Positions 1 through 62,310 of a stretch of DNA of 62,310 bases are shown in pieces. The translations under genes and the position numbers were made by a program. Source of the DNA: a virus (taxonomy: Duplodnaviria; Caudoviricetes); IMG/VR virus record IMGVR_UViG_3300006224_000011, positions 1-62,310 of that record; one strand, given 5' to 3'. The first letter of the stretch is position 1. Each line of letters begins with the position of its first letter. Below the pieces are notes generated by a model that was given only the letters and a program-made list of their open reading frames with translations, was not told the DNA's origin and searched no databases.

Positions 1-447
1 TACTGGATTTAAATCCTTGTGGTGCAATATTAATCCATTTTCAATCTTTTCGTGGAAACGTTCCCAAACCATTCTTGCAGTATATTGATGTTTTGCTTTT
101 CCATCTACCCAACCGTGTACTCTAATATGTTTATCAACATGGACTCCGCCTGAAAAGGCACGAATCGATTGTCCAACTTTTAAATCTTTAGCTTGGATTT
201 TATTTCCTCTAAAAGTATAAAAATTATGGTCTGGAGTACATTTTACTTTTAATCCAGAATCAAATTCTACTTCTATAACATCTGTATTTTTTCTAGTTAG
301 TCTTGGTCTATCCATAACAGAAACTCCTGGAAGTTTCGTCTTAGGATTCCAGGTATAGACTAATACATCATACCCCTCTTCTGCTAATTCTTTAATTGGA
401 CGAGGGCCATCATAAACTGTTAATATTTTTGTATCCCCGGTAATACA
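1..447 (-). mobile_element. Intein (N-terminal part) at the RNR active-site NPC, probably with an HNH endonuclease
   Basis: After NP the frame reads CITGDTKILT (intein block A), later KVKCTPDHNFYT (block B TxxH) and AKDLKVG, then ARMVWERFHEKIENGLILHHKDLNP (HNH-like). Confidence 0.88.
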
Positions 448-1338
448 TGGATTAGCGGCGGAAATATCAGAAATATATGGAACCATGTTATCTTCATTAG
501 TTCTATCATAAAAGAAAATTCCTGGGTCTCCGCTTTCCCATGCCATATTGGAAATCTGCATCAGTAAATCTTTTGCTTTAACTCTTTTAACTTCTTCTCC
601 AGTAGTTACTGATTTTAAAGCCCACTCTTGATCTGTTAAAACAGATGACATAAAAGTATCGTCTAATATAACGGAAATATTGAAATGAGATAATTGGTCG
701 TCTTGTAGAGTTTTTTCTAGTACTTTAAAATATTTAGTACCTTTTTTATCCAATCCATTCATTTCAAGATTTCTCTTATACTCTTCTAATAATCTAGTAT
801 TTCTAGAATTAGGGGTGGATTTATAATTAATAAATTTTTCGATATCTGGATGAGATACATTCAGTAATCCTAATTGTGCACCACGTCTAGATGCTTGGGA
901 AATAACCTCTCCAGTTTGATCAAATAGCGACATAAAAGAAAGAGGGCCAGAAGCTTTTCCACCAGTGGTTTTTACATCAGCACCTTTTTCTCTCAAAGAA
1001 CTGAAATCATACCCGACGCCACCTCCCCAGGCAAAGATTTCAGCCGCATCTTTTAAAGTTTTATAAATTCCATCTCTAGAATCTTCTACCTTTAAAACAA
1101 AACAATTTGCATTGTTCTTTATATTAGTACCCGCATTCGCTAAAATCCTACCTCCAGGTAGAAATGCTAAATTATAAATTAGTTCAAAGAACTTTTTAGC
1201 ATATTCATCCCGTTTCTCTTGTGTACCCTCAGCACTCGCAACAAACTCAGCCACTCTCCAACAAGCTTGATTCCAGGTTTCTCCTCTAAATGCGGTATAC
1301 TTCATATCGAAAATTTTCTGTGCTTTATCGTTAAGCAT
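1..1338 (-). CDS. nrdJ: Class II (adenosylcobalamin-dependent) ribonucleotide reductase with intein; 3' part outside the window
   Basis: Hand translation from ATG 1338: MLNDKAQKIFDMKY...FLPGGRILANAG...NCFVL...GGGVGYDFSSLR...ASGPLSFM...RRGAQLG...HPDIEKFI...HFNISV...WESGDPGIFF...AANP-C. Open to the window edge and absent from the ORF track. Confidence 0.92.
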   Translation of the reverse strand, partial: MLNDKAQKIFDMKYTAFRGETWNQACWRVAEFVASAEGTQEKRDEYAKKFFELIYNLAFLPGGRILANAGTNIKNNANCFVLKVEDSRDGIYKTLKDAAEIFAWGGGVGYDFSSLREKGADVKTTGGKASGPLSFMSLFDQTGEVISQASRRGAQLGLLNVSHPDIEKFINYKSTPNSRNTRLLEEYKRNLEMNGLDKKGTKYFKVLEKTLQDDQLSHFNISVILDDTFMSSVLTDQEWALKSVTTGEEVKRVKAKDLLMQISNMAWESGDPGIFFYDRTNEDNMVPYISDISAANPCITGDTKILTVYDGPRPIKELAEEGYDVLVYTWNPKTKLPGVSVMDRPRLTRKNTDVIEVEFDSGLKVKCTPDHNFYTFRGNKIQAKDLKVGQSIRAFSGGVHVDKHIRVHGWVDGKAKHQYTARMVWERFHEKIENGLILHHKDLNPV

Positions 1339-2533
1339 ATTCAACTTCTCCGTTAAAATTTATTGTAACAAAATTATGTGTACCATCCTCAAATTTGCAC
1401 CTCATTAATTCCTCTACCCAGTCTAACTTAACTTCTAAATTAGTAGCCCAATAAGGGTCGTCTTGTATTATAGCTACATAAGCTATATTTCTAGTTCTAT
1501 TAGTTTCTATAACTTCAATCCATCTCATTACCAGTCCTCATACTGTTCATCATCTTCAGAAGGTATAACACCTTTAATTATCTCATATTTCAAACCACAT
1601 TTGCATCTACCCGTATCTCCAGGCTCACCATAAATAGTTTCTCCACACCACAAACACGTAGCCCGATGATCTTTCTTCCAATCATTCGTTAAATCTACAA
1701 TTAATTGAGGTAATACCATCAGCATTCTCCGTTAAATAAATGAAATAAACAACAAGATTCTCTTTCAATATCACCAGCAGTTACACATAATTTTACTTTA
1801 GATTTATACTGGTACTCACCCCAAATAGGCATAAATCCCCATTTTTCCATCCCATAATCAGGATAGTCTTTTAATATCTCTTCAAGAACACATTTATCAC
1901 AAGTAGTAAATTCCAGTTTCATTTTAAACCCTCTCATCCATATAATTAAAAATATTTTTTCCATAAAAACATTCTAAAACTGCCTCTAAAACAAACTCAT
2001 CAAGATCAGAGTCTATTTCTAAACAAGGTTCCAACTCACACTCTTCATAAGCATCTAAAAGATTTTCCAAAACTTCTATAAGTTTAGTATAATCTCTATC
2101 TTTTTGCCTTTTTATGTAAGGTCTTTCGTACCTAAAAAGTCTAGTGTCCATAAAGTTTTATTAGTCTTTCTAGAAATACCAAGTGATTCTCTAACTTGTC
2201 TAATTTTTCTAAAATCTCAATGTTTTTATCTTCTACTTCTTTAAAACAAATGTGTCCTAAAGTATAGTTATACCATACCCCACACTTATCACAGTGTACA
2301 TAATCATCAGAAAATGTAGCCATTAATCGTCCTCCTTATATCCATCGGGGGGTTTAATTTGTTTATCCCCCTCTATTTGGTATCCATTTTTTAATTCGTG
2401 TTTAAAGTGATGTTTTTTGAGTTTACAGGTATAGTAAACAATATCTGGATATACTGTCCTGGAACACCACACATATGCATTACATATAGGACAGAACATC
2501 ATAACATCGTCTTTAATCGGAAACATTGTCATT

Positions 2534-3079
2534 TTATATACCCAATACCTTAGGTAATTCTAATATATTATTAATCCATACAATTCCATTATTAGAGGCT
2601 TGCTCATAATAGTCATCATTCCACCTCTGTCTTACACCAATAAGGCTGGTGGTTCCTTGTAAAGACTTTAGATAGTCTGCCCTGTCTTCTACATAATAAT
2701 CTGTTTTAAATTTAGAGATGAAATCTTCTTTTCCATATTGAATAATAAATAATTCATCTGAGTTAGGAAAATTGTTTTTCACTAAAAAATCGGATGTTAC
2801 ATCAGTCATTTCTTTTTCTCTTTTTGTTAAATAGAAAACATCATATTTTTTAGCACATTTATTCACAACATCTACAGCACCGTCAAATGGTGCACCTCTG
2901 AACAAACTCTCTACTCTGGTAATATCGTGCCAAAACTTATCCGGCATGATCTTCCAAACATATGTCCAGAAATAGTCATAAGTATAATCCGTCTGACCGG
3001 AATTATAAAGATACTCCCACACATACAGATGCCACGGATATAGGACTCCATCTAAATCAAACCCTAATTTCTTTACCAT
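2534..3079 (-). CDS. HAD-family 5'(3')-deoxyribonucleotidase-like protein
   Basis: N-terminal FDLDGVL HAD motif I, PFDGA, YLTKR and YVEDR motif IV. Confidence 0.75.
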   Translation of the reverse strand: MVKKLGFDLDGVLYPWHLYVWEYLYNSGQTDYTYDYFWTYVWKIMPDKFWHDITRVESLFRGAPFDGAVDVVNKCAKKYDVFYLTKREKEMTDVTSDFLVKNNFPNSDELFIIQYGKEDFISKFKTDYYVEDRADYLKSLQGTTSLIGVRQRWNDDYYEQASNNGIVWINNILELPKVLGI

Positions 3080-3278
3080 CCTTTATTTTTCCTTTCCTCT
3101 GTTGCTTTATAGATTGCATCTTCCAACCACGTACTTCCAACCAAATACATTTCAAAATTATAGTACTCTGATACAGAATAAAACTGTTCAGTTTCCCCGA
3201 TAATACTTCCAGGTGCATGATATTCTATATCAACAGAATGTCCAAATTTTGTACTGGATAAAAATTTTTCAAATGATT

Positions 3279-3662
3279 TTAAGTAATTCTTCTCGTCCAT
3301 GTAGCACCATTTAAGATATAGATTTTTAATAATTTACTCTGCTCTTTAGCTAAGTTTATAGAATGCTCTGTACCTTTAGATTTACCATCCCAAAAAGCCA
3401 CCAGTTTATCACAGTTATCAACTATAAGTTGGTTTCTTATATAACCAGCAGATTTACCATATTTATCCCATTGTGCAGGGAATATTGATTTAGATATATT
3501 CTGTTCATCTGCAAACCTTTCTGCTAAAGAATCAATTCCCCTGGCACCACCAGAGATTATTAGTTTTACATCATAGTTATTTACTATAGACTCTAATAAA
3601 TCTCTTACATCATCATAATACTGCTCTTCAAACTGTCTTGAACCAACCACTGCTAACTTCAC
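3279..3662 (-). CDS. SLOG/YspA-like (DUF2493-type) protein
   Basis: KLAVVGSR, IISGGARGIDSLAE, AGYIRNQLIV and AFWDGKSKGT. Confidence 0.8.
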   Translation of the reverse strand: MKLAVVGSRQFEEQYYDDVRDLLESIVNNYDVKLIISGGARGIDSLAERFADEQNISKSIFPAQWDKYGKSAGYIRNQLIVDNCDKLVAFWDGKSKGTEHSINLAKEQSKLLKIYILNGATWTRRIT

Positions 3663-3663
3663 G

Positions 3664-4125
3664 CTATTCTCCTGTCTCTAAGTCAATATACTTGATTATT
3701 TTTTCTATAAAAACTGCTAAAAACGGCTCATCATTTTTCGAAAATTTATTGGCGCTAATTACCTTTTCCCCATCTAGAATGTCAACTCCACTCAATATTA
3801 ATCCTCTTTTACAATCTTCCCTAAGAATAAAGTATATAAATGGTGTTCTGGTTTGTATCATCTTCAGCTTTCTATATGGTATATTAATTGTTTCAAATGG
3901 GAAATACTCCCAATTACTAACCCAATTAGCACGTCTCTCTATATCTGCATATAGAAAACTGCCGTCCTTGAAAACAAACTTTAAATCTACATCATATTTA
4001 CCAAAAGGATACGACTCAACATCTAATAAATAATCACCAGTTCTATTTTTCATATCAGATACAATAGCTTTTTCCGCAATTATACCATAGTTTATATTTG
4101 TTTTATTTCCTAATTCTCTAAACAT
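3664..4125 (-). CDS. Putative PD-(D/E)xK nuclease-fold protein
   Basis: AEKA...YDVDL...YADIERR pattern resembling a restriction-endonuclease-like core. Confidence 0.45.
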   Translation of the reverse strand: MFRELGNKTNINYGIIAEKAIVSDMKNRTGDYLLDVESYPFGKYDVDLKFVFKDGSFLYADIERRANWVSNWEYFPFETINIPYRKLKMIQTRTPFIYFILREDCKRGLILSGVDILDGEKVISANKFSKNDEPFLAVFIEKIIKYIDLETGE

Positions 4126-4127
4126 AG

Positions 4128-4637
4128 TTATACTCTATCAAAAATAGATATAATCTGCATCCTACCAAAATATGTTTTAGGCATCCAGGCGTATAAACCA
4201 CTTAAAGTAAATTTATGATTCTTTCTATATCTACCTTGTTTATCCACAGGAGAAAACCAGTGTTGAAATATGATTCTATTTTTAGATACTCTACATAATT
4301 CAGATAACATATCGTGCATAATTTGTAACTTAGAATTATATGGAGGGTCTATTAATACTGTATCTATACTTTCATTAGCAAAAGGTAGTTTAGTCATATC
4401 TCCTATAATATCAACATCTTGCTCATACAAATCTAATCTTATATCTCCTAGCATACTTTTACCACAGCATACATGCAATGTATTTCCTACTAACTGTGTA
4501 CCTAAAAACTCTTCTACTTCTCTAGGCCACAACAATTTAGATACCGTATAAACATACGCATTACCAGCTAAAGGAATATTTCCTCTAGTTTGGTGTATTG
4601 CTGGTTGTTTCTTGTAAGTCACGGTTGACATTTTCAA
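4128..4637 (-). CDS. Small amino (N6A/N4C) DNA methyltransferase
   Basis: LHVCCG SAM-binding-like motif followed by catalytic IDPPY. Confidence 0.7.
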   Translation of the reverse strand: MKMSTVTYKKQPAIHQTRGNIPLAGNAYVYTVSKLLWPREVEEFLGTQLVGNTLHVCCGKSMLGDIRLDLYEQDVDIIGDMTKLPFANESIDTVLIDPPYNSKLQIMHDMLSELCRVSKNRIIFQHWFSPVDKQGRYRKNHKFTLSGLYAWMPKTYFGRMQIISIFDRV

Positions 4638-4811
4638 AAATCTTCCATAATTCAGGTAACGATGAATTTAACCAATCAGCTATTATTTTAGCATCTTTTT
4701 TATCTAGGGTATAGCCTATTGGTAGGCTTTTCCAAAACTTTTCCCAAACTGGTCTAATAACAACTATATACTCATCATGTTCCCAAATACTTACTTCAGC
4801 TATAAATTTCA

Positions 4812-5450
4812 TCATGGCATACCCCCCTGTTCAGAACGCCACTTTAAATATTCGTCGTCATCATCAAACTCACCGTAATGAAAGGGGTCGCCATATTTCT
4901 CATCATCCTGCTTAGCTAACCAATCTAGATAGTTCTCTGGGTCAAAACCCGCTTGCATAGCTTTTCTTCTAGCAACCGATTTCGTTATCCCACCACTAGC
5001 CCCCCTATCTGTTTTTATTGTATAAATATCTTTTAAATCCACACTCTCAACTTCTAAAGTAAGGCATGGAATAATTAAAAGCTGTGCAATCTTTTGGCCG
5101 TGAGATATAACTAAAGGTTTATCTAAAGGATTGAATATTTTTACTAATAATTCACCTTGATAACCTTGATCTACTATACCGCCACCTACTAAAAAGTCAC
5201 TACCACTTTTATTGGTTATAAAACCAAAATAATTGGTTGGAATTTCTACACACACTCCTGTACCTACTACAACTACCGAATTAGCATCTATTAAAGCCTC
5301 TCTACCCTCAACCCAGGGCAATATTAAATGGTCTTCCTTAATAGGATTGTAGTATAAGTCTGCATATAAATCTATTCCAGCATCTGTTAAGTGTTTTCTA
5401 GTTGGTATTTTAGCAGTTTCTGATAAAAGTGCAAATTTTATAGTGTTCAT
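4812..5450 (-). CDS. dut: Trimeric dUTPase
   Basis: DAGIDL, GIVDQGYQGE, KIAQL and DRGASG motifs. Confidence 0.92.
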   Translation of the reverse strand: MNTIKFALLSETAKIPTRKHLTDAGIDLYADLYYNPIKEDHLILPWVEGREALIDANSVVVVGTGVCVEIPTNYFGFITNKSGSDFLVGGGIVDQGYQGELLVKIFNPLDKPLVISHGQKIAQLLIIPCLTLEVESVDLKDIYTIKTDRGASGGITKSVARRKAMQAGFDPENYLDWLAKQDDEKYGDPFHYGEFDDDDEYLKWRSEQGGMP

Positions 5451-5754
5451 TCTTTATATGCTATCCCTTCATTATAACCATCTTCATAACCTGCCTCGTA
5501 TGCCTCATCATAGATTTCTTCTAAAATATTAGATAAAATATTCTCTAATCTATCACTAACTTCTGTAGAAATATCAGAAATAAAACTAGATAGATACTCT
5601 CTATATTCAGACGGACTGGTAAATCTACTCATCTCTCACATTTCCTCCATAATTTGATAAATCTGTTTCATATTTTAAAAGGTTCTTTCTAACTAAATTT
5701 GATAATATCGTATTTATTTTTTCAGCCTTTGTATCATCATCTTTCTTATCTAAA

Positions 5755-6678
5755 CTAAGAATTTCTTTTACGGCCTCTTCCACTGTTTTGTCCAGGTAAC
5801 TCAAAAACATATTTACTCCTATCATCGACTAATTCTACAAAATTTTCTACTTTATTTCCATCTCTAAAATAATCTACTGGATCATATCCAGATTCTTCAA
5901 AATCCACAAACGTATAAATCTTACATCTGTTTACTCCTAAGAATTTAGCTAATCTTACCGATTCTTTTCTACCACCGTCATCATTATCAAAAACAATATT
6001 AATCTTTTTTTGTCTGATAAACTTGCTATACCACTCTGGTAAATATCCTCCACCAGAATTTGACGCAATAGCTGGTAAACCATTTTGAATAAGAATCATT
6101 GCATCTACTGGCCCTTCTACATAATAAACCTCGTCTGTCATTTTCAAGACATCTGAATTGAACAGCAGAGGGCCGATATTACGGTAAAACCCCTTAATCC
6201 GTTTACTCGGATTATCCTGCCTCATTTGAAAGTTTCTAAAAGTACCGTCCTCAAAGAATGGTATCATACTAAAGTCATTATACCACCCTAATTGAAACCT
6301 GTCAATAGTATAATCCAGCAAACCTCTTCTATAAAAGTAATCTCTTTTATCTAATCCATGTTCAAAGAACACATCTACTAATCTAGGATAAACTACTACA
6401 TCTTCTTTTTTAGTATGGACAGTATGTACAAACGTACCTTCATAATCAAACCTTTTCAGATATTCTTTAGCATCATAGAAACTAAGCTTTCTAACTTGGG
6501 TTAGATAGATTAGAGGGTCTCCTACAATTCCTTGTGCATTCCAAAAAAAGATTCCTTTTTCTTTATCCAGCACCATAGAGGAACGTTCTTCAGCTTTTCC
6601 CCATCTAGATGCCTCTTTGGTCTCTAATCCAAAATCTTCATCAATTAGAGTTTCTAGAATATCTGCATTTTTTGTCAT
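5755..6678 (-). CDS. DNA primase (TOPRIM)
   Basis: YFYRRGL, VEGPVDA and VFDNDDGG motifs. Confidence 0.85.
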   Translation of the reverse strand: MTKNADILETLIDEDFGLETKEASRWGKAEERSSMVLDKEKGIFFWNAQGIVGDPLIYLTQVRKLSFYDAKEYLKRFDYEGTFVHTVHTKKEDVVVYPRLVDVFFEHGLDKRDYFYRRGLLDYTIDRFQLGWYNDFSMIPFFEDGTFRNFQMRQDNPSKRIKGFYRNIGPLLFNSDVLKMTDEVYYVEGPVDAMILIQNGLPAIASNSGGGYLPEWYSKFIRQKKINIVFDNDDGGRKESVRLAKFLGVNRCKIYTFVDFEESGYDPVDYFRDGNKVENFVELVDDRSKYVFELPGQNSGRGRKRNS

Positions 6679-7897
6679 AGATCACCTATATAAAATGACT
6701 TTCGCACGCAGTATCGTGTTCTATATGTCTTTCATAATAATTTTCAGGCTTAGGCTTTCCGTAAACCCTGGTTTTATAAATATCTTCTTTGCCACATAAA
6801 ACACAAATCCATTCTTCAAATTTATACCAGTAAGTACATTTAGTAGTATCTGGTTCTACACACTCATGACCACATCTAACACACTTAAAACCCACCAAGT
6901 CATCAGATAACCATTCTACAGCAAAAATGTGTTTCATTTACTTTTCCAGTATTCTATAATTTGAAATAAGCCGACCATAGCGGAAATTAAAAACCCCCAA
7001 ACAAAAAATGCCCTGCCTACCCCACAATCCATAGAAAAAGATAAAACCATTAATACTAATCCTAATATAAAGAGTAGGAGTATTACTAACTTATTGGCGT
7101 TCATTTTTGTTTCTTCTCTTTTCTTTCTTCTACTTCATCTGGAATAGATTTAACTACTCTACTATCCAAAGTTGTCTTATTTCTACGTTCATTTTTCTTT
7201 TCCCTACGCAGAGCGTGATAAAGTTTTGACAAGTTTATTTTCATCATTAGCCTCCACAAGATCATTTTTACTATTACAGTAATAACAACCTAATTTTTTC
7301 ATCCCTTCTATATACTCTAGTTCTTTTTGTTCGTCTCCTAGAGTTATAGAGTAACGTGTTTTTGTTCCACACTCTAAACACTGTAAAACTTTACTAACCA
7401 TAATTAATTTGCTTTCTTTTCTGTAATATTCTATCTCTAATACTGTTTAACTCTTCTGTATCTGTTATTTCAAATCTCCTGCCTCCATTTAATTTGTAAA
7501 CTCTTTTGCATAAATCACAAAACCAAAAGAGTTTATTTAAACCGTCTACTTCTAAGTTATAGATATCGAGACATAAATTACAGTTTGCACACTTCATTTA
7601 TAAATCCGCTTATTAATTTCGTCTAATTCTCTTTCTAATCTTAATACATCGAAAAATTTACCTATAGTAACCTCAATAACATCTTTTTCTAACCCTAGTT
7701 GTTCTGCTCTCAACATCGCATCATAAATATGAAAATTGAACTCTTCTGGTACATATTTCATAACTAATAATTCTGATAAAATCATTTCTGTATCTATCTT
7801 AATTGTATCGTCTAGTACCCAATCTCCAATATAATCTTCTTCTCTAAAATCATCTAACCCTATTCTCATTTTATTTTCCTTTCTTTTAGATAAAAAT

Positions 7898-7951
7898 CAG
7901 CCAACATTTTTTTCTTTTCCTCAAAAGATAGTTTTTTGCTGGATGTTGGCT
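7898..7951 (-). ncRNA. CAGCAA/anticodon-hairpin element, copy 2 (Leu-GAG-like loop)
   Basis: AGCCAACAU-CCAGCAA-AAAACUA-UCUUUUGAGGAAAAGA-AAAAA-AUGUUGGCU-G. Perfect 9-bp closing stem; the inner hairpin register fits a 7-nt loop less well than in other copies. Confidence 0.7.
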
Positions 7952-7962
7952 TAATTTATATT

Positions 7963-8024
7963 CAGACTACGCTTGACCGGATTCAATTATCAGTTGAAGG
8001 GTTTTTGTTTGCTGTATGTAATCT
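7963..8024 (-). ncRNA. CAGCAA/anticodon-hairpin element, copy 1 (Ile-GAU loop)
   Basis: AGAUUAC-AU-ACAGCAA-ACAAAAACCC-UUCAA[CUGAUAA]UUGAA-UCCGGUCAAGC-GUAGUCU-G, starting 3 nt after tRNA-Thr. Confidence 0.75.
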
Positions 8025-8027
8025 TGT

Positions 8028-8099
8028 AGCCTCCGGAGAGAGTCGAACTCCCATAATCAAGTTACAAAGTTGATATGCTACCATTTGCATTACAGAGGC
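8028..8099 (-). tRNA. tRNA-Thr(UGU)
   Basis: Cloverleaf: acceptor GCCTCTG/CGGAGGC, D-stem ATGC/GCAT, anticodon arm TCAAC-TTTGTAA-CTTGA, T-arm GGGAG-TTCGACT-CTCTC. No encoded CCA. Confidence 0.88.
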
Positions 8100-8121
8100 T
8101 ATTAGTTGTTAAGGTAATTAT

Positions 8122-8150
8122 AGTATAGCACATACCTTACAGTTTGTCAA
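8122..8150 (-). promoter_or_regulatory. Sigma70-type promoter driving tRNA-Thr and the CAGCAA elements
   Basis: TTGACA-17 nt-TATACT with extended -10 TG. Confidence 0.8.
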
Positions 8151-8376
8151 GGGTCAATTTTCAAGTCCGTACGAGCGTAGTGGTGCTCTCCTATCCTTAT
8201 TAGCACCATGTCCAGCCTGTCCCATTTTGGCATGATATAAGCAGATGCCACTCTCATTACTAAGAACAGCCCTGTTACAATATGGACAAATAGTAACTAT
8301 CCAATGCTCATGCTCCTCACAGATATCATCATTAGTGATATTGAAATAGTCACCTTGACAAACAGGACAAGTCATC

Positions 8377-8760
8377 TTAGCCCTTTCCTTTCTCTCTTTC
8401 CTCTTCTTCGTCTCTTTCTTCTTCTAGGAACTCATCATAACTTCTTGTTTCTTTTAGTAAGTCGTTGTATTCTTTGAGTTTCTTATAGCCTCCACTATAA
8501 AATAGCAGGGAAACTAGTGAACCAACCCCCACTAAAAGGGCAGAGCGTATCCACTCAACCCAATCTGTAGGCATAGTCACGTTACTAACTCCTAACAAAG
8601 CTAATAGTGGAAGTACTAATATATTTAAAACTGGAATTGATACGGCATAAAAAGCCGTTGGAAAGTCGTACTGTGGGTTTTTCTTTAGAAAACGAATACC
8701 CCACTTTACTAATTCCAATAACAACATAGCTAGTCCGCCGTTAATAAGCATATCATCCAT
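8377..8760 (-). CDS. Membrane protein with about 3 hydrophobic segments and a charged C-tail
   Basis: Hydrophobic stretches and a charged C-terminus. Confidence 0.5.
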   Translation of the reverse strand: MDDMLINGGLAMLLLELVKWGIRFLKKNPQYDFPTAFYAVSIPVLNILVLPLLALLGVSNVTMPTDWVEWIRSALLVGVGSLVSLLFYSGGYKKLKEYNDLLKETRSYDEFLEEERDEEEEREKGKG

Positions 8761-9358
8761 CTTTATCCTCCATTTTATCTACGAAGTTTAGTATAGTTTT
8801 TAATACTTCGTCTAGATCGTTATCATTATTTGTTATAATAAAATCATAGTATGTTAAATTTTCTGGCAAAGAATTTTCAGAAACGTCTTTAGCTAAGTCT
8901 CCTTTTAAACCGCCTCTTACGTCCGACTCAACTCTAACTGCTACTACAAAAAAATTACCTGTCTTTTCAAGATAGTTTCGTTCATTTTCAAAACGCCAGT
9001 CATCAACAATATACACATCAGACAAATATAAATCATCATCAATTAACCTAACCAGTCTTTTTACCCACACATCCTTATCATATTCTCTACCTATATTTCC
9101 GATACTTTGTAGTAATTTTCTACCCCTATCATCTTTATCACCATTCCAATTAAAGTAGTCAATCGCACAATCTTTTACTCCATCTGCAAAACCTAAAATT
9201 CGTGTAGAATAAGCATTGTCATTAAATAAGCTAACTAGTCTATTAGCAATATAAGTTTTACCTACTCTGGCTTTTCCAGATAAAAGAATGATGATTGATT
9301 TGGACTTATAAACATCATCCCACATAACAACTGATTTTACTAGTCCCGTTGCTTTCAT
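8753..9358 (-). CDS. Deoxynucleoside monophosphate kinase
   Basis: P-loop SGKARVGKT, FADGVK, RKLLQSIG..GR and DDWRFENE. Confidence 0.85.
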   Translation of the reverse strand: MKATGLVKSVVMWDDVYKSKSIIILLSGKARVGKTYIANRLVSLFNDNAYSTRILGFADGVKDCAIDYFNWNGDKDDRGRKLLQSIGNIGREYDKDVWVKRLVRLIDDDLYLSDVYIVDDWRFENERNYLEKTGNFFVVAVRVESDVRGGLKGDLAKDVSENSLPENLTYYDFIITNNDNDLDEVLKTILNFVDKMEDKDG

Positions 9359-10103
9359 AATTACTCCTCTCTATATTCACTAAGTAGTCCTTCCAAAACT
9401 TTTGGAGAAATAAAACCTCGGAATAACATATATTTTAAAAGAGCATAGAAGTTAAAACTAGATATAATCACTGAATCTGACGTAGTTATAAAAAATCTAC
9501 CTCCTTTATTCTTTTTAATTACAATTGTCTCTAAATCATCTAATTTAAAAATTTGTATGCTATTCATCTAGGTTATTCTCCATTGGGTATAATCTACCCT
9601 GATCATCTTCACTAATGTATAAACCATCAATTTCTAAAGACGGTAGAGTATTATGTATATATCCAGAAGTTTTACCAATTAACCTTCCTAATTGTTTAGG
9701 AAATAACCCTGGATTATCAGAAATTGTTTTAAACAGGTTTACTGCTACAGAAGTCCTTCTATTTCTCTTTGTCATACCCTTACTGCAAGAGCGCCTTTCC
9801 CTCGCCACTACCTAACTCTTCGTCATCCATAACTTGTTCAACAAACAAGTCCCCGTCTACCTGTTCAAGATACATTAGAACAGACATTGTAACTAGTTCG
9901 TTTGCTTTAGATAAGTCCTTATCAGTAGCTTGCATGCTCACCTGCCTACTGTCCCAGGTACTGCCATCAAAGGTCTTACTTTGGGTAACCTTTTGTTCTA
10001 CCTTCCAGTAACCATTAGACAGCTTGGTTGCCATCGTATCTGTAGTTATTCTATATCCAACAGTCTTATCGTTTACTAAATCAGCCATTTTATATGCCCT
10101 TTC

Positions 10104-10814
10104 TTATATTGAAGTCTTAATCCATTTACGCATAAACTCTATTCGATTATGTAACCTTTCAGTAATTATAACATCATATTCGCAGTGTGTCAAGACCAAA
10201 CTTATAGCATCTCTATCTCCATATTTAGCTAATCTCCATATATCCTTATCTAGAGGCGTTTTACCATCAATCCCTAAGTAATTGCATGCGTTATCTAATG
10301 AGTTTCTGGATAATTTAAGTTTGTCTCTTACAGTAAAATACAAGTCCCATTGAAACAATTCTCCATAACCTGGAAATTCTAATCCGTAATAAAGTGCTTT
10401 ACTTCGCATATATGGAATATCAAATCTACTAGAATAGTATCCTACAACAATTTTATAATTAGAAATTTCATTAATAAACTCTTTAATAAGTCTGTAATCA
10501 CTACGACCATCAAATAACTCATCTTTGGTTATAAAACTAGATATTATTTCCCCGTCCTTTTGTTTTATACACCATGCTAACACCGTACCAAAATCTGCAT
10601 TTAGATTATCTGTCTCAATATCTGCATACGCTATCCTGTATCCTGGGTATTTATACCACTCACTTCCTGTTACTTTAGAAAACGTTTTATCATCGGGCCA
10701 CTTTATCTGTCCCTTAACAAAACAAGATGGGTGCTCATCTATTGTGTGTCTGTGAACACAGCGCAAATCTTCTTTCATCTTTTTTGATTTTAATACTTCT
10801 TCTACAATACTCAT
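10104..10814 (-). CDS. RNase H-like/DnaQ-type 3'-5' exonuclease
   Basis: ADIET, YSSRFDIPY, DLY and HCEYDV exonuclease motifs. Confidence 0.8.
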   Translation of the reverse strand: MSIVEEVLKSKKMKEDLRCVHRHTIDEHPSCFVKGQIKWPDDKTFSKVTGSEWYKYPGYRIAYADIETDNLNADFGTVLAWCIKQKDGEIISSFITKDELFDGRSDYRLIKEFINEISNYKIVVGYYSSRFDIPYMRSKALYYGLEFPGYGELFQWDLYFTVRDKLKLSRNSLDNACNYLGIDGKTPLDKDIWRLAKYGDRDAISLVLTHCEYDVIITERLHNRIEFMRKWIKTSI

Positions 10815-11251
10815 TTTTCCTCACTTATATGATTTTTTAGTTTAGATATCTGTTCTTTTTTTAGATTATATTTGTTTGTTAGATAGTATATAAAACCTTC
10901 ATCAGTAAAAATTCCCCCAAGATGAAATGCTACTCTAGAACAAATATCCGCAAACTTTTTGTTTATAGTGGGTCTAGATATATCTTCGTCTCTTTCTATT
11001 TGTGAAACAGTTCTATTTGATAAGATATACTCCAATACTCTAAGTTCATCAGATGAGATCAACCCATTATCTATTAATTCCTTAAGTTTCTTTTCTACAG
11101 TCAGTAAGTCCATATAAACATCAGAATTGAAGTCATAAAACTCAAATTGATTCTCCTCTAAATCTAATGCAGAGCCATTTTCATAGGTATCCCTAATTAG
11201 ACTCTTTATACTGTCTCTTTCTAACAATAATTTCCTAACATACCACGACAT
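10811..11251 (-). CDS. Putative HTH DNA-binding protein (sigma region 4-like)
   Basis: SSDELRVLE...TVSQIERDEDISRPTINKK helix-turn-helix pattern. Confidence 0.45.
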   Translation of the reverse strand: MSWYVRKLLLERDSIKSLIRDTYENGSALDLEENQFEFYDFNSDVYMDLLTVEKKLKELIDNGLISSDELRVLEYILSNRTVSQIERDEDISRPTINKKFADICSRVAFHLGGIFTDEGFIYYLTNKYNLKKEQISKLKNHISEEK

Positions 11252-11253
11252 TT

Positions 11254-11613
11254 TTACACTATCTGACTTCTCTCATTAGCTGACTGTGTTCTATATAAAT
11301 CAATAATCTCTTTATATAGTTGGAACTTAAGTTTAGTTTCTTCCAATTTAGCTGAAATACCAGCTAGTCTTGCTCTTTTCTCTTTCAATTCCCCATTAAA
11401 ACCAGTCACTTTCCAGGTAGCGTCTATGTACGCCATTGATGGTGGTTTACCTCCCTGGAAGTAGTCTGGATTTGTTGTAGCTATTTTAGCAATCTCACTT
11501 TCCGAGAATTTAATATCTAAGTCTAACATTGATCGTTCATAAGTCAAGTCAGAAATAGTATCTACTAATTTAAACATCATCTCAATATCTGGTAACTCTA
11601 TTTTATACGACAT
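11254..11613 (-). CDS. UvsY-like recombination mediator (putative)
   Basis: Helical ~120 aa protein ending IDLYRTQSANER, in the same arm as RecA and SSB. Confidence 0.45.
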   Translation of the reverse strand: MSYKIELPDIEMMFKLVDTISDLTYERSMLDLDIKFSESEIAKIATTNPDYFQGGKPPSMAYIDATWKVTGFNGELKEKRARLAGISAKLEETKLKFQLYKEIIDLYRTQSANERSQIV

Positions 11614-11987
11614 ATTTATCTACTAACCTTTCTATATCTTTATATTTTTTGCACAATAAGAATGAAATCTCTATAACACAGTCTGGTGTCACATGACTTA
11701 TCATTAGGATATCTTGTCTATATCTCTCATAGTTATTGTTACACCTATTATACACCGCAATTGGAGAAAAGTCAAGGTCTTCTTCCCAACCCTCAAATCC
11801 TAAATTATCATACAGTACTTCTTTCACATACTTTACACTGCTCTTTAAACCAAATGAGATTCTTAGATTACTATATCCTGAGATACATTTCTTTATAACA
11901 TCTATAGCAGAATAGTACTCTAAAATATTTTCTGGTATAGAGTAGTTTAGTCTATAGTATTCTTTTATAGAATCCCACAAAGTTCTC

Positions 11988-12440
11988 TCAATCATCATTC
12001 TTTTCTATCTTATCATATAAAAGGTCTAATTCCCTTTTAAGTTGGTTTGTATAATTAATTATATCACAGAATGTATCAAAATCTAAAATTAAAAAATACT
12101 GTACCCCATCTGCTTTTCTAGCACCGGAAAATTTACACGCAACTAGAGGATACGAATAAGTTTCATCAGCTTCTTCTATGATTTTATTTATCCATTCTTT
12201 TTGTACGGTTAGCTGTTTTTCACCACCATAACCTACTTTAGTTTCTATTCTGAACTTTCTAGGGAAACCATAAAACTCAACTACAACATCCCCTTTAAGG
12301 AGAGGTTCGTTTAATGCAGTACCTATTGCACCTGAACCAGCGATTCTTTTGGCTTTTAGTGTCATAGGGATTTTTTCTTGTATTAACTCAACAAAAAGAT
12401 TCTCCCATTGAGTCCCTTTGATCTTCTTTTTATTAACCAT
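11988..12440 (-). CDS. Hjc-type Holliday junction resolvase
   Basis: KGTQWE, KRIAGSGA, GDV and IETK. Confidence 0.75.
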   Translation of the reverse strand: MVNKKKIKGTQWENLFVELIQEKIPMTLKAKRIAGSGAIGTALNEPLLKGDVVVEFYGFPRKFRIETKVGYGGEKQLTVQKEWINKIIEEADETYSYPLVACKFSGARKADGVQYFLILDFDTFCDIINYTNQLKRELDLLYDKIEKNDD

Positions 12441-12703
12441 TAGCTTCTATCCATGTAAAAAGTATACCTATAAAATATATGAATAACAAAAATCCTGGAA
12501 GGTAAATCAATAATTCTTTACCATCATATACAATAATATCTTTCCATGACCAATGAGCTACCCATCCTTCTTTTTTAATTTTGCCTTTTGTTTTATCTAG
12601 AACATGAAAAATTTCTGTTACAAATAACATAAAAGACACGGTACTAAATAAAAATAAAGCACCCATCAAAATATAATAACCGCCAGTTAAAAATGTTTCC
12701 ATT

Positions 12704-14002
12704 TCAACCCTCTGTAATCCTATTAGTTTCTTTATCAAATTTAGAGAACACCGTTCCTATTGGGCCGTTTCTCTGCTTAGCTATAATATGTTCCATCTCA
12801 CCTTTATGTTTAGATTCTCTGTTATAAAGTTCATCTCTATATAAAAACATAACCACATCTGCATCATCTTCTAAAGTACCAGATTCTTTTAGATCAGATA
12901 GAATTGGTCTCTTATCAGGTCTGCGCTCTAATTCCCTGTTAAGTTGAGAATACGCTACAGAACAAACTTCTATCTCTTCTGCTAATAGCTTTAAACCTCT
13001 AGTTGCTTGTCCGAGATCGTGCCGCATCTCTGTTGATCTTTCTACTAAAATTTGTAGATAATCTACGTGTACTACTTGAATATCATAAATCTTTTTGTAT
13101 CTGCGTATAGTGGAAAATACGTAGTTTAGATTTCCAGAGAAGTTGGTATCAATATGGATGGGATAGTCTTTTATTTCCTTTATTTTCTCAGCTATTAAAT
13201 CTAGTTGTTTTTGGTTCAGCATCCCCAAATGGATGTTATAAATTGGGATACCAGTTTCTATAGCTAAAATTCTATGGACTAGAGATTTTCTTCTCATTTC
13301 CCTAGAAATTAATAGACTGGGAATTCCCACCTTAGCACAGCGTATAATAGAATTAACTGCCATAGCTGATTTCCCCATCCCGGGACGACCAGCGACCACC
13401 CACAAATCCCCAGGTTCGTAACCATACGTTATAGCATCTATATGCTTAAACCCAGATGTGGTTTCTATTTTAGCACCGGAATTAACCCTCTCAACTAAAT
13501 CTGTCCAGGTTTCTCTTGATGCTTGCTTTAGATCAACTGTTTTACCACCACCTTCTAGACTGGATAAACTATCTAGGTTGTCTCTTACATAGTTTATAGC
13601 ACTATCTACATCGTTTTGATTTTTAACAATGGTAGGTATTTGATTTGATATGGATATTAAAGTTCTAGCTTTGAAAGAATTTACTACTAATCTTTCAAAG
13701 TCTTTCAAATAATCTTTATTATAATCTTGATTATAAAGATAACTTATATAACTTTCACCACCACACTCATTTAATTTAGAAGATGATTTTAGATAATATA
13801 AAAATAAGTTATAATCTGGTGTAACTCCTGTAGACAATAATGTTACTAAAGTATCCAATAAATTTTTATTAATTTCAGATGATAACATGAAAGACTTAAC
13901 ATCTGTTATGTCATAGACAGCAGATGGGTCTTTTAGAATAATGGATAGTAATGCTACCTCTGCATCGTTATTAAATAAATCATTCATTGGGTTCATCCTC
14001 AA
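12704..14002 (-). CDS. dnaB: Replicative DNA helicase DnaB
   Basis: AGRPGMGKS, SREM, VDYLQ, SQLNR, RPILSDLKESGTLEDDAD and IAKQRNGP. Confidence 0.95.
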   Translation of the reverse strand: MRMNPMNDLFNNDAEVALLSIILKDPSAVYDITDVKSFMLSSEINKNLLDTLVTLLSTGVTPDYNLFLYYLKSSSKLNECGGESYISYLYNQDYNKDYLKDFERLVVNSFKARTLISISNQIPTIVKNQNDVDSAINYVRDNLDSLSSLEGGGKTVDLKQASRETWTDLVERVNSGAKIETTSGFKHIDAITYGYEPGDLWVVAGRPGMGKSAMAVNSIIRCAKVGIPSLLISREMRRKSLVHRILAIETGIPIYNIHLGMLNQKQLDLIAEKIKEIKDYPIHIDTNFSGNLNYVFSTIRRYKKIYDIQVVHVDYLQILVERSTEMRHDLGQATRGLKLLAEEIEVCSVAYSQLNRELERRPDKRPILSDLKESGTLEDDADVVMFLYRDELYNRESKHKGEMEHIIAKQRNGPIGTVFSKFDKETNRITEG

Positions 14003-14378
14003 ATGGGTTCAAATTTATTTTAACCTTTCTGACCTTTTCTGTATTTTTCTCAAACTGCTTTACCAAAAATGTAAGGTCTACTGGTAAATTAAAATTAGTA
14101 GAGTCTCCCAATCTCTTTTTAGCAAAATAAGATATAAGGCGAGCTATACTAGAATCAAAATTAATATTCTCCATATCAGCACAGTCTAATAACGCAAAGT
14201 AAATTAACTCCTTCCCATAAATCTTATATAGTCTAGCAAACATTTTATACGTAGACTCGTCTGCTTTATCTACATCAAATAAAGACCTATAGAAAGCTAC
14301 TAAAGTACCTACTGGATTAGTAGTCTCTCTTAGTTGGTTATAATAAAACTCAGCCAGCGGTTCTTCTACATTACTCAT
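13980..14378 (-). CDS. Hypothetical protein overlapping the dnaB start (possible loader)
   Basis: ORF with AAGGAG Shine-Dalgarno; function suggested by position only. Confidence 0.4.
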   Translation of the reverse strand: MSNVEEPLAEFYYNQLRETTNPVGTLVAFYRSLFDVDKADESTYKMFARLYKIYGKELIYFALLDCADMENINFDSSIARLISYFAKKRLGDSTNFNLPVDLTFLVKQFEKNTEKVRKVKINLNPFEDEPNE

Positions 14379-14392
14379 AATTTCTCCTTAAA

Positions 14393-14463
14393 TAGCGGGA
14401 GGAAGATTCGAACTTCCCTGTCGAGTTTATGAGACTCGTAAGTATCCTCTACTTTATCCCGCT
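14393..14463 (-). tRNA. tRNA-Met(CAU)-like
   Basis: Acceptor AGCGGGA/TCCCGCT, D-stem AAGT/ACTT, anticodon arm CGAGT-CTCATAA-ACTCG, T-arm GGAAG-TTCGAAT-CTTCC. Confidence 0.85.
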
Positions 14464-14467
14464 GTAA

Positions 14468-14519
14468 CAGACTCCATTTTTCCAATTTCGAGTTGGGGTA
14501 TTTTTTGCTGTATGGAGTC
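14468..14519 (-). ncRNA. CAGCAA/anticodon-hairpin element, copy 4 (Ser-CGA loop)
   Basis: GACUCCAU-ACAGCAA-AAAAUACC-CCAA[CUCGAAA]UUGG-AAAA-AUGGAGUC-UG, lying between tRNA-Asn and tRNA-Met. Confidence 0.75.
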
Positions 14520-14523
14520 GTAA

Positions 14524-14596
14524 CTGCTACGTCTGGAGTCGAACCAGAACCTACACGATTAACAGTCGTATGCTCTGCCAATTAAGCTACATAGCA
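14524..14596 (-). tRNA. tRNA-Asn(GUU)
   Basis: Acceptor TGCTATG/CGTAGCA, discriminator G, anticodon arm TACGA-CTGTTAA-TCGTG, T-arm TCTGG-TTCGACT-CCAGA. Confidence 0.92.
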
Positions 14597-14600
14597 ATAC

Positions 14601-14654
14601 CAGATTCCTTTTTTCCAATTAAAGGTTGGGTTTTTTGTTTGCTGTAAGGAATCT
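14601..14654 (-). ncRNA. CAGCAA/anticodon-hairpin element, copy 3 (Lys-UUU-like loop)
   Basis: AGAUUCCUU-ACAGCAA-ACAAAAAAC-CCAA[CCUUUAA]UUGG-AAAA-AAGGAAUCU-G, ending 4 nt before tRNA-Asn. Confidence 0.75.
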
Positions 14655-14666
14655 TCTATTCAGTTT

Positions 14667-15455
14667 TTAGTAAAGTGCATCAATTTTCTTTTTAATATCT
14701 TCGCTAGTAACTATAACTTTCTCTTCTAAAGCGGAGTCCATTTTTCTACCGCCTCTAGCTAAGAAGATATCTCTTAAAGAAACTCCCTGCAATAAGCTAA
14801 CAATCTCATTAGCAGTTAGAGTAAGTACTGCTCTACTTAAGTCATGTAGAAACTCATCTGGTAGGTCAACCTTATCGTTTCTATCTGCCATAAGCATTGG
14901 GGTAATATTTTTCTTACTGCCTACTTTATTCACCATGAATAAAATATCGTAGTTATTCATACCAATAACATTACCCTCATTATCCAGTAAACCTCTTTCC
15001 TGAGCATTAATTTGTACAGCACAGGTTTCACTGACACTAGCTACTTTTACCTTATCAGAGATGGTTGGCTCTACCTCTAAAATAAGATGGCTATTGGGAC
15101 ACACTGGCGGGTACTTACCAACTAAATCTTTCTTAACTTCTTCACCGCACTCTTTACAGACTTTAACTTCTGTTCTGTCTAAACAATTAAAGTAGTGTCT
15201 CACACTTCTAAAGATATATCCCGGAACATCTCTATAGTTATCTGGATGCTCTGCCATAATTTTCTTGTTATTTAGACAAATTGGGCATTCATCCTCTAAA
15301 CATTTAACAACCAGTTTAAACTGTGCTAAATAATGAGTAAAAACTTTAACTGGTTCATCTAAAATTCTAACCGTGTGATTCCCAAAATCGAAAGTTAAAA
15401 ATGGGATTTTTTCAAAAGTTTTCTTTTCTGAATCTGAAAATGTATCGAATGACAT
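14667..15455 (-). CDS. Single-stranded DNA-binding protein (gp32-like, Zn-binding)
   Basis: HTVRIL...THY...KC...CPIC...RHYFN...YDI layout, downstream of recA. Confidence 0.6.
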   Translation of the reverse strand: MSFDTFSDSEKKTFEKIPFLTFDFGNHTVRILDEPVKVFTHYLAQFKLVVKCLEDECPICLNNKKIMAEHPDNYRDVPGYIFRSVRHYFNCLDRTEVKVCKECGEEVKKDLVGKYPPVCPNSHLILEVEPTISDKVKVASVSETCAVQINAQERGLLDNEGNVIGMNNYDILFMVNKVGSKKNITPMLMADRNDKVDLPDEFLHDLSRAVLTLTANEIVSLLQGVSLRDIFLARGGRKMDSALEEKVIVTSEDIKKKIDALY

Positions 15456-16044
15456 TTTATTAATCTCCTTTTTCTAATGTTATTTTTTCTGGATTATATT
15501 TAATTTTTATATTTAAGTATTCTAAAATCATATATAAAAGTTTTTTAATTTCTATTATTTTAATTTGATGGGATGTCGGATATGCATATGGATACCCACT
15601 CATAGTAACTGTAGGCTCGGCATTACCTTCATAATAAAAAATAATCGAGTCCCTTACTTCAGTTCTTAAAGCTTTTACTTGGTTTTCTAATATATCTATT
15701 CGACGTTCCAACTTATTAATTTTACTAGAACTAAACATATTTTACTCAGCTTTCGTAAATAACTCTTTTATCAAATCTAATGTATTAACTTTAACTTCTT
15801 CTAAATAACCGATAGCCTCTTCAACATTATATGGGTGTACTTTTTCAATTAGTTGTAAATATTTTCTATAGTCAATCTCCAATTGTATAAGTTGTAAATA
15901 TCTAACCTCACTAATCAACTCTCTATCAAACACTACATCTTCTGGTAAACCTCCTATGCTGTCAAATAATTTAATATTCTGATACTGACCTAGACTGTAA
16001 GTTCTCTCAACCGATAATGCTCTGTTTATATTCTGTTCGTCCAT

Positions 16045-17058
16045 TTAATCATCTCCTTCTTCTATTCTATTTTTAGTATTGACTGTAGTATAGCATGCTT
16101 TTGTAATCTTGTCAAGGGTTTCTGGATGTTCACTTAGATATTCAATTGTTCTGTCTACCCCACTGGCTAACGTCTCACCTTCAAACTTATAATACGGCCC
16201 TCCTTTCTCCATAATACCTAACATAGTAGAAAACTCAATAACATCTCTAATCCTGTCTACTCCTACCCCAAAGATGATAGGTATTGTAAACGATCTACTT
16301 GGGGATGCCAGCTTGTTCTTCTTTACTACAAATTTAGTCAGTATCCCTATTTTACTGCCAGCCTGCTCAATGTCGGTACTTCTACTCAACTGTATTCTCA
16401 GACTAGCAATATGTTTCCAGGCGTGCCCACCAGGGGTTTCAAATGTAGATATGTACGCACCGATTTTATCCCTTACTTGATTAATACCTAGAAATGCTAC
16501 ATTATTTCTTCTAACATTATAAGCGTTTCTTTGTAAAAACGTAGTAAAAAATCTGGACAAAAGTGCTACATTAACATCAGTGATATCATCTTCTTTTACC
16601 TTCTTAGGTGCTAACGAACCAATAGAATCTAGTATTATTAGATTGAAATCCCCATCATTGATAGCTAATTCTGCAATCCTCATACTCTGTTCCATAGTCT
16701 CTGGTTGTACTAGAACAAATGTTTCGTCATTCATATTATCTATAATTTCATTAGCATAAGCGATATCTAAAGTATTCTCTGCATCTATATACAAAACCCT
16801 GTGGTTCATAAGAATTGCATTATAAGCTATTTCCAATGCCAGGGTTGTCTTACCGGAAGAATCCGGCCCATATAGTTCAGTAAACCTTCCTAAAGGTATT
16901 CCACCAATACCAGTAGAAATATCCAAACTTAGTGAACCAGTAGAAATAGCTTTTATAGGTTCTCCAGAATTCACGTCAATTTTTACAGGTAGAATATTAC
17001 TAAACTCTTCTTCCAATATACTCGTAAAATCTCTTGCTTTATTTAATTTTTTTGGCAT
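16045..17058 (-). CDS. recA: RecA recombinase
   Basis: ISTGSLSLD..GIGGIP.GR..E.YGPDSSGKTT, YIDAE, LDSIGSL, INQVR, TPGG.A.KH and VKKNK. Confidence 0.96.
   Translation of the reverse strand: MPKKLNKARDFTSILEEEFSNILPVKIDVNSGEPIKAISTGSLSLDISTGIGGIPLGRFTELYGPDSSGKTTLALEIAYNAILMNHRVLYIDAENTLDIAYANEIIDNMNDETFVLVQPETMEQSMRIAELAINDGDFNLIILDSIGSLAPKKVKEDDITDVNVALLSRFFTTFLQRNAYNVRRNNVAFLGINQVRDKIGAYISTFETPGGHAWKHIASLRIQLSRSTDIEQAGSKIGILTKFVVKKNKLASPSRSFTIPIIFGVGVDRIRDVIEFSTMLGIMEKGGPYYKFEGETLASGVDRTIEYLSEHPETLDKITKACYTTVNTKNRIEEGDD
16087..16115 (-). promoter_or_regulatory. Sigma70-type promoter inside the recA 3' end, upstream of ssb and the second tRNA cluster
   Basis: TTGACA-17 nt-TATACT with TG extension, same style as the 8122-8150 promoter. 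Confidence 0.65.
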
Positions 17059-17258
17059 AATAAATTTCCCTTGTAATATAAATTAAAAATAAAGTTATCA
17101 GTGTAGTAAAAAATATAGGCCATAATAGAGTAACTATAATCATAAAAATAAACCATATTAAAAGTGATTCTTTAGCTAAATCAAAAAATATTAAATCATT
17201 TAGAAATATAGAAAAAACTGCCCCAAAAAGAATATAAGCTAGAACATATGTATCCATA

Positions 17259-19118
17259 TTATTTACTCCAGTAGGGTAAGACTTTATACTCGACAGCGGC
17301 TGGAATCTCCCCTAACTGAGGTTGCTCAGCTTTTAGCATGCACTCTTCCGTAAATACAGCAATATCTTTCGATACACTAGTAATTACTTCTAAGTCAATC
17401 TCATCGTGCGCTTGATTATAAAACCTAATACCATCTCCAAATGTATTCTCATAAAAAATATTGTTCATTGATATTTTAGTAATATCAGCACCCCAACCCT
17501 GAATCATATGGTTCCAACCTTCTTTTGTAACTTTTCTTTTATATCTATCTCTCTCAATTACATCATTAAATACTTCTATGTTTTCAAAATATCTTTTTCT
17601 ACCTAGAGGGGTAGTAGCACATTTTCTTTCCCAGATTATCTGTTTAGCATTCTCTCTATATTCAATAAATGTTGGATAACTTTCCGCCAATAATTTCAAA
17701 AGTTCTTCTGCCTCGGTAATGGGTATATTCAAATTGAACGATAACCCCCAGGCAGATGAGTCATAAAGTAATGCAAAATTTACACTCTTAGCCTCCTGTC
17801 TCTGGTCTTTTGTAACTGCACTAATAGGTACTTTATACACCACACCTGCTGTAGCTGTGTGCATATCCTTACCCATTAAGTACGATTCTATAATTCTCCT
17901 ATCACCAGTCAATGCACCAGCCAATCTATATTCTTGCTGACTAAAATCTGCTGTCAATATGCTGTATTCATCTCTAGATATAAAGCATCGTCTTATATCT
18001 TTATCTCTAGGAATCTGTTGCATCCTGGATACAGAGAATCTACCCGTATAGGTACCTACTTGATTATACTCGAAATGATATCGTTTTGTCAAGGGGTGTT
18101 TATCTTGTAGAAAATTTTCTCCGTAGGTAGAGACTTTCTTTTCATACTCTCTATATAGGAGTAAAGAATCTACTACATCACTCTTTTTCTTGTAAACGTT
18201 TAACTCTTTTTCATTAGTTTTATTTACGGGTACTCCGCAGATTTGTAATGCTCGTAATACCTGTTGATTAGAATTTAGATTGAAATTTTCTTTAAACCAT
18301 GAGTCTAAATCTTCTGTAATTAACTGTGTACTGGCTATAGCTTTTTTAGTTTTTACAGGAATTTTAAATGCGTCTGCTACTTTATAAGCACTAGAAAATT
18401 TACTGAAATCTATTTTAGATGCTACCATATCCAGTAAAGTAATTTTCTGACTTTCTAAAAGTTCTTTATTAGATACGATTATTTTATTCCAGTATTCTTC
18501 ATCAATTTGTACACCATTTAATTCCATACTAGTAACTACAGGAATTAAATTACACTCTAACTCTAAAGTATAGCTTTGCTTTTGAGTAGCTAGAATATAA
18601 ACCTGTTCCTTTTTTATAGAACGTAAATATTCAACATCCATAGCAGAATAGTTTATCTGCTCGTTAGTTATCGTACCATCAAAATCTATAAATGTTTTTC
18701 TAATCTCTTTATTTAAAGAAACTCCGACATATTTTTCAACTAGTTCCTCATAAGAATAATACTGTTTTCCTACTCCCTGATTAATTAAAACTTCAGCAAT
18801 CATCGTGTCATAAACATTAGTAAACAGTTCCCCAGTATTGTTATAGATAATTTTAATATCATATTTAGCGTTATGCATTACAACACGTTTATTAGAATCT
18901 TTTATGAGGCTGATAATATATTTATAAACTTCATATTCCAAAGCTCTAATATTTAGAACATATATGTTACCATTAGCCTCTATCTGTAATAATAGCCAAT
19001 TTGCTGTAAACACGTCTAATGATGTAGTTTCGGTATCAATCGCTACTTCATCAACCTTTAGAATATCCGAAACTAATTTGTCTAGCTGTGTTTTATCTGT
19101 TATATATAGTATATTCAT
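17259..19118 (-). CDS. polA: Family A DNA polymerase (3'-5' exonuclease plus polymerase, no 5'-3' exonuclease)
   Basis: DTETT, HNAKYD, YSAMDV; TGRFS, motif A ADFSQQEYR, motif B RQEAKSVNF, motif C HDEI. Confidence 0.93.
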   Translation of the reverse strand: MNILYITDKTQLDKLVSDILKVDEVAIDTETTSLDVFTANWLLLQIEANGNIYVLNIRALEYEVYKYIISLIKDSNKRVVMHNAKYDIKIIYNNTGELFTNVYDTMIAEVLINQGVGKQYYSYEELVEKYVGVSLNKEIRKTFIDFDGTITNEQINYSAMDVEYLRSIKKEQVYILATQKQSYTLELECNLIPVVTSMELNGVQIDEEYWNKIIVSNKELLESQKITLLDMVASKIDFSKFSSAYKVADAFKIPVKTKKAIASTQLITEDLDSWFKENFNLNSNQQVLRALQICGVPVNKTNEKELNVYKKKSDVVDSLLLYREYEKKVSTYGENFLQDKHPLTKRYHFEYNQVGTYTGRFSVSRMQQIPRDKDIRRCFISRDEYSILTADFSQQEYRLAGALTGDRRIIESYLMGKDMHTATAGVVYKVPISAVTKDQRQEAKSVNFALLYDSSAWGLSFNLNIPITEAEELLKLLAESYPTFIEYRENAKQIIWERKCATTPLGRKRYFENIEVFNDVIERDRYKRKVTKEGWNHMIQGWGADITKISMNNIFYENTFGDGIRFYNQAHDEIDLEVITSVSKDIAVFTEECMLKAEQPQLGEIPAAVEYKVLPYWSK

Positions 19119-19136
19119 AAAATCCTTTCTATATAT

Positions 19137-19165
19137 ATTATACCAATTTACTTTAAATCTGTCAA
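19137..19165 (-). promoter_or_regulatory. Consensus sigma70 promoter for the replication arm
   Basis: TTGACA-17 nt-TATAAT, followed by the GAAAGGA Shine-Dalgarno of polA. Confidence 0.85.
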
Positions 19166-19184
19166 GCTGGATTCAGTAATATAT

Positions 19185-19440
19185 CCAGACGCAGTGATAC
19201 CCCTGATCAAGATATCACTGCGGTCTGGTTCCAGACTCACTCGTAATTACGGTAGAGTGATTACCAACATGATAAGCACCTATTTCTAGGACGGCCCAGG
19301 CCCGATTACCCTACTTATCAACCCGCTACGGAACTGTCGGAGACTCTTATTATAAAATAAGGTATCATACTCCACTCAGCCTAAAAAGACCTTCACCCAT
19401 TTCTGGGGAATCTGGGGTTTTTGGTGTCCCAACAAGACTA
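19185..19440 (-). ncRNA. Candidate structured noncoding RNA or leader
   Basis: GC-richer stretch with no long ORF and several inverted repeats, including a CCUA-GAAA-UAGG tetraloop hairpin on the minus strand. Confidence 0.45.
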
Positions 19441-19465
19441 TAGCTAATGCTAGATCAGACTAGTC

Positions 19466-19495
19466 TTGACAAATATTAGGGGACTATGTTATAAT
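19466..19495 (+). promoter_or_regulatory. Sigma70 promoter (rightward)
   Basis: TTGACA-18 nt-TATAAT with TG extension. Confidence 0.75.
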
Positions 19496-19546
19496 AAGGA
19501 GGTCTATATCATATCGCCACGCCTCACCTTTAGCGGAAATTAGTAC

Positions 19547-19601
19547 TTGACAAACTACTAATTTCATGATATAGTATATCATAACTTTGAATTCTTGTCA
19601 A
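19547..19601. promoter_or_regulatory. Palindromic bidirectional sigma70 promoter pair
   Basis: Plus strand TTGACA(19547)-17-TATAGT; minus strand TTGACA(19601)-17-TATACT; the two -10 boxes overlap. Confidence 0.75.
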
Positions 19602-19620
19602 GTCTTTTTAGGAGGAACTT

Positions 19621-20208
19621 ATGATAAAGTTTATCAATGCATGGACAGATGCTGACAAAGCAATTGTATTAGATGCTATAAAGTTATTCTCTGAGATGCT
19701 ATCCAGGTATACTGGTACGTCTCCAGAGGATGCTTTTTCTTGTGTTATGAGAGACATTAACTTTAAGTTGTCCCCATCTATTAAATATCATGGATATGCA
19801 AAAGGCAATACGATCACATTAAAGCCTGGGTTTGTTGAACTTAGACTGGTACTTCATGAGTTAGCACATATATTCTCTAACCGTTTTGAGTACAGAAAAC
19901 GTCCTCAGTATCTTCTTGGAAGATATGGTATTCCTCTTCCTAACAGTAGAAAGTTAGTTACTGGCCCGTACATTGGTGGATATAGTCGAGGTATGGGGAG
20001 GTATGCACAAGTCAATGGATTTATTTCGGATACTATTCAACACAAAAAATCCCAGGTTAATAGTGCTTTTGAAGACTTTGCAGATATGTTAATGAACTTT
20101 ATTTTCGGAATAGAATCTTTTGCAGATAACGATGCCGGACATGCTATATATTATTGGATGGATGAACACATGAGAGAATGGTTGTTACCATGCACGATTC
20201 AAAAATAA
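19621..20208 (+). CDS. Putative zinc metallopeptidase
   Basis: LHELAH (HExxH) plus downstream EDFAD; strong AGGAGG Shine-Dalgarno. Confidence 0.65.
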   Translation: MIKFINAWTDADKAIVLDAIKLFSEMLSRYTGTSPEDAFSCVMRDINFKLSPSIKYHGYAKGNTITLKPGFVELRLVLHELAHIFSNRFEYRKRPQYLLGRYGIPLPNSRKLVTGPYIGGYSRGMGRYAQVNGFISDTIQHKKSQVNSAFEDFADMLMNFIFGIESFADNDAGHAIYYWMDEHMREWLLPCTIQK

Positions 20209-20999
20209 ATATTAGGGGGTTTAGGTACCCGTATGATTTGATGTATAATGTCCCGTCATCTAGATTGGGTTTTGATGGTCATGATTATTATGCAGATAAG
20301 AATGATTGGATAAGGTATAATTTTGATATGATATTACAAAGACTTCGAGAAAATGAAGTCACAGTGGATGAGGTTTATATTTACACAGATTATGATTTTT
20401 ATGTTAGATATACTTTTAGAAAGGGGAATAGTCAAATAAGTATTGATATTACTAGGTATGAATTATCTGATAGATTTGGATATGCACCAATTATTTCTAG
20501 ATTGGAGGAGGCAGTAAGTAAGCTGTTAGAGTATGTCGATAAAAACTGATACGGGCTGGAAATGTTCGATATGTGGTATAGAATATAATATGCAAGGAGA
20601 GGCGTTGTCATGTGAACAAGATCATGATATAATCTATGTAGCATTTAGAAGAGAAGACTTATTCAAATTAATACAGTTTTTATATGTTAGAGACGATAGT
20701 CTTCTACAAGGAACTTTAATAGAAACATTAATGAAATATAGAAATCAACTGAAAGGAAACTAAAATGGAACCAACTGAGAGAGAGAAGAAATTAGTAAAT
20801 TATATTTTATGGCTTATACAAATGCTAAATGGTTATACTTTATTCATAGCATATATGTATAAAAATGGTGAGTGGTTAGAGAATCAATTAAAGCCTTTAC
20901 AGGAAAAAGAAACTGAAAAAGAAATGTTAGAATTTCTTAACACAGAATTTAATACAGGAATATCCATGCAGTTAGACAAAGATTACATAAAAGAGAGAA

Positions 21000-21830
21000 A
21001 TGAGAATAAATAGCATAGGAAATTCTGTACTTTATAATGCATCTAATAGAGATGTGTTTATGGATATTTTTGGTGTTTATGAGTTAGCTGAACCAAAAAT
21101 TAAGTTCGATGTTATATATGCTGATTGTATTTATGATAGTATGGATTTTGATTGGATTTATTGGTGTTACGAATGTTTAAAGGATAATGGAATATTTTTT
21201 GTTCAAACAGACTATCACACGGTGGCTGAATACAAGTATGCTCTCGACAGGTTGTATGGATTTAATGTTTTAAAGGGTGGGTTTGTTAACTGGATAATAA
21301 CTATTCAGGAATGGGGTGGTACATCCAAACGATTTTTCCCCAGAAAACATGATGATATCCTAATGTATGCTAAGGGGAAAGATTATAAATTTTACCCAGA
21401 AAGAATTCAAATAGAGAAAGTAACTAAGGGAACTGACTTCGATAAAAAAGGTACCGGACTAAAAACCCCATGTGATGTCTTCTACGATTTAGGTAATTTT
21501 TCTACCATGTCTAAAGAACGTGTTAAGGGGGTTGATGAAAAAAATATACAGTGGCAAAAACCACTAAAACTTATTAACAGACTCTTATTATCAACTACAG
21601 ATGAAGGTGATTTTGTACTTGACCCCTTTATGGGTAGTGGTACAACAGGAGTTTGGTGTGCACAAAATAAACGAAATTTTCATGGGATAGAAATTGATGA
21701 AGAAGTTTACAACATCGCCAAAAAAAGAATTGAAGAAGAAGTGTATAAAATGTTGGGAGGTAATACTGCCAGAGGAGAAAAAGACAATAATCCCCCTAGA
21801 CATACCATACGTGAATCTATGGGTACATAA
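21000..21830 (+). CDS. Beta-class N6A/N4C DNA methyltransferase with an atypical catalytic motif
   Basis: QKP.KLI..L...T.EGD.VLDPFMGSGTT...GIEID; motif IV reads DCIY. Confidence 0.8.
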   Translation: MRINSIGNSVLYNASNRDVFMDIFGVYELAEPKIKFDVIYADCIYDSMDFDWIYWCYECLKDNGIFFVQTDYHTVAEYKYALDRLYGFNVLKGGFVNWIITIQEWGGTSKRFFPRKHDDILMYAKGKDYKFYPERIQIEKVTKGTDFDKKGTGLKTPCDVFYDLGNFSTMSKERVKGVDEKNIQWQKPLKLINRLLLSTTDEGDFVLDPFMGSGTTGVWCAQNKRNFHGIEIDEEVYNIAKKRIEEEVYKMLGGNTARGEKDNNPPRHTIRESMGT

Positions 21831-21919
21831 AGGTTGTTTATTAGAAATAGAAAATTTACTTGAATTTTTACAAAAAAACTATGAAAAGTGGTATAATTAT
21901 TATGTAATAGGAGAAGAAA

Positions 21920-22150
21920 ATGGAATTAAATAATACTGTAGAAGGAACATTTAAACTGATATTAGAAGCTGAGCCTCTTTCAGAGGCTGGAAGAAAATTT
22001 CTAGAATCTTTAGAATGTCCAGTAAATATTGAGATACGAACCTCACAACCAGCCCAAGAAACCTGCCCTGTTTGTGGTAGTACTTACCTTATCAAAGAGG
22101 GGAAGTGTACTACATGTTACGAATGTGGTTGGAGTAAATGTAATTTATGA
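21920..22150 (+). CDS. Small Zn-ribbon protein resembling an NrdJ C-terminal Cys-rich tail
   Basis: CPVCGS..LIKEGKCTTCYECGWSKC. Confidence 0.55.
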   Translation: MELNNTVEGTFKLILEAEPLSEAGRKFLESLECPVNIEIRTSQPAQETCPVCGSTYLIKEGKCTTCYECGWSKCNL

Positions 22151-22863
22151 CTAAACATCGTTTAACAGTAGATTCTAAAGCTAGATTAAGAAATCTTACT
22201 CAATATGCTAAAATGACTGATGAGGAGTATGATGCTGTTTGGGAAACAAAACTGACTGGTATTGAGGGAGTTACTGAGTTTGAAAAAAGAATCGAAAGAA
22301 AAATAGCCAGTTTTGCTAAAGATTATGATCTAGATGATTTGAAGGCGAATGATAAACTAACCCTTAGAGCATTAGCACAGTCTTATATTACTCTAGAGGA
22401 TTTAGAAAATTATTCTTATAGAGAAAGACTTGGTGGTATCTCCGAAGATAAGATTCTATCAATGGAAAAAATAAATAATATTATGTCTAATTTAAGACGT
22501 GATATTTCCAATATGCAGAATGATCTAAAGATTACCAGAAGAATTAGAAAGGGGGATAAAGAAGAATCGGTTATTAATTATATTGAGGATTTGAAACAAA
22601 AAGCCAAAAGGTTTTACCAGTCTAAAATGGCGTATATTTTTTGTCCGAAATGTGGTATGTTATTAAGTACAGTATGGGTTTTATATCCAGATGCTAAAAA
22701 TAAACTTACTTTTACTTGTAAAAGAGAGATAATTCTCAGTGATGAGCAAAAGGAAGAAAAAGAAAAGCTGTATTGTGATACTACATTTTCGGTAACTACT
22801 AAAGAATTATTAGAAAAAAGAGGTACAAATAGGCAGGACTTACTGCCGGAAAGCTTATTATGA
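22147..22863 (+). CDS. Coiled-coil/Zn protein, possible terminase small subunit
   Basis: Helical protein with LKITRRIRK and a CPKC motif, at the head of the operon leading to the large terminase. Confidence 0.35.
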   Translation: MTKHRLTVDSKARLRNLTQYAKMTDEEYDAVWETKLTGIEGVTEFEKRIERKIASFAKDYDLDDLKANDKLTLRALAQSYITLEDLENYSYRERLGGISEDKILSMEKINNIMSNLRRDISNMQNDLKITRRIRKGDKEESVINYIEDLKQKAKRFYQSKMAYIFCPKCGMLLSTVWVLYPDAKNKLTFTCKREIILSDEQKEEKEKLYCDTTFSVTTKELLEKRGTNRQDLLPESLL

Positions 22864-24119
22864 ACTACAAAAAAACAGACAAATGCAGAAATTGTAAAGG
22901 TGAATTAGTTGATACTCTAAGACTAGGAGATGTATACCCATCTAATTTTGTACCTAATGGTGCAGAAATAGAAAAAGCACCATTAGTATTAGCTAAGTGT
23001 CTTGATTGTGGGCTAGTGCAACTTAGATATACTATAGACCTGGACTTAATGTATAGAAAATACTGGTATAAATCAGGAATCAATAAAGAAATGGTAGCAC
23101 ATTTACAGAATGTTGTTGATTCCATAGAAGAGACAATGGAGTTTAAGTTTGGAGATGCGGTAGTTGATATCGGTGCTAATGATGGTACGATGTTATCGTT
23201 ATATAGTGTCCCAGGGTTGATTAAAATTGGATATGACCCTGCATATAATTTAGCAGAAGAGGCTAGTGGTAAATGCGATTATTTTATTAACAATTACTTT
23301 AGTTCAGAGTATTACCCCCTATCCTATAAAGCGAAAGTTGTAACAGCTATTGCTATGTTTTATGATTTAGAAGACCCTAACAAGTTTATAAGCGAAGTTT
23401 TAAATATTTTATCTGATGATGGAATTTTCGTAATCCAGTTTGCTGATTTAGTTTCTATGTTAAAAACTAATGATTTCGCAACAATATGCCACGAACATAT
23501 AGAATACTATGACTTGCATACTATAAAAAATATGTTAGAAAATCATGGTTTACATCTCTTTAAAGTTACTAGAAACTCAGTGAATGGTGGAAGTCTTAGA
23601 CTTTACCTGGATAGAGGTATCAGACCCGTAGACCCATCAGTTAATAAAGAATTAGAATATGAAAAGCTAAACTATACTCAGGAATCTCTATCTATTCTTG
23701 AACAGGAAATAGATAGAATCAGTAGAGAGGTTTATATTTTTATAAGTTTTGAACATTCTAAGGGGAAACATATCAGTGTATTAGGTGCCAGTACTAAAGG
23801 TAATACTATTTTACAAGTCTTCGGTTTAGATAATTCTTTGATAGATTACGCCGCAGAAGCTAACGAGGCTAAGTGGGGATTAAAAACCATAGGTACTGGA
23901 ATAGAAATTCAATCAGATGAGTTTGTATTTTCTAAGAATCCTAACTACTTATTAGTACTACCCTGGTTTTTTATTAATGATTTTATATCTAAATATTATA
24001 AGTATTTAGATGATGGCGGGGTATTTATAGTACCACTTCCAGAACCTAGTTTAATAACTAAAAAAGGATGGAAAACCCTAAGTTGGAGAAGTTTAAACAA
24101 TGACAGATCAGTCTCGTAA
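22860..24119 (+). CDS. NDP-hexose C-methyltransferase (TcaB9/NovU-like)
   Basis: N-terminal Zn site CRNC...CLDC.LVQL, VDIGANDG, HEHIEYY, NGGSLR, GASTKG and LVLPW. Confidence 0.85.
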   Translation: MNYKKTDKCRNCKGELVDTLRLGDVYPSNFVPNGAEIEKAPLVLAKCLDCGLVQLRYTIDLDLMYRKYWYKSGINKEMVAHLQNVVDSIEETMEFKFGDAVVDIGANDGTMLSLYSVPGLIKIGYDPAYNLAEEASGKCDYFINNYFSSEYYPLSYKAKVVTAIAMFYDLEDPNKFISEVLNILSDDGIFVIQFADLVSMLKTNDFATICHEHIEYYDLHTIKNMLENHGLHLFKVTRNSVNGGSLRLYLDRGIRPVDPSVNKELEYEKLNYTQESLSILEQEIDRISREVYIFISFEHSKGKHISVLGASTKGNTILQVFGLDNSLIDYAAEANEAKWGLKTIGTGIEIQSDEFVFSKNPNYLLVLPWFFINDFISKYYKYLDDGGVFIVPLPEPSLITKKGWKTLSWRSLNNDRSVS

Positions 24120-24333
24120 AACTATCGGAGAGTTAATTGATCAACTTACGACTACGATACTTCGTTGCTGGTTTGCACAAGAAGACATCATGAATACCAG
24201 CTTATCTGAAAAGCAGAGGTTAGATGCCGCTATTCGTGCACAAGAACAGAATGCTAAACGTAGTCAACTAATTGGTGCAATTAATGAGTACTTTAAAGAG
24301 CAGGGGTATACCTCTACTAAAACCTATGACTAA
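24100..24333 (+). CDS. Small helical protein (DUF4254-like)
   Basis: TIGELIDQL...WFAQED...NAKRSQLI..IN pattern, of a kind found next to glycosyltransferases. Confidence 0.5.
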   Translation: MTDQSRKTIGELIDQLTTTILRCWFAQEDIMNTSLSEKQRLDAAIRAQEQNAKRSQLIGAINEYFKEQGYTSTKTYD

Positions 24334-25270
24334 AACTATTTTATTTATTAATCATAAAGAACCCAGATGTGGTATTTATCAAGCCGGTTTGGGTATTTCA
24401 AAAATACTAAAAAAATCTGATAAATATAAATTAGAATATGTTGAGGTAGAAAATTTAGATCAATTTGAAAATTATTTTAATTCTATAAATCCAGATGCTA
24501 TATTATATAATTATCATCCAGCGCCTATGCCGTGGGTAAATTTAGATATTATTAAGCGATATGAAAATCTAGCAAAAAGTGTCGTCATTCAGCATGAAGG
24601 ATTCCATAACCCGGATAACACCACTTTTCAATATTATATATTCGCTAATGCGGCAATGGAACTTTTACCAGAATGGAATAACGTCTTTGTAGTTGGAAGA
24701 CCTTTAAAGAAATATGAAGGAGATTACCCTACTAATAGTGTGCCTGTTATTGGAAGCTTTGGTTTTGGATTTCTAAATAAAAGATATGAACTAATAGCTA
24801 GAACAGTAAATTCTGAATTTGATACTGCGATAATAAATCTACAAATACCTTATGCTAAATATGGAGATAATGATGGGATTGCCGCAAGACAATCCGTAGA
24901 ACTTTGTCAAAGAGAGATTACTAAACCTGGAATAGAACTAAAAGTATCTCATACTTTTTTATCTGAGCAGGATTTACTAAAATTTTTAGCGTCTAATAAT
25001 ATAAATGTTTTCTTGTATGATGATATGCCGGGGAGAGGTTCAGCCAGTACAATAGATTGGGCGCTATCTGTAAAAAGACCCATAGCAGTTAGTAAGACTT
25101 ATATGTTTAAACATTTAGTAACAGAACCTTCAATTTATATAGAAGACAATTCTCTAAAAACTATATTAGATAATGGAACTAAACCACTAGAAAAATTTTA
25201 TAAGATGTGGTCAGAAAGGGAGAATATAAAACACTATGACAGAATATTTGACAGAATTTTCTCTCAATAG
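24326..25270 (+). CDS. GT-B fold glycosyltransferase (GT4-like)
   Basis: CGIYQ, IGSFGFGFLNKRYE, FLSE.DL..FL, SAS..D.ALS..RPIAVS. Confidence 0.6.
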   Translation: MTKTILFINHKEPRCGIYQAGLGISKILKKSDKYKLEYVEVENLDQFENYFNSINPDAILYNYHPAPMPWVNLDIIKRYENLAKSVVIQHEGFHNPDNTTFQYYIFANAAMELLPEWNNVFVVGRPLKKYEGDYPTNSVPVIGSFGFGFLNKRYELIARTVNSEFDTAIINLQIPYAKYGDNDGIAARQSVELCQREITKPGIELKVSHTFLSEQDLLKFLASNNINVFLYDDMPGRGSASTIDWALSVKRPIAVSKTYMFKHLVTEPSIYIEDNSLKTILDNGTKPLEKFYKMWSERENIKHYDRIFDRIFSQ

Positions 25271-25904
25271 ACTTTTAACCGATAAAGATAGAAAAGAACT
25301 TAAACCTATGATAGAAAATATGGCTAGGGCATTACCAGATTTAATTAGTAGAAAAATACCAGAGGCTAATGTTCAGCAGGCATTTGTATACAGAACCGTT
25401 AGAGAATTGTTAGTATTTGGTTATAGTATTTTATCAGTGGGTTGTTATGAAGATACTGCATATGAATTTTTAAAATATCTAGGATTTAATGTTGTCGGTA
25501 TAGACCCTGTTATTAATCACGATTTACATACATTTAAAACAATAAATTATTTAGAGTATGGGATAATTTTTTCTACATCTGTAATAGAGCATGTAGAAGA
25601 TGATGAGCAGTTTATAAAAGATATTTGTGACCTTCTTTCTGTAGATGGGCGTGCTATACTGACTTGTGATTTTAAAGATAGTTATAAATCTGGGGATGCA
25701 GTTCCCTACTCTAATTACAGACTATATACCGAATATGATTTAAATGTTAGACTTAGAAAGGTAATAGAAAATAATGGTTGTAAATATATAGGAGATACTA
25801 GTTGGAAAGGCGAACCTGATTTTTGGTATCAAGGACATAATTATAGTTTTGCTACAATGGTATTTCAAAAAGAAAGGACAAAAAGTGGATATATATTACA
25901 CTAA
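25236..25904 (+). CDS. Class I SAM-dependent methyltransferase
   Basis: ILSVGC, VVGID, SVIEHV and LL..DG..ILT.D. Confidence 0.75.
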   Translation: MTEYLTEFSLNRLLTDKDRKELKPMIENMARALPDLISRKIPEANVQQAFVYRTVRELLVFGYSILSVGCYEDTAYEFLKYLGFNVVGIDPVINHDLHTFKTINYLEYGIIFSTSVIEHVEDDEQFIKDICDLLSVDGRAILTCDFKDSYKSGDAVPYSNYRLYTEYDLNVRLRKVIENNGCKYIGDTSWKGEPDFWYQGHNYSFATMVFQKERTKSGYILH

Positions 25905-26535
25905 ATATGGTAAATTCTTACTTCATCCATATGATTTAATATCAAAAGAACTTATTAAAGGAAATTTTTGGGAACCAGAACTGTTACCAGTTTTTAATAA
26001 ATATATCAATAAGGATAGTGTAGTAATAGAAGTGGGTAGTTATTTTGGGGATCATACAGTATACCTATCGAAGATTGCCCACTCTGTATATGCATATGAA
26101 GGATTTAAAAGAAACTATTACCATCTAATAACTAATATATTTCTAAATAATTGTTTTAATGTTTACCCATTAAATTATGTTATTGGAAATGGAGAAACTG
26201 TACGGGAAGCTAGAGATGTAGATGAGTGGGGGCCAGATTGGTCTTATAACGCCGCAGGAGCTAGATTTGTAGCTGGTACTGATATAACTACATATTTACT
26301 AGATGATTTATATTTTACTAAAGTAGATTTTATAAAAATAGATACAGAAGGTATGGACTTAAATGTTATGCTTGGTGGGGAAAAGTTGATATTGAAAAAT
26401 AGACCTATTATAGTCTTTGAATATAACGAACCAATTTCTGTACCTTTTAAAGAGTACGAAAATTACTTGAATTATATTAACTACTCCTATGAAAAGATAG
26501 GATGGTATAATTATTTGGCTTTACCAAAGGATTAA
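25885..26535 (+). CDS. FkbM-family methyltransferase
   Basis: VIEVGSYFGDHT, LDD, VDFIKIDTEGMD.V..G and RPIIVFE. GTG start after GAAAGGA. Confidence 0.85.
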   Translation: MDIYYTKYGKFLLHPYDLISKELIKGNFWEPELLPVFNKYINKDSVVIEVGSYFGDHTVYLSKIAHSVYAYEGFKRNYYHLITNIFLNNCFNVYPLNYVIGNGETVREARDVDEWGPDWSYNAAGARFVAGTDITTYLLDDLYFTKVDFIKIDTEGMDLNVMLGGEKLILKNRPIIVFEYNEPISVPFKEYENYLNYINYSYEKIGWYNYLALPKD

Positions 26536-26537
26536 TA

Positions 26538-27413
26538 ATGGATAATATTAGTAGAATGATTTTTTACAACCACTTTGGTGCAGGAGATATTTTTGAGAGT
26601 AGGGAATTTGTAAAAGATTATGTACAATTAATGCCTCATTTAGATTTTTATTACGCACACGGGAAACATCCAAAAATTTTACTGGATATCCCAGAATTAA
26701 AATATACAGAAGTTACCGATGCTATGCATCCAATGAATAAAATCACTGTATCAACTGATACTATCTATATCAATACCTGGATAGGAAGAGATGGTAGGTA
26801 TGTACTTCCTGGAATTGGTTGCACAGTAGAAAAACTGTACGAAATGCATAATAGTATTCTGCATGATTTAGGAATGCTTAAACTTACTAGAGATGATGTT
26901 TATTCCTATATTCCAAAAATAGATTTTAGTGCTTACGATGTTAGTGGGGTTCATGACTTTATTTATAATACGAAAAAGAGAAAAAGAGTTCTAATTAGTA
27001 ATGGGCCTGTGCAATCTAACCAAGCATTTAACTTTGATTTTACTCCAGTAATTAACGAATTATGTGTAAAATATCCAGAGATTATTTTTATAGCAACTTC
27101 TTTTACAGATTTGGTATATGATAATTTGTTTTATACTGGAAACACTATAAAATCAGATGGGTTTGATTTAAACGAGGTGGCTTATTTAAGTTGCTATACG
27201 AATCTAATTATTGGAAGAAGTTCAGGGCCTCACACTTTTTCTCAGCATATTGACAACTGGAATGACAAGAATAAAATAAATTTATCTTTTACTTATCAGA
27301 GAACTGGTTCTCATTTTGTATTATCAGACCACCTTCCTATGAAAAAGGAATGGTCTCCAGCAACAGAAACGGTAGATGTGGTAGCAAAGATTTGTGAGGT
27401 GATAGACAGATGA
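26538..27413 (+). CDS. Putative glycosyltransferase (GT9-like GT-B)
   Basis: HFGAGDIF at the N-terminus; L.E.AYLS....LIIGRSSGPH near the C-terminus. Confidence 0.5.
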   Translation: MDNISRMIFYNHFGAGDIFESREFVKDYVQLMPHLDFYYAHGKHPKILLDIPELKYTEVTDAMHPMNKITVSTDTIYINTWIGRDGRYVLPGIGCTVEKLYEMHNSILHDLGMLKLTRDDVYSYIPKIDFSAYDVSGVHDFIYNTKKRKRVLISNGPVQSNQAFNFDFTPVINELCVKYPEIIFIATSFTDLVYDNLFYTGNTIKSDGFDLNEVAYLSCYTNLIIGRSSGPHTFSQHIDNWNDKNKINLSFTYQRTGSHFVLSDHLPMKKEWSPATETVDVVAKICEVIDR

Positions 27414-27542
27414 ATAGGGAAGAAATGCTAAACATGTTAGAATGGGTATCTGATTACTATAGACTAAAGGATGAAAGTCCTTTAATTGCTAGGGATATAC
27501 GTAAAGTTATTGTTGAGCTAGAAAGGCTTTGGAAAATAGAAG

Positions 27543-28445
27543 ATGAGCAAAACTTTAATAGGGATTAATACATACGGACTTTTAGATTTTACTAAGCTTA
27601 CAGTCAAATCTATTATAGATACTGTTAAGCATCCTTTTGATATATGTATTGTAGTAGGAAAACCAGCGGATTTTGAAACAATCAGTTGGGTATTTGATAC
27701 TGGATTACATACGATTATTCACGATCAGAATTATGGTTTTCCAAAAGGACTTAATGATCTATATGATTTTGCTTGGAAGATGAATAATTACGATTATCTT
27801 ATTATTAGTGGGCCGGATATTATAGCGTATCCTAATACAATTGATCTACTTATAGATAAGGCTGAGACATCTGATTGGGAATGGATAAGTTCTTCTCAGT
27901 TTGATGTAAAAGCCTTAGTGAGTATGTACCCAGAAACTAAAGAATATTTTCATGGGCCTAATTTGGTATTCAACGATTTTGGAACTGCTGAACCCTGGAT
28001 GGTGCACAAAGATTGGGATAGACCGGATAGTGTAGAACCTAATGTAATTAAAGATGTACACAATTTATGTCTGTATAAAAAATCAGTAATGGATGCAATA
28101 GGATATATTGATACAGGCTTTTATCCGGCATATTATTCGGATAATGATTACGCCCGTAGGGGTGTAAATGCGGGACTAAAAACTTGTGCACTGAGTAACT
28201 CAGTATACTTCCATTTCTGGAGTAGAACTCTTCATCAGGGGACTAGTGTATCTAACGATAAATACTTTAATAATAATAGAAAATATTACATAATGAAGTG
28301 GGGTGGGGATTTTGGAAAAGAAAAGTGGTTAGTTCCTTTTAATGGAGAAAATCCAATTATAGATGGTATCCAGTATGAAGGAAATTTAAATATAAATACT
28401 AGAGATAGAGAAATGGAAATTATAAATCATTGGAAAAATAGATAA
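27543..28445 (+). CDS. GT2-family glycosyltransferase
   Basis: NYGFPKGLN, GPD, IGYIDTGFYPAYYSDNDY..R and YFHFWS. Confidence 0.8.
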   Translation: MSKTLIGINTYGLLDFTKLTVKSIIDTVKHPFDICIVVGKPADFETISWVFDTGLHTIIHDQNYGFPKGLNDLYDFAWKMNNYDYLIISGPDIIAYPNTIDLLIDKAETSDWEWISSSQFDVKALVSMYPETKEYFHGPNLVFNDFGTAEPWMVHKDWDRPDSVEPNVIKDVHNLCLYKKSVMDAIGYIDTGFYPAYYSDNDYARRGVNAGLKTCALSNSVYFHFWSRTLHQGTSVSNDKYFNNNRKYYIMKWGGDFGKEKWLVPFNGENPIIDGIQYEGNLNINTRDREMEIINHWKNR

Positions 28446-30016
28446 TGCCAATTGTAGAAAAAGTAGAACAAGAGGATTTGATATTATACGAAATTCTGAG
28501 AAATCCAGTCTTATGTACAGAGTTTATTTATAATATTGATCTTCTAGAAAACGAAGAAAAATTTGAATATACTTTGTATCAAAAAGAATTTATGTGTGAT
28601 TTTAACAGCTATGTAAGTTTATCCTGTGCTAGATCAGTAGGTAAAACCGTAGCTATCGTTGGAATTATTGTTTGGATTTTAATAGTTAATATATTTCCTT
28701 TAGAGTATATTATTTATGGAGTACCGGGTAAAGCTCACCTGGAACCAGTCTGGTCTAACTTAGTACGTAGATTTAGAAGTAACTCTTTCCTTAAGTTTTT
28801 CCTAGATAACCGTTCTGGAATAAATAATTCAGAATACATATTAAAATTACAAAACAACTCACAACTAATGTGCAGACTAGCCGGGCAGACTGGTACTGGT
28901 GTTAACTTCATTGGTCTGCATACCCCATTCGTAATGATAGATGAAACCGGATATTTCCCGTGGAGTGCCTGGACAGAGTTGCAACCTATCCTAAATACAT
29001 TTGAATCTGGTTTTAGAATGATGGCATCTGGTGTGCCTACCGGACTTAGAGAGCGGAATGTAAACTACCACTGTGATAGAGAGAACTCTAACTATACTAA
29101 ACATAAAATATCAGCACTTCAAAATCCAAGATTTACAGAAGAAGACAGACTTAAAGCACTTGAACTTTACGGTGGAGACGAGACGGATGATTACATTCAT
29201 CTGGTATTAGGCTTACACGGTAAACCAGTATTTGCTCTATTTGATAGAAATAATATGTCTATTAGTAACTATCCGGTACATAAGATGGTATTGGATGGTA
29301 CAAAATACTTCGATATTATTACAGAATATATAAGCAAATTAGCAATATTTCCCGGTTTACCAGATAAAGATACTCAATGTTTATTTGGGATAGACTTAGG
29401 TTTTACAGAACCTACAGCTATTGTTATATTAACTCTAGATAGAAATGGGGTATTTAAATTTCACGGAAGAATAACTCTAAATAAAGTTAATTATTTCGTC
29501 CAGGAAAAACTAATAGATTATTTAGACACAAAGTTTAAACCCTTTATTATCGGAATTGATGAAGGTTCTGCTGGTAAAGCGGTTATCCCAAGACTTAGAG
29601 AACATGAAGACTTTCTTCATAAAAACTTTAAAGAAAGAATAGTACCGATTAACTTTTCATCTCAGATTGTTTTGGGGGTAGATACAGAAGGTAAAGAGAT
29701 AAAAAGCAAAACAAAACCATTCTCTGTAGGAGTACTACAAGATTATAGTAACAACCATAAAATTATATACTCATCTACAGATTTAGAAATGGTAACCGAA
29801 CTAGAACGAATGACATACAGTAAGACACCAACAGGCGAAATAGTTTATAAAACCCTTACTGAACGGGGTGGAAAGAAGGGAGAAGACCACTTTACATCAG
29901 CTATGCTGTGTGGAGCACTAGCATACTATATGTACAGTGATGTGCTAAATTTCAAGGTTCGTACTAAAAAATTAGCATCTGCCTTTTGGAATGTTCCTGC
30001 TGATAGTTATGTCTAA
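28445..30016 (+). CDS. Terminase large subunit
   Basis: Walker A ARSVGKT, Walker B VMIDE, motif III SGVP, nuclease GIDLG and terminal DH..SA. Confidence 0.85.
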   Translation: MPIVEKVEQEDLILYEILRNPVLCTEFIYNIDLLENEEKFEYTLYQKEFMCDFNSYVSLSCARSVGKTVAIVGIIVWILIVNIFPLEYIIYGVPGKAHLEPVWSNLVRRFRSNSFLKFFLDNRSGINNSEYILKLQNNSQLMCRLAGQTGTGVNFIGLHTPFVMIDETGYFPWSAWTELQPILNTFESGFRMMASGVPTGLRERNVNYHCDRENSNYTKHKISALQNPRFTEEDRLKALELYGGDETDDYIHLVLGLHGKPVFALFDRNNMSISNYPVHKMVLDGTKYFDIITEYISKLAIFPGLPDKDTQCLFGIDLGFTEPTAIVILTLDRNGVFKFHGRITLNKVNYFVQEKLIDYLDTKFKPFIIGIDEGSAGKAVIPRLREHEDFLHKNFKERIVPINFSSQIVLGVDTEGKEIKSKTKPFSVGVLQDYSNNHKIIYSSTDLEMVTELERMTYSKTPTGEIVYKTLTERGGKKGEDHFTSAMLCGALAYYMYSDVLNFKVRTKKLASAFWNVPADSYV

Positions 30017-30028
30017 TAGGAGAGAACT

Positions 30029-31522
30029 ATGAGCAATGAAATGAGAAAATTAGCCGAAGCCCAATATACTATTTGGGATACCTATGGTTATAAAGGTAAA
30101 ACCAGCGGTGTATGGTCACCATCTGATGTAGATAAACTGGAAGCCGTAGACTTTAAAGAATTCCACAAGTTGGTAGATCAATGCCGTTTTTATTATAGAA
30201 AAGACCCAATTGCGGGTACAGTCGTAAATAAATTGGTTGAAATAGGAGTAACAGATATTTCACTAGAAAAGAAAGGGCTGTCCCCTAATGAACTTAGGAT
30301 ATTTACAAGTATTTTAGGTAAAGTAAAAGAATTTTTAGAGAATTGTGCATTAGAATATTTAGTCTCAGGTTTGGTTATTCCAGAGATTAAGTATGCGTCT
30401 GTTACAAAAGAACAGCTTACAGATTTAGGTATAAAGAAATACACTACTCTAACATTACCAGTTTCCATGTGGTTGCGTGACCCTAAAACAATAAAGATAA
30501 ACTCCACAATGGTAACTGATGAGCCGTCTTATTACGTGATTTTACCAGAACAGTTAATAATGTTTATTCAGAACAAGGGTGTTTACCCAGATGGTAATGA
30601 AGATATAGCACTATATAATGAACTCTTGACTTATTACCCAGAGTTTGTACTACAGGTAATGAGTGGTAAGAAAGAAATCTTACTAGAGAATAATCTGATA
30701 GTAAGAAGAAAAGTATTATCAGATTCTCCGTATCCTACTCAGTATTTGTTACCTGCTATTGAGGCGCTTAAACATAAAAGAAATTTGCGTAGGATGGACT
30801 ACTCTATTGCATCTAGAGTTATTAGTGCTATTATGTTAGTCAGATTAGGCAATGATGAATTTCCTGTTACAGAGGATGATGAGAGTGTTTTTGAAAATAT
30901 CCGAAGTCAAATGACCTGGAGAAACTCATATGGTAGAGATATAGAACGTATTTTCCAGTTATTCGGCAATCATACGTTAGATATAGAATGGGTATTCCCT
31001 CCAGTAGAAGCTTTACTAGATGATGCGAAATATAGAGAAGTAAATCAGGATATATTCTTTGGTTTAGGATTTCCTAGAATATTAACTACTGGTGAAACAG
31101 AGAGGACACAAACGTCTGACCCAGAGTTTGCTACAATGTCTCCAACTAAAACTATAGAGAATATACAGAGTAAATTACTCCCTATAGCACAAGCAATTAT
31201 GAGAGATACAGCACTGAGCAATGGACTTAAAGACTATCCTAAAGTTAAATTCAGTCCTGTAAATCTGCATGCGTTTGCTACTTTTGTTACAGCAATGGTT
31301 TCTCTTTATAATACTGGTAATATTTCTAGAACTACTTTGGACGAGTTGTTTGGATTCAACTGGGAAGATGAAATGGAATTGAAAGAAGGGGAACAAAAAA
31401 TTATGGAAGATTCTGGATTACCAGAATTCTCTCCACAGCCGTTTTCTCCACAACCAGGGAACCCACAACAGAATAATAACCAAAAACCTCCCGCAAAAGA
31501 ACAGAAAAATACCGAAAAATAA
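30029..31522 (+). CDS. Portal protein
   Basis: 497 aa directly after the terminase; FYYRKDPIA..VVN, GNISRTTL and a low-complexity C-tail. Confidence 0.75.
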   Translation: MSNEMRKLAEAQYTIWDTYGYKGKTSGVWSPSDVDKLEAVDFKEFHKLVDQCRFYYRKDPIAGTVVNKLVEIGVTDISLEKKGLSPNELRIFTSILGKVKEFLENCALEYLVSGLVIPEIKYASVTKEQLTDLGIKKYTTLTLPVSMWLRDPKTIKINSTMVTDEPSYYVILPEQLIMFIQNKGVYPDGNEDIALYNELLTYYPEFVLQVMSGKKEILLENNLIVRRKVLSDSPYPTQYLLPAIEALKHKRNLRRMDYSIASRVISAIMLVRLGNDEFPVTEDDESVFENIRSQMTWRNSYGRDIERIFQLFGNHTLDIEWVFPPVEALLDDAKYREVNQDIFFGLGFPRILTTGETERTQTSDPEFATMSPTKTIENIQSKLLPIAQAIMRDTALSNGLKDYPKVKFSPVNLHAFATFVTAMVSLYNTGNISRTTLDELFGFNWEDEMELKEGEQKIMEDSGLPEFSPQPFSPQPGNPQQNNNQKPPAKEQKNTEK

Positions 31523-31558
31523 CTAGAAAATTTAATAGTAAATGAGTTAAATCATACA

Positions 31559-32071
31559 ATGAAAAAGTGTATTATATGTGGTAAACATAAAGAAGAGTCT
31601 GAGTTTCATAAGAGTAGGGGTAATAAGGATGGGTTACATTCTTACTGTAAAATTTGTAACAGAGAACATTCAAAAAAATGGCGCAATAAAGATATAGATA
31701 AGACTAGAATATATTATAATAATTATTATAAGGATAATCCAGAAAAGTTTAAAGTATATAAAAAGAAATATTATGAAAAAAATAAAGAAAGTCTTAAAGA
31801 ATATGCTAAAAATTATGAAAACAGATACAATAAGTATGGAATTACTGTTGAAGAATATAACCGATTATTTGAAAAACAAGGCGGGTGTTGTAGTATATGC
31901 AAGAAACACCAATCTGAATTTAAAAAGACATTGGCAGTAGATCATGATCATAAAACAGGTAGAGTTAGAGGTTTACTTTGTAGTAATTGTAATATCGCAA
32001 TTGGCTTGTTTAATGAGAATAAGCACATGATTTTCAGTGCTTTTGAATATTTAAATTCATTTCCTGAATAA
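31559..32071 (+). CDS. Free-standing endonuclease VII-family HNH (homing) endonuclease
   Basis: QGGCCSIC...LAVDHDHKTGRVRGLLCSNCNIAIG, with an N-terminal CxxC...CxxC. Confidence 0.88.
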   Translation: MKKCIICGKHKEESEFHKSRGNKDGLHSYCKICNREHSKKWRNKDIDKTRIYYNNYYKDNPEKFKVYKKKYYEKNKESLKEYAKNYENRYNKYGITVEEYNRLFEKQGGCCSICKKHQSEFKKTLAVDHDHKTGRVRGLLCSNCNIAIGLFNENKHMIFSAFEYLNSFPE

Positions 32072-32155
32072 CTTTTAGCATTTTTTAACCATTTATACTA
32101 TAATATATATGAATATAATTCGTGGAATATTTGTTCCATGTTATTGAGGTTTATC

Positions 32156-33169
32156 ATGACTGATAACAAATTTTATTTAACTACTGAATTCGAATTTTTG
32201 GAAGACGAATCTCCCGATTTGGGGGAGGAGTTTTCCGCTATCAGTTTAAATCCATTTTTTCAGTGGGCTAAAATAGTTGTTACAGATGATTTACCAAATG
32301 CTAATAGTAAGCGCATCCCTCAAGAAGAGTTCGATAATTTAATTAAAACAGGGATTAATGCACCTATTAAAATGGCACAGAAGGAGATTTCTCCTGGTCA
32401 TAAAGAAGCATTTGGAAATCCAATCGGTGTAATAGCTAATTTAACAAAAGAGGCTAATAGAATCATAGCCCTAGCCGCTTTATGGAAGAAAGAAAGACCA
32501 GATGATATTGCTAAATTAAAAGAAATGTACTTGAATGGAAATCCTCCTAATGTTTCCTGGGAAATATCCTACACAGAAGCATCCATAAAAGACGATGGTA
32601 CAGAGGACTTGTTAGGAACTTCCTTAGATGGTTTAGCAATTGTAGGTCTTCCGGCATACCAGGGCAGAACTTCTTTTGTTGCAATGTCTTCTGAAAACAT
32701 AAATTCTGATAAGGAGAGTGAAACTTTGGAAGAAATTGAACAACTTAAGCTAAAAATTGAGCAGTTAGAAAGTGAACTCGCACAGTTGAAGGCAGAAAAA
32801 GAAACGTTACAAAGCTCTTTAGAGACAGCCCAAGCAGAAACTACTGAACTGAAAACTTTTAAAGATACAGTTGAAAAAGAAAAAGCAGATTTGGAGAAAT
32901 TGGAAACAATTAAAGCTAAATTTGTAGAAGCTGGCATTTCTAAAGATGAGAGTTATTTTACCGAGAAAAAGGAAACCCTTTTAGCACTTGCTGAAGATGA
33001 ATTAGATTTCATGATTCAGGAGATTACAGCATTTAGCAAAACTGCTGTGTCGTCTACTAAAGGGCCTAAAATTCCCGATGTGAAAAACACAAACAATGAA
33101 GACGAAGATGATTTGTCTGATCCTAAGAATTTAGCTAAAGCTTTAAAGGCTTTAAGAGCTAAGACGTAA
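32156..33169 (+). CDS. Prohead protease/scaffold fusion
   Basis: PNAN..RI, GH, VSWE, LAIV..PAY, then an acidic coiled coil; lies before the capsid genes. Confidence 0.7.
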   Translation: MTDNKFYLTTEFEFLEDESPDLGEEFSAISLNPFFQWAKIVVTDDLPNANSKRIPQEEFDNLIKTGINAPIKMAQKEISPGHKEAFGNPIGVIANLTKEANRIIALAALWKKERPDDIAKLKEMYLNGNPPNVSWEISYTEASIKDDGTEDLLGTSLDGLAIVGLPAYQGRTSFVAMSSENINSDKESETLEEIEQLKLKIEQLESELAQLKAEKETLQSSLETAQAETTELKTFKDTVEKEKADLEKLETIKAKFVEAGISKDESYFTEKKETLLALAEDELDFMIQEITAFSKTAVSSTKGPKIPDVKNTNNEDEDDLSDPKNLAKALKALRAKT

Positions 33170-33190
33170 TTTGGAGGTTTAAAAAATATT

Positions 33191-33757
33191 ATGGAACTCA
33201 ATCAAATTGGCGATATCATAATCGGCGCAGTTGCGATGGATAACATCGTAGAGGGTCGATTTGTAGTGTTAGCCTCGCATTCTTTGAGTAAAGACTATGG
33301 TAGCCAGAGCGATCTCCCCGGAGCTAGACTCCCTGTGAACTCGACTGAGGCTTCCAGAGCTAAGTACATTACGAAGTTTGAGCAGGACAATCGCAGTTTA
33401 CCGATCTACCAACCCAACCCGGCATATTCTTTTGCTTTGCGCTACGGTTTTGACCAAGCCGAGAATGCACCATTCAGTGCTGATGTGTATATCACCCATC
33501 CTGGTGTCCAGGTTGGAAGAACCATTCCGTCAGGTTCTAATCTAGCTTTGCATGGTGAGGGTATTTATACAATCCCCTCCGGTGCTTGGATTTCTAGTGC
33601 GAACCTGAAAGTCCCTGGTGCTACGTTTACGATTGCTAACAGAGCAGATGACACAACCAATGCTGGTAAAGTGAAGACCAGTGCATCCAATGTTATTGGT
33701 GAGGTTGTGCGCTACAATGCGAGCAATGATGACCTGACGATCAGGGTCTATGGATAA
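33191..33757 (+). CDS. Capsid decoration/cement protein (putative)
   Basis: Beta-rich 188 aa protein between scaffold and major capsid gene. Confidence 0.55.
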   Translation: MELNQIGDIIIGAVAMDNIVEGRFVVLASHSLSKDYGSQSDLPGARLPVNSTEASRAKYITKFEQDNRSLPIYQPNPAYSFALRYGFDQAENAPFSADVYITHPGVQVGRTIPSGSNLALHGEGIYTIPSGAWISSANLKVPGATFTIANRADDTTNAGKVKTSASNVIGEVVRYNASNDDLTIRVYG

Positions 33758-33771
33758 TGGAGGATTATACA

Positions 33772-34692
33772 ATGGCTGATGAATTGAAAGTTAAAGAAGC
33801 TATGGCATCGTTGATGTCTGATAAAAGCAGACGTGACGAACTTGCCGAAATGATTACCGAGTATGTACAGCCCAATCATATCACAACCGATTTTGTTGGA
33901 ATGCTGTTGAATACTCGTAGCCTCAAGCCGGGAGATTCTCTGGTCAAGAAACTCCGCAAAGGTTTGCAGGTTCATACTTTAGTTCCCGGTACAATCCATA
34001 TGGCACACGAAGTCACCGTGACTGATCGTGTTAACTACATGCTGGACGGTGCTGACGTGAAAGTCACCTGGAATGAGTGGGAAATGGAAGCTGGTGAAAT
34101 TGGTACGGTTGATGAGATTCGTGGAGAAATGTTGGCAAAGCTACGAGACTTCTATTACAATAAGGTCTTTACTGCTTTGACTACGGTCTGGACAGCAGTT
34201 AATACTCCTAGTAACTTTACTTCTGTTGGTGGCGCTATTACTGCTACTGTACTAGAAGATGCTATTGATCGTATTAATCAGACTACTCCTGGTGTGAAAG
34301 CTGTGGTTGGTACGAGAGTTGCCATGACTCCGATCACCAAATTTGGTGCATTTTGGAATGATGGCGCTACTTCCGCAACTGTTGTGGGTGTTGACTCCCA
34401 GTTAGAGGAAGTGGTTCAGAGAGGTATGTTAGGTCGTTATTATGGTGCACCTTTGATCGTATTGGATCAGGTGTATGATAATCTGGAATCTAATACTGCT
34501 ATGTTGCCTACGGACAAAGTTCTTGTCCTGGGGCAGAATGTTGGTGAATTCATCACTTACGGTGAAGTTAAAACCAAGCAGTACGAAGACCCACGCCCTA
34601 CCCCGCCTCAGTGGTTCTTGGAACTCTATCAGCAGTTTGCTCTGCTTGTTTGGAATGCACAGGGCTTATACGTAATCGGAGGCCTGTCATAA
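33772..34692 (+). CDS. Major capsid protein (HK97 fold)
   Basis: About 306 aa, expected position, GGAGGA Shine-Dalgarno, G.LG.YYGAP.IVL, followed by a hairpin. Confidence 0.8.
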   Translation: MADELKVKEAMASLMSDKSRRDELAEMITEYVQPNHITTDFVGMLLNTRSLKPGDSLVKKLRKGLQVHTLVPGTIHMAHEVTVTDRVNYMLDGADVKVTWNEWEMEAGEIGTVDEIRGEMLAKLRDFYYNKVFTALTTVWTAVNTPSNFTSVGGAITATVLEDAIDRINQTTPGVKAVVGTRVAMTPITKFGAFWNDGATSATVVGVDSQLEEVVQRGMLGRYYGAPLIVLDQVYDNLESNTAMLPTDKVLVLGQNVGEFITYGEVKTKQYEDPRPTPPQWFLELYQQFALLVWNAQGLYVIGGLS

Positions 34693-34706
34693 GACTGGCT
34701 TTTAAA

Positions 34707-34732
34707 ATGGGAGGGTTTATAAACCCTCCCAT
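34707..34732 (+). terminator. Hairpin after the major capsid gene
   Basis: Perfect inverted repeat ATGGGAGGGTTT-AT-AAACCCTCCCAT; weak U-tract. Confidence 0.55.
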
Positions 34733-34776
34733 ATACCTATACAATTTAATATAAAAACAAAAGAAAGGATCATAAA

Positions 34777-35274
34777 ATGAGCGAAGGTTTAAGTGTATAT
34801 TCTCTAATGCAGACAGGAAAGCCTTATAAGTCGTATATCAAAACAGTTTTAGCGAAAGTGTATGTCAATGTTTGGGACTCCTTTGAAAATAAGAAAGTTG
34901 GATTAATTATCGAGGGGAATCCTAGCGCCCAACCAGAAGAGTGTATTATTGATGTATGGAATGAGCAAGAGGATGTTTTTTTCAAGAGGGCTAATAAAAG
35001 ACAGTTAGATACTGGATACATTATTCCTCATACTAGGGTTGATATCCCAGTAGAAAAATCTCCTAATGATTTTACTGAAGATGAACTAATTAACGTACTA
35101 AATAGCAGATTTTTATCCTTACAGAGTACGGTTAATAAGATGACATCTGTAGCACCAATATTTCGTTTAATCGAATTAGCGGAAAAGCAGGAAAAATCAG
35201 AAAAAATTATTAATTTCCTAAAAGGGAAGTTATCTGAATTACAACTACGTGAATATCAAGCAGAAGAGGTTTAA
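34777..35274 (+). CDS. Hypothetical head-region protein
   Basis: ORF with Shine-Dalgarno; position only. Confidence 0.5.
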   Translation: MSEGLSVYSLMQTGKPYKSYIKTVLAKVYVNVWDSFENKKVGLIIEGNPSAQPEECIIDVWNEQEDVFFKRANKRQLDTGYIIPHTRVDIPVEKSPNDFTEDELINVLNSRFLSLQSTVNKMTSVAPIFRLIELAEKQEKSEKIINFLKGKLSELQLREYQAEEV

Positions 35275-35790
35275 ATGGCGTATGATTTAGTTAATCTCAT
35301 TCCAGAACTCAGACTAAGAATTGGTGATATTAATCCAGCATTATACAGATATACCGATGATTGGTTAGAGGTAGCTTTAAAATCTAGTGTGAAAATCTTA
35401 GGTAAATGGTGGAACTTTAAATATTTACTAGATTCTAATGAATTTATTATGAGAAACACTAGCGGGTACTTTATTTTTGATGAAACCTCTGATGGTGTAG
35501 TTGGCGGCGTATTAGAGCCTGGAGATGACCAGATTATAATCATCTATGCCGCTATAATTACCCTAGAAGGTAGTTTAGAAAATTCTGCATGGGATTATGG
35601 AAGCTGGAAAGATGCTGAAATTAGCTACTCTAATATAGCTAGTTCCAAGACTAGAGGAGATATCCTGAAAGGCTTGTGGGAAGAACTGACATCAATCTTG
35701 AAGGTTCCACAGAAGAGATTAGCTGGCATACTAAAAGGCTCATTACCTGGATATTTAGGAAACTCATTTGAGAGGGTTGATAATTATTAG
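35275..35790 (+). CDS. Head-tail adaptor (putative)
   Basis: ELRLRIGD...YTDDWL connector-like N-terminus. Confidence 0.55.
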   Translation: MAYDLVNLIPELRLRIGDINPALYRYTDDWLEVALKSSVKILGKWWNFKYLLDSNEFIMRNTSGYFIFDETSDGVVGGVLEPGDDQIIIIYAAIITLEGSLENSAWDYGSWKDAEISYSNIASSKTRGDILKGLWEELTSILKVPQKRLAGILKGSLPGYLGNSFERVDNY

Positions 35791-35801
35791 AAAGGGCTTT
35801 T

Positions 35802-36995
35802 ATGGCGAACATTAAAAAGAAAAAGGTTTTAGTTATCGGGGATGGTATAATCCCAACTGGTTTTAGTACCGTAATTCATAATATAATATCTAGATTACCT
35901 AAAAATGAATTTGATGTGCATCATTTGGCGGTAAATTATTATGGAGACCCACACGATAAAAAATGGAAAGTATATCCAGCAGTACTTGGAGGAGATATCT
36001 GGGGATTCAATAGACTTCAGATGTTTGCAGACCAAAACTTTGATGAAATTTTTATATTGAATGATTTATGGGTAATAGATACCTACCTAAAAATTATCAA
36101 AGAGAAGTTTAAAAACAAAATTCCCCCAGTTATTGTTTATTTTCCTGTAGATGCCGCATTTTTAGATAAAGATTGGTTTATACATTTCGACATTGTAAAA
36201 AAGGTATGTGTCTATACTGAGTTTGGGTATAACGAAGTTAAGAAAGTTAGACCTGATATAGAACCGATAATAGTTCCTCATGGACTTGATAGAAAGTACT
36301 TTTATAAAATAGATGACGAAAAGAGAAATATAAAGGCTAAAATATTTCCAAAGAAAGAAGACTTCTTAGACTCTTTTGTTATTTTAAATGCCAATAGAAA
36401 TCAACCAAGAAAAAGGATTGACATTTCAATTTTAGCTTTTACAATGTTTGCAGAGAATAAACCAGAGAATGTAAAACTATATCTACATATGGGTACTAAA
36501 GATATGGGGTGGGATATTCTAAAACTGGCGTTTAGATATGGAATAGAAAACAGACTAATTATTAGTAACACTTTACCTGGAGTACAGGTAGTTACATTGG
36601 ATAAGCTAAATCTTATTTATAACGGCACAGATGTTGGACTTAATACTGCTGTTGGAGAAGGTTGGTCACTTACAAACATGGAACATGCTGTGACTGGTGC
36701 ACCTCAAATTTTACCAGATCATAGCGCCTTACACGAATTATATTCAGATTGTGGATTGTTAGTTCAGGTAGATACCTGGGCTGTTGGTAGTGACACTTTG
36801 ACAGTTTCTGGAATAGTAAGAGCAGAAGATGTAGCAAAAGGTCTTCAACTGATGTACGATAATAAGAATATGTATAATATACTATCAGAAAAGTGCTCAC
36901 AAAAATTTGCTTTACCAATATATGATTGGAGTAATATTGTAAAAGAGTCGTGGGTACCAATATTTAGAGATACTTATGAGCATAACCTGGCCTAA
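35802..36995 (+). CDS. GT4-family glycosyltransferase inside the neck module
   Basis: TGFS.V, VPHGLD, NRNQPRKRID and GEGWSLTNMEH...G.PQI (EX7E). Confidence 0.88.
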   Translation: MANIKKKKVLVIGDGIIPTGFSTVIHNIISRLPKNEFDVHHLAVNYYGDPHDKKWKVYPAVLGGDIWGFNRLQMFADQNFDEIFILNDLWVIDTYLKIIKEKFKNKIPPVIVYFPVDAAFLDKDWFIHFDIVKKVCVYTEFGYNEVKKVRPDIEPIIVPHGLDRKYFYKIDDEKRNIKAKIFPKKEDFLDSFVILNANRNQPRKRIDISILAFTMFAENKPENVKLYLHMGTKDMGWDILKLAFRYGIENRLIISNTLPGVQVVTLDKLNLIYNGTDVGLNTAVGEGWSLTNMEHAVTGAPQILPDHSALHELYSDCGLLVQVDTWAVGSDTLTVSGIVRAEDVAKGLQLMYDNKNMYNILSEKCSQKFALPIYDWSNIVKESWVPIFRDTYEHNLA

Positions 36996-37422
36996 TAATA
37001 CAGTTACAATTATAGATGGGATAAGAAGTGCTATTGGAAGAGAAGTTACCTTCTATGTAGAATCAACTGCTACTCCGTGTCCACTTTGTAATTTAGACCC
37101 GGTTACAAATACATCGACAGATTCTTTCTGTCCTACTTGTTCTGGGATGTTTTGGCTTTATACTTATAGTGGGGTTAATGTTTCCGGGCATGTAACTTGG
37201 GGGTATGCCGATCAAATGGATTGGGCAACTGGTGGACAAATCTTTGAAGGTGACTGTCGAGTACAAGTCAAATATACTGTAACTAATTTAGAATTAGTAG
37301 AAAATGCTAAGTGGTTAGTTGTAGATGATAAAAAGATGAGCATCATAAAGACTATCCAAAGAGGAGTTCCTACAGTAAACAGATTACTCTTAGATTTGAG
37401 AGAGGAAGGAAAACAAGGATAA
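36976..37422 (+). CDS. Head-closure/neck protein with Zn finger (putative)
   Basis: CPLC...CPTC.G insertion in a beta-rich 148 aa protein; position. Confidence 0.5.
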   Translation: MSITWPNNTVTIIDGIRSAIGREVTFYVESTATPCPLCNLDPVTNTSTDSFCPTCSGMFWLYTYSGVNVSGHVTWGYADQMDWATGGQIFEGDCRVQVKYTVTNLELVENAKWLVVDDKKMSIIKTIQRGVPTVNRLLLDLREEGKQG

Positions 37423-37638
37423 TGAAGAAAACAGGTGTGATTATACAAGGATTTGATATATTAGATGTTACTAAATACATAGGACAGGCTAATAAGAAAT
37501 ACCAAGCTATTCTACTCTCAAAATTAGAAAGTACTATTACTGATAAAAATGTCTTTAGAGAACTTAGAAAAGCAGTATTAGATTCTTTTAATGATTATAC
37601 TAGAGATATTGTTGAAACTGTTTTTGGTAATATAGAAG

Positions 37639-38724
37639 ATGCCTGAGCCTTATAAGGGTGTTATAGATTTAACAAAAACATCTATACTAAAAGACGATGC
37701 TTTAGATGGAGTTTCTAATAGAGCAAAAGAACTTAGTAAACGTCTAGAATCCGTCCTTTACTTTTCAGATGTTGTAGATAGTCAGAACTTAATTTTCCTA
37801 AGTGCTAAAGATGATGCTGTTGAATACATGAAAAATGTTGTGCATATGGTAATTCAGGCAGAGGCACTAAAGGCAATGTTCATGACAGATGAGTACAACT
37901 TCCACCTCTATGTTGATGCTCTTATGGAGGCTATCGGCTATCATGGAGAAAACTTAGTAACATTTTATGTAACTGGAGAAGAAAATATTACACTTGTTAC
38001 TGTAGATTTTTCTCCTTTAGGGGAAATTCTAGAGTGGGAAAATGCGGTTATTTTTGCCAGAGCAGAGTTAGGTGTGGGTGGAGAAGAGCCAGACCCAGAA
38101 GACACATCTTTTTATTGGGCGTACAAGGTTTACGGCCCCGGAAGATTAGGTTGGAGTGTATCTTCAACTAGAAAAAAAGAGGGTACAAAAGACGTTACTG
38201 AAAAGTTTTCTGGTTTGTATGAGAAGACGATACAGACTAGACTAAAATATACAAAAACTGGACAAGCACCTTTTTGGTATCTTATAGAATTTGGAAATGC
38301 ACCTGGAACTATGACTGATAGGGGGGGAGAACCCTTTCCTAGAGTAGCCCCAACCCACTTTGCAAGTAAAACAGAGTTAGCAATAGCACGAATCTATGAA
38401 CTTACTTTATATAGAATGCTAAATAAGACTCTAAGCGATTATGGAAATGCCCTTCTAAAGAGTTTTTCTAGAGGTACTTCTGGTATTAATATAACCGATG
38501 TAAACCAAGTTTTCTCTGAAATCGCTAAAATAACAGAAGAATTAATGTCAAAAGAGTACCCTCTAGAACCAGTTGATTTATCAGAAATGAATGCATTGAT
38601 GGCTAAAATCAAGGGAGTAGCTGAATTTACTAGGCGAGGTAGGAGAGTTAAACAACTTAGAGCTACTTCTGGACAATGGGCACCATCACCTATACCAACA
38701 TCTAGATTAAAGAGAAAGAAATAA
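37639..38724 (+). CDS. Neck/tail-completion protein (putative)
   Basis: APFWYLIEFG motif reminiscent of HK97 gp10-like proteins; position. Confidence 0.4.
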   Translation: MPEPYKGVIDLTKTSILKDDALDGVSNRAKELSKRLESVLYFSDVVDSQNLIFLSAKDDAVEYMKNVVHMVIQAEALKAMFMTDEYNFHLYVDALMEAIGYHGENLVTFYVTGEENITLVTVDFSPLGEILEWENAVIFARAELGVGGEEPDPEDTSFYWAYKVYGPGRLGWSVSSTRKKEGTKDVTEKFSGLYEKTIQTRLKYTKTGQAPFWYLIEFGNAPGTMTDRGGEPFPRVAPTHFASKTELAIARIYELTLYRMLNKTLSDYGNALLKSFSRGTSGINITDVNQVFSEIAKITEELMSKEYPLEPVDLSEMNALMAKIKGVAEFTRRGRRVKQLRATSGQWAPSPIPTSRLKRKK

Positions 38725-38725
38725 T

Positions 38726-39184
38726 ATGACTATGTATTTAGAAAGAAAACAAGATTTATCTATCATATATTTTTTAAAAGATTTATTTGCTGATGTAGAA
38801 TATATGCAGGTTCTAGATGCATTTCCACTAGGAGAACTAACAATTCCTTGTATCTCCGTGGAAACAGACACAATTGATACAGCAGAATATCAACTAGGAG
38901 ATTTTGATAGAATAGAATTTAGAGTTTGGTTTATAGATGTATTTGCTAAAAATAAATCCCAAAGAGATGAAATTGGTTATAAAATAATTAATGAATTAAA
39001 GGCCGGAATCCCAGTTTATAATTATGATGAGGGGTTCCCATCAGATTATAACCCTACCAAAATAGGGAAACTAATCCCAAATATTATAAAGCTTAAAAAT
39101 ATTAGAGTTTTACCAGGATTTGTTGAAAAACTCTATTATCGCTGTGAAATAACTTTCACAGCAGAATATGAACAAATAACTTAG
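38726..39184 (+). CDS. Tail terminator protein (putative)
   Basis: P.ISVE...IDVFAKNKSQRDEI; immediately before the tail tube gene. Confidence 0.55.
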   Translation: MTMYLERKQDLSIIYFLKDLFADVEYMQVLDAFPLGELTIPCISVETDTIDTAEYQLGDFDRIEFRVWFIDVFAKNKSQRDEIGYKIINELKAGIPVYNYDEGFPSDYNPTKIGKLIPNIIKLKNIRVLPGFVEKLYYRCEITFTAEYEQIT

Positions 39185-39199
39185 GAGGCTTAGAATATT

Positions 39200-40390
39200 A
39201 TGGCAAAAAGATTAGCCATTCCTTCAGAAGATGTAAAACTTAGAATTGTTGGCCCCTATGATAGCTTTTTCACTCACAGAACACAGAGAGTGGATATAAA
39301 TGAAGACGTTCCAACTACAGATGTGTATGAAATTGGTAACAATACCTTAGCCGGTACTGTTAAAGATACCCCAAATGTTACCTTAACATTCAGTGCTTTT
39401 GACGTGGGTATTAAAATCTTTTCAGTATTGACTGGTACTAATCCAATTGCGTACCCTGCGGCTGGCGTTGACATTTCTGAATTAGGTGAAGCAGATGCTA
39501 TTATTTACATCCGAGATGCAACTTTAGTTGATTATGTTAAATCAGCACATGCAAAAAGATTACAAGTAAGAGACTTTACATTTACCTATAGTGTAGATGG
39601 AGAGTCTACAGAAGATTATACCTTAATTGGTTCTCAGAAACGTTGGTTTAAAAATGATGTTATTGTAGACCGTATAACTACAGGTACTACATCGTTTACT
39701 CTGACACAAACCCCGATTCAATTAAAGAACGGTAACTACTTACTTTCTGTTATTTTAAATGGTGTATACTTAACAGAAGTAGCCGCCGCACCAGCAACAG
39801 GTGAGTATAGTGTTAGTGGTACTACTGTTACTACAGGAGATAGTAGAACAACTCAGTTTATAGCTGTTTACCATGCCAATCCAGCGGGTACTACTTGGAG
39901 TTACATTTCCGATTCGTTAGTTCCTGCGGCTACCAGAGGTAGAGACGTAGATATTGTTATTTTAGCTAATAACATTCCAAGAGTTCAATCAGTTACTATC
40001 AATGGTAACTTAAATGTGCAAAACGTACGTGAGATGGGCAATAGAGATATTGTCGGTTATCAGAGACAGGTTCCAACCGTTGAAGGTACAATTGCTGTTT
40101 TAGATACTGATACAGAACTTATTGACCTGTTACTAACAGGCTCTATCAACTCTGGTGACACAGAGTTCAAGTTAGCTGAGGGTTGTGTAGCATCTGGTAT
40201 ATCTTTGGATATTCAGATTACAGACCCTTGTGATACCACAGTTCCTTATACAGTTTTGAAGACGGTTTACGTACCTAACATTACTGTTGTAGGGGATGCT
40301 TGGTCTGCTGTTGTAAACCAGAACAGCACCTGGAATATTAACTTCCGCTCTAACACTGCTCAGTGTGTAGTGTATAGTGGTGCACGTTAG
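39200..40390 (+). CDS. Major tail tube protein
   Basis: Thr/Val-rich with internally repeated RxQxV...V.E.GN motifs; followed by a hairpin and the chaperone gene. Confidence 0.7.
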   Translation: MAKRLAIPSEDVKLRIVGPYDSFFTHRTQRVDINEDVPTTDVYEIGNNTLAGTVKDTPNVTLTFSAFDVGIKIFSVLTGTNPIAYPAAGVDISELGEADAIIYIRDATLVDYVKSAHAKRLQVRDFTFTYSVDGESTEDYTLIGSQKRWFKNDVIVDRITTGTTSFTLTQTPIQLKNGNYLLSVILNGVYLTEVAAAPATGEYSVSGTTVTTGDSRTTQFIAVYHANPAGTTWSYISDSLVPAATRGRDVDIVILANNIPRVQSVTINGNLNVQNVREMGNRDIVGYQRQVPTVEGTIAVLDTDTELIDLLLTGSINSGDTEFKLAEGCVASGISLDIQITDPCDTTVPYTVLKTVYVPNITVVGDAWSAVVNQNSTWNINFRSNTAQCVVYSGAR

Positions 40391-40425
40391 TAATAATTAG
40401 ACAATAAATGCCATAAAGGATTTTT

Positions 40426-40479
40426 AAAGGGGCTATACTTTTCTAGAGTTTAGGAGAGTTGTAGTCCCTTTTAATTTTT
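40426..40479 (+). terminator. Hairpin/terminator after the tail tube gene
   Basis: AAAGGGGCTATA...TGTAGTCCCTTT long imperfect stem followed by TAATTTTT. Confidence 0.55.
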
Positions 40480-40501
40480 AATACGAGAAAAGGATTATAA
40501 A

Positions 40502-41233
40502 ATGAGAAGTATAGATAAAAATGACATAGACATTAAAAAACTTTTTACTTGGGGTGCTAAGTTTGAAATTTTGGATAATAATGATAGGTTTTTATTAGAT
40601 GTCTATATACGTTTAGTAGGGGATGCCGAATTAAATAGAGCAAAAGTATTTGCACTAAGAAAATCTGCTGAACTTCGCAGTAAACTAAAGCAAAAGGGTT
40701 CTGACGAGAGAATAGCATTCATTCCAGACTTGCATGTTTTAGAAAAAGAATCTATGGTAGAGTCTGCTTTGCTTTATATGGTTAGAGATGTAACAAATGA
40801 CTCTATAAGAGAGGTTAGATTACCACTTCCTGTAGAGCCAGCTTCTGATGCATCCCTAGAAAAACAAGAAGCATATCAAAAAGAAGTTGATGATTTTCCT
40901 GGAAAAATTGAAACTTTAAGAATTCAATATATCACTAATATTTTAGAACAGCGTAGGCAGGAACTTTTATCTAAGGATATAGAAAGTTTATATAAAGAAT
41001 TTGAACGTTCTATTATAAATCAGCTTTGTGAAGATGAAATGATTTTAAAATTTAGAGAAATGTGCGCCTATTTTGGTAGTTTCTCAGATTCTGATTTTAA
41101 AATTAAACTTTTCGAAAGTTTTGAAGAATTTGAAAATTTACCAAAAGAAATTAAAGACCAATTTTTAGATTGTTATAATAGTCTTGAAATTTCTGGAGAA
41201 GACCTAAAAAAATCGCTAGAAGTAATGCAATAG
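40502..41233 (+). CDS. Tail assembly chaperone (gpG-like)
   Basis: Lies between tail tube and tape measure; slippery A7 run near the end. Confidence 0.7.
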   Translation: MRSIDKNDIDIKKLFTWGAKFEILDNNDRFLLDVYIRLVGDAELNRAKVFALRKSAELRSKLKQKGSDERIAFIPDLHVLEKESMVESALLYMVRDVTNDSIREVRLPLPVEPASDASLEKQEAYQKEVDDFPGKIETLRIQYITNILEQRRQELLSKDIESLYKEFERSIINQLCEDEMILKFREMCAYFGSFSDSDFKIKLFESFEEFENLPKEIKDQFLDCYNSLEISGEDLKKSLEVMQ

Positions 41234-41505
41234 CATCTCTATGGGCTGTTGCTAAGGAATTACAAATTCCTTTAGATAAATACATAGAAGAACTTACGGA
41301 AGTTCCCTATACTATTTCTTTTGTTATTAAAAAGCGAGTACAAATAGATAACTTAAGCGAACTTCCTAAAGAAAAACGACCTCCAGATTCCATAGTCTGG
41401 TGGGGTACTAGTGAAGAACTAGAAGACTGGTTAGATAAAGTGCTAAGTAATAAAAAACAAACAAAAGCCAATCTTATAATTGATGAAAATAAGATTGAAG
41501 GATAA
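41206..41505 (+). CDS. -1 frameshift extension of the tail chaperone (gpGT-like)
   Basis: CTA AAA AAA TCG; the -1 frame is open as KIARSNAIASLW...PKEKRPPDSIVWW...KIEG* to 41505, with no own start codon evident. Confidence 0.8.
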   Translation, partial: KKIARSNAIASLWAVAKELQIPLDKYIEELTEVPYTISFVIKKRVQIDNLSELPKEKRPPDSIVWWGTSEELEDWLDKVLSNKKQTKANLIIDENKIEG

Positions 41506-41507
41506 AT

Positions 41508-44500
41508 ATGGCATCAACTTTAGAAGAACTAAACAAACGGTTACTAGAAATAACCAAAAATGCTAACCTATCAGCAGAAGCCTTAGAAAGAGTTCAAACT
41601 TTGGCTAGGCAACAACTAGCTAGTATGGTAGGCCCGCAAATGCAGGAAACCATGCGAGGAGCCGCTAAGGGTGGCGTTCCAACTCAGCAAGGTTTAGACA
41701 GGCTACTTTCTCAGTTCTTAGGAGGAGGTGTGAGTTCTGGTTGGCATAGGGCTGGTGGTGGTTCTAGAATATTTTTTGGGGCTAATCTTACTAGAGAATT
41801 ACAACAAATTTTTGAGCAGAGCATAACACAAACTATAGCTCAGGCATTATCACAAATAACTTCAACCCCCGGAAGTAAATTGCCAGGAGTGCCAGATCAG
41901 ATTCCCTATGCGCCAAAAAAGAAAGAAGAAACTGATGCAGAGAAAAAACTTCGAGAAAGTAAAGAAATTAGTAGACAGACAGAACAAAACGAAGTATTTA
42001 GACGGGCTGTAAGAAAAGATGAAATAGCTGATGCCAAAATATTAGCAGAAGAGAAAACAAACCAAATAAAAATAGAGCGGCAAGCCGCCGAACATGAAGC
42101 ACAGATAGCCGCTACTAATAAAAGAACCCAACAGGAGTTATTAGATATTGGAGAGCGTCGAAGAAAGCAGATGGCAGACCTGTTGACGTTTTCTGAAAAA
42201 CAAGAGGCCGCACAGAAAAAAATATACTCTGCTGAAGAAGTTCAAGTACAGATGGGGGAATATCGGGGAAAACGTTTGGTACAACAGGCAGAAAGATATG
42301 GATTTAAACCTGAAAACATTAAACAAATATATACGCAAGAGCCATCTGGAGTAACTGTTGGTAAGTTTGAAAAAGTTGACGAATCTACTGGTGCAGTAAG
42401 TAAACTAGAATTAACTGTAGATAAATTTGGAAATACAATTACCAGAACAAATAAAAGACTTTTAGGTTTTACAGAATCCATTAAAAGAAATACCATAGAA
42501 GTCCTAAAATGGTCTGTTGGTGTTGGGCTTGTTTATGGTGGTATGTATAAACTACAAGCATTAATTAAAACCGCCATAGAAAATGAAGCTAAACTAGCGG
42601 ATATTGCCGTTATTTTAGGAGATGCTCATCGAGATTTAAATCAAATATTTGATGAATCTGCTAAAGTGGCATATGAAACCGGAGAAAGTATTAGTGCTGT
42701 ATTAGAAACTTATACTCTAGCATATAGAGCAGTAGGGTCTATTTCCGATCCTATTAAAAGAACTGAATCAGCTATAACTCTCTTAACAGATGCCACCACA
42801 TTAAATAAACTTTCCTCCCTGGACGCCTCTAGTGCTATAGATGTACTATCTGGATCATTGAGACAACTGCAAAGGCCTGGGGAAGATATGGCTACTGCAT
42901 TTCTAAGAGGTAGAGATTTACTGGATGCATGGGTAACTGTAACCAGAAAAGCTAACGTTGATTTGGCTACGTTGGCTACGGCTTTCTCTATTACATCAGA
43001 ATCCGCCGAAAATTCTGGTGTTTCTATAGAACAATTAAATGCTATTATTGCGTCTTTAGCAGAAAAGATAGGCGGTCTTGGTGGTAGAGAAACTGGTAAT
43101 GCCGTTAGAGCATTAATTGGTGGTGTCTATCAACAGCAGGCGGCAGAAATTCTTACAAGATATGGTATAGCAGTTCAAGACACTGCTGGCAGAATGAGGC
43201 CTTTCTTAGATATTTCTAGAGAAATTTATACTTTATATAAAGAAGGCGTTGTATCTGCTGATGAATTAAATAAAATTGGTTACACTCTAGGCGGTGGTGT
43301 ACGTAGAGGTCAACAGTATGTTGCATTTTTGTCAGATTTTGAAAGAATCCAAGAACTAACAAATGAACAAGTTAATAGCGGCGGTGCGGCACAAGAGGCT
43401 TTAAGTAGAAAAATAGATACTACACAAACAGCTATTACTAGATTAGATAATGCTTTTCAGTCTTTAGCACAAACTCTAGGTTCAGATAGTGGTATTTTAG
43501 ATATGTTTTCAGGTCTTCTAGAAACTACAACAGCCCTTGTTGGAGTTCTAGAAGATATTTCTAGTGTTTTAGGTAAAATGACAATTCCTACTGCTATGTT
43601 GGGAATAACATCTATGATGTTTAGAGGGGAGGCTGGAGGACTAAGAAGACAGGAATTTGCTAGTAACATTGGAGGTAGATTAGAAGGACTAGCTCTTGGG
43701 GCTATGAATTTATCTCCTAGATTGTCCAATAGAAAAGTTCTTGAGGAAAGATTAGGTTTAGAATCATCCGTAGAAATGATGGCTAAAAAATTCGGATTGG
43801 GTCTAGGAAAATACGTCTCTGGAACATTGGTTGGAGCAATACCAGCGGCTTTTAAAGCCGCTTCTGGAGATTTGGAAGGTGCTGGTATAACTTTAGGAGG
43901 CGCTGTTATAGGTGCAATAACAACGGCAGGTAGCCCAGTCGGTGCATTAATAGGTTCTTTTATAGCTGATGCTTTTATTGTACAAACATTGCAACATAAA
44001 CCTGATTTTGAAGCCTTTTTTACGGATATATTTACTGGAGCTACAGAGGCTGATCTAAAACAGAGAGATAAAGCACAGGCTGAAAGAGATGCTCTTACAG
44101 AAGAAATATTTAAAAGAAGAGGTGAGGGGGATGCCTTTACCGGGATGACCTTTGGAAGGGCGGCGGCATTTGGATTTAATTTATCTAATCTTTTTAAGAC
44201 GGGGCAGTTTGGTAAAATGACCCCAGAACAGGGGGCATTGTGGGGAGGAATAGTACCGGGTAAAGAAACCTACCCTGATTTGGTAGAAAGATTAGCCGGA
44301 CTAAGGAAAGAACAACAAGAAGCTATTCCAGTTACTGCTGGTGCTGATGTTACAAAAGTAAGTGAGATTGAAGCTAAACGTCTAGATATGCTAGAACAAG
44401 AAAGAGATTTAGTAAATGAAATTATAGAGGCTAGAAATAAGGAAATTAAAATTCAATCAGCTAAAGGGGAAATAACACCAAAAGAACAACTAGGAATGCA

Positions 44501-46022
44501 GGAAACTCTTTTGGGGCTGGATGCCGCACTATCTAAACTAAACACAGCTTTCGGAGGGACTTTTGATAAAATTAATACATCTATTTCTGGTACAGAAGGT
44601 GTATATAATGCTTTTACAGATATTCTATTAGAGGGGTCTGATGAGCAAACCACAAGTATTATAAATGCCGCAAGTGAGTGGATAGATTGGGCCGCCGCAA
44701 TAGAAAAAGCTGTTAAAGAGGGTAAAAACAGTATTACAACCCTATCTGGAGAGGAAATAGAATTAGCTGGTGCAGATGGCGCAATAGAACAATTAAATCA
44801 GTTCCAAACAATGTGGACTGATTATCTTAACTTACTAAGACAAGAACAGCAGTTAGCTGATGTAAAAATACCCACCGTAGTAGGTATGGAGGATATTCGT
44901 TCATTAGATGCTTTTGATAAAGTGTATCGAGATGCTCTACGTATGCAAAGTGAGGAGTTCGATACCTGGGTTAGAGAAGATATTCTAACTCCAGAACAAG
45001 CAGAAATTATGCTTTCTAGGTGGGAAAGAATAGCCGTTTATATGGGAGATACATTAGGTACTAAAGTAGTAGAAGGACTAACCGATTCTAAATATTTAAA
45101 TCAAGCTTTTGATAAGTGGAAAGATGAAGTTTCTAAAGTAGATTTGGGTTTTCAAACGTTTGATATGACAAATCCAGAACTTGCTAGAATAGTACAACAA
45201 GCTAACTCTATGGCTTCTGTTTTACAACAGAAATATGGTTACACACCCGATATTACAGAACAATTAGCAATCACTCTAAAAGATAATGTTGTAGAACCTT
45301 TTAAAGCTGATTGGAAATTAGTACAACTTTTACTACAGCAAATTGAGGAAAATACAAGTGAGTTAGAAGGTATCTATAACTTACCAGAAGGTGCAGGATT
45401 TTATGTTCCATACCAAACATTACAGTTAGCTTATCAAAAAGGTTTAAATGAGGGTAAAGGAGGTATGGAGGGTTTATTAGCCGATCAAGAGTTTGCATAT
45501 AAGGGAGAGGGTACTACTGAGGCCTATGGACAAGGGAGATTACAACCATCAGATATAACAGACTTGGTTAGATCACAACCAGACCCTGGTTTAGTTGCAT
45601 CTACAACCGCTACTGTAGCTAAAGCAGTAGAACAAGTATATAAAACATATTTACCCCAATTATCTTACACCCCACCAAAAGCTACTCCTAGAAACAGGTT
45701 TGATACAGAGGGGTTTGGTCAAGAGCCTAGTTCTATAGAAAACATGGCTACTACAATAAAAGAGGGGTTAATGACAATACCCCAAATCCTTCATGATTAT
45801 TTAATAGCCCCCTTTACAGAAGGGCTTGATTTTAAACAGTTATTTAGTGATATAAGTTCTAACATAAATAACACCGTAGCTTTAAATCTAAATTCTACAT
45901 CTACAATCCAATTGGTTGTTGATGCTAAAGTTTTGGCAGAAATCGTAAAGACCCAGCTTTATCAAGATACGATTGCATTTGAAGGTTCTGGTGGTACTAT
46001 CAATAGAACTATGGTTATATAG
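41508..46022 (+). CDS. Tail tape measure protein
   Basis: 1504 aa, helical and Ala-rich, with a TP901-like core (GVSIEQLNAII...G.ETGNAVRA...YGIAV.D..G.MRPF). Confidence 0.9.
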   Translation: MASTLEELNKRLLEITKNANLSAEALERVQTLARQQLASMVGPQMQETMRGAAKGGVPTQQGLDRLLSQFLGGGVSSGWHRAGGGSRIFFGANLTRELQQIFEQSITQTIAQALSQITSTPGSKLPGVPDQIPYAPKKKEETDAEKKLRESKEISRQTEQNEVFRRAVRKDEIADAKILAEEKTNQIKIERQAAEHEAQIAATNKRTQQELLDIGERRRKQMADLLTFSEKQEAAQKKIYSAEEVQVQMGEYRGKRLVQQAERYGFKPENIKQIYTQEPSGVTVGKFEKVDESTGAVSKLELTVDKFGNTITRTNKRLLGFTESIKRNTIEVLKWSVGVGLVYGGMYKLQALIKTAIENEAKLADIAVILGDAHRDLNQIFDESAKVAYETGESISAVLETYTLAYRAVGSISDPIKRTESAITLLTDATTLNKLSSLDASSAIDVLSGSLRQLQRPGEDMATAFLRGRDLLDAWVTVTRKANVDLATLATAFSITSESAENSGVSIEQLNAIIASLAEKIGGLGGRETGNAVRALIGGVYQQQAAEILTRYGIAVQDTAGRMRPFLDISREIYTLYKEGVVSADELNKIGYTLGGGVRRGQQYVAFLSDFERIQELTNEQVNSGGAAQEALSRKIDTTQTAITRLDNAFQSLAQTLGSDSGILDMFSGLLETTTALVGVLEDISSVLGKMTIPTAMLGITSMMFRGEAGGLRRQEFASNIGGRLEGLALGAMNLSPRLSNRKVLEERLGLESSVEMMAKKFGLGLGKYVSGTLVGAIPAAFKAASGDLEGAGITLGGAVIGAITTAGSPVGALIGSFIADAFIVQTLQHKPDFEAFFTDIFTGATEADLKQRDKAQAERDALTEEIFKRRGEGDAFTGMTFGRAAAFGFNLSNLFKTGQFGKMTPEQGALWGGIVPGKETYPDLVERLAGLRKEQQEAIPVTAGADVTKVSEIEAKRLDMLEQERDLVNEIIEARNKEIKIQSAKGEITPKEQLGMQETLLGLDAALSKLNTAFGGTFDKINTSISGTEGVYNAFTDILLEGSDEQTTSIINAASEWIDWAAAIEKAVKEGKNSITTLSGEEIELAGADGAIEQLNQFQTMWTDYLNLLRQEQQLADVKIPTVVGMEDIRSLDAFDKVYRDALRMQSEEFDTWVREDILTPEQAEIMLSRWERIAVYMGDTLGTKVVEGLTDSKYLNQAFDKWKDEVSKVDLGFQTFDMTNPELARIVQQANSMASVLQQKYGYTPDITEQLAITLKDNVVEPFKADWKLVQLLLQQIEENTSELEGIYNLPEGAGFYVPYQTLQLAYQKGLNEGKGGMEGLLADQEFAYKGEGTTEAYGQGRLQPSDITDLVRSQPDPGLVASTTATVAKAVEQVYKTYLPQLSYTPPKATPRNRFDTEGFGQEPSSIENMATTIKEGLMTIPQILHDYLIAPFTEGLDFKQLFSDISSNINNTVALNLNSTSTIQLVVDAKVLAEIVKTQLYQDTIAFEGSGGTINRTMVI

Positions 46023-46030
46023 GAGATAAA

Positions 46031-46393
46031 ATGGCCTGGACTTTAAATGGCACTAGAATATTTGTTACTGAATACGCAAATGACTATGCTCAAACTATAG
46101 CCAGATTACACCCTTTAGGTGGTGGCAGTGTGTATCATATTTTTGGATATGAATATACAATTGCTAAAATATCTGCTTATATTGTAGGAGATACTGATAA
46201 TGCGGCACTTAAAGCATTAACTAGAAGTGGACTTTCTTATGCACTTGTATCCGATCAGGGAGGTTATGGTAATTTTTATGTTAAAGGTATAAGTATGAGA
46301 AGAGTCAACTCTATCTGTCAGACTTTAAGACCTGATTTAGCTGATGATGCCCCAGTTTATATAGCAGATATTGAATTATATCATGATGAGTAG
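46031..46393 (+). CDS. Distal tail protein (putative)
   Basis: Small beta protein directly after the tape measure gene. Confidence 0.5.
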   Translation: MAWTLNGTRIFVTEYANDYAQTIARLHPLGGGSVYHIFGYEYTIAKISAYIVGDTDNAALKALTRSGLSYALVSDQGGYGNFYVKGISMRRVNSICQTLRPDLADDAPVYIADIELYHDE

Positions 46394-46395
46394 AT

Positions 46396-47385
46396 ATGAG
46401 TAGCCTTTACGCAGATGTAACCGGACTAAGCGATATTGAAAATATTAGTGTTTCTATGAGTCATAATGGTGCTACTTCTGTAGCTACTATAGACGCTTTA
46501 ACATCTACTCTTGATATTGGAGATTCTATAGACGTAGATATAGGATACTCTGCTAATCATGCTAGAGTTTTTAGAGGGTATGTAAAGCAAATTGATAGAA
46601 AAGTACCAGAAAATATATATACAATTACTGCACACGATGTTATGACTAGAGCAGTTGATTTCTTTGTAGCATCAACTAATCCAGAAGAGCCTTTTTCTAG
46701 AACTAATATATCTGCTGAGGATTTGGTAGAAGATGTATTAGCTTTAGCAGGATTAACAAACTATGATCCAGACCCTACTAACTTTGTATTTGCTACAAAT
46801 TCAGTAGCAGAGGTAAACTTAGTTTCTGCTTTTGATTATTGTAGGTATATTGCTGATACGCTAACATGGCATCTATACGCAGATGAAGACGGTGTTGTAC
46901 ATTTTATTAATAGAAAACCTTATGTAATGGTAGCTGGTAGCCCAGAATCTAACCAACCTGGATTTCAAGCGGATACTTCGTTAGGTACAATTAATGACAC
47001 TACGATCCTAGATTTTACACATAAGAGGTCAGAAAAAGATTTAAGAAATAGAATAGTAGTTTACGGTAGTACTGGAATTTATGCTGAGGCTAAAGCATCG
47101 AGTCCTTACTTACCAGCAGGGTTCTATAAAACAGTAGCTTTTGGTACTAATTTGATAGATCATCAGGGTTATGCACAACAGGCGGCTGATTATAATCTGA
47201 TAATTTTAAATAGGCTCACAGAACAAGTCTCTATGAATGTAATTGGTGACCCATCTTATATGGCTAGAAGTGTATTTACAATTGATGAAGATATTTTAGG
47301 AATAAATGACGATTATTATATTGTTATGGCAGAGCATTCATGGTCTAAAGCAGGGTATACAGTATCTATGGAGTTGCGTAAATAA
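46396..47385 (+). CDS. Baseplate hub / tail tip protein
   Basis: IGY...RVFRGYV, LYADEDG.VHF and LRNRIVVYG hub-type motifs. Confidence 0.65.
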   Translation: MSSLYADVTGLSDIENISVSMSHNGATSVATIDALTSTLDIGDSIDVDIGYSANHARVFRGYVKQIDRKVPENIYTITAHDVMTRAVDFFVASTNPEEPFSRTNISAEDLVEDVLALAGLTNYDPDPTNFVFATNSVAEVNLVSAFDYCRYIADTLTWHLYADEDGVVHFINRKPYVMVAGSPESNQPGFQADTSLGTINDTTILDFTHKRSEKDLRNRIVVYGSTGIYAEAKASSPYLPAGFYKTVAFGTNLIDHQGYAQQAADYNLIILNRLTEQVSMNVIGDPSYMARSVFTIDEDILGINDDYYIVMAEHSWSKAGYTVSMELRK

Positions 47386-50300
47386 TGGATGTTGAAATTA
47401 GACACGAAGGCTCTGATATAACTAACTATGTCATAGAGTATTCTAGAAATAAAGAACTGTGTTCTGGAATAGGTTTATTAGATATTTCAATAGTTAAAAC
47501 AGTATCTAGAACTTTCAATACATGGGATACCATTACTATCTATGAAGAAGGTACTAAAAGGGGCGAATATAATATATCTTCTATTACTAGAGATGCTAAA
47601 ACAGGGAATTATAAATTAGAATGCCAAGATGATTCTAAAAGATTAGTGGATTATTTCGTAGCAGATTCCTATACAGTTACTACTTATACATTAACTAAAT
47701 ATTGGATAGAACTTATTCTCAATATGGCAGGAGTAAATTACATTTTTGATACTGCTGAATTAGGAACTCCAGTGAATGAGAATTCTGTATTAGGTGTAGG
47801 AAGTGCTTACGATGTAATAACTCCTTTATTACAACAGAGTGGATGGTACATTTATTTTGATGAAAATAATTTAGCTCACATCGGTAAAATAGATTTATCT
47901 ATCAGTGGGTATACTGATAGCTTTAATGATAATGAAATTTTAAATATCAGTACTATGGAAAACGATGCTATGCTTAGAAATAGAGCAGTAGTGTATGGTA
48001 CTGGTGATGCTTATACGGGTACTTGGGTATACGCAGATTTAAGCAGGCAAACTCCGTGGAATTATGATAATGCAGATCAGAGAGCCGTTGTTTTAGGAAA
48101 CCCCAATATTAGAAGTACAGCAGTAGCTAATCAACTAGCTGTTCAAATATTAGATGAATTTACTAAAAGAAATTATGTAAAAACTATTGAAATAGTAGGT
48201 AGTCCAAATATAGAAATAGCCGATACTGTATATATAAACTCTGATTATTTTTCTGGACTGTGTTTGGTAACTACACTATCTGTAGATGTAAATAGTAATG
48301 GTATGGTTACAACTCTAATTCTAGATCAGAGATGCCCAAGATTATTTGGTGTGTGGGATATTGGTACTAATTACGTCTATATTGGAACATCTGGTTCTGG
48401 TGTATGGAGAAAATTATTAGGTGGGTCTACTTGGGAAAACTTTAGTGATGGGCTTACGAATCTAAACGTTGTAGATTTAGATATTAATGCTGGCAATTTT
48501 GTATGTGTAGCTTCTGGAGGCCAATTATTTTTAAGAAATATTTTAGTAAGCGGATGGCACCAATTCCTCCCTAGTGGTTTCTATAACAGGCTCACAACCC
48601 CTCCTTATGTTATGCCAACACCGTCTGGAGGATATGTAGCCTGTGCTATAAATAGAACTAATAATGAAATATATGGGTTATTTACTAACAACTTATGGAG
48701 TTGGATATCTACAATAACATCGTCTGGAAACTATATAAACAGTCTAATAACCACTCTTAGTGGTACGTCCGATTTTACTTATACTTATAGAGGGTTTGAT
48801 GTAGAAGATATTAATAATTCTTTGATAGTAACTACTTATTCTAGACTAACATCTGCTAGTGGGATAATGAACGAGGGGACTGGAATTAACAGAAACAATT
48901 TAAATACCAATTCAATAGCGTCAACTACATACAGTACAAGCAGAAATTTACAATATGGTCAAATAAGCGTTCAAAACCCAAGAATTTGCTGGTATGAGCA
49001 ATATTCATTCTATTCTGATAGTACAAAAGTAATTCGAAGAGATAATCAAACGGGTGATGAAATTATTATAAATAGACCAACTGGCCCTACTTATGATGTT
49101 GGTTGGACTGGTTCTATTTTAGATAAAGATAACTTTATACAAATACTATATAATACAAACTCTAGTATAAAATATTATGTTCATTATAATTTCATTACGG
49201 AAACTAGTACAATATTATTGGAGGATTCCGCAGGCGCTGGTCAAATCTTTTCATCAAATTCATATGGCGCATACTTATTAAGTAACGGCGATGTAAGATT
49301 TATAGATATTTATAGAATACAAACAACTGGTGGTACCCCAGTATCTACCAATTTTAAGTATATAAACCTTTCCACATTATCAGTATCATCAGCAACTAAT
49401 TTAGTTACTTTTAGAGAATTATACCCACTCCCAACTGTTCTAGTAGATTGGGGTTGGCATTTTCAAGGCAGTAGCTATATAATAGAAAATAACAAAAATA
49501 TATTTTTTCAATACCACGAAGAACGCTCAACTGGTGGTTCAGAAATAAAAGTAAAATCTATTGTAATAAACTTAGATACTCTAGATGTATCTTCGGAAAT
49601 TAGAACATTCTCGTCTGGCACCTTTTATACAGGAATTCACAGTATAGCTAGTTTTTGTGATGAAAAATTCTATATTGTTTATAGAGTAACACCATCGGCT
49701 ACAGAGTACAGATTAGCTGAAATAGATTTTTCTGGGGAATTTTCAGATATTGAGCTGTCAGCAACAAATGTATATAAAAGACTTGTAGCATCTAAATTTA
49801 CAACTTATTTAGTCTATACAAACGGAAATGTTTCAACATTAGCAGGTACCGGAGGTGTTTCATCGGTACCAATAGGATTGGGTGGTGATACAATATCTAG
49901 TGTAGCAGACGATCATGATAATTCTATTATTATGTATAAAGATACTTCACCAGGAAAAATATACAGAATAAATCCTGGTAATAGTATCACTACTTTGTAT
50001 GATAATTGGGTATTTGGTACTGCAACAATAACTCTCTTCTTAGAAAAGATACTGTTAGATTCTATATTATTTAGTAATGGAGAGTGGCAAACTACTATAT
50101 ATCCAGAGGCGGCAAGTGTACTAAAAAAGCAGACCGATACTTTATTGTATGAAGATATCTATTCTAAAGTTTTGGAAACTACAAGTTCTATGAAACTAGA
50201 TGCATCACTAGAGGCTCCTCTGGTTTTATTTGGAAATGGGCAAACTACAAGTTATGTATCTCAGAGTGGGGATATAGATACATATATTTTACTAAACAAC

Positions 50301-50609
50301 GATAAATTAATTTATGATGCAAAATACTTCACATCATCTAGTGGAGTAAAAATACTCTTTGCTACAAGTTCTGGAGTATATGAATTTCCATATACAGGAA
50401 GTAGTGGTATATCCTTAACTCCAGTTTACTCAGGTTCGTTTAAAAAGTTAGAAACAAATAACCATAATTATTATAGTTATCCGTATATATTTATAGGAAC
50501 ATCTGGTTCCTTTTTACAAAGAAATCCAGATACGGAATTTTTTACCAGCTATTCAGCGGGGTTACCATCTAATGAAATTACAGTAATACGAATGGATGAT
50601 TCATTATGA
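47385..50609 (+). CDS. Second hub-domain protein fused to a propeller-like receptor-binding region
   Basis: The N-terminal ~315 aa parallel the previous gene (IYFDEN, LRNRAVVYG); then YIGTSGSGVW...W...SDGL propeller-blade-like motifs. Confidence 0.6.
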   Translation: MDVEIRHEGSDITNYVIEYSRNKELCSGIGLLDISIVKTVSRTFNTWDTITIYEEGTKRGEYNISSITRDAKTGNYKLECQDDSKRLVDYFVADSYTVTTYTLTKYWIELILNMAGVNYIFDTAELGTPVNENSVLGVGSAYDVITPLLQQSGWYIYFDENNLAHIGKIDLSISGYTDSFNDNEILNISTMENDAMLRNRAVVYGTGDAYTGTWVYADLSRQTPWNYDNADQRAVVLGNPNIRSTAVANQLAVQILDEFTKRNYVKTIEIVGSPNIEIADTVYINSDYFSGLCLVTTLSVDVNSNGMVTTLILDQRCPRLFGVWDIGTNYVYIGTSGSGVWRKLLGGSTWENFSDGLTNLNVVDLDINAGNFVCVASGGQLFLRNILVSGWHQFLPSGFYNRLTTPPYVMPTPSGGYVACAINRTNNEIYGLFTNNLWSWISTITSSGNYINSLITTLSGTSDFTYTYRGFDVEDINNSLIVTTYSRLTSASGIMNEGTGINRNNLNTNSIASTTYSTSRNLQYGQISVQNPRICWYEQYSFYSDSTKVIRRDNQTGDEIIINRPTGPTYDVGWTGSILDKDNFIQILYNTNSSIKYYVHYNFITETSTILLEDSAGAGQIFSSNSYGAYLLSNGDVRFIDIYRIQTTGGTPVSTNFKYINLSTLSVSSATNLVTFRELYPLPTVLVDWGWHFQGSSYIIENNKNIFFQYHEERSTGGSEIKVKSIVINLDTLDVSSEIRTFSSGTFYTGIHSIASFCDEKFYIVYRVTPSATEYRLAEIDFSGEFSDIELSATNVYKRLVASKFTTYLVYTNGNVSTLAGTGGVSSVPIGLGGDTISSVADDHDNSIIMYKDTSPGKIYRINPGNSITTLYDNWVFGTATITLFLEKILLDSILFSNGEWQTTIYPEAASVLKKQTDTLLYEDIYSKVLETTSSMKLDASLEAPLVLFGNGQTTSYVSQSGDIDTYILLNNDKLIYDAKYFTSSSGVKILFATSSGVYEFPYTGSSGISLTPVYSGSFKKLETNNHNYYSYPYIFIGTSGSFLQRNPDTEFFTSYSAGLPSNEITVIRMDDSL

Positions 50610-52525
50610 AATATCAATTTGAAAGAACAATATTTGACTACTTCAATTATTTTAATAGGATGCAAGATATTAAACCATTAATTCTAGGAGGTTTACCTGG
50701 AGCTAGTGGGGGTTCTGGTGGACATCCTGGAGGTTTTCTAGGATTTTTACCTCAGGATAGAGTAGCGTATGATACTACAGAGGCGTCTCTTAGTGGTTTT
50801 GTATCTGCTAGTGCATATAATCCTAGCGGTATTTTAATTAATGCATCTTTAGTTGATAACCTTAATCATATTAGATATAGATTAGGAGTAGTAGAAAATT
50901 TAGGCTTCTCTGCTGGTACTATATCTGTAGAAGAGAGTCAGGTATTAGTAGCATCTGGTGTAACAATTCTCAACTTTACTGGTTCGGTAGATGCATCATC
51001 TACAGGCCCAGGAGAGGTTACTATTACAGTAAGTGGATCGTCTACAGATGAGAAAACCAAAGTATCTTCTGACGATACTACTTCAAACTATTTAGAGAAT
51101 AAAATAACTGCTGGTAGTAATGTATCAGTAACTGTACTAAATCCTGGTGGAAACGAACAAGTACAAATTAGTGCTACAGGTAGTGGATTAAGTGATGAGC
51201 AAGTTAAAATATCGTCAAATGATACAACAACTAATTATTTAGAAAGTAAATTAGCGGCTGGTACAAATATTTCTCTAGCTGTACTCAATGAAGGTGGGAA
51301 CGAACAAATCCAGATTACTGCTAGTGGTGGAGTAGCATCTGATGAAAAAGCTAAAGTATCTGCTAATGACACTACTGCTAATTATTTAGAGAGTAAAATT
51401 ATAGCTGGAGATAACGTTACTGTAACAGTTTTAAATGATGGTAGCAACGAACAACTAGAGATAAATGCTACAGCAAGCGGTACTGGAACTCCTATAAACG
51501 CATCTGATGAAGGAATAGTAGTAGCTAGTGGTATTACATCTTTAAACTTTGTAGGGCCGACTGTGAGGGCTACAGCGGTAGGTACAGACGTTACTGTGAC
51601 AATCTCTGGATTATCTGCACCATTTGTGGGCGCTAAAGGGTATTTAACTTCAAATGTTCAGTTATCTACATCTACTGGTTGGCAAACATATTCTTGGAAC
51701 ACTGTTGAGTATGAATCTCCAGACACCACTTGGGATGGTGGTTCTCCATCGAGACTTTATTCTAGAGAAACTGCATATTATGTTGTAACTGGACAGGCAA
51801 CTTTTAGTGGTGCATTACCGACTACTGAAAGATTCCAGCTAGGTGTTTTCAGAAATGAATCGTTAGTAGCCAATATTTGGGAAGGGTACTATGTAAATAC
51901 TTCTGGCTATAGGACTTTACAAGCCGTGTATCACGGTCTTGTGAATAATGGAGAGTATTTATCTCTCAGAATAGTAAATGGTGCTGGTACTCAACCTTAT
52001 ACTATTAGTGGGGTAAATAATACCTTTTTGGCTATGCACAAAATTCAGGGTCAAGTTTCTGGACAAACTGCCAATCCTTTAGCCGTGTCTGCGTGTATGG
52101 CTAGTGGATATACTACGGCTAATAACGAGACGGAAACACCAGTTGTAATGACTTCGGAAATTTATGATACAGGTAGTTTCTGGAGTTCTGGTTCTCAATA
52201 CACAATACCAGAAACTGGTTATTATCATATTGTCGGGTATGCTACTTGGGAGAGTGTATATTATCATGGAGTTACACCGTTCCAAATAAAAACTGGTATA
52301 CGAAAGAATGGTTCTGTAATATTAGCACAGAAATGGGATTGGAATGATGTCAATACCGGAGGTGCCAGAGCAGAAGGTTTAACTACTAATATAACTTGTG
52401 ACTCCTATTTACAAAGTGGGGATTACATAGAATTAGTGGTATGGCATTCTAAGGGTTCTACTGCAAGTAACATCATCAGACCAAATGATTATAATACAGC
52501 GATGATGTTACACAAAATTCAATAA
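50606..52525 (+). CDS. Tail fibre with three ~49-aa repeats and two C1q/TNF-like domains
   Basis: DExxKVSxxDTTxNYLExKIxAGxNVxxxVLNxGxNEQ three times; YTIPETGYYHI...YLQSGDYIELVVWH. Confidence 0.7.
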   Translation: MKYQFERTIFDYFNYFNRMQDIKPLILGGLPGASGGSGGHPGGFLGFLPQDRVAYDTTEASLSGFVSASAYNPSGILINASLVDNLNHIRYRLGVVENLGFSAGTISVEESQVLVASGVTILNFTGSVDASSTGPGEVTITVSGSSTDEKTKVSSDDTTSNYLENKITAGSNVSVTVLNPGGNEQVQISATGSGLSDEQVKISSNDTTTNYLESKLAAGTNISLAVLNEGGNEQIQITASGGVASDEKAKVSANDTTANYLESKIIAGDNVTVTVLNDGSNEQLEINATASGTGTPINASDEGIVVASGITSLNFVGPTVRATAVGTDVTVTISGLSAPFVGAKGYLTSNVQLSTSTGWQTYSWNTVEYESPDTTWDGGSPSRLYSRETAYYVVTGQATFSGALPTTERFQLGVFRNESLVANIWEGYYVNTSGYRTLQAVYHGLVNNGEYLSLRIVNGAGTQPYTISGVNNTFLAMHKIQGQVSGQTANPLAVSACMASGYTTANNETETPVVMTSEIYDTGSFWSSGSQYTIPETGYYHIVGYATWESVYYHGVTPFQIKTGIRKNGSVILAQKWDWNDVNTGGARAEGLTTNITCDSYLQSGDYIELVVWHSKGSTASNIIRPNDYNTAMMLHKIQ

Positions 52526-52590
52526 AAAATATCAAAAATTATACAAAAATAGTATAATAAGTATGATAGAGTTTTATTAAAGGTGGAATT

Positions 52591-52926
52591 ATGGAAATAT
52601 TTCAACTCATTTCCACAATATTAATAATTATCAATATTGTGTTATGCATAGACCTATACAAGAATATAGCACATAAGAGACTATATTTAGTTCCCCTATT
52701 TGTCTATTTAATTCACACATTTGTTTTTTATATAGTAGTAGGTATATTTAAGGCATTAGGAATATATCCGGAAAATATTCCAAATTTTACTATTTGGTCA
52801 TCTATTATTAGACTACAGGCTATTATAACTATATTCTTCTTTTTTCTTATAATTGGAAAATATGACAGGAAGATAATCCAGGTTGTAAATAAAATAAGGG
52901 GTAAATTGTTATGGAAGAGTGGATAA
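52591..52926 (+). CDS. Membrane protein with 3 TM segments, holin candidate
   Basis: Three hydrophobic segments, basic C-tail, upstream of the endolysin. Confidence 0.45.
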   Translation: MEIFQLISTILIIINIVLCIDLYKNIAHKRLYLVPLFVYLIHTFVFYIVVGIFKALGIYPENIPNFTIWSSIIRLQAIITIFFFFLIIGKYDRKIIQVVNKIRGKLLWKSG

Positions 52927-53318
52927 TACCCGTTGCATCAATCATAGTAGCCATAATCGCATCTCTCCCAGGTCTTTTAGCTTTATTTAAACAGAGGAAA
53001 AAAGAAGAAGCCGAGATAAAAAAAACAGATGCAGAAATAGCAAATATGGTGCAGGAAATCTACCAGGATATGGTAGAAGATGTTAGAAAAAAATCGGATT
53101 CATGTAAAGAAGAAATTAATAAGTTATCTGGGGATTTAGCAGTAGTTATAAACCAAAATAAAGAATTAAAGATAGCGTATGATAACTTAGCTAAAATCAA
53201 TGAAAATCTAGTAGTAAAACTAGAAAAATTAACCGCTGGAATTAAATTATTAATTGCACAAATAAAAAGAGAGGGGCTAACGCCCGACTTTGAAGTAGAG
53301 GAAGACGATGCTACCTAA
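52911..53318 (+). CDS. N-terminal TM plus coiled-coil protein (lysis module)
   Basis: Hydrophobic N-terminus followed by a heptad pattern. Confidence 0.45.
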   Translation: MEEWIIPVASIIVAIIASLPGLLALFKQRKKEEAEIKKTDAEIANMVQEIYQDMVEDVRKKSDSCKEEINKLSGDLAVVINQNKELKIAYDNLAKINENLVVKLEKLTAGIKLLIAQIKREGLTPDFEVEEDDAT

Positions 53319-53841
53319 GAAGGACTTTGGAGAAGACATGGCAGACAGAGTAACCAGAGGTTATGTGGATACTGAAAATATTACTTTAAAAGAGTATATA
53401 ACTCAGCATTTAAAAGACCAAAAAGAATATTTCTTAGCTAGACTATTTGCAATTGAAGAAGCAATAGATATGGCTAGACAAGAGGCCCTTCTACGTTTAG
53501 AGGCGGCTAAAGATGCAAATGAAAGACGTTTAGAAGTTTTAAATGAGTTTAGAAAAACGGTAGAGGATTGGACTAAAAACGCCGCTTCTAGAGAATCTGT
53601 AGAATCTTTAAGAAAGGAGATGCTCTCAGAAGTAGAAAAAACACTATCTCAAATTAAATCCCTAGATGATTCTACCAGAAAAGAACTTGATAATTTAAAA
53701 CTAAGTATTGTAGATTTAAAAGAAACCCGTGCAGAATTAAGAGGAAAGGCGTCACAATCTCAAACAAATATGAATACATTGTTTACTGGAATTGCTACCC
53801 TTATAGCTATTATAAGTATAATTCTGCAATTAACTAGATAA
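53308..53841 (+). CDS. Coiled-coil protein with a C-terminal TM anchor
   Basis: Heptads ending LFTGIATLIAIISIILQL. Confidence 0.45.
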   Translation: MLPKKDFGEDMADRVTRGYVDTENITLKEYITQHLKDQKEYFLARLFAIEEAIDMARQEALLRLEAAKDANERRLEVLNEFRKTVEDWTKNAASRESVESLRKEMLSEVEKTLSQIKSLDDSTRKELDNLKLSIVDLKETRAELRGKASQSQTNMNTLFTGIATLIAIISIILQLTR

Positions 53842-54153
53842 GGAGGACTAATATGCCGAAGGCAATTGAGGATTGCGTAAAGAAAATTAGCGGTACAAAT
53901 AAAAGAACTGGAAAACCCTATACCCAGAGTGAAAAGTGGGCTATTTGTACTGCACAACATAAAAAGTCAGATGCAGAACTTAATTTAGATGATATTGCTA
54001 ATTTAGTTTCTAATGCTACTTTCAACTATGCTAGTAAATTATACTCACAGAAAAGAGTACCTTCACTAGTTGAAGGATATGAATTAGCGCAGGTAGCTCT
54101 GGCTAAATTAAATTATGATTATGAAAAACTAGAGATGATCATAGGGAGATAAC

Positions 54154-55125
54154 ATGCCAGCTAGAATATATTTCCCTATGGAACAAGACCCGCCTTTGGT
54201 CTCTGCGGATGTTTCAGTATACCAAGCTATGATATTACCAGATGGTACTATTGTATCACATTTTGACTTTGAACAGTATTCTAAGAAATCTAGAACCATC
54301 AGACTTAGAGGGGGTGTAGCTACTGCTGGTATTGACTTTGAGTATGAATATAACCTAACTACATGCGAAAGTAAGTGTATTTATGTAGACAACGTATATC
54401 ATTATACAAAGTTATGGAAGGATTTAGACAGTCAAGCACAAATTATAAAAGATACGTTTGATATAGCTAAAGGACTAGCCCCTACTAAATATCTAAACAG
54501 ATTAGCTTTAGATATCGAAACAAACGATGATCTAAATAAAAATACCTTTACTGGAAATGCAGAAAAGCTAGTTAATAAGGTATATGGACTTACTAATGTT
54601 ATCCCCGATATCTATACAAGAGCATACTTCTGGAATCAGAGTACATACCCCGCTACGTGGATGAAAAATTGTGGACTATGGGTAGCACATCATTTTCCAG
54701 GTATAAACTTCTACTCTGTACCGATAGTAAGACCGTATTTACCTGATGCTTGGGCTGATATCAATAATCCAATTATATGTTTTGAGTGGCAAGCTGACCA
54801 TTATGATAACGGGGCTGATTGGGGGTCTACTGGAGACAATGAAATTGACCTTAACTACTTTACCTACAATGGTGGTACTAAAGCCGCTTGGGAAGATTTC
54901 TATGGCGTACCGTATCTGGAACCTACAGAACCCACTCCTTCTACAGATGATTGGAGAGAAATGATAATTGATCGCCAGAATATGAGAAATGCACCAACTT
55001 GGGCTGATACTGCTAAAGTTGGACAGGGTAAAAAAGGAAAGAGAGTCAAAGTAATAGGAGATAAGGTTAGTGATTTTGTTCCAGCAGAGATTTGGCTCTA
55101 CGAAGACTACCTGAAAGAAGTATAG
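54154..55125 (+). CDS. Endolysin, GH25 muramidase with SH3-like C-terminus
   Basis: DVSVYQ, YHY, ALDIE, IYT...W, LWVAH, WQ and IDLN; Pro/Thr linker, then NMRNAP. Confidence 0.8.
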   Translation: MPARIYFPMEQDPPLVSADVSVYQAMILPDGTIVSHFDFEQYSKKSRTIRLRGGVATAGIDFEYEYNLTTCESKCIYVDNVYHYTKLWKDLDSQAQIIKDTFDIAKGLAPTKYLNRLALDIETNDDLNKNTFTGNAEKLVNKVYGLTNVIPDIYTRAYFWNQSTYPATWMKNCGLWVAHHFPGINFYSVPIVRPYLPDAWADINNPIICFEWQADHYDNGADWGSTGDNEIDLNYFTYNGGTKAAWEDFYGVPYLEPTEPTPSTDDWREMIIDRQNMRNAPTWADTAKVGQGKKGKRVKVIGDKVSDFVPAEIWLYEDYLKEV

Positions 55126-55132
55126 GTGCATT

Positions 55133-55474
55133 ATGACAAAAACGGGGCAAAATTTTAGCATTTATCAGGGTGATAGTAAAGAAGTTTATGTCACCGTTTT
55201 AGATGAAAACGAAAATAATTTAGATATTACTAGTTGTACAATAAATTGGGTAATGTATAAACGCTATCCAGAGAATGTTGTATTAACTAAAACTACAGCA
55301 TCTGGGATTGCTATTACAGTCCCATCTAGTGGTATTTTTAGAATGGACTTCTCACCTTCGGATACAGAATCCTTATTAGGAGACTATAACCATGAAGGTG
55401 AAATCACAGATACAAACTTAAACATTTCTACAATATTTGTAGGAACAGTTAATGTATATAAAAGCAAAGCATAA
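55133..55474 (+). CDS. BppU-like Ig-fold adaptor protein
   Basis: IYQGDS, LDIT, G.F.....DT..L.G.Y..E...F.G.V.V pattern. Confidence 0.55.
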   Translation: MTKTGQNFSIYQGDSKEVYVTVLDENENNLDITSCTINWVMYKRYPENVVLTKTTASGIAITVPSSGIFRMDFSPSDTESLLGDYNHEGEITDTNLNISTIFVGTVNVYKSKA

Positions 55475-55487
55475 TTAGGAGAAAACT

Positions 55488-56090
55488 ATGGCAACAATTA
55501 CTTTTGAAGGCTATATGGGCGCAGGCCCAGCTTGGGCTGATTTAGGTGCAAATACTTTAGTATTCAGTTCATCCCTGACTGATTTGGCTACATCAATTAC
55601 TGTAAGTTCGTACCAGGATGGTACACACGCTGGTAACGGCGACCCTGGTACAGATCAGTGTGGTGCTAACCACATGAACAATGTTAAGTATCTGACCAGC
55701 GGCACAATGAGTGTCAATGGTGGTGGCTCAGAATCCATTGATGACACTAACTTAACAGCTAATGAGTGTACTCTAAGATTACACTTTAATCATACAGTAT
55801 CTGTAGCAGTGACCAACGCTAGAGCATACATTTATAAAACAAGTGTTGGTGTCACTACCAAAGCAGATAACTTAACCGTCTATGCATTTGAACGTGGAGA
55901 AACCGCTACAGCGTGGACGCTGATTAACGATACTGGTACTACGGGTGGAGACAATACTGGAGAAAGGCTGGACTTAGCCAACTCCGCATCTGCCGCAGAC
56001 CATTACTGGTATATTGCTTTATCTATCAGCCCTGCAACAGTAGGTCCTCATACTGATGTAGACTTGGGTATGGCTCTAACATATAGCTAA
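55488..56090 (+). CDS. Putative virion structural protein
   Basis: Thr/Gly/Ser-rich beta protein ending HYWYIALSISP...G....L.Y. Confidence 0.45.
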   Translation: MATITFEGYMGAGPAWADLGANTLVFSSSLTDLATSITVSSYQDGTHAGNGDPGTDQCGANHMNNVKYLTSGTMSVNGGGSESIDDTNLTANECTLRLHFNHTVSVAVTNARAYIYKTSVGVTTKADNLTVYAFERGETATAWTLINDTGTTGGDNTGERLDLANSASAADHYWYIALSISPATVGPHTDVDLGMALTYS

Positions 56091-56120
56091 AAAAATTTAA
56101 AATAAAGGAGGTCTAGGCTT

Positions 56121-56504
56121 ATGGCTACTGACCAAGAAATCCCGTTTAGAGGGTGGATAGCCTCTCTTTCTAACGGCGAGACTGTTTTTGAAACTGAAGA
56201 ATCAATCGAAGGTATGTCTGCATGGCAGTACCTTCGTAAAAGATGTGCCGATGAAGGACTCTATGTTACGCAGATTCGTCTGCAACTTGGAGGTCTAACT
56301 TTCATCGGCATTTCCGATTCCGATGGCTACTGTCAATTTTGGGATTATACCAGAGATTTATTCAGTAAAAAAGAGACTCGCTCTAGAGGGATAGGCTCTG
56401 TAGTAGGAGATAAAATATTCTGTACTACAGTAGATAATTATGGAAACATAAAACAAAGTATAAGAGACTATAAAGATATGGATGTACATTGTATTATAAA
56501 GTAA
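56121..56504 (+). CDS. Hypothetical protein
   Basis: ORF with AAGGAGG Shine-Dalgarno. Confidence 0.5.
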   Translation: MATDQEIPFRGWIASLSNGETVFETEESIEGMSAWQYLRKRCADEGLYVTQIRLQLGGLTFIGISDSDGYCQFWDYTRDLFSKKETRSRGIGSVVGDKIFCTTVDNYGNIKQSIRDYKDMDVHCIIK

Positions 56505-56672
56505 TGTACCGGAGGGTACTAAAAATGATTAAAATAATTTTAGCTACTTTAGCTATTATAGCATTCTGTTTAGATGCATTTCATGTAACAAATCCTAATG
56601 TTAATTGGACACCACTGGGATTTGCATTGGTAACAGCGGCAGTTTTTTTGCCGCTGTAGGAAAAAACATAAT

Positions 56673-57041
56673 ATGGCAGACCTAATTGATAGATTAACTC
56701 ATGAAAGTATAGAGATGGTACCATCCCGTCCTGGGATAAATGTTCATGCATTTACTGGTGGGCTTGCTCTTTACGTGGCAGGAGCATGGACAGCGGCAGA
56801 GTTTGTCCAGGCTTGGGATTTGCAGGGTGCAGAACTGACACAGGCGAATGCTGTTCGAGCGGTTATGGACAGCAAGGCGAATGCCACCCTAAAGATGATT
56901 TATTTATGGAAGGTAACAGCGGCTTGTCTGGTTTTATCAAGTCCGCCGGATATGGATGCACCTAACCCATCCCCATACTTTGATGCATCTGGAAACGTAA
57001 ATAAAGCTAGAATTGCCTCTGACCTGGAGATAACACTCTAA
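56673..57041 (+). CDS. Hypothetical protein coupled to the fibre gene
   Basis: TAATG overlap with the next gene; GC-richer codons. Confidence 0.5.
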   Translation: MADLIDRLTHESIEMVPSRPGINVHAFTGGLALYVAGAWTAAEFVQAWDLQGAELTQANAVRAVMDSKANATLKMIYLWKVTAACLVLSSPPDMDAPNPSPYFDASGNVNKARIASDLEITL

Positions 57042-60000
57042 TGCCTATTCGTTCTACTAGAGTAGCCGCAATAACTACTGGGACTACCCAGGATATCACG
57101 ATATCCGGCATTGGCACGCCCAAAGCCGTGATGCTTGTTGCTACTCTTGCGGTTACAGATAATACCGCCATAGACGGTGCTATGCTGTCGGTAGGTTTTT
57201 GGGATGGCACTAGGGCGTGTGTATTTGGGCTTTCATCCGAACATGGGGCATCATCTTCGGACGTTTATGTCTTCGGCGCAAGTTCTCAGCTTGTCAGGAT
57301 AACAAATCCGGCAGATGGGACAACGGATGGGTCAGTAAACTCCGCATCTTGGATAACAGATGGTATCCGTCTAACCTGGAATGATCTCCCGTCAACAGCA
57401 GTTCTTCTCACGGTTACGTTTTGGTATGGCGACGATATTGCGAATGCTTATGTAAATTCTGGATTGTCCTCCAACAGTGTAGGAGGAACAGTTACATTTA
57501 CTCCAAACTTTCAGGTTGCTAATGGTATATTCGCAACTGTAAAAGTACAGAGTCATTCAATTGGTTTCTTAGATTACGATGGCTCAACTATTGTTCAACG
57601 TGGTGTATACCATGCTGATAGGGACAACCAGCCTACAATGGCACTCACGCATAGAGTGTCTGAGTCTTACATTCTTAGCAAGTCAAATGCCTCTGGGGGA
57701 ATACTGTGGGATGGAGAGATAACTAGCGTAACAAGCACTGATTTTGTTCTTACTACCAGGACTGGTGCAGATTCAGCCACTGTAGGATTTCTTGTCTGGA
57801 ACTACTCTGGTGCTGTCCCTCACGAGGTTTACACCTTCGATACACCGACAGCAACAGGCAACAATACCGACGCTAACCCTAATTTCCAACCGATTGCTCA
57901 ATTCTACGGAATGTCTCTTGTTGAATCTGTGTCCAGCACTCCAGATTCTAGTTCTCTGGCTGGTAGCTATGGTATATCAGTTATTACTGCCAATGAGCAA
58001 TACTCCAACACAATCACCGAAGAAGATAATGCCGCAGATTCCAATACTCAGTCTCTTGTAGACGACCAAGCTGTAAACTTCCCACTTCACGACGGCTCTG
58101 CTGGACTGGCGGCAACCTATGTGTCGATGCAATCCACAGGTACCCAGCTAAACTGGTCTGACATTGAGACAAATGCCAAGAAATGGATCGGCTTAGCAAT
58201 AGGCTCTGCACCAACTGGTACGGATATAACAGACACACAGCCAGTCTATTTAAAGGGACAGAGTACCAGTTCTGATACACAGCCAATTTACTTAAAAGGT
58301 CAAAGTACAGCATCTGATACCCAGACCATTTATTTACATGGTGTAATTATCAGTGTAGATACTCAACCTATCTACTTGGTAGGACAGAGTACACTTTTAG
58401 ATAACCAACCTGTTTACTTATCAGGTAAAGATACCTTAGCAGATACACAACCGATTTATCTGTTTGCTACAGCGGGTGCAACAGATACCCAGCCTATCTA
58501 TTTAGTAGGACAAGATTCCAGTACTGACACACAACCAATTTATTTAGTTGGTCAAGCCAGTATTACAGATACACAACCAATTTTCTTACAAGGGTATGCT
58601 ACTGCTTTAGATACACAGATAATTTACCTTAGTGGTAAAGATACATTAGCGGACACACAGACAATCTACCTTTTAGGTAGTATTGATGTAATTGACACCC
58701 AACCAATTTATTTAAATGCTGTATCTGCTGGTGGAGAGATTAGTGATACTCAACCCATTTACCTAAAAGGTAAAGCAGATTTAGCAGATACACAACCTGT
58801 CTATACAAAAGGACAGGACTCAATTACGGATACACAAGTAATATATCTATCCGGTAGAGATACTGTAACTGATTCTCAACCAGTCTATTTAAGAGCAGTT
58901 ACGTGGCCTTTCTATGAACCATTTACAGGAAATAATGGTGACCCCTGGAGTAACTTAAGATGGTATGATGAAGTATCAACAAACTCTACTATAGATATTC
59001 AGGGTAATGAAGGTAGAATATTAAATAATGATGATACCGCAATATCTCATATTAGAGCGGGGGTTGATCTTCAAAAAGATTACTATATAGAATTTACTAC
59101 CAGAATGGAGTACTTAGCTACTACTGGTACTCCCTGGATATTTGGTATAGTTAAGGTTTTAGGAGAATTTACTGATAACTTACCTTATACTGGTGTGGGA
59201 ATTGGTATTTATTATGATATAGAGCTTGGCGAAGTTCGTTATGCTAGAATGCAACGCCAGAATGGTTCACACATAGGTTCATCTAATGTACTATTAGAGG
59301 GGGTAGGCTTTACTGATGAGATAACTGTTAAAGCATGGACTTATGGTGATTATTCATATGCAATAATAGAATCTGGTACAAGTTCATGGTATTTTAAACA
59401 GTCACTTGCAGGTACATTAGATGCAGTAGTTGGCGGCGTAGCAATCACCACTTTTCCAGATTTTATAGATAACAGTGTAACACACTTTATAGATAATGTT
59501 TATATACTGTATTCTTTAGCACCTGCTACATTACCAGTTTATCTAAAAGGTAGAGCAGATCAAGCAGATACACAACCCATCTACTTAAAGGGTGTATCTA
59601 CTATAACGGATACACAAACTATTTATCTGAGTGCACAAGATACCCTAGTAGATACTCAAACAATATATCTAAAAGGACAGGCTACACTAACAGATTCCCA
59701 GCCTGTTTATCTGGTAGGTGGTACTGCTGTAACAGACAGCCAACCAATTTACCTGAATGCATCCGGTAATGCAATTACGGATACACAGGCAGTTTACTTA
59801 AAAGGTACTGCTGATATAGCGGATGCACAAGCTATCTACTTATTAGCAAGTATTACAGTAACAGATAATCAACCAATCTACTTAAAAGGTGTAAGTACTC
59901 TAACAGATAATCAAAGTATCTATTTGTTAGGTAGTATAAATGTAATAGATTCCCAACCAATTTACCTATTTGCATCTGGTAATGCAGTAGCGGATACACA

Positions 60001-60625
60001 AAGTATTTACTTAAAAGGTGTAGATACAATACTGGATACACAGAGTATCTATACAAAAGGTAGTGATAACGCAGTAGACAGTGAGAGTATATACCTTAGT
60101 GGTGTAGCTGGAATACTAAATAACCAACCTATCTACTTAAAAGGACAGAGTAGTCTTACTAATACCCAAAGTATATACTTAATAGGTAAAATAGATGTAA
60201 CTGATAATCAACCTATTTATCTACATTCTGAAGCTACTTTAACAGATAACATACCCATTTTCTTATCATCTTACTCCATTTTATCTGATTCTCAAAGTAT
60301 CTACCTAAGTGCTACAAGTGGAATAACAGACACTTTACCTCTATTCTTACAAGGTAGAGATGTAATATTAGATAACCAACCCATTTATGTAAGAGGTGCA
60401 TTAACATTATCTGATACATTACCTATATACTTAACTGCATTATACGCATCAACGGGTACACAGAATATTTATCTAAGAGGTTGGAGTGGACTAACTATCC
60501 TGATAAAGAAAGACTATCTAACAGGACAAAGAAATCTAATAAACTATCTAATAGGACAAAGAGAACTAATAGAAGAAGTAGAAGGATTACGTGAATTAAT
60601 GGACACGCTAATAGGTGAAGTATAA
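57041..60625 (+). CDS. Long fibre-like protein with about 39 14-aa repeats
   Basis: D(T/N/S)QPIYLxGxxxxx repeats in two blocks (16 and about 23, counted by eye) flanking a ~210 aa globular insert. Confidence 0.7.
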   Translation: MPIRSTRVAAITTGTTQDITISGIGTPKAVMLVATLAVTDNTAIDGAMLSVGFWDGTRACVFGLSSEHGASSSDVYVFGASSQLVRITNPADGTTDGSVNSASWITDGIRLTWNDLPSTAVLLTVTFWYGDDIANAYVNSGLSSNSVGGTVTFTPNFQVANGIFATVKVQSHSIGFLDYDGSTIVQRGVYHADRDNQPTMALTHRVSESYILSKSNASGGILWDGEITSVTSTDFVLTTRTGADSATVGFLVWNYSGAVPHEVYTFDTPTATGNNTDANPNFQPIAQFYGMSLVESVSSTPDSSSLAGSYGISVITANEQYSNTITEEDNAADSNTQSLVDDQAVNFPLHDGSAGLAATYVSMQSTGTQLNWSDIETNAKKWIGLAIGSAPTGTDITDTQPVYLKGQSTSSDTQPIYLKGQSTASDTQTIYLHGVIISVDTQPIYLVGQSTLLDNQPVYLSGKDTLADTQPIYLFATAGATDTQPIYLVGQDSSTDTQPIYLVGQASITDTQPIFLQGYATALDTQIIYLSGKDTLADTQTIYLLGSIDVIDTQPIYLNAVSAGGEISDTQPIYLKGKADLADTQPVYTKGQDSITDTQVIYLSGRDTVTDSQPVYLRAVTWPFYEPFTGNNGDPWSNLRWYDEVSTNSTIDIQGNEGRILNNDDTAISHIRAGVDLQKDYYIEFTTRMEYLATTGTPWIFGIVKVLGEFTDNLPYTGVGIGIYYDIELGEVRYARMQRQNGSHIGSSNVLLEGVGFTDEITVKAWTYGDYSYAIIESGTSSWYFKQSLAGTLDAVVGGVAITTFPDFIDNSVTHFIDNVYILYSLAPATLPVYLKGRADQADTQPIYLKGVSTITDTQTIYLSAQDTLVDTQTIYLKGQATLTDSQPVYLVGGTAVTDSQPIYLNASGNAITDTQAVYLKGTADIADAQAIYLLASITVTDNQPIYLKGVSTLTDNQSIYLLGSINVIDSQPIYLFASGNAVADTQSIYLKGVDTILDTQSIYTKGSDNAVDSESIYLSGVAGILNNQPIYLKGQSSLTNTQSIYLIGKIDVTDNQPIYLHSEATLTDNIPIFLSSYSILSDSQSIYLSATSGITDTLPLFLQGRDVILDNQPIYVRGALTLSDTLPIYLTALYASTGTQNIYLRGWSGLTILIKKDYLTGQRNLINYLIGQRELIEEVEGLRELMDTLIGEV

Positions 60626-60650
60626 CCCCCAGAAATGGGGGTTTTTTTTT
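60624..60650 (+). terminator. Rho-independent terminator of the late arm
   Basis: AACCCCCA-GAAA-TGGGGGTT running into a 9-T tract. Confidence 0.9.
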
Positions 60651-61171
60651 ATTTAACTAGCTGTCGATAACAGACTTTCGAAAAAATTTTCACCTTAAAA
60701 CTGAAATTTGAAATCCAGTCTATAACAAGATTTAGAAAAATACTACCGATAATAGACTTTCAAAAAATACCCTGAGTCTGGGGGGTACACAGCGCCCCAC
60801 GGGCAAAAAAATACCCTCCCATTTTTCAGGGAGGGGAGGGGGTGAAAAATTGTTATCAGAAAATTATCATAAATTTGTATCCTTCAGCGGATTTTACACG
60901 AAAATAATTTTCGAAATTCAGCCGGGTAAAATTATTGTCAGGCAGAGGTAAAAAATTTGTATCCCTCCCTGCTCTCTTGACAGCATAAAAAATTTCTGTG
61001 CTGTCAAATTTACAAATTTTCACGAAAATAATTTTCATGGGTTATTTTCCTCTTTTCTATGCTAGCATGGTATTCTATGATACCGCCAAAAATAAAAATG
61101 GGCAGAAAAATTATTATAGTGATAAAAAAATATACCATCTTACCACCTCAAAAAATAAAATTCGATACTCG

Positions 61172-61207
61172 AAAAATCAGGGAGGGATTTTAACCCCTCC
61201 CTGATTT
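61172..61207 (-). terminator. Terminator downstream of the 61246-61722 gene
   Basis: AAATCAGGGAGGG...CCCTCCCTGATTT stem with a T-tract on the minus strand. Confidence 0.65.
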
Positions 61208-61245
61208 ATAGACTGGCTGGAAACTTCGGCCAGGAGCAGAAAAAA

Positions 61246-61722
61246 TTAAGCCTGCTCTGCTTTCTTTGCCTGCTCTGCCTGCTCCTGCTCCTGTGCTTTC
61301 AGCATCATTTCGATGTATTTTTCAACGTCATCGCTGAATTTTACAACCATATCAGCGGGGGAGGTGGGAGCAGTGGGAGGCGTCAATATTGCATCCCGGC
61401 TTAAGCAAGCCTCATTTGAAATCCTGGCATATTCGACGGCCTGTGCCAGCCTTGCAACAGGGAGTGTAATTACTTTATCTTTCAGGCTGGCAGGGATATT
61501 TTTCACCTGAATTTTATCGCCCAAAAGGATTAACTTTTCAATGGACTTGCTACCAAAGAAAGCGGTAACATGAGGGAGGCTGGCAGTAACAGAGGCAGAG
61601 GTGGGAGAAGAGGTTAACACTCCCTGTGCTTTGCTGAGGAGGTCTGAATTAACCTCCCCTTTTTCGTCCTTGAAAAAGTTTGTCTTGAAATCTAAAACAA
61701 ACGGCTTAATCTTTTCTGTCAT
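61246..61722 (-). CDS. Hypothetical protein (158 aa), isolated transcription unit
   Basis: GAAGGGAG Shine-Dalgarno, a candidate promoter upstream and a terminator downstream. Confidence 0.6.
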   Translation of the reverse strand: MTEKIKPFVLDFKTNFFKDEKGEVNSDLLSKAQGVLTSSPTSASVTASLPHVTAFFGSKSIEKLILLGDKIQVKNIPASLKDKVITLPVARLAQAVEYARISNEACLSRDAILTPPTAPTSPADMVVKFSDDVEKYIEMMLKAQEQEQAEQAKKAEQA

Positions 61723-62072
61723 GATATAAACTCCCTTCAGATATTAGGGTTAATCAACTAAGAGTAAATTTTAACCCCTCAGAAAAATTTACAATCTAAT
61801 TAGGGATTAATCGAATAATCTCACAATTTAATCCCATGAAAAAAATTGTGAAATCTAAGATAATCTAATAATCTCCCGATATATCACATGAGGATTGTGT
61901 CATGTTTACTCGTTAGTTATTTTCAAAAAATAGCCTCATGTTTCCATGAAAGAAAAATCAGGCACAGATAAACTGATTTTTTGGGCAAGGGATTTCTTTT
62001 CTGAAATCACAAAAAAGAAATTTGTCTTGAAATCCCGGCTATTTTTTGTTATCAATGTGCTGTGCTGAGATA

Positions 62073-62100
62073 ATCTTACCATTAACGGATATCCTGTCAA
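62073..62100 (-). promoter_or_regulatory. Candidate sigma70 promoter
   Basis: TTGACA-16 nt-TAAGAT with TG extension. Confidence 0.5.
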
Positions 62101-62191
62101 GGGTAAAATAAATTTCTTTTTGGAGTAATTTTTTTTAAAATTTTCGCTTATTTACTCGCTTAACGCCTGCTCCTTTCATTTAAAATACAAT

Positions 62192-62310
62192 CCAGCCTGC
62201 TCCCGGCTGGCTGGCCGAAAGTTTCCAGCCTGCTCCCGGCTGGCTGGCCGAAAGTTTCCAGCCTGCTCCCGGCTGGCTGGCCGAAAGTTTCCAGCCTGCT
62301 CCCGGCTGGC
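62192..62310. repeat. 33-bp perfect tandem repeat (3.6 copies, cut by the window edge)
   Basis: Unit CCAGCCTGCTCCCGGCTGGCTGGCCGAAAGTTT at 62192, 62225, 62258 and 62291. Confidence 0.92.

Follow-up and report, generated by a model that had tools for sequence, protein, structure and literature searches.

The window, a 62,310-nucleotide stretch of viral DNA, carries on its minus strand three tRNA genes, four short elements (A to D) interleaved with them and one promoter-like site. They are listed here with the scores of the models R1, R2 and RF01414 or of the Rfam tRNA model.

7898..7951, minus strand: element B, read from the sequence (R1 39.0, R2 31.7, RF01414 14.2 bits)
7963..8024, minus strand: element A, read from the sequence (R1 52.4, R2 37.2, RF01414 17.6 bits)
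8026..8100, minus strand: tRNA-Thr (UGU), ARAGORN (Rfam tRNA 54.4 bits)
8122..8150, minus strand: sigma-70-like promoter TTGACA-17-TATACT, a consensus match only (11/12)
14393..14463, minus strand: tRNA-Met (CAU), ARAGORN (Rfam tRNA 52.5 bits)
14468..14519/14520, minus strand: element D, read from the sequence (R1 50.6, R2 28.1, RF01414 21.7 bits)
14523..14597, minus strand: tRNA-Asn (GUU), ARAGORN (Rfam tRNA 62.7 bits)
14601..14654, minus strand: element C, read from the sequence (R1 58.5, R2 48.4, RF01414 32.8 bits)

Gaps of just 2 to 4 nt separate the three tRNA genes from their neighbours A, C and D. Element A is co-oriented with tRNA-Thr, which is directly upstream, and starts 2 nt after it. 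Elements C and D flank tRNA-Asn, and D sits between tRNA-Asn and tRNA-Met with spacers of 3-4 nt, tRNA-Met being 4 nt downstream of D. The sigma-70-like site, with a TG preceding its second hexamer, is found about 22 nt upstream of tRNA-Thr; the number of such sites (1, compared with a mean of 2.7 in shuffles) is not significant and the quality of the match is high. Judging by its sequence, this site is likely the start of a unit of tRNA-Thr, A, B and downstream genes.

The preliminary description had proposed four minus-strand elements, and all are present in the sequence. R2, a covariance model made of 50 sequences that all come from outside the window, matched exactly these four when run over both strands of the 62,310 bases, at 48.4-28.1 bits with the next best match at 13.7, a recovery that is more than chance. 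The architecture drawn for them was also reproduced on re-reading. All closing stems pair, namely AGCCAACAU/AUGUUGGCU (9 bp), AGAUUAC/GUAGUCU of element A (7 bp, one U-G included), GACUCCAU/AUGGAGUC (8 bp) and AGAUUCCUU/AAGGAAUCU (9 bp); in all four elements U(A/C)CAGCAA is located nine bases from the 5' A/C and leads into an A-rich linker, and the 3' end is CUG. The stem of A is followed by AUACAGCAAAC. Element B has AGCCAAC/GUUGGCU, extendable to 9 bp, and the variant motif AUCCAGCAAAA; element C has AGAUUCC/GGAAUCU, which can likewise be lengthened to 9 bp, with UUACAGCAAAC and an A-rich linker next to it and a second A-rich linker on the 3' side; element D has (C)GACUCCA/UGGAGUC(U), then UACAGCAAAA. 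Each handle has a 3' G. The closing stem is contained in the minimum-energy folds (RNAfold) of all four; with folding z-scores of -2.3, -2.8, -0.1 and -3.4, thermodynamics alone is weak evidence.

All four inner hairpins had been likened to anticodon stem-loops, which proved right for A and D, can be drawn for C and does not apply to B, leaving three of the four comparisons standing. In A, UUCAA/UUGAA closes the Ile-GAU-like loop CUGAUAA, whose 3' side reads U-A-A-U, and in D, CCAA/UUGG closes the Ser-CGA-like loop CUCGAAA; both hairpins are within the minimum-energy folds. In C, CCAA/UUGG with the Lys-UUU-like loop CCUUUAA is drawable and absent from the minimum-energy fold, and a C replaces U33, which is universal in anticodon loops. 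The best local hairpin of B is UCUUUU/AAAAGA with a GAGG tetraloop, and its minimum-energy fold pairs part of the motif instead; B forms no anticodon-like loop. By eye, B resembles a D-arm-like subtype among the relatives, CUUUU-AUUGGUA-AAAAG.

The four elements are members of a large phage RNA family that sets pieces of tRNA on a constant handle. Homologues had been expected elsewhere, and two pattern scans of viral contigs retrieved at least 120 and at least 124 loci, with at least 187 unique elements; the cultured phages Cronobacter GAP32 and Xanthomonas XaC1 also carry the family. Since both sets were gathered by motif-based patterns, frequencies at handle positions are biased. In the first scan, viral loci were chosen only for 'T-loop ... 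TACAGCAAA', and among the matches listed a closing stem of at least 7 bp ending in CUG was present at 42 of 120 loci (1.3% in shuffles). Of 249 core-motif occurrences in the matches listed, 129 qualified as elements (114 unique) in a descriptor scan, its shuffle control giving 8 matches in total over five rounds, and 100 loci with 108,588 bases contained 70 listed matches to the R1 model at E≤0.01. The second pattern (at least 124 loci) had no tRNA requirement; two free stem positions were fully paired in 116 of its 125 listed matches. The handle begins with a closing stem of 7 bp that covaries; N-U-A-CAGCAA-A comes next, and the 3' side has an A-rich linker and a final G. In alignment A2, 99.1% of closing-stem cells are paired and all 7 pairs vary on both sides, a level that 0 of 500 shuffles reached, which bears out the covariation first read from the window stems. 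No prior description of a phage RNA family made of a handle plus tRNA pieces was found in the literature, and the family is apparently undescribed.

The cargos comprise anticodon-like hairpins, D-like or T-like hairpins, acceptor-less whole tRNA bodies and permuted domains with the order T-arm, closed acceptor, D-arm, as in the bacterial Y RNA YrlA. Among the 114 unique elements listed, 25 carry an anticodon-like hairpin only, 9 a D-like and 6 a T-like one only, 15 a permuted T-then-D and 7 a native-order D-A-T cargo; in 40 of the 114 our heuristics recognised no tRNA part. Short cargos (63 among the matches listed) have 7-nt loops in 31 of 58 hairpins, compared with 3.05 per round in shuffles, and 19 of the 58 fit Y-U-NNN-R-N, compared with 0.15 per round in shuffled cargos, so that relatives do display loops of the anticipated form. 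The cargo stems covary, with changes on both sides in 4 of 5 pairs of the inner helix. Anticodon-like loops occur in only 65 of the 187 unique elements listed; among these matches UUU (17), UGU (5) and GUA (4) are displayed, 25 of the 65 have U36-A-A-U39, and the commonest loop is CUUUUAA, as in tRNA-Lys(UUU). The unpermuted tRNA bodies have, by eye, a degenerate or absent acceptor stem, and a chargeable acceptor end is present in no family member examined. The earlier idea of a common scaffold with varied loops is therefore upheld by the tRNA-like loops of the 187 relatives listed and has to be widened, as the cargo is not solely anticodon loops.

Our preferred reading, which we hold tentatively and at slightly less than even confidence, is that the four elements encode small and stable RNAs that mimic tRNAs, are not chargeable and bait host tRNA-recognising proteins. 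Each element consists of a constant handle and a variable cargo, a piece of tRNA. The handle is a 7-bp stem of free but covarying sequence that opens into an asymmetric internal loop, with N-U-A-C-A-G-C-A-A-A on the 5' strand, an A-rich 3' strand and a 3' G at the end; three of the window cargos look like anticodon stem-loops, and the fourth is a different hairpin. The elements would be co-transcribed with the phage tRNAs, Thr-A-B from the sigma-70-like promoter, and presumably freed as separate small RNAs by host processing within the AU-rich spacers. The only RNA-derived sequences were contigs, none of which covers an element. Their most likely role would be as bait for host proteins that recognise parts of tRNAs, while the handle may provide stability or bind a partner, probably host-encoded; as to a phage-encoded partner, 0 of 94 window ORFs had a tblastn match in more than two of four element-bearing jumbo genomes. 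Having no free acceptor end with CCA, the elements cannot serve in translation. Lys-UUU and Thr-UGU loops are in excess, which is circumstantial evidence for the idea of a nuclease decoy; the Lys-like excess could, however, stem from descent from tRNA-Lys rather than from selection for a Lys-specific bait. Several observations count against this reading, namely the cargos without a recognised tRNA part, the minority share of anticodon-like loops, the C in place of U33 in element C and the tetraloop of element B. In addition, the window tRNA-Asn retains UAAUC and so does not resemble an AriB escape variant. AriB is also described as contacting the D-loop (PMC12409363), which anticodon-only minis lack, and this too speaks against the reading.

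The close packing with tRNAs admits other explanations. The stems could be cis-acting punctuation, that is, processing or exonuclease-blocking signals between tRNAs, with the cargos as decayed, functionless tRNA remnants. A same-strand tRNA lies within 15 nt of 75 of 116 elements among the matches listed, 56 of the 115 spacers that separate tRNAs by 40-150 nt in the loci listed hold the motif, and the flanks are AU-rich with a U directly after the 3' G in 67% of the listed matches, as is expected of RNase E-type sites. Yet 28 of the same 116 have no tRNA within 300 nt. In XaC1 five copies are clustered more than 2.4 kb from any tRNA, and on this ground we take the family as not tied to tRNA processing. 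The window elements (four) also outnumber its tRNAs (three), the Y-U-NNN-R-N loops are retained far above chance, the cargo stems covary, and an invariant single-stranded motif of nine bases exceeds the needs of a stem-type processing signal; we regard punctuation as quite unlikely. Small ribozymes occur beside phage tRNAs, and the tight adjoining of tRNAs together with a conserved junction motif by the closing stem could suggest a new self-cleaving or self-processing ribozyme, like the theta and other HDV-like ribozymes of gut phages. This is very improbable, given that no ribozyme family of Rfam 15 matched either element region at E≤10, that the pairing of 5' with 3' end is unlike the nested HDV-like pseudoknot, and that just one junction strand is conserved around interiors whose folds are unrelated and whose length varies from 25 nt to over 90 nt. 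Some mitochondria use armless tRNAs without D- and T-arms, and a terminal stem of 7 bp, joined to a stem of 4-5 bp that bears a 7-nt Y-U-NNN-R-N loop, fits that bare outline, but working armless tRNAs for translation are hardly credible here: CCA is not encoded, although many neighbouring phage tRNAs encode it, the same handle also bears D-/T-like hairpins, permuted domains with a closed acceptor or cargo that lacks any anticodon loop, and no bacterial translation factor is known to accept armless tRNAs.

Two known RNA classes resemble the elements more closely, and the view that no named family can be assigned holds only in that every match is sub-threshold: all four elements resemble RF01414 over their full length, and longer relatives resemble RF02553. 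Kinship with Dictyostelium Class I RNAs, in which the handle would be a single RNP module, either ancient or horizontally transferred, with one type of protein partner both in amoebae and in phage-infected bacteria, is in our estimation unlikely but deserves attention. When scored with the RF01414 model, the four window and ten other-phage elements match at 14.2-34.5 bits, all but one over the full length, and the best non-element match in the window has 10.9 bits. RNAs of both groups are about 55-60 nt long and have a covarying stem of 6-7 bp with a G-C pair at its 5' end, UUACAGCAA leading into A-rich sequence, and CUG at the 3' end; element C contains CCUUACAGCAA, 11 of 11 bases of the Class I motif. 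In Class I RNAs (Kjellin et al. 2021, PMC7919456), (CC)UUACAGCAA directly follows the 5' strand and precedes a variable remainder, as in the phage RNAs, and C6, C9, A10 and A11 are the most conserved bases, which fall inside the phage CAGCAA core that our searches themselves required. That study reports the class as dictyostelid-restricted; its outgroup search covered a single bacterium and no phages (PMC7919456), a scope that we count for kinship. On the other hand, 0 of the 14 scored elements reach the Rfam cut-off of 41.5, the phage motif is one to two bases nearer the 5' end, and the common part is so short (about nine bases and a generic stem) that convergence or chance resemblance is possible. 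Class I RNAs are driven by their own DUSE promoter, whereas the phage RNAs are polycistronic with tRNAs and no DUSE was found upstream of them, and tRNA-like cargo is undescribed for Class I. The handle might alternatively be the counterpart of a Y RNA basal stem, binding a ring or nuclease partner (host Ro60/Rsr, PNPase or other) that the tRNA-like cargo brings to tRNAs or to machines that bind them; in that case the phage would be steering the host's RNA decay or repair, not simply soaking up a nuclease. Such a tether also seems improbable to us, if worth weighing. To our knowledge no described Y RNA has a single-tRNA-arm cargo, which is what most phage members, the window four included, carry. 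The 5'/3' stem, the effector module and an internal loop whose 5' strand bears a conserved motif are shared with Y RNAs, as in the modular YrlA type (RF02553; Chen et al. 2014, PMC4201824), and recruitment of host PNPase by Y-like RNAs of phages is described in PMC12135203 and PMC4201824, a point for the tether. The YrlA order recurs in the 15 of 114 listed elements given above, which align through that domain: ten sub-threshold matches in 20 loci run via T-arm, closed acceptor hairpin and D-arm, permuted elements scoring 26 to 36.5 bits, far under the cut-off of 69. The YrlA model, however, aligns the tRNA-like domain only, not the basal stems; the handle motif is CAGCAA instead of the Y RNA GNCGAA/CGAA, the Ro60-binding motif (GNCGAAN0-1G, or CGAA) being absent from the handle, and 7 bp is much shorter than a Ro-binding stem. 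Of the neighbours anticipated for the elements, tRNAs were found (75 of 116 listed, within 15 nt) and TROVE/Ro60 was not: 0 of 8 records that bear elements encode it, whether close by or elsewhere (two of them are complete GenBank genomes, and CheckV rates four as at least 93% complete). The Ro60-ligand idea gains from the YrlA-like relatives and loses from the missing CGAA and TROVE.

The bait reading places the elements near known phage strategies. T5 tRNA-Lys/Thr/Asn, described as acting against PARIS AriB, lie in the same kind of arrays and have the same Lys-UUU, Thr-UGU and Asn-GUU identities; like such evading phage tRNAs, the elements presumably answer a tRNA-targeting defence, and those tRNAs are complete, chargeable and replace cleaved host tRNAs (PMC12409363, PMC11464382). 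The elements differ in not being chargeable and, if our reading is right, would be baits rather than spares. They share this concept with RNA anti-CRISPRs (solitary repeats) and pseudo-ToxI antitoxin RNAs, phage small RNAs that mimic the RNA ligand of a host defence protein; unlike these, the elements mimic parts of tRNAs on a constant handle, and we infer their link to defence.

The minus-strand elements of the window belong to a conserved, covarying and modular family of phage RNA genes, in which a constant handle (a 7-bp closing stem, a motif strand with CAGCAA, an A-rich 3' linker and a 3' G) carries a variable cargo that is a part of a tRNA and cannot be aminoacylated. Four members, A to D, were confirmed from the sequence at the positions given in the preliminary description, and A, C and D are spaced 2-4 nt from tRNAs.

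Features of the window (tRNAs by ARAGORN and Rfam, gene modules by PHROGs)
7898..7951, minus strand, element B
7963..8024, minus strand, element A
8026-8100, minus strand, tRNA-Thr-UGU
14393-14463, minus strand, tRNA-Met-CAU
14468..14520, minus strand, element D
14523-14597, minus strand, tRNA-Asn-GUU
14601..14654, minus strand, element C
minus strand of the window, replication module (DNA polymerase, UvsX-like recombinase, DnaB-like helicase, primase)
plus strand of the window, packaging, tail and lysis genes

All four have the layout originally proposed for them, namely a closing stem of 7-9 bp, U(A/C)CAGCAA starting nine bases from the 5' end in each, an A-rich linker, a short hairpin, a further A-rich linker and a 3' strand ending CUG. 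RNAfold recovered the four closing stems and the inner hairpins of A and D, and missed the weak 4-bp hairpin of C. Anticodon-like loops had been ascribed to every element; they are present as CUGAUAA followed by U in A, CUCGAAA in D and, on the hairpin missed by RNAfold, CCUUUAA followed by U in C. There is none in B, where RNAfold favours a fold involving the motif and the best local hairpin (UCUUUU/AAAAGA) holds a GAGG tetraloop rather than a 7-nt loop. Each window element has a single hairpin without D or T arm, as first described, and the features of RF00005 (cloverleaf, 7-bp acceptor stem, free 3' end for CCA) were not found in them. As predicted, tRNA finders pass over the elements, ARAGORN and Rfam calling just the three true tRNAs.

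To guard against circularity, the covariance model R2 was built on 50 sequences from outside the window, with the closing stem as its only structure. It gave the window elements 48.4, 37.2, 31.7 and 28.1 bits, with the next best match at 13.7 bits. The covariation noted earlier among four copies holds across the R2 alignment, in which all seven closing-stem pairs have changed on both sides and 99.1% of cells are paired, a fraction owed partly to selection because the R2 sequences were chosen for having the stem; no shuffle or slid register approached this pairing. Unselected evidence for the closing stem is its bimodal length distribution among the 120 matches listed from a first search of viral contigs, which looked for TACAGCAAA at the appropriate spacing after a tRNA T-loop and did not include the stem in its pattern. 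At least seven uninterrupted pairs closing on CUG were found in 42 of these 120 listed matches, against 1.3% of 6,000 shuffles. A descriptor consisting of a 7-bp stem, [ACU]CAGCAA at a fixed offset and a 3' G retrieved at least 129 elements (114 unique) among 249 core-motif occurrences in the listed loci and the window, compared with 8 matches summed over five rounds of shuffled sequence. Another covariance model of the family, R1 (25 sequences), gave 70 matches at E<=0.01 in 100 loci.

A second search of viral contigs, in which five stem pairs and the motif were fixed and no tRNA was needed, returned at least 124 loci. Among the matches listed, both free stem positions were paired in 116 of 125 (about 14% expected). 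The anticipated association with tRNA arrays was borne out, a same-strand tRNA lying within 15 nt of 75 of 116 elements among the listed matches; 28 of the 116 have no tRNA within 300 nt. Both collections were seeded with motif patterns, and the counts are lower bounds. In 596 billion bases of prokaryote genomes the second pattern occurred at only 48 loci, most in coding sequence, which is near a rough chance estimate of about 34; copies resembling the viral elements by eye were confined to five metagenome-bin contigs (L129, L138, L147, L154/L170 and L175), all of which appear viral by eye. L154 and L170 form one 186-kb contig from a Hyphomicrobiales metagenome bin with the same four-element array at about 3.7-7.7 kb and 154-158 kb, and its presence at both ends suggests the terminal repeat of a jumbo phage binned with a bacterium.

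Relatives outside the window, whose existence had been left as a prediction, include elements of cultured phages. All five jumbo phage records tested had R1 matches (one to five each). In Xanthomonas phage XaC1, five copies occupy 328.5-329.8 kb, within a gap in the annotation whose distance to the nearest tRNA exceeds 2.4 kb. Cronobacter phage GAP32 carries at least eight at 306.4-311.9 kb, among tRNAs. GAP32_431A (L301 3882-4001), annotated as a 39-aa 'hypothetical protein', abuts or overlaps the element at L301 3993-4055 and may be misannotated non-coding RNA sequence. R1 gave no match in T4 or T5; the T4 'species 1/2' RNAs were rejected as members of the CAGCAA-handle family because T4 has no R1 match. 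At L020 622-1002 (minus strand) an element lies directly downstream of a phage tmRNA gene (ARAGORN; the tag peptide ends AVAA), not of a tRNA. Elements also occur on short contigs labelled GVMAG, for giant-virus metagenome bins (three copies on L056, others on L081 and L224), and whether these are true eukaryotic-virus sequence or misbinned phage bears on the resemblance to Dictyostelium RNAs. Among 71 inter-tRNA spacers with terminal stems of at least 7 bp, 24 seemed to be without CAGCAA (for example L012 102-223, L035 904-1026, L039 255-341 and L073 951-1053); several of these hold the motif in a shifted register, and in several that do lack it the stems are long, at 10-21 bp. Phage tRNA arrays appear to contain other structured RNAs as well, so far unclassified.

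The handle consensus was derived from the 114 elements; its position frequencies are biased because the collections were motif-seeded, and the descriptor itself fixed positions 11-16, the stem and the last G. After a U-rich 5' flank, the 5' strand of the stem reads A (71%) G G A U R C, and the motif strand reads N, U (90%), A (91%), CAGCAA, A (82%), followed by an A/U-rich, nearly G-free stretch. In the last five bases of the 3' linker A reaches 54-60%, the 3' strand ends with U (82%), pairing with the first base, and then G, and the AU-rich 3' flank begins with U (67%). Stem pairs 8 and 9 are optional, being unpaired in 9 and 7 of 25 sequences, respectively. The variant motifs AUACUGCAAU, UUGCAGCAAAC, UUCAGCAA and AAUCAGCAA sit on intact stems (L084 1024-1124, minus strand; L304 266-330, which is GAP32 311065-311129; and copies in L035, L102 and L126), indicating that changes are tolerated before CAGCAA and, rarely, inside it; searching without the motif would probably bring in more members. 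On geometry we rejected a pseudoknot joining the motif's CAG to the 3' CUG, in that CUG extends the bottom of the stem and CAG lies two bases above its top. We know of no convincing antisense partner of UACAGCAAA in rRNA.

The same handle bears diverse cargo classes across the relatives, in agreement with the original idea of a common scaffold for varied tRNA-like loops.

Among the listed matches, the cargo of 114 unique elements was classified heuristically by simple regular expressions. An anticodon-like hairpin is the sole tRNA part recognised in 25 of them, a D-arm-like one in 9 and a T-arm in 6. The T-arm precedes the D-arm in 15, whether or not an anticodon-like arm is present; 7 keep the native order D-anticodon-T, 12 combine arms in other ways, and in 40 no cargo was recognised.

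In members with the native order the acceptor stem is degenerate or missing and the handle replaces it across an internal loop; in L094, for instance, the Rfam tRNA match spans model positions 4-67 only. In the permuted members a small loop closes the acceptor stem, and the handle exits between the D-arm and the anticodon/variable arm. We rejected a tandem-tRNA artefact as the source of the permuted members because the handle encloses the whole unit, beyond which there are no more arms. None of the members presents a free acceptor end with CCA, while the neighbouring phage tRNAs often encode CCA. Loops of the anticodon type, expected in relatives if the mimicry were real, are frequent: in the short elements (n=63), 31 of 58 hairpins had 7-nt loops and 19 followed Y-U-NNN-R-N, against 3.05 of 39.75 and 0.15 per round of shuffling. 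Over both collections, 65 of at least 187 unique elements have anticodon-like loops, displaying UUU (17), UGU (5), GUA (4) and other 'anticodons' at most three times each. The loop CUUUUAA accounts for 17 of the 65, and U36-A37-A38-U39 is present in 25.

We next compared the elements with described RNA families. The model of Dictyostelium Class I RNA (RF01414) scores the window elements at 32.8, 21.7, 17.6 and 14.2 bits, against 10.9 bits for the best unrelated match in the window, and ten elements of other phages at 24.7-34.5 bits; the matches are full-length in all but one of these 14 elements, and none reaches the gathering cut-off of 41.5 bits. As described in PMC7919456, Class I RNAs are about 60 nt long, with a 6-bp covarying end stem that has an invariant 5' G, an unpaired 11-nt motif, CCUUACAGCAA, in which U3, C6, C9, A10 and A11 are nearly invariant, and a DUSE promoter element about 60 nt upstream. 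The phage handle has the end stem, the G-C pair, the motif core and the 3' CUG in common with them. Its stem is 7 bp long, with one extra nucleotide, usually A, before the G; the G-C at the second pair is present in 48 of 50 sequences. The motif of the handle lies 1-2 bases nearer the 5' end. Out of 11 positions, C matches CCUUACAGCAA at 11, D at 10, A at 9 and B at 8; in the phage consensus, N-U-A-CAGCAA-A, the first bases of this stretch belong to the stem. Whereas Class I RNAs have their own DUSE promoter, the phage elements lie inside tRNA/mRNA units without one: WCCCAYAA occurs 10 times in the window (9.4 expected), and none of these sites precedes an element on the minus strand. The search for Class I RNAs outside eukaryotes, according to PMC7919456, took in one bacterium and no phages.

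Y RNAs, as described in PMC4201824 and PMC12135203, consist of a 5'/3' stem and an internal loop whose conserved CGAA-type motif is bound by Ro60; YrlA carries a permuted tRNA-like domain. The phage family has the same layout but a different motif, the handle reading UACAGCAAA and not the Ro60-binding GNCGAAN0-1G. Ten sub-threshold YrlA matches were found in 20 loci (26.1-36.5 bits, cut-off 69), and their alignments cover the T-arm, the closed acceptor and the D-arm and leave the basal stems unaligned. The order T-arm, acceptor-like hairpin, D-arm is seen in none of the four window elements and in 15 of 114 relatives among the listed matches. A TROVE domain (PF05731) was found in none of eight records, namely the window (66% complete), five IMG/VR jumbo records, XaC1 and GAP32. 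Judged by these comparisons, the family belongs to neither RF01414 nor RF02553. Rfam gathering thresholds yield three tRNAs only in the window, and no Rfam 15 family reaches threshold for the elements. Subscription-only papers and PDF supplements aside, we found no description of a CAGCAA-handle RNA family in phages. Nearest in kind are the Y RNAs of the YrlA type; the handle taken by itself is closest to Class I RNAs. We rate the kind, a modular tRNA-mimicking non-coding RNA, as known, and the handle and the display of single tRNA arms as new; proof of a decoy function or of the Class I link would make the family categorically new.

As to how the elements may work, cuts in the AU-rich spacers would release the RNAs from tRNA or early transcripts, and trimming would then stop at the G-C-rich handle ends. 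The unpaired CAGCAA strand could serve as a protein-binding site, and the cargo may bind proteins that read tRNA arms. The great diversity of the phages, and the lack of any window protein common to the four jumbo genomes compared, make a host factor the probable partner of the handle. In that comparison, a tblastn search that is blind to divergent or structural homologues and was run from a window 66% complete, 94 window ORFs were set against GAP32, XaC1 and two further element-bearing jumbo phage genomes (G002 and G003); five ORFs had matches, none in more than two genomes.

Lys-UUU loops are in strong excess, with Thr-UGU next, in line with the substrates that known anticodon nucleases favour; tRNA-Lys is the target of PrrC and RloC. 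Both the window phage and XaC1 encode tRNA-Thr(UGU), tRNA-Asn(GUU) and tRNA-Met, neither encodes tRNA-Lys, and each has Lys-like minis, while in GAP32 an Asn-GUU-like mini keeps UAAU and the adjacent true tRNA-Asn reads UAAG. All of these, the loop excess included, are suggestive coincidences: the hosts are other than E. coli, many phages carry these tRNA species, and AriB, the nuclease of the PARIS defence, also needs the D-loop. Because we are dealing with coincidences rather than tests, we give the reading of the elements as decoy or bait RNAs somewhat less than an even chance. A Y-RNA-like tether, which would share its layout with Y RNAs and differ in the motif, seems unlikely to us. Pure processing punctuation of tRNA transcripts, for which the short distances to tRNAs might speak, is rather improbable, given the tRNA-free cluster of XaC1, the excess of elements over tRNAs in the window and the selective maintenance of the loops. 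Self-cleaving ribozymes are very improbable: no ribozyme family (HDV-like/theta, hammerhead, twister, pistol, hatchet; Rfam 15) was found at E<=10 in window 7600-8400 and 14200-14900, and the end-to-end pairing, reasoned from sequence, is unlike the HDV-like topology. A working tRNA is likewise very improbable for modules that cannot be aminoacylated.

The decoy reading can be extended into a wider idea that we consider doubtful as a whole, namely that the elements are an unrecognised modular class of RNA anti-defence in many phage lineages, in which a universal handle (the 7-bp stem and UACAGCAAA) would convert tRNA fragments of any kind into stable baits that cannot be charged, that sets of baits, Lys-UUU and Thr-UGU foremost, would blunt tRNA-cleaving immune nucleases, and that the same handle module would define Dictyostelium Class I RNAs. 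If true, the supposedly amoeba-specific Class I RNAs would have an origin or a binding partner in common with the phage tRNA mimics. tRNA-targeting nucleases are an emerging major arm of bacterial immunity, and the known phage answers to them are spare tRNAs and RNA repair enzymes; a widespread family of non-chargeable mimics on a single handle would be a further strategy, that of RNA decoys or tethers. The family would also account for many 'empty' spacers of phage tRNA arrays, and the handle is a compact natural scaffold for RNA hairpin display. Its likeness to Class I RNAs, whose mechanism is to our knowledge unknown, provides a new testable lead for them, and the YrlA-like members tie the family to the unsolved role of the tRNA-like domain in bacterial Y RNAs. 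The idea is directly testable because the cultured phages GAP32 and XaC1, with tractable hosts, carry the family.

PHROGs matches indicate that the window (62,310 bases, 66% complete by CheckV, GC about 33%) comes from a tailed phage. Freshwater and wetland metagenomes hold DNA identical to it, and among GenBank phages megablast found nothing that matches window 7000-15500. A candidate, near-consensus sigma-70-type promoter (TTGACA-17 nt-TATACT, with TG before the second hexamer) lies at 8122-8150 on the minus strand, about 22 nt upstream of tRNA-Thr. The cluster 14393-14654 has no such promoter before it and is probably read through from an upstream 262-aa ORF; terminator-like sites were not found downstream of the two element clusters. 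Of 11 runs, contigs of the RNA-labelled ones (X8 and X9) match part of an upstream ORF and, with 3 differences that probably point to another organism, 37 bases of tRNA-Asn; these matches lie outside the elements. RNA repair or Ro-type genes were not found in the window (PHROGs, 85 ORFs; Pfam, 50 ORFs), one weak lead aside, a 181-aa ORF at 2534-3079 (minus strand) with weak matches to phrog_415 (polynucleotide kinase, E 1.3e-6) and phrog_420 (unknown function, E 4e-14) and, in Pfam, a sub-threshold LNS2 match only; were it truly an RNA/DNA end-healing kinase, it would suit the tRNA-damage theme. A 127-aa SLOG-family protein at 3279-3662 (minus strand; Pfam YAcAr/YspA-related, 1.2e-10; DprA-like, 5.6e-9) is the sole small window protein clearly related to one of a jumbo phage (G002, E 1.7e-24).
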